Shown piece after piece: positions 1-64,000 of a DNA stretch of 64,000 nt. The DNA is from Eledone cirrhosa (Eukaryota). The stretch spans positions 214,210,001 through 214,274,000 of the forward strand of contig OZ024741.1 in assembly GCA_964016885.1 (NCBI GenBank). Direction: 5' to 3'. How positions within the stretch are numbered: the stretch's first letter is position 1; the number at the start of each line of letters is the position of its first letter. The translations under genes were made by a program, and so were the position numbers. The notes beneath the pieces were generated by a model. The model saw only the letters and a list, made by a program, of their open reading frames with translations. It searched no databases and was not told the DNA's origin.

Positions 1-228
1 CTCCAACACCACCATCTCTACCCACCAACCACAACCAGCCCTACCACCTCTACCACATCATCACTACCACCTCCAACACCACCATCTCTACCCACCAACC
101 ACAACCAGCCCTACCACCTCTACCACATCATCACTATACCATCACCAGCAACCCTACCACCTCCACCACCACCATCTCCACCCACGAACCCTACCACCTC
201 TACCCACCTCTACCCACCGACCACAACT
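1..228. repeat. C/A-rich minisatellite, ~70-bp period, degenerating
   Basis: ctccaacaccaccatctctacccacc... recurs at positions 1 and 71, followed by partial copies. Confidence 0.8.
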
Positions 229-484
229 AGAAGTCCCATAGTCATATTATATAGCATTACGGTATGTCTAATCTAACCACGTCTTATTCCGAAACATCCG
301 TTGTTCTACGGGAAATACCGCAGTCATCCAGGAAAAACATTAAAGGAACAGAAAAAAAATCAAAGAAAGAACGTCTTTCTAATGTTTTATTGTAAACACC
401 AGGTTGATTTATGGAACTTTTGGAAACTTGACACTTTCAATATGTAGTGCTCCCAACACAGATGACTATATTTGTAGATGATCG

Positions 485-885
485 TCTTCTTCTTCTTCTT
501 TTTTTTCATTTTTCTTCTTCTTCTTCTTCTTCTTCTTCTTCTTCTTCTTCTTCTTCTTCTTCTTCTTCTTCTTCACCGCCCACTTATTCCCGTGAGGGTC
601 GTGGGAGCAGAGTCCTCAAACAACACTTCCAGCAGGTCCTGTCAGAAGCAGCCGTCTCCAACTGGACCCCCAGGCGAGACCAACTAAACTCATGGATGTT
701 ATCCAACCATCTTGCTCGGGGTCTACTTCTGGGTCTCCTGCCGTTTGGTTTTGCCAGTAAAATTTGTGCAGCGATTCTTTCCTGAGACATTCTACCCACA
801 TACCCACAGTATCGGAGCTGTGATCTCTGAATTCGGAGAAGTAGTGTCTCTACCTTGAATCACTCTCTGATTTCCGGGTTACGCA
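485..885 (-). mobile_element. RTE-clade LINE 3' fragment with (GAA)n tail
   Basis: Minus ORF 584-799 reads ILLAKPNGRRPRSRPRARWLD (RTE C-terminal G-R-RGRP---W-D motif) and abuts (TTC)n at 485-573; similar copies at 24790-25130 and 33070-33275. Confidence 0.75.
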
Positions 886-944
886 ATCTATCGAGTAACG
901 TTACTCCAAAGACCCTTCAGAGGAACACCATGTCGGTCGCTTGT

Positions 945-1101
945 ATTCGCGATAGTATTATTTCGGTTAAAGGGCACTCTAATTTTGAAAGCCAAATATT
1001 TGAAAAAAAATAATAATAAACAACCTTCTAGGAAGCATGGTAGATTTTTTAGACTTATTTTTAGGGAAAAAGTAGCGTCTTTAAAGCCGGGAAATACGGT
1101 A
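945..1101. mobile_element. Tc1/mariner (pogo-like) MITE fragment, right end
   Basis: Ends gcgtctttaaagccgggaaatacggta (TACCGTATTT-type TIR). The matching left-end type caccgtatttacggcc...ctaattttga is at 21529-21620. Confidence 0.5.
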
Positions 1102-1104
1102 GTT

Positions 1105-1190
1105 AAATACATATCTGTACAGAATAAATACATATCTGTACAGAATAAATACATATCTGTACAGAATAAATACATATCTGTACAGAAAAA
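1105..1190. repeat. 21-bp minisatellite x4
   Basis: aaatacatatctgtacagaat repeated 4 times. Confidence 0.9.
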
Positions 1191-1304
1191 TATAAAACAT
1201 TTAGTCAAAGATATGTAGGTCTCTAAATAAATACAGTGGCATATGTTTACATTAGTTCTTTGTACGTATTTCTGCCCCCTCCCCCAGTAAAGATAGTTAA
1301 TATT

Positions 1305-1560
1305 CTAAGGCGGGTAAAATTCCCGAGATTCATGGACGAGTTCTCTCCAGCGGTCTCTGTCCCTCATTATCGCTGCCATGTCCTGCGTCTCCAACAGACC
1401 AGTGTCTGTCCTTAGGGCATCAACATACGTTAACCTTGGTTTTCCTCTTCTAGTGTGTCCATTTAGGGGCTCCCAAAGGAGCACTGAGTGCAATATCAAC
1501 TCTGGATGTCGGTGAGCATGTCCAGCTAACCTCAGTCTCCTCTGTGTCACTTTTGATGGT
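1305..1560 (-). mobile_element. RTE-clade LINE 3' fragment (second family)
   Basis: RRLRLAGHAHRHPE...LLWEP...RRGKPRLTYVD..DTGL...MRDRDRWR, typical RTE ORF C-terminus. Confidence 0.75.
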
Positions 1561-1721
1561 GCTACACGAGAATGCTGAGGATGGCTCTGAACATTAATCA
1601 GTATACACTGAGGATGAAAAACTCAGAGCTGTATGGGAGCATCCCAAAAGTCAGCTCAAAAGTGAATAGTTAATATATATATATATAGTAAGAATATTTT
1701 CGAAACAGCGAGCGGGTTTGA

Positions 1722-2004
1722 AATTATTATAAATGTAAGCTATCGCCGTATTTTGACTAAAGAAATTAAAGAAATTATTTAGCCTGATAGTGGGGTTAAG
1801 AGCCCTCGGAGAAATGGAAAAAGGTGAGTATTGACGTACATGGGAGTCAAACCCACATCTTTGGTTATACATAGGTTCGACTCCCATGTACATGAATACT
1901 CATCTTTTTCCATTTCTCCGAGGGTTCTTAACGCCACTATCAGGCTAAATAATTTCTTTAATTTCTTTAGTCAAAATACGGTGAAAGCTTACATTTATAA
2001 TAAT
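1722..2004. mobile_element. Palindromic non-autonomous element between (TA)n tracts
   Basis: ~130-bp inverted arms (attattataaatgtaagct...gggagtc / gactccc...agcttacatttataataat); related copy at 40517-40660. Confidence 0.75.
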
Positions 2005-2008
2005 AATA

Positions 2009-2684
<676 letters not shown>

Positions 2685-2713
2685 AAATGTGTGTAATCCT
2701 TGGTACAGTTAGG

Positions 2714-2994
2714 TATATTAAGACAGGGGGGAAGAAAAAATGGCTTCACTTGTGCTTTCAACAAATTTATTTTCTTCACAAAATCCAAAAAGAATTTTTT
2801 TCCGGATTAGAAAAAATTTTTTTCTTAAAAGAAATTATTTTATAAATTAAGTTGTTGTAATTTATAATAATAATTTTTTTTAAGAAAAACATTTTTTCTA
2901 ATCCGGAAAAAAATTATTTTTGGATTTTGTGAAGAAAATAAATTTGTTGAAAGCACAAGTGAAGCCATTTTTTCTTCCCCCCTGTCTTAATATA
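2714..2994. mobile_element. Palindromic element (~125-bp arms) in TA-rich context
   Basis: tatattaagacaggggggaagaaaaaatggc... mirrored by ...gccattttttcttcccccctgtcttaatata; AATAAA plus a U/GU-rich segment near each outer end. Confidence 0.8.
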
Positions 2995-3116
2995 TATATA
3001 TATTAACTATCTGACCCGACTGTACATTTTAATTGGAATCACTCTCAGGGACTATGTACGCATTTCTCCTTTCACAGAGAAATACGCAATTAAGAGGTTG
3101 ACTTCACTCCATCATA

Positions 3117-3147
<31 letters not shown>

Positions 3148-3148
3148 T

Positions 3149-3210
<62 letters not shown>

Positions 3211-3273
3211 CGAAAATGTATTGTTGTATCAAATTATATCGTTATAAATACAAATTTGGGGACAATATATATA

Positions 3274-3359
<86 letters not shown>

Positions 3360-3415
3360 AAGTATTTCTGTAGAAAAGATAAAGGAAATATATATATATA
3401 TTCATGTACAGATAT

Positions 3416-3570
3416 ATTACAACAGAGACATAAACAGGTACTCAAGATTCGTTGGGTTCCGGGCCCCAACTCATTCAGCCTATCACGTTATTTTTCTCAT
3501 GACAGGCTGAACGAATTGGAGCCCAGAACCCAACGAAACTTGAGTACCTGTTTATGTCACTGTTGTAATT
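3416..3570. mobile_element. Palindromic element carrying two outward-facing variant hammerheads
   Basis: Arms attacaacagagacataaacaggtactcaag / cttgagtacctgtttatgtcactgttgtaat; hammerhead-like motifs at 3435-3482 (-) and 3503-3550 (+). Confidence 0.75.
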
Positions 3571-3573
3571 ATT

Positions 3574-3780
3574 GATTTCTAGTATAGGCACAAGGCCAGT
3601 AATTTTGGGGAAGGCAAAGTCGATTAAATCGACCCCAGTACTGGTGCTTTATTTTATCAACCCCGTAAGGATGAAAGGCAAAGTTAACCTCGGCGGGATT
3701 TGAACTCAAACCGTAAAGGGCCGTAACTCTGTGCTGCAAAGCATGGTGTCTGCCGCTCTACCGATACTACCAATCCACTG
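3574..3780 (-). mobile_element. tRNA-derived SINE with Deu/Nin-like core
   Basis: Reverse complement has A box (tggtagtatcgg), B box (gagttcaaatccc) and gcctttcatccttacgggg..ataaaataaag core; about 15 copies in the window. Confidence 0.8.
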
Positions 3781-3944
3781 CCCTGTTGTAATTATTGATA
3801 CTAAACTCGTCCTATGGACTGAGTGCTCTTACTCTTGGATATTCCCACTTAACTTTTACTTCAGTTTATATATATATATATATATGTATACACTCACACA
3901 CATACATACATGTATACACACACACCCACATATATACACACGAA

Positions 3945-4004
<60 letters not shown>

Positions 4005-4115
4005 AGAGAGAGAGAGAGCGAGAGAGAGAGAGAGAGCGAGCGAGAGAGAGAGAGAGGGGGGGGGGGTTGTGACCAGCAGAGTGTTACAATAAAGGCAGAC
4101 ATATTGAAAATAAAG

Positions 4116-4277
4116 AAACGAGTCAACTAGAAAGAAACCATCTGCATGGTCGTTGAAACTGCTAGAAAGAGCTCACAATGCGTTGTTTGTTATATCGGAT
4201 ATAACAAACATCGCATTGTGTGCTCTTTCTAGCAGTTTCGACGACCATGTAGATGGTTTGTTTCTAGTTTACTCGTT
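4116..4277. mobile_element. Palindromic element (~78-bp arms)
   Basis: aaacgagtcaactagaaagaaaccatctgcatggtcg...cgaccatgtagatggtttgtttctagtttactcgttt. Confidence 0.75.
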
Positions 4278-4501
4278 TCTTTCTTACTGTTCGGTAAGTT
4301 ATGTGAGAGCTTTCCTGTCATCTAAGTCTGTGACTCCCTTCTCTGTTGTTTCTGGTGCGTCTGTCTGTGTGTCTGCTTGCTCTGGAATGTACAGCACTTA
4401 ATAATATATATAATCAACTAGAGTCTCATTTCATTTCAACACTGAATCATATAACCCCAAAATACACGGTGTGTCACAGACACACACATGCGAAACTGTT
4501 T

Positions 4502-4538
<37 letters not shown>

Positions 4539-4559
4539 TATATGGGTTCGTCAACTCCT

Positions 4560-4650
<91 letters not shown>

Positions 4651-4767
4651 TATGTGCGTGTGTGTGTGTGTGTGTACTCAATTATGTACACCCACACAAA
4701 CTCTGTTACTCGTTTCAATCATTAAACTGTTGCCATAGTGCCTGTGTGTATATATTTATATTCAAAC

Positions 4768-4806
<39 letters not shown>

Positions 4807-4983
4807 CAGACACACCCACAGACACATATATATATATATATAAAATATATATAAACATATATAATGTGTATGTGTGTGCCTGAATATAATCATACACATG
4901 CTTTCCTGTTGTAAAAAGATTTTTTTCCGTTTTTCCTCCTCTTACTTTTGTCTAACTTCTATTTCTTCTATTACCCATTCTAT

Positions 4984-5017
4984 CTTCTGATGAAGGACTA
5001 ACTTCCGAAATGTTAAG
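4984..5017 (+). ncRNA. Minimal type I hammerhead motif (Penelope pLTR type)
   Basis: ctt-CTGATGA-a-GGA ctaact TCC-GAAA-tgtt-aag; same family at 11974-12011 (-), 30045-30080 (+) and 33464-33498 (+). Confidence 0.7.
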
Positions 5018-5067
5018 CAACTTTTCCTACTGTATCAAGCGATAAACTAATATATACCCTCAATGTT

Positions 5068-5119
<52 letters not shown>

Positions 5120-5136
5120 TTATATATATACGTATG

Positions 5137-5178
<42 letters not shown>

Positions 5179-5233
5179 TAAAATTAAAATGGCGTAGACA
5201 TACAATACAACAGGAGGAAACATAATAGTACCA

Positions 5234-5267
5234 CTGATGATGTTGCAGATGTGCAACGAAAGAACTT
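5234..5267 (+). ncRNA. Hammerhead core with perfect stem II, stem I disrupted
   Basis: CTGATGA-t-GTTGCA gatg TGCAAC-GAAA-gaactt, immediately upstream of (TA)n. Confidence 0.55.
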
Positions 5268-5271
5268 TCAT

Positions 5272-5345
<74 letters not shown>

Positions 5346-6055
5346 TATTGAAGTTTCCGTTGAAAATTGAAAAAGTCATAGGAGTGAAGAGTGCTCTATG
5401 TAAGTACCAGAGCAAAATTTAATGTATAATAAACAATACAATATAATTACCTCATTACCAGAGGTTTCCCGAATAAGACGAATACGAAAAACGTCCTCAT
5501 TCGTTCGTCGGACAAGGCAATTTAAAACATAGTGAAATATTTGAAAAGTCTCCTCAAGAAATGCAAGAGTTTAACGGTCAAAAAATATATAAATAAAAGT
5601 AATGCAAGATATATATATATATATATATATATATATCTGTATTCTTAACCGTTGGTCAATCAATTGATTGCCAAATAAATTAACTATGGAGATATAAAAG
5701 ATACAGAAGCGAAAACCAACCAAACAGTGAGTGTGTTCTGTTATTATTTCTGGCAATATTATTGCAACAATATGACCCTCCCCAAGTATAACAATATATA
5801 TATTTACCAGCATTAAACTATTGAGACTATTGTTCAGCAGAATACTCGACATTTGGGATAGTAGAGTGTGAGTGTGTGAGTATATGAGAACGATTTGGGG
5901 CTCGACAGCTGCGCTGATTCTGGAATTAGTGTCGAAACGGCAAGAGCTCAGCCTTCGGGCTCCGACTCTTTCTCATATATGTGTAAAGGTTTAGTGAAGG
6001 ATCCTTATAAATGTCTCATTATTGCATGTATGTATTTTAGAATGAATATTGGTGA

Positions 6056-6148
<93 letters not shown>

Positions 6149-6151
6149 TAT

Positions 6152-6217
<66 letters not shown>

Positions 6218-7138
6218 GCACCAATATCCATATATATAATATATGTGTGTGTGTGTGTGTGTGTGTAAGTACATATGTTACTATGTATGCAAACATGCAT
6301 GTACGTGTGCACACATCCAACTTGGTTTTCCATGCGTAAACGCCGAATACGCAATCTACATACGCACAAGTACACACACACACAAACACACACACATACA
6401 TACACATGCACACAAACATATACGCATACACTCACAAACATACATACATTAACACACAAATACATACACACACACATACCCCCCCCTCCACACACACACC
6501 CGTACCTATCAAACAAACTGAACAGAGGAAGTAAGAAATACGACAAATAATACGACCAATGGCATCATTACTGAACTGGGTTCTCAAAGATACACACAAG
6601 AATTAGAACAGACGTTTCCTATTTACCATTCCATGTTCCATTTGCCAGAATCACTTCTCTCTCAGCCGCCATTTTACAAAATGTCTCCTATTTCGAATCG
6701 CTGTTTTTTTTCAACGTTTTTGCTTGGGATTTTTATATTTTTTTGTGTGAGGTCTTTATATATATATTTTTTTTTTTTTTTTTGTGGAAGAAGGTCTTTA
6801 TATACATTTTTTATCCAATTTTTATTTTGTTATTGCTGTTGGTGATTGTTTATTTCAATTATTTTATTTATTTATTTTGTATGGCAGTGGGTAATGGATG
6901 GTGTGGGGCCAGGAGGAGGGGTACTCTTTGATATATTTTTCGTTTTTTTATTTGACTTTCTGACTTCATTTTGTGCCGGGTTTTTATATACATTTCTTTT
7001 TTTTTCATTATTGCCCTTCCCCTTCCGCTTCACTCTCTTTCATTTCTCTATCCTTCTCTCTATCACTCTTCTCGTCCGCTCGATCTATCTCTAAACATTA
7101 TCTGTCTCATTTCGCAAACCTATATACGTATATATGCA

Positions 7139-7170
<32 letters not shown>

Positions 7171-7173
<3 letters not shown>

Positions 7174-7943
7174 ACGGAAAAAATGAAACGAAATTTCATT
7201 TCCCACTCTTAGTACGGCTGTTACTTATGTACACGTACATAGATATATGTATACAGACGTACAGTAGTATGTATATATATATATACATACATGCACACAT
7301 ATATATATGTACGTATGGATTCACCGAACATTTATTATAATGCTCAGTGTGTTTGTAAACAAACATCCCGTATTAAGCCGTAGTGTCTAGCAACCATCGT
7401 TGCTCGTTTGTTCAACACTGACAAAGGAACGCTGTACTAGTTTCAAGCTTATTAGCTATCGTCAGCAACGTATACCTTCCTGCCAGATTGTTGAACGTAT
7501 ATACTTACCTTATGCATATTAACGGCTGAGTAGTCCAATTTGCATTTCGAGTGGGTTAATCGGCCGGGTGTACCGAAAACGATAAACGGAAAAAATGAAA
7601 CGAAATTTCATTTCCCACTCTTAGTACGGCCGATTAACCCACTCGATATGCAAATTGGGCTACTTAGCTGTTAATATGCATAAGGTAAGTATATACGTTC
7701 AACAATCTGGCAGGAAGGTATACGTTGCTGACGATAGCTAATAAGCTTAAAACTAGTACAGCGTTCCTTTGTCAGTGTTGAACAAACGAGCAACGATGGT
7801 TGCTAGACACTACGGCTTAATACGGGATGTTTGTTTACAAACACACCGAGCATTATAATAAATGTTCGGTGAATCCATACGTACATATATATATGTGTGC
7901 ATGTATGAATATATATATACATACTACTGTACGTCTGTATACA

Positions 7944-7950
<7 letters not shown>
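7171..7950. mobile_element. Hammerhead retroelement: ~412-bp unit with terminal direct repeat plus inverted copy
   Basis: taaacggaaaaaatgaaacg... at 7171 and 7583, inverted copy 7627-7950, flanked by (TA)n; homolog at 55121-55815. Confidence 0.85.
7430..7470 (-). ncRNA. Type I hammerhead ribozyme
   Basis: Minus: cgttg-CTGACGA-t-AGCT aata AGCT-t-GAAA-ctagTA^cagcg; palindromic stem III (ACTAGT). The plus-strand mirror at 7723-7763 has GAAA->AAAA. Confidence 0.8.
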
Positions 7951-7991
<41 letters not shown>

Positions 7992-8043
7992 GATGTGTGT
8001 GTGTATATATATATATATGTGTGTGTATGTGTGTATATATATG

Positions 8044-8074
<31 letters not shown>

Positions 8075-8179
8075 GCATATATATATATATATATGTGAGT
8101 CCAGAAATAGCCGTCGAAACGGCTTGAGCTCTGCCGTCGGGGTCATACTTTTTCCTATATGTATATATACGTATGTGTG

Positions 8180-8235
<56 letters not shown>

Positions 8236-8298
8236 ATATTATAGGGTAAAATGACGGATAGATATATGCATATGAATGTGCGTGTATATGTGTGTGGT

Positions 8299-8403
<105 letters not shown>

Positions 8404-8511
8404 ACCATGTTTTTTTGCTTCCGTCATTCTTGTTTTTAACCTCAGATGTTTATTCGGATTTAGAAAATAAAAAACACTTCAAAATTATATATGTATGTAT
8501 GTGTATGTAAA

Positions 8512-8720
8512 GTGGACGTGTAGGAGACACGGTAAAAAGACTCCCAGTGGACACTGTAAATGTGGTTGGTGTGAGGAAGGGCACCCAACCGTAGAAAACC
8601 TGCCAGAAACAGCGAGCGAGAAACGGTCTCCCGACCAATCTTGCCTCAAGTGGGACAAAACCGTCCAACCCATGCTAACTTGGAAGATGGACGTTAAACG
8701 ATGATGATGATAATGATGAT
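8512..8720 (+). mobile_element. SINE 3' half (Meta/Ceph-like core) with RTE-type (GAT)n tail
   Basis: gtggttggtgtgaggaagggcacccaaccgtagaaaac...gacgttaaacgatgatgatg; related minus-strand copy at ~11620-11870. Confidence 0.55.
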
Positions 8721-10114
8721 GTATATATGTATGTACGTATGTATGTATGTATGTATGTATGTATGTATGTATGTATGTATGTATGTATGTATGTATGTAT
8801 GTGTATGTATCATCGGTAACAGGCTTTATAGTGGAGTTATCCCAGTTTCCTTGAGTTGCCTTCTCCTAGAAGAATGCCCTGACAAAGGCTAGGGGTCCTT
8901 CACTCCCAGTGGTTTAACCGCGCGGTACATGTGTATATACATATTTTCACACTTTTCACACTTCATGAGTTCTTCCGCCCTGTCAGGTTTTGTTTTTTGT
9001 TGATCTTTTCTTCTTTTCGGGTTATAGCTACTGTCGCTCAGAGTGTGGGATTGGCTCAATGCACAGTCTTTCCTCACTTTAAAAAATATCTTCACGAGGG
9101 GACAGCCATCATGTGTATGTATATGTATGGTTTTATTTTTATATGTGTATGTATCTATGTGTATATGTATGCGTTATTGTTTATGAATATGCATTTTTGA
9201 CAAGGTTTCTGTCTTTCTCCGTCGGTTTTTAGTTCACCCACCCACCACACACATTAACCCTAATTCTTATCATGCATTTGTTTTTATTCAATCGCTTAGA
9301 ATACTTTTTTCCGTTAAACTTTTATCTTGACCAAATCCTCCCAGTAACTCCACCAAAAAAGCCCTACCATGACATGCACCATAGTCACCACAACTAACCA
9401 ATCAATACCCATAACGAAACATATACCACAGCAAACGACACACCATTAAGACTAGCCCCTAGTACCAACCATCCCTTTCCACCCACAACCACTTACAAAC
9501 TACAGCCAGCACCAATCGGCACCAACCGGCACCACTACCCACCATGAACATCTACAATCATCCCTCCCCACTACTATTATCGCAACTACCACGCCAAACA
9601 ACCACCACCGTTCACCAACAACCACAAACACCATCCAACCCTACTGCTGTGTCAGGGTGTCTCATCTTATTAGAATCCACTACCCAGGACGAACATATAC
9701 AACTCTCTCCACTAATACTATCACAACTACCACGCCCACCAGTCACTATCATTCACCAACAACAACCACCAACAATCACAAACACCATCCAAACCCTGCT
9801 GCTGTGCCAGGTTGTCTCAACTTATTAGAATCTACACCTATCTCTGTAGATACCGACCAGACTCATGTGTTCTGTTTTACCTAGAAGTTTCAGATAGATT
9901 AAAGCTGTTGAGACAAACAGGAGGATGATAAACAACAATAACAACAATAATAATAATATTAGCAACAACAGCAACAACATCAACAACAATAACAACAATA
10001 ACAATAATTGTTTCTACTTTTGGCACAAGGCCAGCAATTATCCCAGTACATTACTGGTACTTTATTTTATCGACCACGTAAGGATGAAAGGCAAGGTTAA
10101 TCTCGACGGGATTT

Positions 10115-10535
10115 GAATAACATTAATACAATATCAGCATCATCAATAACAACATCAGTAATCGCATCAACAACATCATTATAATTAACAACAACAAAAA
10201 TAATCACAGCAACAGCAACGGCAACAGCAAATATATTACCAACATCTACATCGACAACAACAACAACAATCACAGCAGTAACGACATCAACAACAACAAC
10301 AGCAACCACAACAACAACAACAACCACGACATCAACAACAACAACAACAACCACAACCACAACATCAACAACAACAACAACCACAACAACAACAATATCA
10401 ACAACAACAACAACTACCACCACCACCACCACCACAGCAACAACCACCACCACCACCACACCAACAACCACCACCACCACCACCACCACAGCAACAACAA
10501 CAACCACAGCAATAACAACAACAATAATTACGACA
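10115..10535. repeat. (CAA)n/(CCA)n low-complexity tract
   Basis: Degenerate trinucleotide repeat; source of the poly-Val ORF artefact. Confidence 0.9.
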
Positions 10536-11424
10536 GTATTTCAATAGTAGTCTATTTTATCGGCCACAAAATGACGAAGGGCAAAGTTGATCTCGGCAGG
10601 ATTTGAACTCAGAATGTAAAGAGTCAGAACAAACACCGCAATTGTATTTTATTCGACACTCTACCAATTCTGTCCCTCCTCCACCATTGTATCTGAATAA
10701 TATATTGTAAATCTATTAATAGATTAGGGCAATGGTCCCCAAAGTGGGTTCTACGGTACCCAAGGGAACCACAAAGGAGTGTCTAGTGTTCCGTGAAAAA
10801 GGGTAGAGGTGTATATTCTTCAAGTAGTGGTTTTTGTTATTATTCATCGGATATTGTTAATGACAGCTTTACTTACAACCTTCAACCTTCAAGTAGTGGC
10901 TGTATGTATACGTCTGTATTTCTCTATCAGTGTGTGTGTGTGAGACAGCTCACACCTATGCAGGTTTAGCTGGCCTCCTCCAAGGTATATCTCGCTGGAG
11001 GTGTCTTGGATAATTTAATGATAGGGACCCCAGTCCTATCATTTCATTTTTACAGCTGAAATTTCATTTTTACAGCTGCAACGTGAAATAAAGCTCAAGG
11101 AAATAACACATCAGCCGGTCCGACAATTGAACTCACAACCTTTCTATTGCAAGCCCAATGCTCTAACCACTAAGCCATGCGCCTTCCCTATCAGTGTGTC
11201 TATATATGTGTACGTGTTTACATACTTATCAAGACACGTTATCTCTCTATTACGACCATATAACAGTACTAGACTTTGGGATTCCCTCAAAACGTTTCTT
11301 AACCAAAAAGTGTTCCACGTTTGAAAAAGTTTGGGAAACCTTGGATTAGGCAATGTAAGATTTGAATTGAGCTGGGGATTGTAACAATCATTATCATCAT
11401 CATCATTATCATCATTACCACCAA

Positions 11425-11615
11425 GGGCGGTGGATTGGCAGTATCGGTAGAGGTCGGACACAATGCTTTCCAGCATAGAGTTACAGCCCTTGCCATTCTG
11501 AGTTCAAATCCCGCCGAGGTTAACTTTGCCTTTCATCCTTACGGGGTCTCATAAAATAAAGTACCAGTAATGCACTGGGTAATTGCTGGCCTTGTGCCAA
11601 AAGTAGAAACAATTA
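11425..11615 (+). mobile_element. tRNA-derived SINE, full length
   Basis: gggcggtggattggcagtatcggtagag...gagttcaaatcccgccgagg...gccttgtgccaaaagtagaaacaatt. Confidence 0.85.
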
Positions 11616-11973
11616 TCATCATCATCATCATCGTCATCATCATCATCAGCAGCAGCATTATCGACGTTTTACGTTCGTTTCCTTGCTAGGAAGAGTTGTT
11701 TGGTTTTACGACTAAACAGGACAGTAGACCATGCACTGTTAATACATTTCATTTCGACATTGTGTTTACGGTTGGATGCCCTTTCTAACAACAGCAACTT
11801 TACAGCATGTACTGAGTGCATTTTATCTGGTCACCAGCACTACCACTTTACTGAATGTGGCGGGTGCATTTCATCGAGGAGACATACATAAAAGCATACA
11901 TACATACGAAAATTTAACGAAGTAAACTATACAGTACATTGATACTATATATTAGCTTCACGATTGATAAAGT

Positions 11974-12011
11974 ATCTTAACATTTCGGACACTGGTCTCT
12001 CATCAGAAGAT
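11974..12011 (-). ncRNA. Minimal type I hammerhead motif
   Basis: Minus: atctt-CTGATGA-ga-GAC cagt GTC-c-GAAA-tgtt-aagat; stem I atctt/aagat. Confidence 0.7.
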
Positions 12012-12250
12012 GGAGTGAAAAATAAGAAAAAGCGATAGAAAGTTAGCGGACACTGAGAAGAGAAAGAAAGGGGTAATTTGCAGGGGAACAAAAGAGCACC
12101 TGCGTGTGCAGTCAGCCATTTGAGGAAAAAAATGTGTGTGTGTATATATATATATATAAACAAAAAGGATATTTAATTTGTTGGTAATTCAACAAATATA
12201 TATGTTTATAACTGATTCGAAGAACTCGACAGTTTTCTGGAGTATAATAT

Positions 12251-12533
12251 TCAATGATATTAAATAAATGGAAACTATATTTATAAAATCATATTTATTC
12301 TATTATATATATTTCAAGGGTACCAACAGTTTGGTAGGCTCCCTTCAGATAAAATACAAAGTTTGTTTTATAAATATTGACATATCCAGGAAGAGCTTAA
12401 CGGTTCAAGATTTTCCTGGACTATCCAGGAAAAACTTGAACCGTTAATATCTTCTTCCTGGATATGTCAATGAAATATATATAATAGAATAAATATGGTT
12501 TTATAAATATAGTTTCCATTTATTTAATATCAT

Positions 12534-12537
<4 letters not shown>
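12251..12537. mobile_element. Palindromic element, family C, with degenerate hammerhead
   Basis: Outer arms tcaatgatattaaataaatggaaactat / atagtttccatttatttaatatcattga; inner hairpin ttgacatatccaggaag...; core CTGAAGG...GAAA at 12296-12356 (-). Confidence 0.75.
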
Positions 12538-12590
<53 letters not shown>

Positions 12591-12709
12591 TACTTTGGGA
12601 GGGTCATGTTGCCAAGAAGAAACACACGCACCAGTTGCTTTCACTTCAATTTATTATAATAAATTTATAAATTTAGGAATTTATAAATTTCCGGTTGGTT
12701 GGTTGGTTC

Positions 12710-12740
<31 letters not shown>

Positions 12741-14274
12741 GAATATAGACATAGAATATTCGAAAATATTCTGTATGTTTATAATAAACATTTTGAAGAC
12801 CTAATCGCTATAGAATAGAATACGTCACGTATTACAATTAGATTCTCGATAAAAGCAAGGGAAGTAATCTACGCGTTTCATTCTTGTTAGAAATCATCAG
12901 GACTACATATCCAGTGCTTTTATCGAGAATGACACAGCTAGAGACTTATAGAATACTTAGCTGTGTACAGGAACTGGTTTGAAAGAGCGGTTGCCGGTCC
13001 GGCAGAAATTAGAAATTGGAATAAATGCTCTGAAATAGCGATATATATGTGAATATAGACATAGAATATTCGAAAATATTCTGTATGTTTATAATAAACA
13101 TTTTGAAGACCTAATCGCTATAGAATAGAATACGTCACGTATTACAATTAGATTCTCGATAAAAGCAAGGGAAGTAATCTACGCGTTTCATTCTTGTTAG
13201 AAATCATCAGGACTACATATCCAGTGCTTTTATCGAGAATGACACAGCTAGAGACTTATAGAATACTTAGCTGTGTACAGGAACTGGTTTGAAAGAGCGG
13301 TTGCCGGTCCGGCAGAAATTAGAAATTGGAATAAATGCTCTGAAATAGCGATATATATGTGAATATAGACATAGAATATTCGAAAATATTCTGTATGTTT
13401 ATAATAAACATTTTGAAGACCTAATCGCTATAGAATAGAATACGTCACGTATTACAATTAGATTCTCGATAAAAGCAAGGGAAGTAATCTACGCGTTTCA
13501 TTCTTGTTAGAAATCATCAGGACTACATATCCAGTGCTTTTATCGAGAATGACACAGCTAGAGACTTATAGAATACTTAGCTGTGTACAGGAACTGGTTT
13601 GAAAGAGCGGTTGCCGGTCCGGCAGAAATTAGAAATTGGAATAAATGCTCTGAAATAGCGATATATATGTGAATATAGACATAGAATATTCGAAAATATT
13701 CTGTATGTTTATAATAAACATTTTGAAGACCTAATCGCTATAGAATAGAATACGTCACGTATTACAATTAGATTCTCGATAAAAGCAAGGGAAGTAATCT
13801 ACGCGTTTCATTCTTGTTAGAAATCATCAGGACTACATATCCAGTGCTTTTATCGAGAATGACACAGCTAGAGACTTATAGAATACTTAGCTGTGTACAG
13901 GAACTGGTTTGAAAGAGCGGTTGCCGGTACGGCAGAAATTAGAAATTGGAATAAATGCTCTGAAATAGCGATATATATGTGAATATAGACATAGAATATT
14001 CGAAAATATTCTGTATGTTTATAATAAACATTTTGAAGACCTAATCGCTATAGAATAGAATACGTCACGTATTACAATTAGATTCTCGATAAAAGCAAGG
14101 GAAGTAATCTACGCGTTTCATTCTTGTTAGAAATCATCAGGACTACATATCCAGTGCTTTTATCGAGAATGACACAGCTAGAGACTTATAGAATACTTAG
14201 CTGTGTACAGGAACTGGTTTGAAAGAGCGGTTGCCGGTCCGGCAGAAATTAGAAATTGGAATAAATGCTCTGAA

Positions 14275-14277
<3 letters not shown>
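12741..14277 (-). mobile_element. Tandem array of 5 x 310-bp units, each with a type I hammerhead (non-LTR retrozyme-like)
   Basis: Unit starts at 12741, 13051, 13361, 13671 and 13981; only one substitution seen (c>a at 13929); flanked by (TA)n on both sides. Confidence 0.9.
12842..12930 (-). ncRNA. Type I hammerhead ribozyme with extended stem I (repeated every 310 bp)
   Basis: Minus: attctcgataaaagca..gtagtc-CTGATGA-t-TTCT aaca AGAA-t-GAAA-cgcgTA^gattac..tgcttttatcgagaat; palindromic stem III ACGCGT; predicted cut between 12869 and 12870. Confidence 0.9.
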
Positions 14278-14358
<81 letters not shown>

Positions 14359-14359
14359 T

Positions 14360-14520
14360 TAGCTTAAAATGAATACCAGCAATAGCAGGCTGGGGGATTA
14401 ACCCTTCGATGGACTGTCGTCCTGTCCAGAGAGGGACTGTACTCTGAGCCGCTTGCTGCCATGAAACCGGGATAAGCACGGGCCAAATGAGCCTTCTGGC
14501 GTCAGACAAACTTTAGACTT
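14360..14520 (+). mobile_element. SINE 3' half (L2-like tail)
   Basis: gctgggggattaacccttcgatggactgtcgtcctgtccag...aaaccgggataagc; homolog at 41213-41347. Confidence 0.5.
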
Positions 14521-14576
14521 ATATATATAATATTAAGAATATTAATAAATGGAAAATAACTTTATAAAGCCATATT

Positions 14577-14637
14577 TATTTTATTATACGTATTTCAAGG
14601 GTACTAATATTTAAGTACGCTTTCGTCAGATAAAATA
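14577..14637 (-). ncRNA. Type I hammerhead ribozyme (family C)
   Basis: Minus: tattttat-CTGACGA-aag cGTAC ttaaatatta GTAC cctt-GAAA-tacgtaTA^ataaaata. Confidence 0.8.
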
Positions 14638-14830
14638 TAATATTTGGTGTTAAGATAGTGACATATCTTCATGTGAACTTAATGGTATAAGCCCAATGAA
14701 GATAGTATGTATATATGTATGCATGTATGTATGCATGATGTATATATATATATATACCCCAGCATGACCTCAACCGGATGGCTGGAACAGGTAAAGGAGT
14801 ATGTATATATATATATATATATATATATGT

Positions 14831-14972
<142 letters not shown>

Positions 14973-15457
14973 CGCGCGCGTGCGTGTGTATGTGTATTTA
15001 TCATGTGGACGAACCTCTGCAGTTTCCATCTACCAAATTCCATTGATATTGTATTCATCAGCCCGAGTACATCATAGAAGTGGCTAGCCCAACGATCCAC
15101 GCAGCTGAATCGAACTAAACTTAAAGTAACTTGAGGGTGATGAGAATTTCTAAATAAACACGTCCATAATACGAAAATACGAATAATTCTACACATTTCC
15201 CCATATCTATTACGGACATTATATATCAGTCAAACATATATATATATATGAATATATAAATGAATATATATATATGTAAATGTATGTATTTATGTACATA
15301 TTTATAGTATTGAAAAGATGCATGTGTACTTACATTTATTTAAATACACATATTAATGTGTTTATGTATACATGTAAAAATATATTCATTTGAGTTTGGG
15401 TTTATTGTATATAAATACATCATAAATATGCCTCAGCTATTATGTATATACATATAA

Positions 15458-15575
<118 letters not shown>

Positions 15576-15737
15576 CATATATATATATAAACATATATAT
15601 AAACATATATATTTATATAAACATATATATACATATATATATACATATATATAACATATATATATATAAACCTATATATATGTATATATAAACATATATA
15701 TACACACACACATATATATATCTAAACACACACACAT

Positions 15738-15800
<63 letters not shown>

Positions 15801-15958
15801 TATATATATATATATATACGTGTGTGTGTGTGCGTGTGTGTAAATATATATATAAAGCTTTGCTCAGTAATAAACTTAATGTTCACATATATTTATATTT
15901 GCCTCTTTATGTATGTTTTATGTGTGTATGTGAGTGTGCATATGTACGCTTATATATA

Positions 15959-16021
<63 letters not shown>

Positions 16022-16397
16022 GTGTCTGTGTGTGTGAGTGTACGTATATCTTTATATGTTTATCATCGAGCTGAAGCAAATCTTCTTTTCATTTTCGCTT
16101 GCTAACAAAACACAAACAGTGAAATGGGAAGGTGGAGAGGAGATGTGCATATGTGTACAAGTTTGCAAAAATATGCATACAGCATTCAATATATTTACAT
16201 GCAGTTTCTCGACAGACTGAACACAAATGAGATTCTTGTGCAACAAGGCATACCTCCATAAATATCTTCCCTAGCAGGCACCGCCAATAGCTTTTTTTGT
16301 CATTGATAAATTCTCTCTCAATAGTAAATGGTTCACAGACGTTGCACCAATGTTGCACCTATTTTCATTTGGGAATATAAACCTAATATTCTGTATA

Positions 16398-16428
<31 letters not shown>

Positions 16429-16469
16429 GTATATATATATATATATATTATATTATATATATAATTATA

Positions 16470-16553
<84 letters not shown>

Positions 16554-16842
16554 TATATATATATATATATATATATACAGTATATATATATATACAGTAT
16601 ATATATATATATATAATACATATATTATCCTTTTTTCCCAATGGTTTTACATGTTTATTGATTTATTTGCATGTTTTCTTTACCCAACTGAGCGCAGTTA
16701 TATGTGCCTGGGAAGCGTGCAGTGGTGGGTTTGTTTGCTTTCTATTTTTATTTTTTTTGTGTGCGTGTTTTATTTATTTAGTTTTATTTTCCTGTTACAT
16801 TGAAAGTAAGTTACATAATAAATCTACATAGTGCCTTGTAGT

Positions 16843-16891
<49 letters not shown>

Positions 16892-17382
16892 GGAGAAGAA
16901 AGAAGAATACTGCGTGGTTTGCACATGGGTTACATATGATAAAAATAGTCCTTCGTCAGTGATTTTCCAACCATCATTGGTATTTCATCGCATTAAAAAT
17001 CAGATACGTCAGGTTGGTGCGAGCAATAATCTAAAAAACTTTATTGGGAACAGTAATCGCGTAAAGCGACGGGGACAAGTGAACAACATAGAAGGATAAA
17101 AACAAACCAAAGAAAGGAAATATATATATATAGGATTAGAGCAAAAATCACGAGCGCTCTATCTCAAAATTATTTTTGAAAAGCATTAGAAATGCGCGAT
17201 CGGTAAAAACTTAAAACTAAAACTGAATACTAACCAATACTTATTACTAATTTATACTTATACATAATTAAACTATTTTCCACTGGGAAAAATTTGTCAC
17301 CATTTTCTTTTCCTTTTTACTAATATATATATAATATATATATATATACGATATATGGAAACTATATTTATAAAACCATATT

Positions 17383-17447
17383 TATTTCATTATACATATT
17401 TCAAGGACACCAAGTTAAATTATGGTGTGCTTTCATCAGATAAAATA
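17383..17447 (-). ncRNA. Type I hammerhead ribozyme (family C)
   Basis: Minus: tattttat-CTGATGA-aagcACACCA taatttaact TGGTGTcctt-GAAA-tatgtaTA^atgaaata. Confidence 0.8.
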
Positions 17448-17855
17448 TAATATAGATCAGTTTTATAAATAAATATTGACATACCCTTAAAGCATGCGAC
17501 CATTTCTGTTGGAAGCTCCCATATATATATATAGTGAAACATTGAACGGGAACAAAACAGAGAGGCAGTACGAACAAATGTTTATTAGTTTTACGCTCTT
17601 GAGAGTGGGGTGGTTATATATATATATATAATTATATATATATATATACTAATTCTTTATATATATATACATATATATATAATAAAATAAAATAAAATAA
17701 AATAAATAAGTCAAATATTTATTTTATTTTATTTTACATTACTCCGGAGTAACCAAACCAACCTGCGCACTTCGTCGAGTGCTCTAATCTGCATACTTAG
17801 GTGTTGGTATACAACCAACATATACTAAAAATGTATATATATATATATAATATAT

Positions 17856-18040
17856 AGAAAGGCTTCTACAGGACTAGAACTGTTTCATTCGGTAGAAATC
17901 AACACACACAAACGATTTCTACCGAATGAATCAGTTCTAGTCCTGTAGAAGTCTTTTTATATTAAATATTTATACTCTGCTATGTATTGAGTACCTTACT
18001 TACTGTGGTTACCTCCGATTGAAACCGGGATAAACTTATA
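17856..18040. mobile_element. Palindromic element with truncated hammerhead 3' halves
   Basis: aaggcttctacaggactagaactgtttcattcggtagaaatc mirrored at 17913-17958; homolog at 54499-54682. Confidence 0.7.
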
Positions 18041-18059
18041 TATATATATATATATATAT

Positions 18060-18240
18060 AACGAAGGAAATGTGGTAAGGAACCAGGTGGACCATAACGC
18101 ACCAAAGTACTCAATACTTGAGGTAGTAGAGTGGATAATAGGAACCAGTAAGACCCCGACAGCTGAGCTCAAGCCGTTTCGACGGCCAGAATTAGCCGTC
18201 GAAACGGCTTGAGCTCAGCTGTCGGGGTCTTACTGGTTCC

Positions 18241-18243
<3 letters not shown>
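18060..18243. mobile_element. Palindromic element ('gtcgaaacggcttgagctc' family)
   Basis: Near-perfect arms 18138-18243; related copies at 5895-5975, 8097-8157, 20308-20512 and 30775-30832, all abutting (TA)n. Confidence 0.8.
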
Positions 18244-18298
<55 letters not shown>

Positions 18299-18759
18299 TG
18301 TGTGTTGTAGGTACGTGGTCCATATGTGTGTGCAGTTTATTTTCTGTATGTGTGTAATCTCTGTGGTTTTGTATATAACATATCCCCGTTGACTAGTATG
18401 GACATTTTCTATATGTTGCCACAGACGTGATAGCTTCTCTATATGGGTCTTGCTATAATAGTAGATATGATAGGAGGCGTTGTTAAACCCTAAAAATAGC
18501 AACTGGAGGTGGACTTGCTGATCGGGGATGAGTCTAGTATATCTACTCCATGGGTTGGGGGAAGACCCTAAGAACCTATATTTATACGAGCTATTCGAAC
18601 TGCCCTTCCACGTAACCCCCCCCCCCCCCCCCCCTCTCTCCCTCACTCTCTCACTCTTTACTGCCCTTCCATCTAACCCTCTCTAACTACCACCCCCATC
18701 TCTCTCTCTCTCTCTACTGTCCTTCCATCTAACTACCACACCCCTCTCGCTCTCTCTAC

Positions 18760-18813
<54 letters not shown>

Positions 18814-19494
18814 GCCCTTCCATCTAACCCTCTCTAACTACACCCCTTCTCTCTCTCTCTACTGTCCTTCCATCTAACCGTCTCTAACTACCACCCATTC
18901 CTCTCTCTCTCTATCTTTCTCTTTACCTCCCCTCTCTTTACTGCCTTTCTATCATCGGTGATAAGACCACCATATCCCCTCCGTCGGTTGAGAGAGGCTC
19001 CTAAGAACCTATACACATACTAACTATTCAAAACAGTAGTAAAAGTGTCCGTGTTGGTTTCATTACTCAAATACCCAGAAGATGGGGGAAACACGTTTGT
19101 TTTCATAAGAAGCCTAAATGGTATACTACATTCTGGTCACACGAGAACTGAGGCAAGGTTATGACTGTCAGGTGGCAGTAATTAACAGATGTAGACAGGT
19201 ACCACATCTGCCCCCACCTTTCAGAGATAACTTCCTTTCAGTCCATTTTGTGATAAACCTGGCCACCCACTGCTCGTAACTGGGGTGCATACATGAATCA
19301 TGACAAATGCAGGACATAATACAAAACTGAGAGTGTATGTGTCTGTGTCTGTGTATGTGTCTGTGTATGTGTATGTGTATGTGTCTGTGAATGTGTCTGT
19401 GAATGTGTCTGTGTCTAAGAATCCGTTAATAAACTATACTTGTCTTTATAAGCCTAGTATCGACAACTTTAAATGGTCATGTGTATACAAGTGT

Positions 19495-19557
<63 letters not shown>

Positions 19558-19603
19558 ATATATATATAGTATCTAAATGTGTGTGTGTATAGAAATATAT
19601 ATG

Positions 19604-19752
<149 letters not shown>

Positions 19753-20115
19753 GACTACTCTTCTGAAGTAGGTGTGCGTGACATTTGGCAGAAAAGGCGA
19801 GAGTTTCGTTATTGAGCAGGGAGTTTGCTTAACAAAACGTCTTTTGTTGTCGAATCCTTATTTTGCAAGACTGCAAACAGAACAGCTACCGAGATTGACA
19901 TAAATATATATATATACATATAAAACAAAGCTGAGCCACCTATATATATATGCAGTCTTCAGTTTGTCAAGCTGTCTAAACGTATGTTATTACTCTAGGT
20001 GAAACTACTTTATTGAGTGCTTAGCTACACATTCCGGATTGCATTCGTTCGCTTGACCGCAGCCAGAGCTTAGATTCTACTGAACTTCCATTTGTATATA
20101 TATATATATATATAT

Positions 20116-20187
<72 letters not shown>

Positions 20188-20526
20188 CAGTGCCAAGAAA
20201 ATGGGAAGATGCAGGGTGGGTATAAAAATGTGTAAAATCCCGACTGCCACGCCGTCGTCGGGATATTACATCTCTCTCTCACTATATATATGCATATGGT
20301 ATATATATAGGAAAAGAGTCAGAACCCCGACGGCTGAGCTCCGGCCGTTTCGACAGCAAGGTCTGAACAGTTCAAACCTAGTTGTCGAAACGGCTGGAGC
20401 TCAGCCATCAGGGTCCTGACTCTTTTCCTACTAGACATTCTACTAACCTAAGTATCGAGTACTCTGGTGCAGTATGGTCCACCTTGTTCCTTTCCACACT
20501 TCTTTCGTTATAGTATATATATAGAG

Positions 20527-20606
<80 letters not shown>

Positions 20607-21158
20607 ATATATAAATTAGCGAGAATCGTATTTCGGCTCAGGAATTAACGAAAAACAACTTCCGAGATGTGTGGCAAGCGCTCGATGATTCAGATGAACC
20701 AGAGCTACAACATACGTTAAAGGCCAAACACACTGAGACGATGGTTAAACAAACATCCCGCATAGCCAAAGAAAACGACCAAGTAATTCGGGTCAAACAA
20801 TAAAAATATATGTGATTGAAAATTTACCCGGACCCCTGGAAGGTTGGTAGAATCCAGTATTTGGGTGTCTGCGACTCCTAAATCAAGTACTGTCCGCTTA
20901 CAGAAAAAATGTTAGGCTTCTGGTAAGATGATTGAACAAGGAAGCCACTTTATCAACAGGTTTTAGCTCAATTGCTAATTCAAAGTGTGACTATTACTGA
21001 CCCCACGTGGAGTTCAGCAAGGGAGGCAACACCTATTTTAGGCGAATGAATTCAGTTGTGTATAATATTGCAAGAATGCAAAACATCACAAATCGAATAA
21101 AGCTCTCGACAGAATGGTTAAAGTTAACATAAGCTATTCATCAGTCAATAGAATCAAA

Positions 21159-21273
<115 letters not shown>

Positions 21274-21496
21274 GATTTCACAGAACTTATGTTCATCGGT
21301 TTCAGGGACTTGACTCCTTCTTCCTCACTTTTCGTTGCATTACTATCTTAGTTTACTGTCTCGCTCGTTCCCCCTATTTACGTGTCCCAACGACTTTCTT
21401 TAGCCGTTGCTCGCACCAACCAGAGGTATATGGTCTTTAAAGCGATGAAATACCAATGAAGGCTGGAAGATCACTGATGAAGGAATAATCTTATTC

Positions 21497-21527
<31 letters not shown>

Positions 21528-22325
21528 CACCGTATTTACGGCCACCGAAGACGCTTCGTTCTCGAGGACGCGCCCTAATTTTGACAACGAAAAATTTGAA
21601 AAATAAATAATAAACAAATTTCGGCCTCCAGTAGGGGTCCCCACCAGTGACGACCGTAGCAATTTATTTGTACCCTACCCTCAGCTGGACTTTTTAGTTT
21701 TAGGGTAGTTAGAATTTTTTAATTTAATACCTGTATAACGTTTCCACCCCAATTACTTGCGCCAAGATAATTTTGATATGTGATATTGAGGAGGAGGGGG
21801 GGGGGGGGCTATGCATTCTAATTGTTGTGCATACTTCGCCCACCTCGACCCCCATCCTGAAGTGCCCCGGGGTCCCGCAAGGTCCAAATCCAACCCTGTC
21901 GACAAAAGAAGATCGATAGATCGATAAAATAAGTAGCAGAAATTATATAAGATGTACTTATGCTCGACTATACACCCAGGAAAACAGTGAAAGAATAAAA
22001 GGGTATATTTGCAGTCAGACACCCTGTTTTGGCAAGCACCCTTGCACATCTGTATCATAGTATCACCCGACTTCTATACCCCTCTAACCCTCCACCCAGC
22101 AAGCCACACGCAGTTTTCTTGAACAAACAATATTCGACACCGCAGATTCCTTGTTAGTCAAATAAAGTAGTATGGGAGAGGTGGAGTGTGGAGGGGGAGT
22201 GTAGTGGTAGCCGGGTGGGTGGGGAATTGAGGTTGTGGCAAAGTGTGTATATGTAAGAGAAGGTAGTGTGCTAGTGGAAAATTTGTGTTTGAGTGTGTCC
22301 GCGTGTGTATGTGTATATATCTATA

Positions 22326-22409
<84 letters not shown>

Positions 22410-22826
22410 AACAAGGCCATAAAATCATAATCAGTATACCCACTATATATATATATATTTATTTTTTATCATTTATTTTGTTTTGACCTGTTTAGCATGA
22501 TTTGGTTTTTGGCTTGGGTGGTTAATGTCTTCTTGACCACCTTTTCAGTTTTGTATGGCTTCTTAACACATTGTTTAGCTCTGGTTTTTAACTATTGAGC
22601 ACTTTGCCAGTATGCCTTTCACCCTTACGGGGTCGATAAAATAAGGTACCAGTAATGTACTGAGTAATTTGCTGGCCTTGTGCCTAAAATAGAAACAATT
22701 TCTGATTTCTGCGTTTCGCTTCGCTTTTCCTGCCCGCCGTAATGCGATTCTCGCTGAATCTTTATTTGTATATATATATATATATATATATATCAGTCTG
22801 TACCTCCCTCTTTCTCAAACTCTCAT

Positions 22827-22865
<39 letters not shown>

Positions 22866-22873
22866 TATATACA

Positions 22874-22960
<87 letters not shown>

Positions 22961-23170
22961 GTAAAGAATGCAGCGAGACAGTGAAACAATGAAATGGAGA
23001 GTGTGTATTGTTGTTGTTGTTAACTTCCGGTTTCTATTTCCCGTCTCTCCGCCTAACTGTCTCCACAATAAAACCTGTATAGTTTTAGTACTTCAGGTAT
23101 GTTTACTGTCTGATTATTGTTGTTGTCCTCCTTATTTCCTTCCCGTCATTTTTACTCCTTCCTCTTTTTA

Positions 23171-23201
<31 letters not shown>

Positions 23202-23607
23202 CTTCTTCTTCTTCTTCTTTTTTAATTTTTCTTCTTCTTCTTCTTCTTCTTCTTCTTCTTCTTCTTCTTCTTCTTCTTTTTTAATTTTTCTTATTCTTCT
23301 TCTTCTTCTTCTTCTTCTTCTTCTTCTTCTTCTTCTTCTTTCGTACTCCTTCTTGCTTTCTTTCTTCTTCTTCTATCTATATTTCATTCCCTTCCTTTTT
23401 CTCACTCTCTCTACTTTCCCTTCTCTATTTCCTTTCTCTTTTCTTTCCCCTTTTCTTTTTTTGTTCCTTTTCGTCGCCATCTTTTTCCTCGTCTTTCCTC
23501 AAATACCGCCGTACTGTTTCAACCCTTTACCTACGATATTTCTAACGAAAACAATCTATAGTTATTTTAATTTATTTTTAAAATTAACAAGAATTTGGAA
23601 CGATTTA

Positions 23608-23722
23608 TTGGCTTAGTAGTTAGAGAATTTGATTCGCAATCGTGAGGTTGTGAGTTTGATTCCCGGACCGGGTGATGCGTTATGTCCTTGAGCAAGACAC
23701 TTTACTTCACGTTGCTCTTTCT
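23608..23722 (+). mobile_element. tRNA-derived CORE-like SINE 5' part (second family)
   Basis: tggcttagtagttagag...gagtttgattcccgg...gtccttgagcaagacact; homologs at 11085-11185 (-) and 26939-27230 (+). Confidence 0.7.
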
Positions 23723-24084
23723 AGCTGGAGTTGCGACCGATAGATAGTATCAGCAATTGGAAAGTCTAATGGAAACATTGTTTCCTCGGTCCGACTTGAC
23801 GAAAGTCGATCGACTATATTTATATAGTGATGGGTAGCAGTAAAATATGGTACAGGCATTGGTGGCCATTGTTTTGGATGACAGGGTGAACTGACTAAGC
23901 AAATTTCGTTGAAGTCTGCGGTGGAGAATGGTCAACTTCCTTCGGACATGCGCTTGCGCAAGCCGGTGGGGGTGAATTGGTACTCACAAGGGAGCGGATG
24001 AAAAACCCAAGAACACGCAATTCATCCGTTCCGTTGTCGATCCAATTTGGATTGCCGCGGAAACATAACCTTATTATGTAACAA

Positions 24085-24158
24085 GCTGTCTGATGATGAC
24101 ACGACACTCGCATACAGAACAGTGTGGCCAGTGTCGTCACTGAAATATATATCACAGC
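24085..24158 (+). ncRNA. Type I hammerhead ribozyme with long stem II
   Basis: gctgt-CTGATGA-tgacACGACACT...AGTGTCGTcact-GAAA-tatataTC^acagc; stem I gctgt/acagc. Confidence 0.8.
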
Positions 24159-24307
24159 ATTATTATTAAAGGACTTGAACATCTGAAACTACTTCGCTTT
24201 TCCTTATTCGATATTTACTCCGTCACTCCTATGTGGAAAAAGTACGTTGAGTGCTTGAATTGAATTGCATCAATATTTACCCTAATATATATATATATAT
24301 ATATATA

Positions 24308-24544
24308 TTTCGTTTCTGAATTTGTTTAGCAAGATTCTTTATCTGAAAACGTGTGTTGAAACCGATATTGTTATACTTTGGGAGGGTCATGTTGCCAATA
24401 ATAAACACACGCACCAGTTGCTTTCACTTCAATTTATTATAATAAATTTATAAATTTAAGAATTTATAAATTTATTATAATAAATTGAAGTGAAAGCAAC
24501 TGGTGCGTGTGTTTATTATTGGCAACATGACCCTCCCAAAGTAT

Positions 24545-24552
<8 letters not shown>
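24308..24552. mobile_element. Family A palindrome (near-perfect ~92-bp arms, 24365-24552)
   Basis: atattgttatactttgggagggtc...gaccctcccaaagtataacaatat between (TA)n tracts. Confidence 0.85.
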
Positions 24553-24590
<38 letters not shown>

Positions 24591-24658
24591 AACCCGGTCA
24601 TTGAAATGATCATAGTATAATAAACTTTTCAAGGATTTACACCAATCCAGCCTCCTGT

Positions 24659-24744
<86 letters not shown>

Positions 24745-24789
24745 TAATGATAAGAACATCTTAACTACTTCATTCATTACTTTCTTTGG

Positions 24790-25130
24790 AGTAACGTTAC
24801 TTGATAGAGTACGTAACTGAGAGATCAGACAGTCTCTCCAAGTAGAGCCGCTACACCTCCGAATTGAGTGATCACAGATCCGATATTATTGGCACGTGGT
24901 TAGAATGTCCCAGTAAAGAATCATTGGGCAGATTTTACGGGCAAAACTAACCAGCAGAAGAACCAGGGGTAGACCCCGAGCAAGATGGATAACATCCATC
25001 AGCTTCGCTAGTCTCGCTTGGGGATCCAGCCAGATCAGATGGAGACAGATGCATCTGACAGGACCCGCTGGAAAGAGTGTTTGAGAACTATGACCCCACG
25101 ACCCTCTCAGAAATAAGTGGGCAAAGGAGA
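24790..25130 (+). mobile_element. RTE-clade LINE 3' fragment (decayed)
   Basis: Reverse-orientation homolog of 575-885 (ggtagaccccgagcaagatggataacatcc...aaataagtgggc). Confidence 0.7.
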
Positions 25131-25251
25131 AAGAAATTACCAAACGTCGGATAAAATACACAGTTTATGGTTTTCAAATCGTTTTATAACCAACTTTTGT
25201 AATATTATGTTGGTGTTTGTAACATAATTTAACAAAGGATCTTACAAATAG

Positions 25252-25436
25252 TAATTGTTTCTACTTTAGGCACAAGGCCAGCAAATACCCAGTGCATTAC
25301 TGGTACTTTATTTTATCGACCCCATAAGGATGAAAGGCAAAGTCAACCACGGCGGGATTTGAACTCAGATCGTAAAGGGACGTAACTATGCTGGAAAGCA
25401 TGGCGTCCGACCCTCTAGTGATACTGCCAATGCACC
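25252..25436 (-). mobile_element. tRNA-derived SINE
   Basis: Reverse complement of the 11425-11615 family. Confidence 0.85.
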
Positions 25437-26565
25437 AAAAAATAATGGTAGGAAATAAAATGTTGTATTGTAGGCCCAAGAACGGTTTCAGGTTTCACAC
25501 GGACGCACATATACAATGTATAGTTTGAACTCATACTCCCATGTCTAGAAAAAAAGTTGTGGTTGTCACAGCTGGACTGCTTTTGATCATCGATTCATAG
25601 ATCTACTTCATTAGAGCTGATGAGAAGCAAAACACTGAAATCCTCTTCGCGCTATTATCTCCACAAGAATTACGTTAAGAGTACCAGTGTGCGTGAAACG
25701 CACAAACCACGTATACTATACTAAAAGATGGACTGTACCAGTAATTCAGCCATGTCACGCTCACACACACACGCACACGCACACACACACACGCACACAC
25801 ACACACACACTCATACTCTGTATTACACTGAATCTCCCTAAGATTTACGTTAGGTGTACACGTAAATATCGAATGTTCATCTACTTACTAACTTCACATA
25901 CGAAAGGCTGTTCCGTTGATCGAAAAATTAGAACAATCATCGTCGAAACCGACGAAGACCATTCAATTCCTTTCCTTTCCATCTATTTTGTGCTTCAACA
26001 GAATAAGTATGTTACGGTGCTATACAGTTCAAAGGTAATGGGTGGATTCCTTAATGGGTGAATTAGCAACGTTTTGTTAAAAGGTTTACATTAAAAATAT
26101 AGGTTATTGTCACGCTGTGATAAATATGAGTTTGAATGTAAGATTTATATTTATTAGCTGGGTTTAAATGGTGATAGGGGAGGGCTGAGAGATTATTATA
26201 TATAAAGAAAGAAAATGGTTGACTGAACAATTAAGCCACAAACACACATATAAACTTTCACACATATATAGATGATTTCACACACATATATATATATATC
26301 CACACATATTCACACATATATATATATATTCACACATATATTCACCCATTTACATATATGTGTATGTATAAATACACAGAAACACATGTATGTGTTCGTG
26401 AATTAATTGTTCAGTCAAGCATTTTCTTGTGCATATGTATTATTATATACATATATATGTCTGTGTGTGTGTACGTATATTTTTGTCTATTATTTACTCG
26501 TATTTTTAATTATATATATATATATATATAATTAAAAATGCGAGTAAATAATAGACAAAAATATA

Positions 26566-26680
<115 letters not shown>

Positions 26681-27374
26681 GTGTGTGTGTTTGTGCGTAT
26701 GCATGTGTCCGTGTGATTGTGCGTGTGTGTCTTTTACCGGTATCAGCCATTAAACTGCGGCCGTGCTGGCGCACTAACTTGCAGATATCTATTCCGTAGT
26801 ATAGTATCAACAAGCGCAATAGTTGTTTGGAAAGCATTTGACAATCAGAGGCTCTATTAGAAGGCAGGAACTTAGATGCCGCGGGACGGGACTGAACCCA
26901 GAACTACTTGGTTCTGAAGCCAGCTTCTTAGCTACGCAGAGGCACATGGCTTAGTGATTAGAGTGTCGGGCTTACAATCGTGAGGTTCGAATCTCCGACC
27001 AAGATTTGCGTTGTACTATTGAGCAAGGCTCTTTATTTCAGGTTGCTCCAGTTCACTCAACTGTAGAAGTGAGTTGCGACGTCACTGGTGCCAAGCTGTA
27101 TCAGCCATTGCCTTTTCTTTGGACAACAATGGTGTGGAGCAGGGAGAGACTGGTATACATGGTCAACGCTGGTCTTCCACAAACAAACCTTGCGCGACCT
27201 TGGGTCTCGGAGGGGAACTTTCCATGTAAAAAATAATGGTAAAAACAATCCAAGAGGCTGAAAAGCAGAGAGAAATGTTTAAGACCCTATATGAGTGTGT
27301 GTGTGTGTGTTAGGTAATTCCGAAGAAAAAGCAAAGGAAAAAAGAGTCCTCTATGTAGAGAACAGAGCTATTTA

Positions 27375-27504
27375 ATTAGAAAGTGAACAACACAATATAT
27401 AACAACTCCATTATCAAAGGTCTGATGAACGATCCAATATTGTCTAGGATCCTGAAACCTTTGGTAATGGAGTAGTTATATATTGTGTTGTTCATTTTCT
27501 AATT
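27375..27504. mobile_element. Hairpin element whose loop is a hammerhead core
   Basis: Arms ...aactccattatcaaaggt / acctttggtaatggagt... enclose CTGATGA-ac-GATCC..GGATC-ct-GAAA. Confidence 0.7.
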
Positions 27505-27634
27505 TGGGGACAGTGTGAAATTTCTTTTTGAAGAACTGCTGGACTTTCAAACTTAGCAGTCCTTCTAGCACTGACGGAGACCATCGCTGAATATTAATAT
27601 CAATGTAGTTTTTTATATCGATATTGCTTGGGTA

Positions 27635-27756
27635 TCCACTGATGAGTTATAAGGGTCCACTTGCATGGATATCTATGGATTATATGCAAGCTTCTACATA
27701 ACTTGGACATTATTTTCCCACCTTGTAGAAATCTTATAACGAAACGATCGTATGGA
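27635..27756 (+). ncRNA. Type I hammerhead with a branched insertion in stem II
   Basis: tcca-CTGATGA-GTTATAAG [79 nt, two hairpins] CTTATAAC-GAAA-cgatcgTA^tgga. Confidence 0.8.
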
Positions 27757-28062
27757 AAGAAAGAAAGATTTATTTAAGTATGTCTCATATAAAATAATAC
27801 AGTCAACTATCCACGAAATACAATATAGTTAGCACCCCGAACGCATGATTTGGATTATACTCAGGTATATCCTAATGTTTGTTGAGCGAGATGGGAGTTG
27901 GTCGCAGTATCGCTAAAAGCTTTCTCTGTTAATGTATTATATATATATATATGCAGGGAGTGTAACTTGGAGTTACTGTAGGTTCACCCGGGTGAGCATT
28001 CGATGTTTAGGTCCACTTCTGCGTTGAGGTGTAGAGCTATACAGAGTGTAATATAGTGAAAA

Positions 28063-28290
28063 GATAACAAGGACGATTGGTTACTCCTTCATTACATTTA
28101 TTGGTTGGTGACGCGCGTTTCGCCACTGATCAGCTCATGGTTCGATCTGTATCGATCTTACCCGACTCTGTAATCTGCGGCTCGTCGGACCCCTTGTAAT
28201 GCTAGTAGAAAAAAAAAGCTTGAGCTGATCAGTGGCGAAACGCGCGTCATCAACCAATAAATGTAATGAAGAAGTAACCAATCGTCCTTG

Positions 28291-28293
<3 letters not shown>
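28063..28293. mobile_element. Palindromic element with truncated hammerheads in both arms
   Basis: Arms ataacaaggacgattggttact...cgcgcgtttcgccactgatcagctca; each reads TGA-gc..gc-GAAA-cgcgcgTC but lacks the leading CTGA. Confidence 0.75.
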
Positions 28294-28333
<40 letters not shown>

Positions 28334-28403
28334 GAAAAAATTTGAACAGGGACAAAACAGAGAGGCAGTACAACAAATGTTTATTAATTTCATATATTTA
28401 TTA

Positions 28404-28452
<49 letters not shown>

Positions 28453-28676
28453 GGAAATTTAGTAAAATCGAATCTCTGGCGGTTTGCAAGCAAATTCGGC
28501 ATACTTATATGAAATGATGAGTTAGCAAAGCACTCGATAAGTTAGGTCCTTAGAGTAATAACATACGTTTAAATAGCTTGACAAATCTAACATTGTGGTA
28601 GGCAAAATCTAACACACAATAATATACCAAAGTAACGATAGAACAGGTTGATATATATATATGTATATGTATATAC

Positions 28677-28771
<95 letters not shown>

Positions 28772-28862
28772 TAGTAGTAGTAAAATTCATTGCCCCACGG
28801 TATAAACTTAACTGTAGGGCAAAGAATCCCAATAATATCTACACTATGTCTCTAAGTCTCTC

Positions 28863-28927
<65 letters not shown>

Positions 28928-29478
28928 TGCCTTTGCTACTTCCGCTACTGCACTCGTTCTTGAACACATTACATCCGTCACAGTCTAATCCCTCTTATGT
29001 ATGTCTGTTGGTGACACCTCAGGAATGTGAAGGTTTGTGAGTTGTAGTGAGGTGTAGGATAAGGAAGTGATGGTGGTGGAATTCTCAAAGGTAAAGTTGG
29101 ACTCGCTGTATGTCCGACTATCAATACAAAATATTTCACACTCTCTCACTCTGTCTCTCTTTCGCTACTCCTTCTATCAATTACTCTTCTTCCCCTCTCT
29201 CTCCCCTTCATACTCTTCTTCTCTCCTTTCTTTCTCTCTCTCTCTCTCTCTCACTACTCCTCTTTCTTTCTCTTCTTCTCCCCCTTTATCTCCCCATTCC
29301 CTCTCTCTCTCTCACTACTCCTCTTTCTTACTCTTCTTCTCTCCTCTCCCCTCTCTATCTCTCTGCATATTGTGCCACCATTCTCTGATGATTAAGTCTC
29401 GGAAATGCACTGAACCAGATTAAGCAGCTTTTACACACACATGCACATATACACACAAACACAAACACGCAGGCCCCT

Positions 29479-29540
<62 letters not shown>

Positions 29541-30329
29541 TCACACAAACATACACACACACACAGACGCACTCAGAACTGTAATCAGTAATCATCTGAT
29601 AAGGAATTATTTGCCCCTAGGAGCGGCAAATGTTGGCCACAGGATGCAAGGAGACAGCTTATGTTAAAAAACAACAACAAACAAACATAGCAAGCTGGTA
29701 TATCGATCTATATTGGTTTCCCGGGTTCGATTCCACTGCACAGAATCTTAGATATGTGGCTTTTAACATTATCTCCGGCTGCTCTAGAATATGTGAGAGA
29801 AATTGGGTAGACAGATACAGTGTGGAAGCCCGTGAGATTGGTTGTAGCTTTTAATTTAATGTGCGACAAGCCAGTCTTGTTATATATTGTATCTTGTTGA
29901 ATCTCCCTGAGAATTACGTCCTGGCTCCGCGTGTCTGTGGAATGGTTAGGTAATTCCACGCTAATTAACGTTAGTCGTAAAACTGAAACGCGCATCCGTG
30001 AAAGTGACGGCAGGTCATTCAATACACACTTATTTCTCATTCTACCTTCTGACGAAGGACTAGTGTCCGAAACGTACAAACTATATCAAGAAGTAAAACT
30101 AATATATTTCTTCATTTAACTGTTATTTGCTTTCTTAAAACGAAAATGACAGAGGTTATTAAAATAGTAAAAGTAAATAGTAAAGATTTAGGCCAGTACA
30201 TACGTATGCCCCGACGGACATACACATACATACGCACACACAAATACATACACACCCACACACACACACACACACAAACACACACACTCACGCACACACA
30301 CGAACGCACGCGCGTATGTATAAACCTTA

Positions 30330-30746
30330 TGCATTTCTACAGTATTTTCACCAAACTTAAGACATAGGTTACTTATGTACTCCGGATGGTCATGGGCACT
30401 GTCATTTTTCCAGATATTGATTATAGGACCCCCGGCAGATAACCCCTTTAACCACTTTAACCATTTCCTTGGAGTCGACTGAAGCACTGCAGTGCAATGC
30501 AACAAAACGTCATAACTTCTGGAGTTCGCAACCGATTTTCACAAAACTTGACACATGGGCTACGTTTGTCCTACATATGAATGTGAACTCTCAGAATTGG
30601 CACATATTGGCACACATTGGACCCCTTTTGGAAAAAGCCGATGATTTTGTAAAAGTATAGTTTTCGAAGCAGCACTGAAGTATTGACATAAATGGTATAC
30701 ACAACTGCTATTTAATATCCGAGCAAAGCCGGGTACCTCTGCTAGT
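30330..30746 (+). mobile_element. Non-autonomous Helitron-like fragment, 3' end
   Basis: GC hairpin-like ccgagcaaagccggg followed by CTAG|T; internal attttcac(c/a)aaactt repeats. Confidence 0.55.
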
Positions 30747-31426
30747 ATATATATATAACTAAGGAAGTCTGTACAGAAATAGCTGTCGAAACGGCTTGAG
30801 AACTGCCGTCGGGGTCCTGACTCTTTTCCTATATATATATATAAATATATATCTATATATATATGCACACACACATACTGTGTGTGTCCCCAAAATATCT
30901 ACACATATTTATTACAATGCTGTTGAAGTGTGTATACATTTTGGGGGACACCATCTATATATAAGTGTGTGCGGGTGTGTGTTTGCAGACAAATGAATTT
31001 AGATGCATTATCTTCGGCAGAGAAATGACAGCATATATACACACGTGCGCACAAACACCGTTGTGTATGCGTGTGTGTGTGTCTGTGTGTGTGCATGGGT
31101 AATATGGCAATTTCTCTATTGATGACAAAACCAGAAGGAAATGTAAAAGTAATTATTAAAACGGGTATTATGTGGAGGAGCTGGTGACGGTGATAGAGGT
31201 GGTGGTGGCGGCGGTAATAGGAGGAATGGTAATAGTGGTGGGGGGGGGATTGCATTGCTTCGTAGAGAAGTGAAATAGATATTTGGGTATGTGTCACGTG
31301 ATAGATGGGTAAGTGGGTAGATAGCTATAATACGTGAGAGACAAGAGGAAAAATATAAGGCCTGTTTCTATGTATGTGTATATATATACACATATGTCCC
31401 GCTTATATGTATATATATATATGTAC

Positions 31427-31477
<51 letters not shown>

Positions 31478-31736
31478 AGAGGTAAACAGAGAGATGCTCC
31501 ACCGGGATATATATATATATACTTATATATATATATCCCGGTGGAGCATCTCTCTCTCTCTGTTTACCTTTTACACACACATATATATATATATGTGTAT
31601 GTATATATATATATATGCATGCCTTTATACATACGTGAGTGTAGAATGAGCTACACAGAAATTTTAATAGATTACAGTTGTCCTTGTTATCATAATCTCA
31701 AAAAGTATTGTATATATATATACATATATATATATA

Positions 31737-31819
<83 letters not shown>

Positions 31820-31877
31820 ATACACACACAGAGTGGGGAGAGCGAAAGAAAGAATAAGACAATATTCAGACGTTTGT

Positions 31878-31948
<71 letters not shown>

Positions 31949-32294
31949 CTGGATGTGTGTGTGTGTGCGTATGTGTGTGTATTATATTATATATATGTTT
32001 GTGTGTGAGTGTGTGTGAGTGTGTATAAATGTAGACTCTCACACGTGCGCACCCCACTTAATACGTGCGGGTAGGTGACGTGCTTGGTGTAATGTAAATG
32101 TTTATGTTTTCTTTGCAGCTTTGATTTAAATATTTGTCACACCTCCTCCTGCTAAACACAACTGACTCCCCATGGCACAATACCCCATGGAAAGACTACC
32201 TCTGCCACACATTAGCTCTAACCCTTACACATCCATGTGTTTTTTGTTCGTTTGTTTGTGTGTATATATGTATATGTGTGTGTGTGTTTCGCTG

Positions 32295-32640
32295 GTATGT
32301 ATGTATGTATCTATGTTTGTATGTGTGTATGTATGTGTGCATGTATGTATGCATGTATGTATGTATGCATGCATGTATGTAAGTATGTGTGCATGTATGT
32401 ATGCATGTATGTATGAGTGTATGTATGCGTGTATGTATGAATGTATGTATGTATGTATTATGTATGTATGCATGTATGAATGTATGTATGTATGTATGCA
32501 TGTATGTATGTATGTATGTATGTATGTATGTATGTATGTATGTATGTATGTATGCATGTATGTATGTATGAATGTATGCATGTATGCATGCATGTATGTA
32601 TTTATTTATGTATGCATGTGTGTATATATATATGTATATG
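32295..32640. repeat. (ATGT)n microsatellite
   Basis: Degenerate tetranucleotide array. Confidence 0.9.
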
Positions 32641-33905
32641 TATAGCTTCGTGGTTAGGGTGTATTCAGCTTGTTCGGATTACGCTCCTAAAATAATTGTT
32701 TCTGATTTAGGCAAAAGGCCAACAATTTTGGGGTGGGGCGGGGAAAGTCTATTAAATCTACTCGAGTGAATTACTGGTAGTTTATTTTATCGACCCCGTA
32801 AAGATGAAAGGTAAAGTTAACCTCGGAGGGATTTGAACGTAAAGGAACTTGGATCTGAGTGGTGCGTAGTATCCTTAAGGAATACACACTAATTCAGGTT
32901 GCTGTATTCCACACAGTTGACTATTTACTTAAATACCAAGAAAAATGTACAATATTGAGTGAATAAAAAAAGATCAGAACAAAGCGGACACACAGCAGAG
33001 CACGCATCGTCATTGACAAGGTCGCAGGATAAGTGACGAAAAGTTTTTATAATTAACAATTAAAGAGCCATTTTGTTCGGGATCTAAACGGCAGGAGACC
33101 CAGGGTCGAGCTCGAGCAAGATGGTTGAATAACATCCATGAGCTTGGCTGGTCTAGCTTGGGGGATCCAGCCAGATCAGTTGGAGACGCTTGCTTCTGAT
33201 AGTACCCTCTGGAAGTAGTGTTTGAGGACTCTGCCTCCATGACCCTCTCGGGAATAAGTGGGCGAGGAAGAAGAATTTCACAACAACCATCTTACTTAAC
33301 TAACCAATGAAAGGATTATTTACTCAACTAGTAAGAAACTAAAGCGAAACTGAAATGGTGAGGTATTTTCATTGGCAGATAACTCTACTAAAGTATCCCC
33401 CCCCCCCCCCCCCCGCATGTTTCAACACCCGATTTCACATTTCTTCTTTAATTGCTTCTTCTATTTTCTGATGAAGGCTAACGTCCGAAACATTAAAACG
33501 TTTCCTACTATATTAAACGTGAAACAAATATATATCTTCATTGTACTTCATGGTTTGATGTGTTTTTTTCCGTTTACTTTTCGCATACGCACTACACACA
33601 CATACGCATCCACACACACATATACACTCACACACATACGCTCTCACACACACACATACACATCCACACACACTCACACATACACACACATAGGTAATAA
33701 TACCACCAGACCACTTCACCCTTAACGGGATCTTCTGAAACTTCAGGGTGAAAAGCAGTGATTCTTTGCTTAAATTTTAATCTGTTATTTTAATAAATAT
33801 TTGCTCTAGGGTTCTTATATATTTGATATATATTAATCCTTATCGAGCCCTCTTTGGATTTTAGTCTTCACATTTATTATTATTATTACTATATCTATCT
33901 AGCTA

Positions 33906-34000
<95 letters not shown>

Positions 34001-34151
34001 ATACTTTGGGAGGGTCATGTTGCCAATAAGAAACACACGCACCAGTTGCTTTCACTTCAATTTAATTTATTATATATTTATAAATTTACAAATTTATAAA
34101 TTTCTGGTTGGTTGGTTGGTTCCACAACCAGATAGTTGTTTATATATATAT

Positions 34152-34196
34152 AGTCATAGTTCTTTCGTCACACACTCTGTGACCTCTTCAGTGACT
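34152..34196 (-). ncRNA. Type I hammerhead motif (family A)
   Basis: Minus: agtca-CTGAAGA-g-GTCACA gagtg TGTGAC-GAAA-gaacTA^tgact. Confidence 0.75.
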
Positions 34197-34280
34197 GGGG
34201 ATTTCTTTCTTCGTTTCTGTGCCTTTCCTTTCTTCTATCCTACGCCAGAAAAATGGCGTATATATATATATATATATATA

Positions 34281-36730
34281 TGGAGGAAGTTGTAGTTTAC
34301 TTGAAGCATAGCGTAGTGAGGTGTAAACGTTTGGAGTTAGAAGGCCAGAACAATGCAGGTATGGATATAGAATATAAATACAAATACAAAAGATATTGCT
34401 GACAATTAGTCTTTTACCTTAAATTTATTTGAATATCTTTAATTTTCGAGATAATATCTCTTCTTCGGAGGGAAGTAAAGGGGTTAATCCAGTGTTCTAA
34501 TTAGCTTGCCAAGTCATGCTGACAGGAAATAGTATAGAAATTCCATTCTATTTCTAATGTCAAAGAGTGAAGGTCAGGTGGATAAAGGGTTGTCTCCCTT
34601 TAAAAGGGTTTGGACATGTATGTCTAAGTGTGTGTGGGAGAATATGTGAGGGTGTAAGCACGCGTGTGTGTGTGAGTGTGAGAGGATATGTTTATATGTA
34701 AATGTGGGGCTATATGCTCTATCATGTTAAAACTGGTCTATGTGTGTGTATGTGTGTGTGAGAGATTAAGTGAAGGAGTAAGCGTGTGTGTGTGTGAGAT
34801 AGTACGTGGAGGTGTAAGTATGGGGCTAGGTGCTCTACCATGTTAAAAATTAGGTGTTGAATTCTAGTCTGTTATTGATTTGTGGTTGTGTTTTGTCTAT
34901 AATTAGTGCTTCTTTAATTCTAAGATTGTTGAGGTTTCTTTCCTTAGCTTCTATGCTAACTACTATGTTTTTGTCGGTGTTTTTGCATTTCACTAGATGT
35001 TTCTTAAATGAGGAAGCATTAGTGTTGAGGTGTTCTTTTATTCTAATGTGAAGTGGTCTGGTGGTGCTAAATACGTAGAAGTTGCTGCAATTGTCGCACT
35101 CTAATCTGTATACGACGTAAGCCTGGTGGTATAGGTCTGTGTCGTCGATGGGGCAGTTGGCTAGCCTGCAGCGGCTGTCATGTCAGGTGGTGTGTCCTTT
35201 GGTTAGCTGTCCGCGTAGAGAAGGTCCTGAGTGGGCTAGCTGGATATCTACTCCCTCTCGTCTGATAGCCCTGCGAATGGCTGTTGTTGTTTCGTCATTG
35301 AAGTGTGGGAGCTTCAGGAAGCAGGTGTTAGGGCCTCGGGTGTGGTGTTCTCTGTTGTTTCTGGCACGGTTCGCGGTGGACGTGGGGTATCCGTTCAGTT
35401 TAAGTACTGCCAGGAAATGTGTAGTGTGCGTGTCCCGGTCTCTTGCGTCGGTGTATTTGTTCCGGATACGTGTTAGTTCGTTCCTTATGGTATCCGAACT
35501 TAGTGTTGATTGAGAAGGCTGATCTGAAATGTACGAACAGGTCCCTGCTGGCGGTTTTTTATAGAAGCAGGTGTGGATGTCGCCTTCCTCTGTTACCCTG
35601 AGTTGGAAGTCCAATAGGGATAGGGATCCGCGGTAATCGGGGTATTCCATGCTGAACTATATATTGGCGTCCATGCTAGAGTATATCATGTATATTTTAT
35701 CCGCTTCTTCACGGGATGATGTAAGGATGAATATGTCATCTACATATCGGGTGAAGAAGGTATATGAATGGCAGGTGTTGAGGGCTCAGCATTCCAGCTG
35801 GTTCATATAAGTGATGGCCAGCAGGCCCGATAGGCTGGATCCCATGGGTAATCCTGTTGTCTGTCTGTATATGAGGTGGTGGAAGGTGAAGTACGTGTTG
35901 TCCACTGTGAAGGACAAAAGCTGGTGTATGTCCGTCGGATGGAGGCCGTAGCAGTTGACGTCTTCTGCGACCACGCAGTCCGTCAATAAATCAACAGGTG
36001 GATGAGCTGGGACTCTAGTGTAGAGGGAGACAACGTCGAGGCTAAAGGCGTATCTATTTAGTGTAAGTTGTTCTGGCTCGAGTTGGAGTAGTCTACGTAT
36101 GACCTCGTCGGAGCTACTGACATGCTCGAGAAAAGTGGAGAGTAGAGGCTTGAGGACCTGGGAGAGAGCCAGGAGATTTTGTATAGGGGCCCTTCTATGC
36201 TAGAGACGATGGGTCTTATTTGTGTCTTAGTACTATTCTTGTAGGTCTTGATGAGGTGATAGAAAGTGGGCAGTCTGCTATTTCTAGTGGTGTAATTGAA
36301 CTTAAATTTATTTGGGAGTTTTCTTCTACTACAGATGTCGAACCAGATGGATTTGGCCTGTTTTTCGATCTGGGCTGCAGTTATGTCCGGGATCTCTGTA
36401 TGCAGTTCGTTGTCATTTAAGTGTTCAAAGGCTAGGTTGTTGTTTGGGGCTTGAGAGATGACACAAAACTCTTTACCTTTGTCGGATGGTAAGTATATGT
36501 GTTCCCTATTCCGCTTGTTCTTCGGGGCGAGTTGTTGCGTCATGGAGAGGTTTGGGGCTATCTTCTTCTGTGTCCGTAAGATGTTAAATACGGAATGTTT
36601 TAGCCTCGATAGTTTTTCTTCAAGCTCGCGATTGGCAGGCGGTGGACAGAGTGGGCGGTCCAGTAGGTATATCGGGAATCTGGTTGTGTTACATTCCGTG
36701 GTGTTGATGCCGAGGGTCGATATCCATTTT
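34281..36730 (-). mobile_element. Penelope-like retrotransposon, 5'-truncated and decayed
   Basis: Flanked by (TA)n; degenerate hammerhead CCGAAGA-aGAGAT att ATCTC-GAAA near 34434-34470 in the 3' region. Confidence 0.85.
34850..36720 (-). pseudogene. Penelope RT + GIY-YIG endonuclease, frameshifted
   Basis: DKG; LPTFYHLIKTYK...IRPIVS; FTFHHLIYRQTTGLPMGSSLS; RYVDDI (~35735-35750); LNGYP; VVYRLECDNCSNFYV..TTRPLHIRIKEH; LRIKEALII...QIN. Confidence 0.9.
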
Positions 36731-36949
36731 AGTGTATATATATATATATATATATACTAGATTTTGGTTTTGCTTGATTAACAAGTCTCATGAGGAAATT
36801 GGGCAGTAGTTGGGTCTATAATATTAACTTGGACCCTGAACCACTCATCTGGGAAACGGTCGTAACTGTCCATAATTAATATAGACCCTGGTATGAAACC
36901 TCATTAAGTTCAAGTATAAACGAGACAAATACAGAGATGTAAAGACATA

Positions 36950-37051
<102 letters not shown>

Positions 37052-37475
37052 CATACATGATGGCTGCCCCCTCGTTATCGAGTATGGCCATTGCACGATA
37101 TATCATTATTAATAATTATTAATTAATTCTATCGAGCAATGCCTGTGCGTGAAGATATTTTTTAAAGTGAGGTAAGACTGTGCACTGAACCAATCCCACT
37201 CTCTGAGCGACAGTAGCTATAACCTGAAAAGAAGAAAATATCAACATCATCGGTAACTACTGAGCCGCAGGTTTTATATCGGAGTTATCCAAGTTTCCTG
37301 GGTTGCCTTCTCCTAGAAGAATGCCCTGACACAGGTTAGGGGTCCTTCACTCCCAGTGGTTTAACCGCGCGATCGGGTACCCAGCCCAACTATTTCTATG
37401 TCCACGCGCATATACATACACATGCATCACATATATACACATATACATACATACATACATACATACATTATATGC

Positions 37476-37544
<69 letters not shown>

Positions 37545-37546
<2 letters not shown>

Positions 37547-38200
37547 AGTGGAAGCTTAGTAAATTCGAAGCTTTGGCTGCGGCCAAGCAAAATCGACCTA
37601 CAATTAGGAATGTGTAGCAAAGCACTCAATAAGGATAGGACCTCAGAGTAATAACATTACGTTTAGATAGCTTGACAAATTGAAAATTGCGGCAGGCAAA
37701 ACCCAGCCATACAATACCAAAACAAAGAAAAAACTAATTAGGTTAGACAACAGACCTGGACAAATCGAACGATATTCTGCAATACGTTTCTATGAAACCG
37801 AAATCATCAATCTAACTTACGTAATACGTAAGCTTGTGAGGGGATCCACGTCATCGACAGATATTTCGTTCTAGGCCTCAAACCAGTGTGAACTGTAACT
37901 CAATGGGACTGCTACAATAGACAGCCTTCAGTCATTTCGTTGTCACGTGTTATTTCCAAGAAGGGAAGTAATCCCTCTGTTTTTGGCGGGTAAATTCAAA
38001 GTGTTAACAAAGGAAAATAAATTCCGCTGAACATTCCGAATAAAAGCTCTCAACTACACGTTATTAAACAAACATAAATAATTAACCAATCAACAGAATT
38101 GTCTAATTAAATTAATTAATTAATTATTAGGTTTAGGAGATAATAATACAAGTGGAAGCTTAGTAAAATCGAAGCTTTGGCTGGGGCCAAGCAAAATCCT
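37545..38200. mobile_element. ~604-bp unclassified element with ~50-bp terminal direct repeat, between (TA)n tracts
   Basis: caagtggaagcttagtaaa.tcgaagctttggctg.ggccaagcaaaatc at 37545 and 38149; homologs at 28450-28630 and 19950-20095 (reverse). Confidence 0.65.
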
Positions 38201-38257
<57 letters not shown>

Positions 38258-38363
38258 CCTGAATAACCTGTAGCCGGGATAAATTATTTATCTCAATTTT
38301 TGTTGTCACTACTCATTCTCGCATACGCCATTATATATGTATATATGTGTGTGTATGTGTATC

Positions 38364-38411
<48 letters not shown>

Positions 38412-38436
38412 TGTGTCTGTGTTTGTGTGTGTGGGT

Positions 38437-38473
<37 letters not shown>

Positions 38474-39212
38474 GGAGTATGTGGATATGTACACCTAAAA
38501 ATAGATTGTACAACGCAGACGACACAATTATAAATCCGTCACTCTCCTCTTCCTACTACTTACTTCCTCTCTCTCTCTCCACACTCCCCCCCCCCCCTGT
38601 CTCTCAATAATGAAGTGCAGACGACAATGAAATGTTATCTATACGATTGGACCGGCACCAACACCACCAACACCATCACCAGCACCACCAACATCAACAC
38701 CACCATCACCAACACTATCATCACCAACACCACCATTGCTATCACCAACACCACAATTACCATCACCAGCACCATTTCCACCAACTCCATCACCACCACT
38801 ACTAATGCCAACACCCCAACACCACCATTGCCATCACCATACTCAACAACACAACATTACCAACAACACCACCATGTCCACCAACACCACTGTAACCATC
38901 ACATACACCTTGCCCACCAACACCCCTATTACCATTACCAACACCCGAACAACACCACCATTGCTATCACCATACTCAACACCACCAGCAACACGACCAT
39001 ATCCCCCAACACCAGTGTTACCATCACCAACACCCGAACAACATCATCATAACCTCCAACACCACCAACAACCTTACCATAACCACCAACACCACCGCTG
39101 ACAGAAACACACATATATATATGTGTGTATGCGCATGGTGTGTTCGGGGCGTGTGTTGGTTCGATTGTGCAAACAGAAGAAAAAAAGTGAATACATGGGC
39201 AAGTTGATGTAT

Positions 39213-39592
39213 TATTGGCAGTATCAGTAGAGGGTCGGACGCCATGCTTTCCAGCATAGTTACGTCCCTTTACGATCTGAGTTCAAATCCCGCCGAGGTT
39301 GACTTGGCCTTTCATCCTTACGGGGTCGAAAAAATAAAGTGCCAGTAATGCACTGAGTAATTGCTGGCCTTGTGCCAAAAGTAGAAACAATTATTTAATA
39401 TAACAGTGGATTGGCAGTATCGGTAGAGGGTTGGATGCCATGCTTTGAAGCATAGAGTTACCTCCCTGTATGATCTGAGTTCAAATCCTGCTGAGGTTAA
39501 CTTTGCCTTTCATCCTTCCGGGGTCGATAAAATAAAGTACCAGTAATGCACTGGAGAATTGCTGGTCTTGTTCCAAAAGTAGAAACAATTAT
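39213..39592 (+). mobile_element. Two tandem tRNA-derived SINEs
   Basis: Copies at 39213-39392 and 39405-39592; the second is flanked by the duplication attatttaatataacagtg. Confidence 0.85.
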
Positions 39593-39839
39593 TTAATATA
39601 ACAGTGAATTGGTTATATCAGTGATTGGAGGTCTTGAACTTTCCTGTTTAATCCACTTGAAAAAGGCTTAAACACGAAACCACTGGCCCTCAAGTTTCTA
39701 GTACTGCCTCGCAGCTGGAATGAATGTACATGTGTGTGCGTGCATGTGTGCATGTGTGTGTGTGTGTGTGTGTGTGTGTAACAGTGTCTGTATATGTGTA
39801 ACAGTGTCTGTGTGTGTGTATGTGTGTGTATGTGAGTAA

Positions 39840-40027
39840 TAATTGTTTCTACTTTTGGCGCAAAGCCAGCAATTATCCCAGTGCATTACTGGTACTTTAT
39901 TTTATCGACCCCGTAAGGATTAAAGGCAAAGTTAACCTCAGCGGCATTTGAACTCATACGGTAAAGGGGTGTAACTCTATGTTGCAAAGCATGGTATCTG
40001 ACCCTCTACCGATACTGCCAATCCACC
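39840..40027 (-). mobile_element. tRNA-derived SINE
   Basis: Reverse complement of the 11425-11615 family. Confidence 0.85.
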
Positions 40028-40049
40028 ATATATCGCAACGTATATATAT

Positions 40050-40318
40050 ATATAATTCAAGAAATAAGAGTAACATGGTTGGCTGTACAATAAAGGGCCT
40101 TATTCACAGTGCTGACAATTATTTCGTTGATCTGGTCGGTCTAGAGTTCGCTAATCGCTTGGTGTTGCGTCAATCGAACAAAGTATTGGAGGTCGATTAA
40201 CGCAACACCAAGCGTTTAGCGAACTCTAGACCGACCAGATCAACGAAATAATTGTCAGCACTGTGATTAAAGCCCTTATTGTACAGCCAACCATGTTACT
40301 CTTATTCCTTGAATTGTT
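40050..40318. mobile_element. Palindromic element (~125-bp arms)
   Basis: aattcaagaaataagagtaacatggttggctgtac... mirrored by ...gtacagccaaccatgttactcttattccttgaatt; arms carry GAAAtaattgTC hammerhead 3' halves. Confidence 0.8.
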
Positions 40319-40669
40319 ATTACTCCAAGTATAACCTACATAGAAATCACCGCGAACTCGCTGCATCACTATGGAAGTGTCTTGTTGAGTCAAACTTAGC
40401 CATATGTTAAAACCATCCACAGCACGGAGTACTCTAACTGGACTACCTCTAAGTGGATTACCTACAACGATAACTTGTTATCCCGTATATATATATATAT
40501 ATATATGTACGGCAACACTCATCTTTTTCCATTTCTCCGTGGGTTATAAACCCCACCATCAGGCTAGAAATTTCTTTAGTCTAAAATACGGTGAAAGCTT
40601 ATAATTTCTAATTTCAAACTCGCGCACCGTTTCAAAAACATACTTACATGTTTACATTTATAATTTGCT

Positions 40670-40738
<69 letters not shown>

Positions 40739-40779
40739 GGGATAACAAATTATTGTTATAGGTAGTCCACTTAGATGTG

Positions 40780-40885
<106 letters not shown>

Positions 40886-41776
40886 ATGGGAGAGGAAAAA
40901 AATAATGGAAGAGATACTCAAAGGAAGTTAAGAAAGAAGGAGAACGAACAGAGATGAGGTGAGGGAGATTCATTCAAACAAACTGCAGCGACATCTGTCG
41001 TTGTTGTCGTTTTGAGAGCCATGATTGCCTTGCCAGAACGAAGCACCCAGCAATGGTGTCAATTTTATTTATCAGGCGACATTTTTCATGCGTCTTCTTT
41101 GCTCCTTTTCCGCTCCTCACTTTATTTACATGTCATTTTTTTATAATGTTGTTAGATTTACGATCATTTCTCGTTGCTCCAATATATTCAGTTGAAAATG
41201 AGAACCAGAAGTAGCTGGGGGGTTAATCTTAAAATGGACTAGCGTCATGTCCGGGAGGTGTAGAGTCTTGTATTCTCAGTCGCTTAGCGCCAATAAAACG
41301 GGGATAAGTACCGGCCTAATTAGACTCCGGGCTTGGGATGGACTTTAGATATTTTCAATATTATATGTACAGTTGAGTTCAAATCCCGCCGAGGTTAACT
41401 TTGCATTTTATCCGTACGGGGTCGATAAAATAAAGTACCAGTCACGCACTGGGGTCGATTTAATCGACTTTACCCTCCCCCAAAATTGCTGGCCTTGTGC
41501 CTATATAAGAAACCATTATATGTACAGTTAATCAGCAGTAGCTGTAACACTCTAACCAGTTCTTTTTCCTATTGGTTGCCGTCCAGGCGTTCCCGTATCC
41601 TGGGCAGACGCTGCGGCCTCTATAGACCTATATGGACTCCTAACTACTGATTGTATTGTAAGGGCACCATAGTGATATAGAGCGTGATCTGGGCGCTTTT
41701 AATCCTGGCAGAAGCCATCCCCTCTCTAGGTCTGAATACAGCCGATTTCTTTCAGAGATAGAGTTAGAGAGGAGGG

Positions 41777-41778
41777 AT

Positions 41779-41862
<84 letters not shown>

Positions 41863-41892
41863 GGATATATAGATAGATAGATAGATAGATAT

Positions 41893-41935
<43 letters not shown>
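41777..41935. repeat. (GATA)n microsatellite at the 3' end of Tx1 copy 1
   Basis: ~40 GATA units directly abutting the element. Confidence 0.95.
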
Positions 41936-41936
<1 letters not shown>

Positions 41937-42167
41937 ATTTCTATTTATTTGCCACGAGGGCACAAAAGAAGGGGACATTTACACAGTGGGGGAGTTTACA
42001 TAAATCGAGTAAAGAAAAAAGGAATAACAATAATAATATAACAATAAAAAGTCCTCAAAAGGGAGGGGGCGTGTTGGGGATTGCACATACCCCCGAAAAG
42101 TGTGCAACTCTTTTCGCGGGGGAAGCCCAGAGAGGAGGCGCTCCCCCTTTCCTCTTCACTTCTTCAC

Positions 42168-45100
42168 CTACAGAACAATGTAGAGAGAAGGCCCATTTAC
42201 ACGGGCCATTCTCGCTTCTTTCACCCACCTTTCATAAAACTGTCTGGGACCAAGCACTTCTCTCTCCATCCTGATTCTTCTTCCGAAGTGGTATCGGAAG
42301 AAGTAAACCAGGTGATGGCCGGAGAGAAAGTCACCCGACCTCAGACCTTTCAGGCGCGTCCACCACACAACCTCTTTCATCATGGCTATTACGCACAGAA
42401 AGACCGCCTCTGCTTCATTTCTGAAGGGAGGAGGCGGCTTGATGTTCACCACAGACTCGGCGGTTAATCGAATCGGCGCCACACGCGACAGCAGTCGTTC
42501 GACGTAGCCCCACAGATCGGCAACGCCCGGGCAGTGTACCAGTGCATGCGCAACGGTTTCCTCGTCGCGCACGCATCTGGGACAGATCTTTTTCGCGGGA
42601 TCCCTGCCCGGGCGCCCGTGTCTGTAGAGCTTTTCTCGAACGGGCAGAGCCCCCCGGTAACACTGCCAGGCTAGGGACCTCTGGAAGTTGTCCATGGGTC
42701 CCGGGCCGAAAGTTCTACCGAACAGGCTGGCCAGTTCGTCCTCCTCCATGCCTAGCGACTCTCCAAGGGTGTCGTCGCCCCTGCTAGCCACCAACCCTCT
42801 ATAGAATGTCGAGGTGGATTCTCCACTGACAGTCGGGTCCGCTTGCCAGATAGCCGTGAGCGCCTGGGCACACTCAGTGTGCCAGTTGCCCAGTTTTCTC
42901 GGTCTTTGCTTCACCCAGGATTGCAGTTCGGTGAGCGAGACGAGCTGTGGGAAGGCTCGCCTCACAAACGGGGCCCACACCGGCTGACCGTTGAGGAATA
43001 CCTGTAGATGCCGTAGCCTCAATGCGTGCCTACGCATCAACAGCCACGGCATACCCAGCCCTCCTTTCGAAGGGTGCTGGCAGCAGATGGATCTCCTCAC
43101 CATGGGAGGCCGCTTCTTCCAGAGGAACTGGAAGAGCATGCGTTCCATGATGGTGAGCTTTTCCTTGGGGCAAGGCACGACGGTCAGGCGGTAGTAGATG
43201 ACGGACGCTATGTAAGCGTTCGTCACCTCCGCCGGACCTTTCAGTGATAGTTTGCACTTGGCCCACTTCTGGGTCAGCGCAAACACCCTGCTCGTCACCT
43301 CGCCCCAATTCTTCTCCTCCTGGAGGTCCGGTCCGAACCAGACCCCGAGCAGCTTCACCGGGCCCTCCGTCCACCGCCCGACGACACCGTCTAACGGCAT
43401 CGGTTTGCCCCTCCACGTTCCGAGTTGCAAACCGACTGACTTGTCCTGGTTCAGCTTAGCCCCCGTCAGCCTTTCGTATTCCTCCAGTAGGGTGGCGATC
43501 GCCCCGATTTCCGAGGCGTCCGCCACCATTACTGTTACGTCGTCGGCATAGGCCGAGACCGCTTTGTGCAATCCCGGTTCCAGGGGTATGCCCCGCAGCA
43601 ACTCCAACTTCCGCAGCAGTGGCTCGAGAGTCAATACGTACAGAAGGGAGGAGAGGGGGCACCCCTGTCTGATGGATCGGGTGATTTGAAACGGCTCCGA
43701 GAGGTAGCCGTTTACTTTAATCCTAGAGTAGATGTTGCCACTGTGCATGGCAGAAATCCAGCCCCTGAAAACGGGTCCGAAGCCCGCCGCCGCTAGCACC
43801 GCATCCAGGTAACCATGGTCGACCCTATCGAACGCCTTAGATTGATCCAAGTTGATCAGGGCCCCACCAAAGCCGGGTTCGTAGCCAACCCTCTCTATGA
43901 TGTATCGCATGAGGTGGAGGTTGTCGTGAATGGACCTGGACGGGATAGCGCATGTCTGCGCGTCTCCCACCAAACCACCCACCACAAGCGCCAACCTCTT
44001 CGCCAACACCTTGGCCAAAATCTGTAACTCTGCATTCAGCAGAGTTATGGGCCTAAAGTTACTTAAGTCGTCCCCCTTGCTCTCGTCCTTCCTCACTAGC
44101 GTGACCACGCCCTTGGTCACAGAACAGGGAATTCTCCCGTTCTGTTGCCAGTTGCAATAGACAGCCTCGAGGAGTTCGGAGAACAAGACCGGCATAGCTA
44201 AATAAAGTTCGTATGGTAGACCATCGAGACCCGGGGATTTGCGTCTGCTGCATTGGCTGAGCGCTTCCCCGATTTCAGTGGCTGTGATTGGCCCTTCGCA
44301 GCACTCCGCTTCGCCGCTCGAAAGACGCGGTAGACCGTCGAGGTATGGACCGAAGTCCACATCCCCGTCCGGCCCCCCGCCACCTCCGAACAGTCGAGCA
44401 AAGTGCCTTTGAAAGATCTCGCACATTCGCTCAGGTTCAAGGATCACCCGTCCATCCTGGTCTCGCAAAGACCGAATGGTGGATTTAATCCCACTCTTGG
44501 CTTCTGTCACGCGGGCCCAGCTAACAGCTTTGGTCCCCTCGTTTCCTAAAGCACGTATTTTACTTCGGACAACGCAGCCTTCGTGCTTCGCGTCAAAGAA
44601 CTGGCTCAATGCCGTTCTCGTCGCTAACACTCTGGCTACGTCTCCGCTCCTAATCGCCTCTTCTAGTTTATCTGTTAACTCCCTTTCCCTCCTATTTCTA
44701 TTCGCCGCTAGTTCCTTACTGTAACCTATCGAACTTACTCTAATCTCTCTCTTTAGAGATATCCACCACCTACTGTTGACGATCGCTCCCGTCAACCGCA
44801 TCTTAACTAAGCTACTAATCCGGTTTCTGTAATATTTCTTTGTCGGTAAGGACAAGTTCATCTTCCAGTAACCGGGACCCTGTCTATGCGTTCTATCAAG
44901 GTTGACCACGCAGGTCACTAATTTGTGATCTGAATAGCCAACCATGATCAGTTCTGGACAACTAAATACGTCCCTATCCTTACTCCTAACCAAAAACCTA
45001 TCTAGGTACGATCTAGATTGTCCACTGCGGTTTGCCCAGGTCCAGGTTGGCGCAGTTGGACAATCTAGTCGAAATCTATCGACCAGGTCGAATCGATCGA

Positions 45101-45596
45101 GTAACCCCTTGAGGCTGCTACACCCCCCTCTATCGGGACATGCCCCTGCATAGTCCCAACGCGCATCTAGGATTCCATTCCAGTCCCCCACTAAAAGCAG
45201 GGAACGCGACGTTCCTAGAAAAGTCTCCAGACGTTGGAAGAAGTCGGCTCTCTCCGCCCCGAAGGGAGCATAAAGACCGACCAGTCTGAAAGCCCCGCCT
45301 TCACCACCTCCGACGTCCAGCACCAGTAATCGACCCCCCGGGTCCGAGTGAACAATCTGTACGTCGAGAGTCAGACGTTTATCCAGCAGTACGGCAACTC
45401 CCCCCCCGCCTCCGGGTTGACAGAGAGATGCGTGCATCTCAAAGTCATCGAAGGCGGGCGCCAGCTGTCTCACGCTGCTGATCCGACTCTCGCAAACAAC
45501 CATCACATCTATACTTTGTGACCTGAGGTCACTTAGAAGCTTTGCTTGCTTCCAAGCTGAGCTCAGGCCACGCGCGTTCAAACAGCCAACTCTCAA
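42168..45596 (-). CDS. ORF2: APE endonuclease + reverse transcriptase + C-terminal Cys/His (zf-RVT-like) domain
   Basis: LNARGL, VCES, GDWN, SYLDRF, SDH (EN); KSPGLDG, FRPITLLN, DQSKAFDRVDH, IRQGCPLS, YADD, KLLGV (RT); CPRC..ET..HALVHC. The annotated start is TTG, not ATG. Confidence 0.95.
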   Translation of the reverse strand: MRVGCLNARGLSSAWKQAKLLSDLRSQSIDVMVVCESRISSVRQLAPAFDDFEMHASLCQPGGGGGVAVLLDKRLTLDVQIVHSDPGGRLLVLDVGGGEGGAFRLVGLYAPFGAERADFFQRLETFLGTSRSLLLVGDWNGILDARWDYAGACPDRGGCSSLKGLLDRFDLVDRFRLDCPTAPTWTWANRSGQSRSYLDRFLVRSKDRDVFSCPELIMVGYSDHKLVTCVVNLDRTHRQGPGYWKMNLSLPTKKYYRNRISSLVKMRLTGAIVNSRWWISLKREIRVSSIGYSKELAANRNRRERELTDKLEEAIRSGDVARVLATRTALSQFFDAKHEGCVVRSKIRALGNEGTKAVSWARVTEAKSGIKSTIRSLRDQDGRVILEPERMCEIFQRHFARLFGGGGGPDGDVDFGPYLDGLPRLSSGEAECCEGPITATEIGEALSQCSRRKSPGLDGLPYELYLAMPVLFSELLEAVYCNWQQNGRIPCSVTKGVVTLVRKDESKGDDLSNFRPITLLNAELQILAKVLAKRLALVVGGLVGDAQTCAIPSRSIHDNLHLMRYIIERVGYEPGFGGALINLDQSKAFDRVDHGYLDAVLAAAGFGPVFRGWISAMHSGNIYSRIKVNGYLSEPFQITRSIRQGCPLSSLLYVLTLEPLLRKLELLRGIPLEPGLHKAVSAYADDVTVMVADASEIGAIATLLEEYERLTGAKLNQDKSVGLQLGTWRGKPMPLDGVVGRWTEGPVKLLGVWFGPDLQEEKNWGEVTSRVFALTQKWAKCKLSLKGPAEVTNAYIASVIYYRLTVVPCPKEKLTIMERMLFQFLWKKRPPMVRRSICCQHPSKGGLGMPWLLMRRHALRLRHLQVFLNGQPVWAPFVRRAFPQLVSLTELQSWVKQRPRKLGNWHTECAQALTAIWQADPTVSGESTSTFYRGLVASRGDDTLGESLGMEEDELASLFGRTFGPGPMDNFQRSLAWQCYRGALPVREKLYRHGRPGRDPAKKICPRCVRDEETVAHALVHCPGVADLWGYVERLLSRVAPIRLTAESVVNIKPPPPFRNEAEAVFLCVIAMMKEVVWWTRLKGLRSGDFLSGHHLVYFFRYHFGRRIRMEREVLGPRQFYERWVKEARMARVNGPSLYIVL

Positions 45597-45601
45597 TTGA
45601 T

Positions 45602-47437
45602 CTATTTTGGTGTTGAAAGTGAAGAAAGAAAAGCACTTACCTCTCCGGGTTGCGTAATTTCCATGGCATCAGGTGTGTTGGGTGGAGGGATGTTTTGTGG
45701 TGGTGTGGGGGTACACGTGTGTGGTGGGGTTGGGGTATTTGGAGTTGTGTCAGGGAGAGGGGCGGTTATGGGGAAATCTTTCAAGAGGACGCGATTCAAC
45801 GGTTTTAAACAGGGGGGGCTCACGTCCCGTCTAAATTGTTCTTTTAAGGAACGATAAAGGTCCAGAGGGACCTTTATCATTTTTAAATGGGTGAAGTTCT
45901 CTGTTGAGATAAAGTTTGGCCCTTCGGTCTGCACCATAGGGTTATTGTTTATTAATTTAACCAGTTTTTTGTTTTCTTTATTTATATATGTGTATTGCAA
46001 CGTCTTTTTTTGTGATGCTGTCAATGTTTCGGAGAGGGGAGGCGCAGATTTATTTTTGTTTGTTGAGGGTGGGGTGTTTTTGATTGGAGTTGGTGTTTGT
46101 GTGTGGGTTATTTGTGGTGTGCTGGGTGTGTGTTTTCTTTTTTTTCTTTTAACTTGTCTGAAGGCTTCTCCTCCTTCTTCTTCAGAAGTTGGGGGAAACT
46201 CTTCAGCGCTAGGTGGGAGGGACGTGTTGTGTGGTTGTTTTTTTTTTGCGGGAGGGGTAGATTTGTTACTGTTTTTTTTATTATTTGTTTGGAATGGGTT
46301 TTGTGGTGGTGGTGGTGGTAATGTTTGTGTCGTGCTTGTGGTTGGTAATGGTGGTGGTGATGTTTGTGTTGTGGTTGGTGGTGGTGATTTTTGTGTCGTG
46401 CTTGTGTTTGGTGCTGGTGGTGGTGATGTTTGTGTTGTGTTTGTGGTTGGTGGTGTCTGTATTTTGTTTGCTGTGTGTGGTATTAGTGTATTTTTGGAGG
46501 TGGGTGGTGCTGGTGTACTGTTTGTGGTGGGTGTGGGCAATAGTCCTTTTTGGGGGATACGTTTCGGGCAGTTAGCCTTAACGTGTCCCCTTTCCATGCA
46601 TAAATAGCATGCTGGTCTTCTCCCCTCTACAATTATGTCTATTGGGGTAAGGTCATCCAGCCAGATGCGATCCGGGATTTGTGCTATTCTTTCGGGCCTC
46701 ATTTGGACTAGTATGTCGAGGCCCATTCCCAGGAACGCATCTCCAGTTGCCTTCCCCATTGACAGCATAGTGTCTTCGCCCATATCAATGAAGCCAGCAA
46801 TAGCCCACCAGAAGTCCATTGTGGGCAGCATTGTTTTTACTTTTATTCTCTGTGTTCTTCTACCCATGTAGGAGGGATAGAAGCTATATGTTGTCGACGA
46901 GAGTGGGCTTAGGGAAAGCTGAACCGCCGTTTCTTTGTCTCTTGTTAGGACCGAAATGCTGCCATAGAGTCGGTCCTTTCGTATGAAGAGAATATTCTTC
47001 ATATAGTCTTTTAGGACTAACTCTATTTCCATTTGGCTGGGCTGTGCTGGCTTTCTTGACTGGTTTAGTATAGTTCTGTATATAACTGTGTTTTCTGCTC
47101 TGGCTTTCTTGAATTCTGGGGGGGAGTTAATGGAAAACATTCCGTTCTCCCCCAAAACAATATGTTTCTTTGCTTCGGCCAGTTTTTCTCTGGCGGCAGT
47201 TAGGTCAATTGGTGTGTATGTAATGGATTGCTTTGTTTTCTGGGCGAAAGTTGCCCTGTCGTTATTTGTATTATTTTCTGTTTGTTTGTTTTCTGTTTGC
47301 TCATTTTCCTTAACATTTGTTTTTTCATTTTGTTTGTTTGTTTCAATGTCTAATTTTGTTGTAATTATTTTTTGTTCTTCAGACTTGGGGGGCGTGGCAG
47401 AGCTAATGGCAGACATGTCTGCCATCTTTTCCGCCAT
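45602..47437 (-). CDS. ORF1: nucleic-acid-binding protein with CCHC zinc knuckle and P/T-rich linker
   Basis: CYLCMERGHVKANC knuckle and KRKKRK basic patch; first ATG at 47437 (the ORF track starts at upstream TTG 47464). Confidence 0.85.
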   Translation of the reverse strand: MAEKMADMSAISSATPPKSEEQKIITTKLDIETNKQNEKTNVKENEQTENKQTENNTNNDRATFAQKTKQSITYTPIDLTAAREKLAEAKKHIVLGENGMFSINSPPEFKKARAENTVIYRTILNQSRKPAQPSQMEIELVLKDYMKNILFIRKDRLYGSISVLTRDKETAVQLSLSPLSSTTYSFYPSYMGRRTQRIKVKTMLPTMDFWWAIAGFIDMGEDTMLSMGKATGDAFLGMGLDILVQMRPERIAQIPDRIWLDDLTPIDIIVEGRRPACYLCMERGHVKANCPKRIPQKGLLPTPTTNSTPAPPTSKNTLIPHTANKIQTPPTTNTTQTSPPPAPNTSTTQKSPPPTTTQTSPPPLPTTSTTQTLPPPPPQNPFQTNNKKNSNKSTPPAKKKQPHNTSLPPSAEEFPPTSEEEGGEAFRQVKRKKRKHTPSTPQITHTQTPTPIKNTPPSTNKNKSAPPLSETLTASQKKTLQYTYINKENKKLVKLINNNPMVQTEGPNFISTENFTHLKMIKVPLDLYRSLKEQFRRDVSPPCLKPLNRVLLKDFPITAPLPDTTPNTPTPPHTCTPTPPQNIPPPNTPDAMEITQPGEVSAFLSSLSTPK

Positions 47438-47899
47438 GCTGCCAAGAAAGAAATTTTTCGGCAAAAATAGATATTTATTTTACCCCCTAAAAAGGGGGTA
47501 AATGCAAAAATGTTTCCCTAAATAACAGGGGTTAGTGTTCCAAATGTGTTGCACTAAAAAATTTATCCGGTACTTACAATAGTAAGGGTAAATCCCGATG
47601 GAATAGCGGAGCCGATGCGAAGCGTGTCTTACTCTATCAAGATAGATAGATAGATAGATAGATAGATAAATTTCTATTTATTTGCCACGAGGGTACAAAA
47701 GAAAGGGACATTTACACAGTGGGGGAGTTTACATAAATCGAGTAAAGAAAAAGGAATAACAATAATAATATAACAATAAAAAGTCCTCAAAAGGGAGGGG
47801 GCGTGTTGGGGATTGCACATACCCCCGAAAAGTGTGCAACTCTTTTCGCGGGGGAAGCCCAGAGAGGAGGCGCTCCCCCTTTCCTCTTCACTTCTTCAC

Positions 47900-50800
47900 C
47901 TACAGAACAATGTAGAGAGAAGGCCCATTTACACGGGCCATTCTCGCTTCTTTCACCCACCTTTCATAAAACTGTCTGGGACCAAGCACTTCTCTCTCCA
48001 TCCTGATTCTTCTTCCGAAGTGGTATCGGAAGAAGTAAACCAGGTGATGGCCGGAGAGAAAGTCACCCGACCTCAGACCTTTCAGGCGCGTCCACCACAC
48101 AACCTCTTTCATCATGGCTATTACGCACAGAAAGACCGCCTCTGCTTCATTTCTGAAGGGAGGGGGCGGCTTGAAGTTCACCACAGACTCGGCGGTTAAT
48201 CGAATCGGCGCCACACGCGACAGCAGTCGTTCGACGTAGCCCCACAGATCGGCAACGCCCGGGCAGTGTACCAGTGCATGCGCAACGGTTTCCTCGTCGC
48301 GCACGCATCTGGGACAGATCTTTTTCGCGGGATCCCTGCCCGGGCGCCCGTGTCTGTAGAGCTTTTCTCGAACGGGCAGAGCCCCCCGGTAACACTGCCA
48401 GGCTAGGGACCTCTGGAAGTTGTCCATGGGTCCCGGGCCGAAAGTTCTACCGAACAGGCTGGCCAGTTCGTCCTCCTCCATGCCTAGCGACTCTCCAAGG
48501 GTGTCGTCGCCCCTGCTAGCCACCAACCCTCTATAGAATGTCGAGGTGGATTCTCCACTGACAGTCGGGTCCGCTTGCCAGATAGCCGTGAGCGCCTGGG
48601 CACATTCAGTGTGCCAGTTGCCCAGTTTTCTCGGACTTTGCTTCACCCAGGATTGCAGTTCGGTGAGCGAGACGAGCTGTGGGAAGGCTCGCCTCACAAA
48701 CGGGGCCCACACCGGCTGACCGTTGAGGAATACCTGTAGATGCCGTAGCCTCAATGCGTGCCTACGCATCAACAGCCACGGCATACCCAGCCCTCCTTTC
48801 GAAGGGTGCTGGCAGCAGATGGATCTCCTCACCATGGGAGGCCGCTTCTTCCAGAGGAACTGGAAGAGCATGCGTTCCATGATGGTGAGCTTTTCCTTGG
48901 GGCAAGGCACGACGGTCAGGCGGTAGTAGATGACGGACGCTATGTAAGCGTTCGTCACCTCCGCCCGACCTTTCAGTGATAGTTTGCACTTGGCCCACTT
49001 CTGGGTCAGCGCAAACACCCTGCTCGTCACCTCGCCCCAATTCTTCTCCACCTGGAGGTCCGGTCCGAACCAGACCCCGAGCAGCTTCACCGGGCCCTCC
49101 GTCCACCGCCCGACGACACCGTCTAACGGCATCGGTTTGCCCCTCCACGTTCCGAGTTGCAAACCGACTGACTTGTCCTGGTTCAGCTTAGCCCCGTCAG
49201 CCTTTCGTATTCCTCCAGTAGGGTGGCGATCGCCCCGATTTCCGAGGCGTCCGCCACCATTACTGTTACGTCGTCGGCATAGGCCGAGACCGCTTTGTGC
49301 AATCCCGGTTCCAGGGGTATGCCCCGCAGCAACTCCAACTTCCGCAGCAGTGGCTCGCGAGTCAATACGTACAGAAGGGAGGAGAGGGGGCACCCCTGTC
49401 TGATGGATCGGATGATTTGAAACGGCTCCGAGAGGTAGCCGTTTACTTTAATCCTAGAGTAGATGTTGCCACTGTGCATGGCAGAAATCCAGCCCCTGAA
49501 AACGGGTCCGAAGCCCGCCGCCGCTAGCACCGCATCCAGGTAACCATGGTCGACCCTATCGAACGCCTTAGATTGATCCAAGTTGATCAGGGCCCCACCA
49601 AAGCCGGGTTCGTAGCCAACCCTCTCTATGATGTATCGCATGAGGTGGAGGTTGTCGTGAATGGACCTGGACGGGATAGCGCATGTCTGCGCGTCTCCCA
49701 CCAAACCACCCACCACAAGCGCCAACCTCTTCGCCAACACCTTGGCCAAAATCTGTAACTCTGCATTCAGCAGAGTTATGGGCCTAAAGTTACTTAAGTC
49801 GTCCCCCTTGCTCTCGTCCTTCCTCACTAGCGTGACCACGCCCTTGGTCACAGAACAGGGAATTCTCCCGTTCTGTTGCCAGTTGCAATAGACAGCCTCG
49901 AGGAGTTCGGAGAACAAGACCGGCATAGCTAAATAAAGTTCGTATGGTAGACCATCGAGACCCTGGGATTTGCGTCTGCTGCATTGGCTGAGCGCTTCCC
50001 CGATTTCAGTGGCTGTGATTGGCCTTTCGCAGCACTCCGCTTCGCCGCTCGAAAGACGCGGTAGACCGTCGAGGTATGGACCGAAGTCCACATCCCCGTC
50101 CGGCCCCCCGCCACCTCCGAACAGTCGAGCAAAGTGCCTTTGAAAGGTCTCGCACATTCGCTCAGGTTCAAGGATCACCCGTCCATCCTGGTCTCGCAAA
50201 GACCGAATGGTGGATTTAATCCCACTCTTGGCTTCTGTCACGCGGGCCCAGCTAACAGCTTTGGTCCCCTCGTTTCCTAAAGCACGTATTTTACTTCGGA
50301 CAACGCAGCCTTCGTGCTTCGCGTCAAAGAACTGGCTCAATGCCGTTCTCGTCGCTAACACTCTGGCTACGTCTCCGCTCCTAATCGCCTCTTCTAGTTT
50401 ATCTGTTAACTCCCTTTCCCTCCTATTTCTATTCGCCGCTAGTTCCTTACTGTAACCTATCGAACTTACTCTAATCTCTCTCTTTAGAGATATCCACCAC
50501 CTACTGTTGACGATCGCTCCCGTCAACCGCATCTTAACTAAGCTACTAATCCGGTTTCTGTAATCTTTCTTTGTCGGTAAGGACAAGTTCATCTTCCAGT
50601 AACCGGGACCCTGTCTATGCGTTCTATCAAGGTTGACCACGCAGGTCACTAATTTGTGATCTGAATAGCCAACCATGATCAGTTCTGGACAACTAAATAC
50701 GTCCCTATCCTTACTCCTAACCAAAAACCTATCTAGGTACGATCTAGATTGTCCACTGCGGTTTGCCCAGGTCCAGGTTGGCGCAGTTGGACAATCTAGT

Positions 50801-51330
50801 CGAAATCTATCGACCAGGTCGAATCGATCGAGTAACCCCTTGAGGCTGCTACACCCCCCTCTATCGGGACATACCCCTGCATAGTCCCAACGCGCATCTA
50901 GGATTCCATTCCAGTCCCCCACTAAAAGCAGGGAACGCGACGTTCCTAGAAAAGTCTCCAGACGTTGGAAGAAGTCGGCTCTTTCCGCCCCGAAGGGAGC
51001 ATAAAGACCGACCAGTCTGAAAGCCCCGCCTTCACCGCCTCCGACGTCCAGCACCAGTAATCGACCCCCCGGGTCCGAGTGAACAATCTGTACGTCGAGA
51101 GTCAGACGTTTATCCAGCAGTACGGCAACTCCCCCCCCCCCGCCTCCGGGTTGACAGAGAGATGCGTGCATCTCAAAGTCATCGAAGGCGGGCGCCAGCT
51201 GTCTCACGCTGCTGATCCGACTCTCGCAAACAACCATCACATCTATACTTTGTGACCTGAGGTCACTTAGAAGCTTTGCTTGCTTCCAAGCTGAGCCCAG
51301 GCCACGCGCGTTCAAACAGCCAACTCTCAA
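47900..51330 (-). pseudogene. ORF2 of copy 2, split by a 1-bp deletion in a C homopolymer at ~49192-49195
   Basis: gcccccg in copy 1 vs gccccg in copy 2; ORFs 49183-51330 and 47900-49393 join to give the copy-1 protein. Confidence 0.85.
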
Positions 51331-51335
51331 TTGAT

Positions 51336-53168
51336 CTATTTTGGTGTTGAAAGTGAAGAAAGAAAAGCACTTACCTCTCCGGGTTGCGTAATTTCCATGG
51401 CATCAGGTGTGTTGGGTGGAGGGATGTTTTGTGGTGGTGTGGGGGTACACGTGTGTGGTGGGGTTGGGGTATTTGGAGTTGTGTCAGGGAGAGGGGCGGT
51501 TATGGGGAAATATTTCAAGAGGACGCGATTCAACGGTTTTAAACAGGGGGGGCTCACGTCCCGTCTAAATTGTTCTTTTAAGGAACGATAAAGGTCCAGA
51601 GGGACCTTTATCATTTTTAAATGGGTGAAGTTCTCTGTTGAGATAAAGTTTGGCCCTTCGGTCTGCACCATAGGGTTATTGTTTATTAATTTAACCAGTT
51701 TTTTGTTTTCTTTATTTATATATGTGTATTGCAACGTCTTTTTTTGTGATGCTGTCAATGTTTCGGAGAGGGGAGGCGCAGATTTATTTTTGTTTGTTGA
51801 GGGTGGGGTGTTTTTGATTGGAGTTGGTGTTTGTGTGTGGGTTATTTGTGGTGTGCTGGGTGTGTGTTTTCTTTTTTTTCTTTTAACTTGTCTGAAGGCT
51901 TCTCCTCCTTCTTCTTCAGAAGTTGGGGGAAACTCTTCAGCGCTAGGTGGGAGGGACGTGTTGTGTGGTTGTTGTTTTTTTGCGGGAGGGGTAGATTTGT
52001 TACTGTTTTTTTTATTATTTGTTTGGAATGGGTTTTGTGGTGGTGGTGGTAATGTTTGTGTCGTGCTTGTGGTTGGTGATGGTGGTGGTGATGTTTGTGT
52101 TGTGGTTGGTGGTGGTGATTTTTGTGTCGTGCTTGTGTTTGGTGCTGGTGGTGGTGATGTTTGTGTTGTGTTTGTGGTTGGTGGTGTCTGTATTTTGTTT
52201 GCTGTGTGTGGTATTAGTGTATTTTTGGAGGTGGGTGGTGTTGGTGTACTGTTTGTGGTGGGTGTGGGCAATAGTCCTTTTTGGGGGATACGTTTCGGGC
52301 AGTTAGCCTTAACGTGTCCCCTTTCCATGCATAAATAGCATGCTGGTCTTCTCCCCTCTACAATTATGTCTATTGGGGTAAGGTCATCCAGCCAGATGCG
52401 ATCCGGGATTTGTGCTATTCTTTCGGGCCTCATTTGGACTAGTATGTCGGGGCCCATTCCCAGGAACGCATCTCCAGTTGCCTTCCCCATTGACAGCATT
52501 GTGTCTTCGCCCATATCAATGAAGCCAGCAATAGCCCACCAGAAGTCCATTGTGGGCAGCATTGTTTTTACTTTTACTCTCTGTGTTCTTCTACCCATGT
52601 AGGAGGGATAGAAGCTATATGTTGTCGACGAGAGTGGGCTTAGGGAAAGCTTCTCCGCCGTTTCTTTGTCTCTTGTTAGGACCGAAATGCTGCCATAGAG
52701 TCGGTCCTTTCGTATGAAGAGAATATTCTTCATATAGTCTTTTAGGACTAACTCTATTTCCATTTGGCTGGGCTGTGCTGGCTTTCTTGTCTGGTTCAGT
52801 ATAGTTCTGTAGAGAACTGTGTTTTCTGCTCTGGCTTTCTTGAATTCTGGGGGGGAGTTAATGGAAAACATTCCGTTCTCCCCCAAAACAATGTGTTTCT
52901 TTGCTTCGGCCAGTTTTTCTCTGGCGGCAGTTAGGTCAATTGGTGTGTATGTAATGGATTGTTTTGTTTTCTGGGCGAAAGTTGCCCTGTCGTTATTTGT
53001 ATTATTTTCTGTTTGTTTGTTTTCTGTTTGCTCATTTTCCTTAACATTTGTTTTTTCATTTTGTTTGTTTGTTTCAATGTCTAATTTTGTTGTAATTATT
53101 TTTTGTTCTTCAGACTTGGGGGGCGTGGCAGAGCTAATGGCAGACATGTCTGCCATCTTTTCCGCCAT
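51336..53168 (-). CDS. ORF1 of copy 2 (CCHC zinc knuckle)
   Basis: Intact; near-identical to 45602-47437. Confidence 0.85.
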   Translation of the reverse strand: MAEKMADMSAISSATPPKSEEQKIITTKLDIETNKQNEKTNVKENEQTENKQTENNTNNDRATFAQKTKQSITYTPIDLTAAREKLAEAKKHIVLGENGMFSINSPPEFKKARAENTVLYRTILNQTRKPAQPSQMEIELVLKDYMKNILFIRKDRLYGSISVLTRDKETAEKLSLSPLSSTTYSFYPSYMGRRTQRVKVKTMLPTMDFWWAIAGFIDMGEDTMLSMGKATGDAFLGMGPDILVQMRPERIAQIPDRIWLDDLTPIDIIVEGRRPACYLCMERGHVKANCPKRIPQKGLLPTPTTNSTPTPPTSKNTLIPHTANKIQTPPTTNTTQTSPPPAPNTSTTQKSPPPTTTQTSPPPSPTTSTTQTLPPPPQNPFQTNNKKNSNKSTPPAKKQQPHNTSLPPSAEEFPPTSEEEGGEAFRQVKRKKRKHTPSTPQITHTQTPTPIKNTPPSTNKNKSAPPLSETLTASQKKTLQYTYINKENKKLVKLINNNPMVQTEGPNFISTENFTHLKMIKVPLDLYRSLKEQFRRDVSPPCLKPLNRVLLKYFPITAPLPDTTPNTPTPPHTCTPTPPQNIPPPNTPDAMEITQPGEVSAFLSSLSTPK

Positions 53169-54111
53169 GCTGCCAAGAAAGAAATTTTTCGGCAAAAATA
53201 GATATTTATTTTACCCCCTAAAAAGGGGGTAAATGCAAAAATGTTTCCCTAAATAACAGGGGTTAGTGTTCCAAATGTGTTGCACTAAAAAATTTATCCG
53301 GTACTTACAATAGTAAGGGTAAATCCCGATGGAATAGCGGAGCCGATGCGAAGCGTGTCTTACTCTATCAAGATAGATAGATAGATAGATAGAGAGAGAG
53401 ATAGATAGATATGTTTCCGATAAAATAAAGCACTAGTAGTAACACACGGGGGTCGATTTAATCGATATTCCCCTCCTCTAAAATGGTTGGAATTATGCCT
53501 AAATCAGGCACTATTATTTTCACTGGTCCACTAAAACGATGATAGTTCAACACCCAGCACAACCAAGCCCCGCGGGGAGGAGTGGTTGTTTCAGCTCGTC
53601 TCCCTCGCCGTGTCCTCCGGGTCAATGCAATCTCCATCCTGTCGGACGTGATCCAAAGACGGAGGGCAAGTTAGCTGGTGGTGTAGGGCAAGTTAGCTGG
53701 TGGTGGAGGATACTCTTTCGAACGTCACTGCTACAACTAACGTACGTATTAAAACAAACTTTTCTTTACTAGTATTGAATGTATTTTCAAATAAAATTCG
53801 TTTGAATGTTCTAGCTTTTTTCTTTTCATACCGAGTATTAGAGATTATTGACCCGACCACGTATATTTACATTTATACACCCATGAACATCAACCAACTT
53901 ATAATGTAAGCCGCTAGTTATCTGGCTGTCTGCCTGGTTTGTCTGGCTTATGTTTCTGGTGCGATGTCACTTGGATAGCCCAAATTATGGAATGACAAAT
54001 ATTTTAATAAACCCCAAACACACAGCGATGTGTGATGTCGGTCCATGACACATGCATTGTTGTTTGTTTTGGTTAAGTCTTATAATCCCCTTTCAACCTT
54101 GTATGTCTGTG

Positions 54112-54159
<48 letters not shown>

Positions 54160-54265
54160 TATTGAAGTTATATTGTATTGTTTATTATATATTATATATA
54201 TATATATATATATTTATTATACATTATATATATATATATATGTATGTATGCATATATATATATAA

Positions 54266-54302
<37 letters not shown>

Positions 54303-54438
54303 AGAGTGCGCGCGTGTGTGTGCATGCATGTGTGTGTGTGTGCATGCGTACGTGTGAGTGCGTGTCTTTGACACGCATGCATGTACTTACTTATGCATGT
54401 GTGTATATGTTCGTATGGAGCCTCACACACTCTCTCTC

Positions 54439-54482
<44 letters not shown>

Positions 54483-54498
54483 TGCATACATATATATA

Positions 54499-54674
54499 TA
54501 TGATGATGATGGTGATTTCTCCCGAATGAAACAGTTCTAGTCCTGTAGAAGCCTTTCTATATTAAATATTTATACTCTACTAAGTAAGGTACTCAATACA
54601 AAGGAGAGTAGAAATATTTAATATAGAAAGGCTTCTACAGGACTAGAACTGTTTCATTCGGGAGAAATCACCAT

Positions 54675-54682
<8 letters not shown>
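54499..54682. mobile_element. Palindromic element (homolog of 17856-18040)
   Basis: tatgatgatgatggtgatttctcccgaatgaaacagttctag... mirrored by ...ctagaactgtttcattcgggagaaatcaccatcatcata, between (TA)n tracts. Confidence 0.8.
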
Positions 54683-54715
<33 letters not shown>

Positions 54716-55047
54716 GATAAATCTACCAAGAGTTTACGGTAGTGTCCGATCCGTATGAAGAACTCAATGTATTCCGGATATCATGGAAAGAAGAGATGTA
54801 ATGAAAAATCACTTTCGGTGAAAGATAAACGGTATACAGAGTCAAGATAAAATATTAAACAAATAATGAATAAACAATTCCTTATATTAAACAAAAAAAA
54901 GTTCATTATTTAACGATCGTTTCTAGGATATATATGTGTTAGAATTGGTATGCATATTCAACAGATCTATGTACAAAATTATACAAAATTATACAAATTA
55001 TCAAGATTAAATATACATACCAACACATATATATATATATGTATGCA

Positions 55048-55120
<73 letters not shown>

Positions 55121-55125
<5 letters not shown>

Positions 55126-55815
55126 TATGTATACGTACATACATATATGTATACAGACGTACAGTAGTATGAATATATATATACATACATGCACACATAT
55201 ATATATGTACGTATGGATTCACCGAACATTTATTATAATGCTCTGTGTGTTTGTAAACAGACATCCCGTATTAAGCCGTAGTGTCTAGCACCCATCGTTG
55301 CTCGTTTGTTCAACATTGACAAAGGAACGCTGCACTAGTTTCAAGCTTATTACCTATCGTCAGCAACGCATACCTTTCTGCCAGATGATTGAACGTCTGA
55401 AAGTATATACTTTCCTTATGCATATTAACCGCTGAATAGCCCAATTTGCATATCGAGTGGGTTAATCGGCCGGGTGCACCGAAAACGGTAAACGGAAAAA
55501 ATTAAACGAAATTTCATTTCCCACTCTTAGTACGGCTGTTACTTAAATATAAGTATGTATACGTACATATATATATGTATACAGACGTACAGTAGTATGT
55601 ATATATATATATATATATATATACATACAGGCACACATACTGAGCATTATAATAAATGTTCAGTGAATCCATACGTACATATATATATGTGTGCATGTTA
55701 GGTATATATACATACTACTGTACGTCTGTATACATATATGTATGTACGTATACATACTTATATTTAAGTAACAGCCGTACTAAGAGTGGGAAATGAAATT
55801 TCGTTTAATTTTTTC
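55121..55815. mobile_element. Hammerhead retroelement, circularly permuted homolog of 7171-7950
   Basis: ataagtatgtatacgtacat at 55121 and ~55549; hammerhead at 55328-55368 (-) with cleavage triplet mutated to GUG; inverted segments at 55640-55815. Confidence 0.85.
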
Positions 55816-57599
55816 AGTGTATATATATATACATATATGTATGTATGCATATATATATATATATATATATAAATATACTATATATATAGAGTTATAAACT
55901 CAAGCAGTCTTTTACAATTAATTAGCTCAAAGAAAGAAGTATTTCTGAGCCGTGAAATACAAGTTAATATAAATTAATATATATGATAAACACTAATACA
56001 ATCATATAGGTGTTTCATTGTAAATGACCAAGTTAGCTAGATTGAAAAATACTAATTAGATTAAAACAGTTTGCCTGTCTCGATTTAAAACAATAAATCA
56101 ATAAAAACAAACCCATATTGGCAATGGCCGTGGCACTTGGACAAATTTAAATTTCAAAATCCAAACTTGTTCCGTAGATAAGTTTAAACTTCAAAACCCA
56201 AATAAGTTTCGATTATTGAAAAAGTGAAAAATTCCATCTTCTACTCTCATCAGCAAGTACCCAGAAAATTGGTATGTTTCACCTCAAAATATTTAGGAGA
56301 ACTGATTGCCGCACATGGTTTTTCAGCATCTAGCTACCTCATACTGTGCTGCTAGAAATAACAGCCGTTTTTATAGCTCTATATATATATAGTATAACGG
56401 CTCCTTTTATGATCTAATTGTAATCCCATAAAAACGGCTCATATAGAGAGTGAAGAGAGACAAACAGTAAAGCAGTTAAATTATAGAGAGAGGGAATGAT
56501 CTATTATAGAGAGAGGAAAGAGCGACGGAGAGACGACGCTCAACTTTATAATATTTGAGAGTGAAGAGCGACAGAGAGAGAGTAAAGCAGTTAAATTATT
56601 GAGAGGGGGAATGATCTATTATAGGGAGGTGTGTAGGATACATACATACATTCATACATACATACATAACAGACACGACACTCAGCTTTATAATATTATA
56701 GGTTAAAATAACAGATTAAAGTTTAAGCAAAGAATCGCTGCTTTCACGCTTAACGGGATCTTCTGAAACTAAAAATATCAATCTGTGAACGCAGAAGTAA
56801 ATATTTCAAAAAACGTTGCAACCGAAGGAAAACAAGAAGACGATACTTTGGTTCGTGAAGACAATGAACGGAAAATAGCGAACATAACACGTCATCAATA
56901 TTCGTCAGAATGTCGTAATGCAGATAGCCAGGCATACAGACAGATATTATAAGGGTGCGACGGAGATGGATAACCGGTGCCTAACACCACTTTAACAACA
57001 GAAAATTGAAAAATAAAAGCTGCAGTTAATATCTGTAGACCGTAAGGGATATGTAAATGCAAGTTTGAAGTCAATCGCAGTAGAAATGTGGATTTGTAGA
57101 CTTTGCAAAAATGAGGACACACACACAGACAACTACAGTTTTATATATATAGATATATATACCAGTGAAGTGCTGGGGTCGATGTTTCCTCTATATCTTT
57201 TTCTCACTTCCATTTACTCATTCTCTCTGTCTTTCTTCGGAAGAAATCTGCCGTGTTCTGATCTGGAGGGTGGTGTGCTCCGCCAGGTTTTAATAAATGT
57301 TCTAGAAATGCCGTATGTTGACCCTACAAATCGATTAGGAGTTAGGGCACCATGCATGCAATCTTGTATTGTATATATATTGCATATAATATATACATAT
57401 ATACTTATATACATTAAAATACATACTTATATATATATACATATACACATACACACATACAACAACGTTTAGACAGTCTGTCCGCTATTTCAAGCGTTAA
57501 ACTAATATAAAACGAAAAATCAATGATGCATCTGAACTCAATTCATTGTGTGTTATAATTGTTTCGCCGGCGCACAGCTGAGGCCATGCTGGGGCACTG

Positions 57600-57845
57600 C
57601 CCTTGTTGCGACACATTTTATCTCCAGCCGGTATTGGTTGGCCACTGGTGTAAGAGGGAGTTTGTTGCTGCTGCCCTTAGATTTCCCTCGTGCCTTGCTG
57701 TGGGCTCATCCGGGATCCTGGATAGCAAGGTGTCGAGATGTTTCTTGAAGACATCCACCTCCACGTCATGCAAATCTCTCAGATCCCTCGGCAGCTTGTT
57801 GAAGAGTTGAGGGCCCTTGAATCCCAGGCTATTGCAATATCTGCT
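57600..57845 (-). mobile_element. CR1/L2-group LINE 3' fragment
   Basis: Manual translation: YCNSLGFKGPQLFNKLPRDLRDLHDVEVDVFKKHLDTLLSRIPDEP...RAAATNSLL. Confidence 0.75.
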
Positions 57846-58082
57846 CCTTATTATATATACAAATGGAAGTACAGCATATTCGAAGCCAGAGCCTCAGCTA
57901 AGCCGACGAATGCTTTCAGCAGTGCAGCCAAGCACTCGACAAGGTATAGGACCTGAGGGTAATAACATACAGCTTAAAGGGCTTTGCAAAATGGAGACAG
58001 TGACCGGTAATTCAGCCGGGGTCCGTAGCAACGAAAGAACTGACTCGTGGTGAGAAAAAAATTCATATACATACACATGCAT

Positions 58083-58125
<43 letters not shown>

Positions 58126-58167
58126 TATATACATATATATACATATATATATACATATAAACATATA

Positions 58168-58201
<34 letters not shown>

Positions 58202-58280
58202 AGCACTTGCCGCAAATCTCGGAGGTTGTTTTCCGTTATTTCGTGAGCCGAAATGCGAATCTCGATAATTTATGTTTGTT

Positions 58281-58311
<31 letters not shown>

Positions 58312-58335
58312 CTTATAGGCAGATACTAACACGAT

Positions 58336-58740
58336 TTGTTAATAATTGTTTCTACTTTTGGCACAAGGCTAGCAATTACCCAATGCATTACTGGTACTTT
58401 ATTCTATCGACCCCGGAAGGATGAAAGGCAAAGTTAACCTCGGCGGGATTTGAACTCAGATCATACAGGGAGGTAACTCTATGCTTCAAAGCATGGCATC
58501 CGATCCTCTACCGATACTGCCAATCCACCGCCTTTGTTAATAATTGTTTCTACTTTTGGCACAAGGCCAGTAATTATCCAGTGCATTACTGGTACTTTAT
58601 TTTATCGACCCCGTAAGGATGAAAGGCAAAGTCAACCTCGGCGGGATTTGAACTCAGATCGTAAAGGGACGTAACTATGCTAGAAAGCATGGCGCCCGAC
58701 ACTCTACCGATACTGCCAATCCACCGCCCTTGTTAATAAT
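58336..58740 (-). mobile_element. Two tandem tRNA-derived SINEs with triplicated target site
   Basis: ttgttaataat at 58336, 58534 and 58730 brackets each copy. Confidence 0.9.
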
Positions 58741-58789
58741 GTGTTGTGATATTCAATGTGATTCTTACATCCTAATTTCCAGTTTTAAA

Positions 58790-59148
58790 GGTAATATGTA
58801 GAGAAGACTGTGTTGGTATGGACATGTGATGCGCATGGAGGGTGACCGCTGGGTAAAGAAGTGCCAAGAAATCCCAGTGGAAGGAAGACACAGTAGAGGA
58901 AGACCACGAAAATCATGGGCAAGGTGGTGAGAGCTGACCTCAGATCACTGAAGCTCACAGAGGAGATGACATTGGCAGTATCGGTAGAGGGTCGGACGCG
59001 ATGCTTTCCAGCATAGTTACGTCCCTTTACGATCTGAGTTCAAATCCCACCGAGGTTGACTTTGCCTTTCATCCTTACGGGGTCGATAAAATAAAGTACC
59101 AGTAATGCACTGGGTAATTGCTGGCCTTGTGCCTAAAGTAGAAACAAA
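58790..59148 (+). mobile_element. RTE 3' fragment interrupted by a SINE (58971-59148)
   Basis: RRLCWYGHVMRMEGDRWVKKCQEIPVEGRHSRGRPRKSW, then the SINE A/B boxes. Confidence 0.75.
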
Positions 59149-59379
59149 TATGTAGTCCACATTAAATCACAAAAACTAAACACCAGTTTCATGAAGCCAT
59201 AAAAAGCGACTGTAATCCGCTCCATGTTGCTCTGTGTTTCAGCCAATCAATAATTAGACGTTTTTTTTCTTGTGTGTGATGTGTATGTTTGTATGTGCAT
59301 GTATATGTATGCATATGAGTATGTTTGCGTGCGCCTATATATGTATGTGCGTGTAAGTATATGTATATATATGTGTCTG

Positions 59380-59410
<31 letters not shown>

Positions 59411-59439
59411 GTTTGTGTGTGTGTATATCTCTCTCTCTC

Positions 59440-59475
<36 letters not shown>

Positions 59476-60065
59476 TATGTATATATATAGTTTGTGCATA
59501 TATACATATGTATATATATATATATATGTGTATGTATGTATGTATCTCTATATTTGTGTATGTACACATATATGTGTGTGTATGTATATTTATTTGTATG
59601 TACATAACTGTGTGACTTTACACCCGAAGGCTATCGTACTTTTCCACGAACTTGTGACGTAACAACAGCATGACATCGGATACAAGAGTGTAGACATGCG
59701 CACTCAGCCTCCTTGTTAAGAGAACGGCGTTTCTGTTGACAGTAAAATCAATACTGCACTTTCTTTCCACCCACCTCAGGTGAAACACCCAGTTTATCTT
59801 GCTACCTCGCTTGCTGCTCTTGCACTTATCTATCTATCTATCTATCTATCTCTCTGTCTATCTATCTATCTATCTATCTATCTATCACACACTCTCTCTC
59901 TCTGTCGTTCTCACTCTCTTTCTCTCTCTCACTCTCTCTCTCGTTCGTTCTGTATATATATATATATATATATATACATGGAAAGTTATATTTAAATTGT
60001 TGGGTTACAACGAGTAAATATTTATAACTGATATAAAAGCACTCAACAAGTATTTGGAGTATATT

Positions 60066-60427
60066 TACGATATTAAATAAATGGAAATTATATTTATAAA
60101 ACCATATTTATTTCATTATATATATTTCAGGGATATCATATTAAAAATATGTTATGCCTTCTTCAGACAAAATACAATATAAACAGTCTTATAAATAGAT
60201 AGATTCGACATACCTTTTCAACTTCGACTTGCATTTGAAAAGTTGATTTCAACTTTTCAAATGCAAGTCGAAGTTGAAAAGGTATGTCGAATCTATCTAT
60301 TTATAAGACTGTTTATATTGTATTTTGTCTGAAGAAGGCATAACATATTTTTAATATGATATCCCTGAAATATATATAATGAAATAAATATGGTTTTATA
60401 AATATAATTTCCATTTATTTAATATCG

Positions 60428-60429
<2 letters not shown>
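60066..60429. mobile_element. Perfect 364-bp palindrome (family C) with two outward-facing hammerheads
   Basis: 181-bp arms with 2-nt loop (60247-60248); tattttgt-CTGAAGA-aggcATAACATA..TATGATATccct-GAAA-tatataTA^atgaaata at 60321-60386 (+) and 60109-60174 (-). Confidence 0.9.
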
Positions 60430-60516
<87 letters not shown>

Positions 60517-60854
60517 GTGTGTATATATGTGTATATATATATGTATATGTATATATATATATATGTATATATGTATACATATGTATATATATATATATAC
60601 ACACACACACATATTAATCTGCCTGTCTCTTTCTTCTATGTATGTTAACATTTTGGATGAATACCCCACACTCTCACCTCTCATATATATGAGAGGATTC
60701 TATATATCTCTATACCTACTCTGCATCTTCCCATTCATTGAGTACTCTCATGATTAGTGTTCTCCCCAGTCTCAGTACCACAGTCTCTCTCTCTATATAT
60801 ATATATATACTTTATTCATATGTAACCCATTTGCAACCAAGCAGCACGTCTAGT

Positions 60855-60998
<144 letters not shown>

Positions 60999-61049
60999 GC
61001 AAACGACGAAATAGAAATAGATCTAGAAACGTCACATGGTTCAATGCAC

Positions 61050-61900
61050 CATAATCGAAGCATGTACGCACTAACGTGCCAGGTCTCTTCTTCAGGGCAT
61101 TGGACGAATGTTTCCCGGCTTCACACAGGTACCACAAAATCTTCAATCGGCACACCGTGAAGTTCTCATTTTCCACGGAGCCCAACATGGTGGACTACAT
61201 GGCCATGATCAACGCGTTGAAATTGAGGACACTCATGGGCGCAACGATCAGGCACCAGACCCGCTGGGGGAGTTGCGGGAAGAGCACGCGGAAGTGGCTG
61301 ATGGTTCTGGGGACGTGCTTGGGGAAGACCCGCGGCTGCGGAGGACCCCAGGCCTGCCAGAAGAGACCAGCTGGTGGTGAACATTGAGTCCACCACTCCG
61401 CCGGAGCACCACTCGAGGACCGGTGAGAAAACAAATAAGACGCTAGGACCACGTAACGGGAGTTGCAAAAATGATGCACGGACATGTAACTGCCGTGTCA
61501 GTGAGGAGTGCCCTCTGCAGAGAATGTGCCTGACTAAGGGCGTTGTATACAGATGTGTGGTTACAACGCACAACGATAGCCACACATACATCGGAGCTAC
61601 ATCCACGACTTTTAAGTCGTGGATGTACAACCACAAGAGCTCGTTGAAGGACAGGAACAAGAGACATTCCACCAGATTGGCGGACTTAGTGTGGAGACTC
61701 AAAGACAATAGCATTGAATACGACTTCAGCTGGGGTATTGTTCAGCATGCGAATGCGTACTCGGCCGGAGACAGGTGGTGCAAGTTATGCCTATCCGAGG
61801 CTATGGAGATAGTAAAATTAAGGGCGACACAGTCAACCTCAAGTCTGAAATAATCCTGGCATGCCGACATCAATGTAAATGCACACTCTCCGCCCTAGTG
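61050..61900 (+). pseudogene. Penelope-like (Neptune-type) C-terminal linker + GIY-YIG endonuclease fragment
   Basis: FFRALDECFPASHRYHKIFNRHTVKFSFS..PNM; CNCR...CPLQRMCLTKGVVYRC...TYIGATSTTFK...NHK; CKLCLSE. Confidence 0.85.
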
Positions 61901-62740
61901 ATACCGGATCGATCTGCATAACGCACCACCGCACCGCAACACCACATGGAGCGCATGCAGCGGACCACAGTTGAACACCGCATATCTATGAATGCATGAC
62001 AGCACAAGCTGGTAGCAATGACAGTTCAAACGTTGCCCACCTCGTATAACACCCTAATAGCACCACCACACCAACTTGCGGACGCCGACGCATTACAAGT
62101 AGGATTGGGTCTACAAACATATGTGTGGTTTCAAATTTTCAAATTTCTAAATTTTCAAACTATAAAATTTTTAAATTGTTGATTTCCGATATTCGATTGC
62201 TGGTCTTAAGGTTAATATCGCAGCTAATTGTAATGTTGATGTTAATTTTAATTTTAATTTTGATTTTGATTTCAAGTTTTTATTTTGTCGTTCCATGCCA
62301 CCGATATACACACGCACACAACGCATGCCGCTGGCACATTTCATCATACATACACTCCACGTGTATTTCATATATATTGTTATGACGCACATACCCTTTA
62401 TATTCCATGTATACACCAAACCCATGCACATCACATATATACGCTTATGAAATGGATGTTACACAAAACCACAATATATATAACGTGTTTGTGCACGCAC
62501 GCACAGCCCACACCTATCCACAAGCAGCGAGACCTGCATCATGCGCAGGCTCCTACCCAGTGCCTTAGCCCAACAGCCCCCATGTATATCATATAAACAT
62601 TTGCACCACAGCCCACAATTATTGTATGGAACTTTAAACACACCTGGATAATGCCCGGTCCCCCCTGCATTCTTGTCATGTATGCATTCTCTTTTTCCAG
62701 CATTTTATTTTATTGTATTTTATCTTATTTTATTTTATTA

Positions 62741-63667
62741 CTAACAGTAAAGCCCGGCGTTGCTCGGGGCTGCTCAGTATCTGTGGTAAAGTTACAATGT
62801 TAAGTTCCTTTCTTGGCTTAAAAACTGTAGAGTCTACAGTGTAGACTTTCATGTGGTACTTTTGATTAATATTCCCTCAACCAACAGTATGCCTTATGAA
62901 GTTAAGAAAACATAACCATAACCCGAATGTTAAAACAAAAGAGGATGCTGGGGATAAAAACTGCACTGGTAATCTATTAACAAAAATCGAAAATGTAAAC
63001 ACTGCAACAGAGAAAAACATCAACGTAACCAAACTATCAGTTATTTTGAAACAAAGAAATTGGATGGACATGAACAAAATTGTTTTTTAAATGCGTTATC
63101 TGTGTCGTTTAAAATCATTGCTTCTAAATGAAAATCTCATAAGGCTTTATTCGAGATTATATATATAGATCAATGCTTTTTTAACAAAATATTTGCTTGT
63201 TTTACGGTGTATTCAAATAGGCTTGTTTTCAAGTAAAAATATTGTTTTAAAAGATGTTTAATGGAAATTAAGCAAAATGGAAGCTTAATGTTGAAACTTC
63301 GAACTCATGAATTTTGCAGGTTAAAATTTTGCTGGTCCGAAAACTGTTCGCGTATTTTTGTACTTTTGCACGCGTCGTATATTCGTAACATAAATAGATA
63401 GACAGAATGACGCCATAAAAGGGAAATAACTCGTCTCTCATCTCTATTTATACATTTGAACTGAAAAATCAATACAATACTAATTCGATTTTTGCACTTA
63501 GCGAGGGTCGATTTGAACATTTATTTTGACCGATGTCTCAGCCGGACTTTCATCTATAAGTGTAGCAATTTCACCGAAATTTGAACGTACGGTTTAGGAG
63601 GAGATGTGTGCCGACCGTTTTAGTAGACAGACAGACAGACAGACAACCTCAGTTTTATATATATAGA
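62741..63667 (-). mobile_element. Non-autonomous Helitron
   Basis: Minus strand starts A|TCTATATATATAAAACTGAGGTTGTCTGTC and ends cccgagcaacgccggg (hairpin)..TTAG|T; no TSD; A/T target. Confidence 0.7.
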
Positions 63668-64000
63668 TTAACTAACAAGTCTGGTGTTTTTGTTTGTTTT
63701 ATGTGTAGCATTGTTAACTTAAAAATAACTGGTTGGAACATCAATATTTTTCTAATAGAGCTAACAAGGGTACGGATGACTTTCCATGGATTTTTCTTTT
63801 CTATCCGTCTATATATGTGTGCGGTGTCTTGGCTACGCACGCTCCCCTGAGTCCAGTGTGTGAGTGTAGAATTGGATCTATTTGTTGAAAACACCTTTGA
63901 TATAGCCATTCCGTTTGAATAGCTGTTGAAAGCTTTCTTTTTTAAAAACGTTTTTTAAAAAACGTTCTTGCTACAGGCTCTTTCTTTTCCTTTTTTCTTT

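What the first reader, a model, noticed from the sequence alone, without database searches (positions are those of the whole stretch)
12715..14295. Array ends map to the unit's internal ATATATAT motif, not to the ribozyme cut site
Seen: unit junctions read tgaaatagcg-ATATATAT-gt-gaatatagac. The left end is (TA)n-gaatatagac and the right end is tgaaata-(TA)n, so both ends fall within ~13 nt of the internal TA motif, ~130 nt from the predicted cleavage site. Inference: a self-cleaved linear monomer would start at the cut site. A whole number of units phased on the TA motif fits rolling-circle reverse transcription of a circular RNA, primed by pairing of its AU motif with nicked genomic (TA)n. 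That would be an RNA-encoded microsatellite targeting guide.
Basis: inference. Interest (0 to 1): 0.75.

Follow-up and report, generated by a model that had tools for sequence, protein, structure and literature searches.

The report
Penelope-type ribozyme insertion, no RNA guide
This is one of about 2,000 insertions of a 310-letter repeat with a hammerhead self-cutting-RNA motif, likely pasted into TA microsatellites by a Penelope-type jumping-gene enzyme copying from two fixed start points; the internal AT run is not needed for targeting, because a sister repeat without it lands in the same places.

Summary
The local observation holds: five 310-bp hammerhead units (12741-14277) in (TA)n, both ends near the unit's ATATATAT. 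The generalisation fails. The left end is a true fixed start (2,021 such ends genome-wide). The right end is a chance truncation: only 19 ends fall at or in the motif. A second fixed start 26-43 nt away has no AU run, yet gives 1,741 ends, also in (TA)n. All 72 complete inverted insertions pair one start of each kind. Two starts, a tail at one end, an inverted arm and (TA)n bias are the published Penelope-like-element (PLE) signature. A 466-bp sister hammerhead family with no AT run over 5 nt has 2,878 fixed ends, about 93 of 100 in (TA)n. So the motif is at most a priming aid, not a guide. Ends avoid the cut site. Units within an insertion share one haplotype, including private variants, which favours rolling-circle copying of a monomer circle; this is inferred, with no RNA data.

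The parts
12741..14277 (-). Single-arm array of 4.96 copies of a 310-bp non-coding hammerhead unit (retrozyme insertion); the RNA strand is the minus strand
   Evidence: 16,582 exact 22-mer copies in the genome
12717..12740 (.). Left (AT)n target tract; its 3' end is the inferred primer for reverse transcription
   Evidence: sequence; same junction type at 2,021 places
12740..12741 (-). Start site 1 (RNA-3' end of the insertion), of the type that lacks G309 of the internal motif
14275..14277 (-). Far (RNA-5') truncation at unit position 297, with 3-nt ATA microhomology to the target
14278..14294 (.). Right (TA)n tract, followed by (TG)n at 14294-14356
13041..13048 (-). Internal ATATATAT motif, unit positions 301-308 (also at 13351, 13661, 13971); borders start site 1; possible priming aid, not required for (TA)n targeting
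13318..13331 (-). Start site 2 window (unit positions 268-281), shown for unit 2; not used in this copy but gives 1,741 ends elsewhere; the stretch between sites 1 and 2 corresponds to the PLE tail
13160..13225 (-). Type I hammerhead (core CUGAUGA / GAAA / GUA, very short palindromic stem III), one per unit; predicted cuts at 12869|12870, 13179|13180, 13489|13490, 13799|13800, 14109|14110
   Evidence: cleavage not tested
12587..12715 (-). Separate neighbour: 5'-truncated 3' end of a Penelope-like pseudo-LTR in the same TA tract (not part of the array)
   Evidence: by eye, the same sequence follows a GIY-YIG ORF and a hammerhead core in L100

Best explanation
The array is one 5'-truncated, single-arm insertion of a young non-coding hammerhead repeat (animal non-LTR retrozyme), likely written into a (TA)n tract by the protein of a Penelope-like retroelement. 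Shown: about 2,000 dispersed insertions; two fixed outer-end windows 26-43 nt apart (site 1 at unit 309-6, site 2 at 268-281); about 98% of listed ends in (TA)n; one end of each kind in every complete inverted insertion; scattered far ends; one haplotype per insertion. Inferred: the PLE endonuclease nicks (TA)n on both strands about 12-15 nt apart. Each nick primes reverse transcription at an internal, protein- or structure-defined window of the RNA, with 1-4 nt of TA microhomology choosing the exact base. The enzyme probably rolls round a ribozyme-made monomer circle. The two cDNA arms join back to back, or, as here, one arm joins the other side of the target by microhomology. The AU run may ease priming at site 1 but does not select the target.
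For: Counts of ends: 2,021 at site 1 and 1,741 at site 2. 72 of 72 complete inverted insertions are site 1 + site 2, none homotypic; 4 more had one arm cut by the fetched edge. 48 of the 72 were found from one end only. By eye, 98 of the first 100 site-1 ends and 97 of 98 true site-2 ends abut (TA)n-type DNA, against 8.2% (TA)>=5 in flanks. Target duplications of 12-15 nt are seen where the target is not pure TA (L045 15 nt, L038 12 nt, L064 12 nt partly ambiguous; L036 12 nt by eye). Far ends: 4 of 152 inner ends lie within 3 nt of the cut and 5 of 152 in the motif. Haplotypes: 47 in 92 loci; both arms share the majority haplotype in 45 of 50; 11 of 67 loci with 4 or more units carry a variant private in this sample and fixed in all units; within-locus variants are 92 singletons against 12 shared; 2 of 92 singletons lie at the cut junction, 2.1 expected. 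Control: the 466-bp family has no AT run over 5 nt and 2,878 fixed ends, about 93 of 100 in (TA)n. Literature: two internal RT starts 30-40 nt apart without homology, equal to the tail, with AT-rich cleavage (PMC11167929); inverted 5'-truncated copy, tail on one end only, (TA)n bias (bioRxiv 2021.04.23.441226).
Against: No autonomous PLE with a terminus similar to this unit was found in the fetched loci, so the partner is unidentified. No RNA data show expression, cleavage or circles. L097 carries the same variant in the first full unit of both arms only (BAAA|BAA), and L059, L082, L121 and L122 are mosaic; this fits a linear multimer template, template switching or later conversion. Site 1 does sit exactly at the AU motif, 29 of 85 site-1 ends match perfect pairing, the motif is kept as (AT)5-8 in the 65%-identical family B, and single-arm insertions start more often at site 1 than at site 2 (15 vs 5; two of the 15 have a tiny second arm). 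Assembly polishing could flatten differences within arrays.
Confidence: 0.72

Rival explanations
1. One reading: the AU run in the circular RNA pairs with nicked (TA)n and acts as an RNA-encoded microsatellite targeting guide; arrays are whole numbers of units phased on the motif.
For: Site 1 borders the motif. The motif is kept and longer in family B. 29 of 85 ends fit perfect pairing and 45 fit 10-nt pairing with one penultimate mismatch. Site 2 could be used only after site 1 has anchored the complex.
Against: The 466-bp family has no such run and targets (TA)n. All 5 site-2-only insertions start in (TA)n. Starts slide to unit positions 2-6 or sit in degenerate or non-TA targets (L045, L036). 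At most 19 far ends lie at the motif, against at least 2,021 insertions. PAc initiates without homology (PMC11167929).
Confidence: 0.07
2. Same PLE two-site priming, but the template is a long uncleaved linear multimer transcribed from an existing array, not a circle.
For: Mirrored variant in both arms of L097; mosaics in L059, L082, L121, L122. In PAc, unprocessed RNA is the main substrate and ribozyme cleavage is not needed in vitro (PMC11167929).
Against: Private variants fixed in up to 21 units across both arms need a monomer bottleneck. Arms reach 21-24 units. Local expansion would leave shared variants, but 92 of 104 are singletons. There is no pile-up of far ends at the cut site.
Confidence: 0.22
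3. A short insertion later expanded in place by unequal crossover or slippage, as proposed for vertebrate retrozymes (Li et al. 2026 preprint).
For: A few arrays show variants shared by several units (L059, L121).
Against: 92 singleton against 12 shared within-locus variants; both inverted arms are long and of one haplotype; target duplications and fixed ends mark single insertion events.
Confidence: 0.05

Closest known systems
Animal non-LTR retrozymes (Cervera and de la Pena 2020, PMC7229834, passages and Discussion read; Li, Clavereau, Pollet 2026, bioRxiv 10.64898/2026.07.22.740005, parts 1-3 of 5 read)
   Same: 150-450 bp low-GC non-coding tandem units, one type I hammerhead each with a short stem III; PLE proposed as mobiliser; copying of circular RNA into tandem cDNA proposed.
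   Different: Those texts do not describe insertion ends. 'Inverted', 'rolling' and 'octopus' have 0 occurrences in the PMC7229834 main text; its supplements were not read. Here the insertions show two fixed starts, strict site 1 + site 2 inverted arms and (TA)n targeting. Li et al. favour local amplification.
Penelope-like elements: PAc/Poseidon (Frangieh et al. 2024, PMC11167929, parts 1-2 of 4 read) and general PLE/Naiad architecture (Craig et al. 2021, bioRxiv 10.1101/2021.04.23.441226, passages read)
   Same: Two internal RT starts 30-40 nt apart (the tail), both strands nicked and extended, AT-rich or (TA)n targets, inverted 5'-truncated copy, tail at one end only, type I hammerhead.
   Different: No ORF; the unit is repeated up to more than 20 times per arm. 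Site 1 borders an AU run, whereas PAc starts in an AC-rich stem-loop without homology. The autonomous partner is not identified.
Homology-primed TPRT at repeats (Athena telomeric reverse complements, as cited in Craig et al.; L1 twin priming and CR1 3' microsatellites, recalled, no call)
   Same: Primer-template pairing at a repeat; twin priming gives back-to-back arms.
   Different: Here the second start is fixed rather than random, and extended pairing is dispensable (466-bp family, site 2).

Membership tests
Animal non-LTR retrozyme | Tandem non-coding repeats of 150-450 bp, GC under 50% | tested here: met
   310 bp, GC about 34%
Animal non-LTR retrozyme | Type I hammerhead in every unit | tested here: met
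   core and stems present; Rfam score below gathering; commonest variants fall in the loop, at N7 or keep pairs (read by hand)
Animal non-LTR retrozyme | Self-cleavage and circular RNA in vivo | not testable with these tools
   needs bench work or RNA reads; see Tried and rejected
Animal non-LTR retrozyme | Dispersed copies with target duplications longer than 4 bp | tested here: met
   about 2,000 loci; 12-15 nt where measurable (3-4 clear cases among 72 examined)
PLE-mobilised element | 30-40 bp tail at one end only, from two RT starts | tested here: met
   26-43 nt spacing, mode about 35; 72 of 72 heterotypic
PLE-mobilised element | Inverted 5'-truncated copy and variable 5' truncation | tested here: met
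   76 inverted and 20 single-arm insertions in a sample mostly chosen by end pattern; scattered inner ends
PLE-mobilised element | Sequence similarity to the pLTR of an autonomous PLE | tested here: inconclusive
   none in the fetched loci; the genome was not searched for it
Autonomous PLE | RT plus GIY-YIG ORF | tested here: not met
   no such ORF in the unit or attached to the array
RNA-guided microsatellite targeting (proposed) | AU run needed for (TA)n choice | tested here: not met
   466-bp family and site 2; comparative test, not a bench test
RNA-guided microsatellite targeting (proposed) | Both ends phased on the motif | tested here: not met
   at most 19 far ends against at least 2,021 insertions

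The most novel reading that the evidence does not exclude
A PLE protein dimer grips one 310-nt ribozyme circle at two sites about 35 nt apart, and its two RT centres, each primed by one strand of a staggered cut in (TA)n, roll round the same circle at once. These insertions would then be a genomic record of twin rolling-circle TPRT that explains both retrozyme arrays and the PLE tail-plus-inversion. The conserved AU run would be a priming aid that makes site 1 the more efficient start.
Probability: 0.5. Interest if true: 0.72.

Novelty: new variant of a known kind. Interest (0 to 1): 0.48.

Why it matters
How animal retrozymes get into DNA has been proposed (circular RNA plus a PLE enzyme) but is not shown in the papers I read, and the origin of the PLE tail-and-inversion is only partly explained. 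A young family with about 2,000 insertions, two mapped starts and a strict one-of-each rule gives a defined substrate for testing both. The more striking claim handed to me, an RNA-encoded targeting guide, does not survive the control, so the finding as worded is worth less than its first score.

Tried and rejected
A DNA search of the own genome with the unit returned nothing because common words are skipped; patterns were used instead. Rfam at gathering score found nothing in the window. The pattern for far ends inside the motif (165 hits) was confounded: none of 12 loci examined was this family, they were related older families; it was redone with a family-specific pattern. End positions for inner junctions were corrupted by the unit's own hairpin; BLAST coordinates were used instead. 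Sequencing runs: no RNA holder listed, which is no evidence on expression. Run X2 holds the repeat deeply, with loose ends at unit positions 270, 286 and 301, but may be the source sample, so it is not independent. Five other runs hold one low-depth contig each, and two raw DNA runs under a holder's organism label laid 0 reads; I read this as probable carry-over, not horizontal spread. An empty-site allele was not tested: the left flank is a repeat and the array is a long repeat. Absence of fixed variants in the 12 catalytic positions (0 of about 46 variant positions, about 1.8 expected, by hand) is not significant. No autonomous partner was found among ORFs in the fetched loci. Literature searches listed no paper whose title or abstract start concerns retrozyme insertion ends or a cephalopod retrozyme; the library lacks most subscription papers, and supplements were not read.

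Full report
1. The observation. The window holds five tandem 310-bp units from 12741 to 14277, identical but for one base, between (AT)n on the left and (TA)n-(TG)n on the right. Each unit carries a type I hammerhead on the minus strand: stem I GUAGUC/GAUUAC, core CUGAUGA and GAAA, a very short palindromic stem III and GUA before the cut. The Rfam HH9 match is weak (E 0.03) and the fold z-score is -4.8. I number the unit from GAATATAGAC = 1. The cut is at 129|130, ATATATAT is at 301-308, the left end at 310|1 and the right end at 297.

2. The family. A 22-mer of the unit occurs 16,582 times in the genome. I fetched the first 15 loci without regard to ends and 80 more chosen by an end pattern (68 with one end known, 12 with both). 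Most are not like the window: they are two arrays back to back. Both outer ends are the RNA-3' side of an arm and fall in two narrow windows, site 1 (309-6) and site 2 (268-281, mostly 275, 273, 270, 268). Patterns that do not require a TA flank count 2,021 site-1 ends and 1,741 site-2 ends. By eye, 98 of the first 100 site-1 ends and 97 of 98 true site-2 ends (2 listed rows were internal indels) abut (TA)n-type DNA, against 8.2% (TA)>=5 in flanking DNA. All 72 complete inverted insertions have one site-1 and one site-2 end; 4 more were cut by the fetched edge and 20 were single-arm (15 site 1, 5 site 2). Where the target is not pure TA, a 12-15 nt duplication is visible (L045, L038, L064; L036 by eye).

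3. The window's right end is a chance truncation. RNA-5' ends are scattered. Of 152 inner ends, 4 lie within 3 nt of the cut and 5 in 297-310; the histogram is uneven (p = 0.0014) but has no peak at either place. Single-arm far ends fall at 7, 29, 43, 92, 92, 94, 103, 103, 105, 236, 238, 250, 251, 267 and about 285-290, mostly at short TA microhomologies. The window-type end occurs 9 times in the genome. Of those, two are tail-only fragments and one is a tiny second arm, and one array starts at site 2. Ends inside the motif occur 10 times, one of them tail-only. That is under 1% of insertions and, by my estimate, about what uniform truncation of single-arm copies gives. Position 297 is one of 32 positions in the unit with 3 nt or more of TA microhomology.

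4. Is the AU run a guide? For: site 1 borders it, and family B (about 324 bp, 65% identical, UUGAUAA-type core, same two-ended layout) keeps it as (AT)5-8. Against, four points. (a) Compared with each locus's own internal motif, 45 of 85 site-1 ends lose G309, as the window's does; 29 keep it, as perfect pairing predicts; 2 are uninformative; 9 start further in or in a mismatched target. (b) Site 2 has no AU run, slides among 2-nt TA or AT microhomologies and is in (TA)n, also in all 5 site-2-only insertions. (c) A non-TA insertion (L045) still starts at positions 4 and 274. (d) A separate 466-bp hammerhead family, whose longest alternating AT run is 5 nt in the one unit measured, has 2,878 ends at one fixed site, about 93 of the first 100 running straight into (TA)n (loci). 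Target choice therefore does not need an AU guide. The motif may help priming at site 1.

5. Mechanism. Frangieh et al. (PMC11167929, parts 1-2 of 4 read) showed that a purified PLE protein nicks and extends both strands of AT-rich DNA. It starts reverse transcription at two internal RNA sites without homology to the target, and the 30-40 nt between them is the genomic tail. Craig et al. (passages) describe PLE insertions with an inverted 5'-truncated copy, a tail usually on one end only and (TA)n bias. The anatomy here matches point for point, so PLE-type target-primed reverse transcription is the likely route. This genome has RT and GIY-YIG ORFs with hammerhead-bearing termini ending in (TA)n, but none in my loci resembles this unit, so the partner is open.

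6. Circle or linear template. 92 loci hold 47 majority haplotypes, and two random loci match 6% of the time. Both arms share a haplotype in 45 of 50 loci. 11 of 67 loci carry a sample-private variant in every unit. Within-locus variants are 92 singletons against 12 shared, with no excess at the cut junction. This needs a monomer bottleneck with amplification at insertion, as rolling-circle copying gives, and it argues against later unequal crossover or sloppy jumping between cut monomers. L097 (same variant in the first unit of both arms) and four mosaic arrays point to multimer templates, switching or conversion in some cases. No RNA evidence was available. The circle-to-tandem-cDNA idea is already proposed in PMC7229834 (Discussion).

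7. Novelty and verdict. This is an animal non-LTR retrozyme with a PLE insertion signature. The two-start, one-of-each, inverted layout was not in the retrozyme texts I read, but earlier notes of this scan report it for the same family at other loci; these are not independent evidence. The reading specific to this finding, an RNA-encoded microsatellite guide with whole-unit phasing, fails its controls. Interest 0.48.

Noticed in passing
window 12587-12715 (-); related copies near 34000-34260 (-) and 2273 (-); L100 3700-4200: 3' end of a Penelope-like pseudo-LTR with a hammerhead core, following a GIY-YIG ORF in L100 (Pfam E 2e-4) and ending in (TA)n; a candidate class of helper element, with no similarity to the 310-bp unit found
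   Followed up: partly
window 42171-53210 (-): Two head-to-tail copies of a non-LTR retrotransposon: ORF1-like frames of about 625 aa, and a 1,166-aa APE + RT + zf-RVT frame in one copy; the second copy's ORF2 is in separate frames
   Followed up: partly
L135-L146, L045, L072 (family B); L040 4854-5232 and L145 (further relatives): Older relatives of the unit (65-75% identical, about 324 bp) with the same two start windows. Family B has a UUGAUAA core variant; the L040 and L145 relatives have a degenerate motif (ATGTATACAT-like) in place of ATATATAT
   Followed up: partly
L070 317-1900, L087 2180-3250: 466-bp hammerhead family with two ends about 65-70 nt apart and no AU run; 2,878 ends at one site
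   Followed up: yes
runs X1-X20: The unit is held by 20 runs under 17 organism labels; those laid, other than X2, hold one low-depth contig each; probably carry-over, not shown
   Followed up: partly
L111 near 2690: Far end with a stutter of a 10-nt piece of the motif region before (TA)n, suggesting repeated slippage at joining
   Followed up: no
window 4987, 5234, 30049, 33013, 55363: Further hammerhead-like cores of other repeat families (pattern scan)
   Followed up: no

Follow-up and report, generated by a model that had tools for sequence, protein, structure and literature searches.

The question at this locus, where two copies of a LINE lie one behind the other between GATA repeats, was whether such a repeat is the target of the element or a tail carried by it. 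In the window, i.e., the whole stretch of 64,000 nucleotides that was analysed, the two copies were found in head-to-tail order, both on the minus strand, ~5.7 kb each and bracketed by GATA runs; the family represented by both is called E1 here. The 3' flank of copy 1 was a (GATA)40 array on the plus strand (41776–41935) with 93% matches to the repeat and perfect runs of 16, 5, and 10 units. Copy 1 (41935–47640, minus strand) was full-length with 5706 bp. Its 3' UTR (41935–42167) contained AATAAA at 41944–41949, 8–9 nt short of the end, and was devoid of poly(A). On the same strand, the ORF2 (42168–45668) contained 1166 open codons with an APE endonuclease, a reverse transcriptase (RT) with the YADD motif and a C-terminal CCHC motif, as seen from the frame, Pfam and motifs, whereas the ORF1 (45602–47437) encoded 611 aa, with one CX2CX4HX4C knuckle and a Pro/Thr-rich linker according to the frame and a motif scan. 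The 5' UTR (47438–47640) began with TTGATAGAG, where GATAGA is the target inverted. A (GATA)7 run (47641–47668, plus strand), found in the repeat scan, separated copy 1 from copy 2 (47668–53371, minus strand), which was also full-length with 5704 bp. The ORF1 of copy 2 was open (51336–53168) and its ORF2 was frameshifted by 1 bp near 49191; both ORFs of copy 1 were open. The 5' flank of copy 2 (53372–53411, plus strand) contained (GATA)5 at 53372–53391, a GA run, and (GATA)3 at 53400–53411.

The junctions of both copies were TATC followed by TTGATAGAGTAAG at the 5' end and AATAAATAGAAATT(T) followed by ATCTATC at the 3' end, where the border was ambiguous by one base; poly(A) was absent from both. 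A sequence-only reading of this DNA had given the same order, (GATA)~40, copy 1, (GATA)7, copy 2, and (GATA)5, with one junction phase in both copies and no poly(A); the repeat scan and the alignment confirmed the order, and the sequence confirmed the junctions. Alignment of copy 1 with copy 2 contained 42 differing columns, including 34 substitutions. The nearest copies elsewhere differed from copy 1 by 8 and from copy 2 by 21 substitutions. As each copy was nearer to copies elsewhere than to the other, the two are independent insertions and not a tandem duplication. An unoccupied (TATC)6 and (TATC)7 array, a potential target, was present 6 kb away at 59827–59886. Other repeats were a 310-bp unit (12731–14288; 5 copies, 99%) and a 198-bp SINE-like unit (39214–39612; 2 copies); the window contained 17 occurrences of the SINE-like 8-mer. 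Decayed frames were found at 35183–35656, 36058–36756, and 61302–61853, which had no Pfam matches and which we take to resemble pieces of a Penelope-type RT and a GIY-YIG endonuclease.

The ORF2 of copy 1 matched the Pfam families Exo_endo_phos and RVT_1, and also zf-RVT, though below its cut-off; no Pfam match to RNase H was found. A motif check found the catalytic motifs of the endonuclease and the RT intact. Since an APE endonuclease, an RT and a C-terminal CCHC motif were present and an RNase H match was absent, E1 belongs to the L1 group (L1 and Tx1) of LINEs. Among solved structures the best relative of ORF2 was human L1 ORF2p with 168 bits, against 82 bits for R2. Three YTX2-named fish proteins scored 312–325 bits and a shorter TX1-named alligator protein 287, all of them picked by names that come from automatic annotation; the closest named homologue was a protein of Argonauta (67%), which makes an octopod the likely host. 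The ORF1 of the Tx1 clade carries a gag-like CCHC knuckle, whereas vertebrate L1 has a poly(A) tail and an L1-type ORF1. The knuckle of E1 was found at residue 291 of the ORF1 frame, no Pfam family matched ORF1, and poly(A) was present in 0 of 102 3' ends, so that E1 lacked these traits of vertebrate L1. In a FastTree tree of 32 RTs, built with neither an L1 outgroup nor Repbase references and hence unrooted by outgroup, E1 and its sister families formed a clade of their own with protein P0001 and the Argonauta protein, grouping with unnamed proteins and apart from the alligator and other vertebrate TX1-named proteins. Membership in the Tx1 clade, as claimed in the sequence-only reading, is favoured by similarity (312–325 against 168 bits) and by architecture, as distinct from a placement in a rooted tree. 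The ORF2 overlapped the end of ORF1 at 45602–45668 and contained no ATG ahead of the first endonuclease motif, unlike a sister copy (C3), which had a Met there. A GTAAGT was present 39 nt upstream of the last base of the ORF1 stop.

The junction context was examined with exact-pattern counts of 22–25-mers across the assembly, 3.0 Gb in size. The first 22 nt of E1 had 566 matches genome-wide, all of one phase and orientation where TATC stood directly upstream (557 of 566), whereas the reversed control pattern of the 5' end had 0 matches. Among the fetched 5' flanks, those of the window included, 111 of 112 ended in TATC and 106 of 112 in TATCTATC. The latter started at 1.3e-4 of the positions in the rest of the window, and chance is therefore excluded as the origin of the junction context. 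At the 3' end, TATC was found after one base in 99 of 102 sampled copies, and a separate count gave 30 of 30; 2 of the 102 flanks opened in (TC)n, and 16 contained only 0–1 TATC units. A published criterion for a target-specific element is one sequence type in >20% of the flanks (PMC4494074); the shares in E1, 557/566 at the 5' end and 99/102 at the 3' end, support the earlier proposal of a (TATC)n-specific family. The patterns named beforehand as speaking against it, GATA at the 3' end only with unique 5' flanks, or random insertion, were not found genome-wide.

The two sides of the copies differed. The left (5') flank matched the repeat at 0.82 or more over 20 nt and less beyond, and the left TATC run had a narrow mode of 5–6 units, whereas the right run was broad, from 0 to 20 units. 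In 40 of 94 paired flanks the right flank was interrupted within 20 nt. The interruption was repeated on the left in 5 of these 40 rows (one tandem locus counted twice, one clear case, and two doubtful), and the left 20 nt were pure TATC in 23 of the 40. A 20-nt duplication with an interruption was present in full-length L025/L049, and one tandem locus contained a 20-nt duplication and 12 extra nt of TATC. The 5' end was missing in five copies, a small sample, and TATC was directly upstream in 3 of these: L145, with an interrupted target duplication of 18 nt, L146, with one of 12–16 nt, and the chimera-like L310, preceded by (TATC)24. L147 was joined straight to the 3' end of a sister copy and had no TATC upstream, and L314 had none either. 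A search for empty sites among the fetched loci gave only family-on-family matches among the matches listed.

The narrow left run of 5–6 units, with unique DNA just past it in many copies, would also be expected if TATC at both ends were encoded by the element as leader and tail, and insertion were random. A truncated copy, however, cannot carry such a leader, and yet 3 of the 5 had TATC upstream, two of them with interrupted duplications; 45 of 112 5' flanks lay directly behind the 3' end of another family member, and the flanks often ran on as degenerate repeat. We consider an encoded repeat highly improbable. As truncated copies carry interrupted target duplications of 12–18 nt, (TATC)n/(GATA)n is a pre-existing insertion target and not an element-encoded tail.

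In our study, E1 was found to be one of several families sharing the GATA target. Two sister 3'-end patterns were present in the same arrays with 6,796 (sister B) and 3,769 matches, more than 10,000 together. In the better-preserved copies the ORF2 of the sisters was ~80–86% identical to that of E1, whereas the ORF1 was ~40–54% identical and the 5' UTRs differed. Sister copies used the GATA arrays more loosely and also occurred in TATA, TACC, and TATT contexts; their target duplications were non-periodic and 7–21 nt long, e.g., 19 nt in the truncated copy L209 and 21 nt in the truncated copy L236. Full-length sister copies also began in phase after TATC. Three full-length sister B copies from two loci (L273, L274, and L275) had a common interrupted leader, TCTCTCTCTAT, ahead of the start, which is possibly a carried-over 5' flank. 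Five copies (L144, L074, L163, L179, and L310) were chimeras of E1 with a related family, and in several of them the switch lay at homologous positions; this suggests template switching or recombination within the arrays. Insertion leaves repeat sequence to either side of the new copy, so E1 and sister copies stack, and in this genome the GATA microsatellites are hot spots of insertion in which elements pile up.

The looser sisters bear on how the target is chosen. An endonuclease with little selectivity, cutting TAT-rich sites, could be combined with a GATA preference that arises mainly from RNA–DNA annealing, both when reverse transcription is primed and when the 5' end is joined. The TATA, TACC, and TATT contexts of sisters whose ORF2 is 80–86% identical would agree with this, as would the 16 of 102 E1 3' flanks with 0–1 TATC units and the minor-groove loop of the E1 endonuclease, which has 9 residues and aligns without gaps to that of human L1, as against 11 residues in Tx1L (PMC1950540). 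On the other hand, the interrupted duplications of the truncated copies begin at TATC, which places the first nick within the repeat, and the endonuclease of Tx1L is sequence-specific in vitro (PMC1950540). We regard the loose endonuclease as a possible explanation, though as the less probable one; the specificity of the E1 endonuclease for GATA is inferred here from the flanks, and a part of it may come from RNA–DNA pairing.

The E1 family comprised ~600 copies, almost always full-length. We sampled 90 E1 3' ends from assembly sequence C1 and from C2 up to 123 Mb; 76 paired with the exact 5' motif. Of the remaining 14, 8 were full-length and had variant starts, 3 were truncated, 2 were chimeric, and the last was sister-like. 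The 5' end was kept in 84 of 90 E1 copies, whereas it was kept in 11 of 60 sister copies (93% vs. 18%; 5/30 and 6/30 in the two sister samples; Fisher p = 5e-22). Further E1 copies from C2 were full-length in 9 of 9 cases, and among 20 of the 21 copies that did not pair within the first 100 listed, 18 had a 5' end, 8 of the type of the window and 10 of an older type. Genome-wide k-mer counts along E1 were 566 (position 1), 589 (1023), 677 (5539), and 552 (end). For sister B, 451 5' ends were found per 6,796 3' ends, a ratio that is a lower bound because the 3' motif also matches older subfamilies with other starts. Some truncations of the sisters may be due to later breakage or to unrecognised 5' UTRs. 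The older E1 subfamily, with the 5' end TCCGGATGG, was represented by these 10 copies, all full-length (L301, L302, L306–L309, L311–L313, and L317). They were 93–96% identical over the body, had another 5' UTR and another ORF1 start, and lay in phase after a TATC-type repeat; the comparison with the copies of the window type indicates a 5' replacement within the lineage.

Youth alone does not explain the full-length bias, because E1 copies at 93–97% identity were still whole and several sister B copies at 99–100% were cut. The excess could also have arisen after insertion, through tandem or segmental duplication, gene conversion or an assembly artefact, and tandem arrays and chimeras with sisters (L144, L074) do occur. 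Most copies, however, had their own flanks, copies of 93–97% identity remained full-length, the two copies in the window each had a closer relative elsewhere (at 8 and 21 substitutions) than in one another (34 substitutions), and the sisters were mostly truncated in the same assembly, all of which makes such an origin unlikely. Two further candidates were rejected. The perfect 5' hairpin (TCTATC-TT-GATAGA) gave a weak fold and is not the cause of the bias, since the TCCGGATGG subfamily lacks it and is also full-length; a short master starting near 3440, as the source of the truncated sister B copies, had only 2 exact matches genome-wide. An Rfam scan found no ribozyme family at the 5' end of E1 and nothing near the gathering score.

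The E1 family looks recently active, because 21 of 70 other aligned copies were within 0.5% of copy 1 and both ORFs were open in 10 of 69 fetched full-length copies. Copy 1 had been taken to be intact and probably active. Both of its ORFs are indeed open, whereas the case for its activity is weaker than claimed: three private substitutions were found, one of them at a codon that encodes Arg in human L1 and in all 62 other copies that could be scored (7 could not), which makes its activity uncertain, and copy 1 itself may not be active. The 5' 241 nt of copy 1 (47400–47640) were spanned at 99% or more by contigs of two other organisms from one study (runs X5 and X6); close relatives, recent spread, and mislabelled samples are alternative sources of these contigs. 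No RNA run was listed among the sequencing runs that contain the sequence, which has no bearing on expression.

On balance, we consider it probable that E1 is a young LINE of the L1/Tx1 group that inserts into (TATC)n/(GATA)n in one orientation and phase and nearly always in full length, presumably as a result of a GATA-strand nick by the endonuclease and of RNA pairing with the target at both ends. Because the 3' flanks start at TATC, target-primed reverse transcription would start from a GATA^GATA nick in the strand complementary to the sense strand of the element. With AATAAA 8–9 nt before the end, the RNA would be cleaved within the flanking repeat; transcripts would pass AATAAA into the flanking UAUC, which would anneal to the nicked primer and give an exact 3' junction without poly(A). 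Some insertions duplicate 12–20 nt of target. At the other end, the RNA would start in the upstream repeat, which would account for the stretch of pure TATC, ~20 nt, that precedes full-length copies, and the finished cDNA would anneal in phase to the TATC strand. Such an annealing leader would overwrite the duplication, in line with the 23 of 40 pure-TATC left flanks beside interrupted right flanks; left flanks of pure TATC are also compatible with short duplications within a run that was there before. Pairing at both ends has precedents in R2Ol (PMC6530143) and in SART1Bm and R1Bm (PMC7265360). Against this reading, 2 of the 5 copies without a 5' end (L147 and L314) had no TATC upstream. An RNA leader would explain the precision of the junctions and not the scarcity of truncation, because full-length sisters also start in phase and yet the sisters are mostly truncated. 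For the few truncated copies of the E1 lineage we are less sure: the E1 protein might join the 5' end mainly by pairing or might be more processive, and a stricter joining step or a higher processivity of the E1 proteins is our guess. That E1 has nearly lost 5' truncation, finishing only through a target-derived RNA leader paired to the cut site, while same-target sisters with an ORF2 80–86% identical truncate freely, is a tentative proposal which we think somewhat doubtful.

The reason for the 5' truncation of most LINE copies is, to our knowledge, unsettled. Close families in one genome, on one target, with a ~fivefold difference in the full-length share (93% vs. 18%) form a natural experiment, and if E1 has nearly lost truncation, the pair of E1 and its sister would expose a determinant of this process. 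E1 would then insert full-length copies precisely into GATA repeats, which are common in animal genomes; a specific enzyme of this kind could interest gene delivery, although the target sites would be many. A new target alone is incremental, because Tx1-type LINEs are already known to target microsatellites, and the contrast in full-length share between the sisters is the most testable lead. The cited LINE literature names TC, TTC, TTCC/TTTC, ACAY, AC, TAA, and TG as targets (PMC4494074 and PMC3812793 among the sources). A search of the literature, as distinct from Repbase and Dfam, yielded no LINE with (TATC)n/(GATA)n as its target, and a figure and the supplements of PMC4494074 list further targets that may bear on this novelty; the (TATC)n target of E1 is apparently unpublished and is expected in type. 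In Octopus vulgaris, 13 young, recently active L1-Tx1 families have been described (PMC13282606), and the text of that paper on these families does not use the word 'target'.

Among the known systems, Kibi and Koshi of teleosts belong to the Tx1 clade and insert into (TC)n and (TTC)n, respectively (PMC4494074, PMC3812793). E1 resembles them as an APE-type LINE of the L1/Tx1 group in a pyrimidine-rich microsatellite, and is set apart by its target, (TATC)n with junctions in TATC phase, and by a host that is likely an octopod. Crocodilian Tx1 families are found in (TTCC)n/(TTTC)n (PMC4494074); as in E1, the target is a tetranucleotide and several related families share it, whereas the repeat unit differs. 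Tx1L of Xenopus is, like E1, a site-specific APE LINE, but its target is a DNA transposon and its endonuclease loop has 11 residues (PMC1950540), whereas E1 has a loop of 9 residues and the target (TATC)n. In R2Ol/R2Bm, R1Bm, and SART1Bm, target sequence borne by the RNA improves priming, and upstream target sequence raises full-length insertion (PMC6530143, PMC7265360); the endonuclease of R2 is of a different type (PMC4640811). E1 would resemble these elements in its mode of insertion, whereas their clades and their targets, rDNA and telomere, differ from those of E1.
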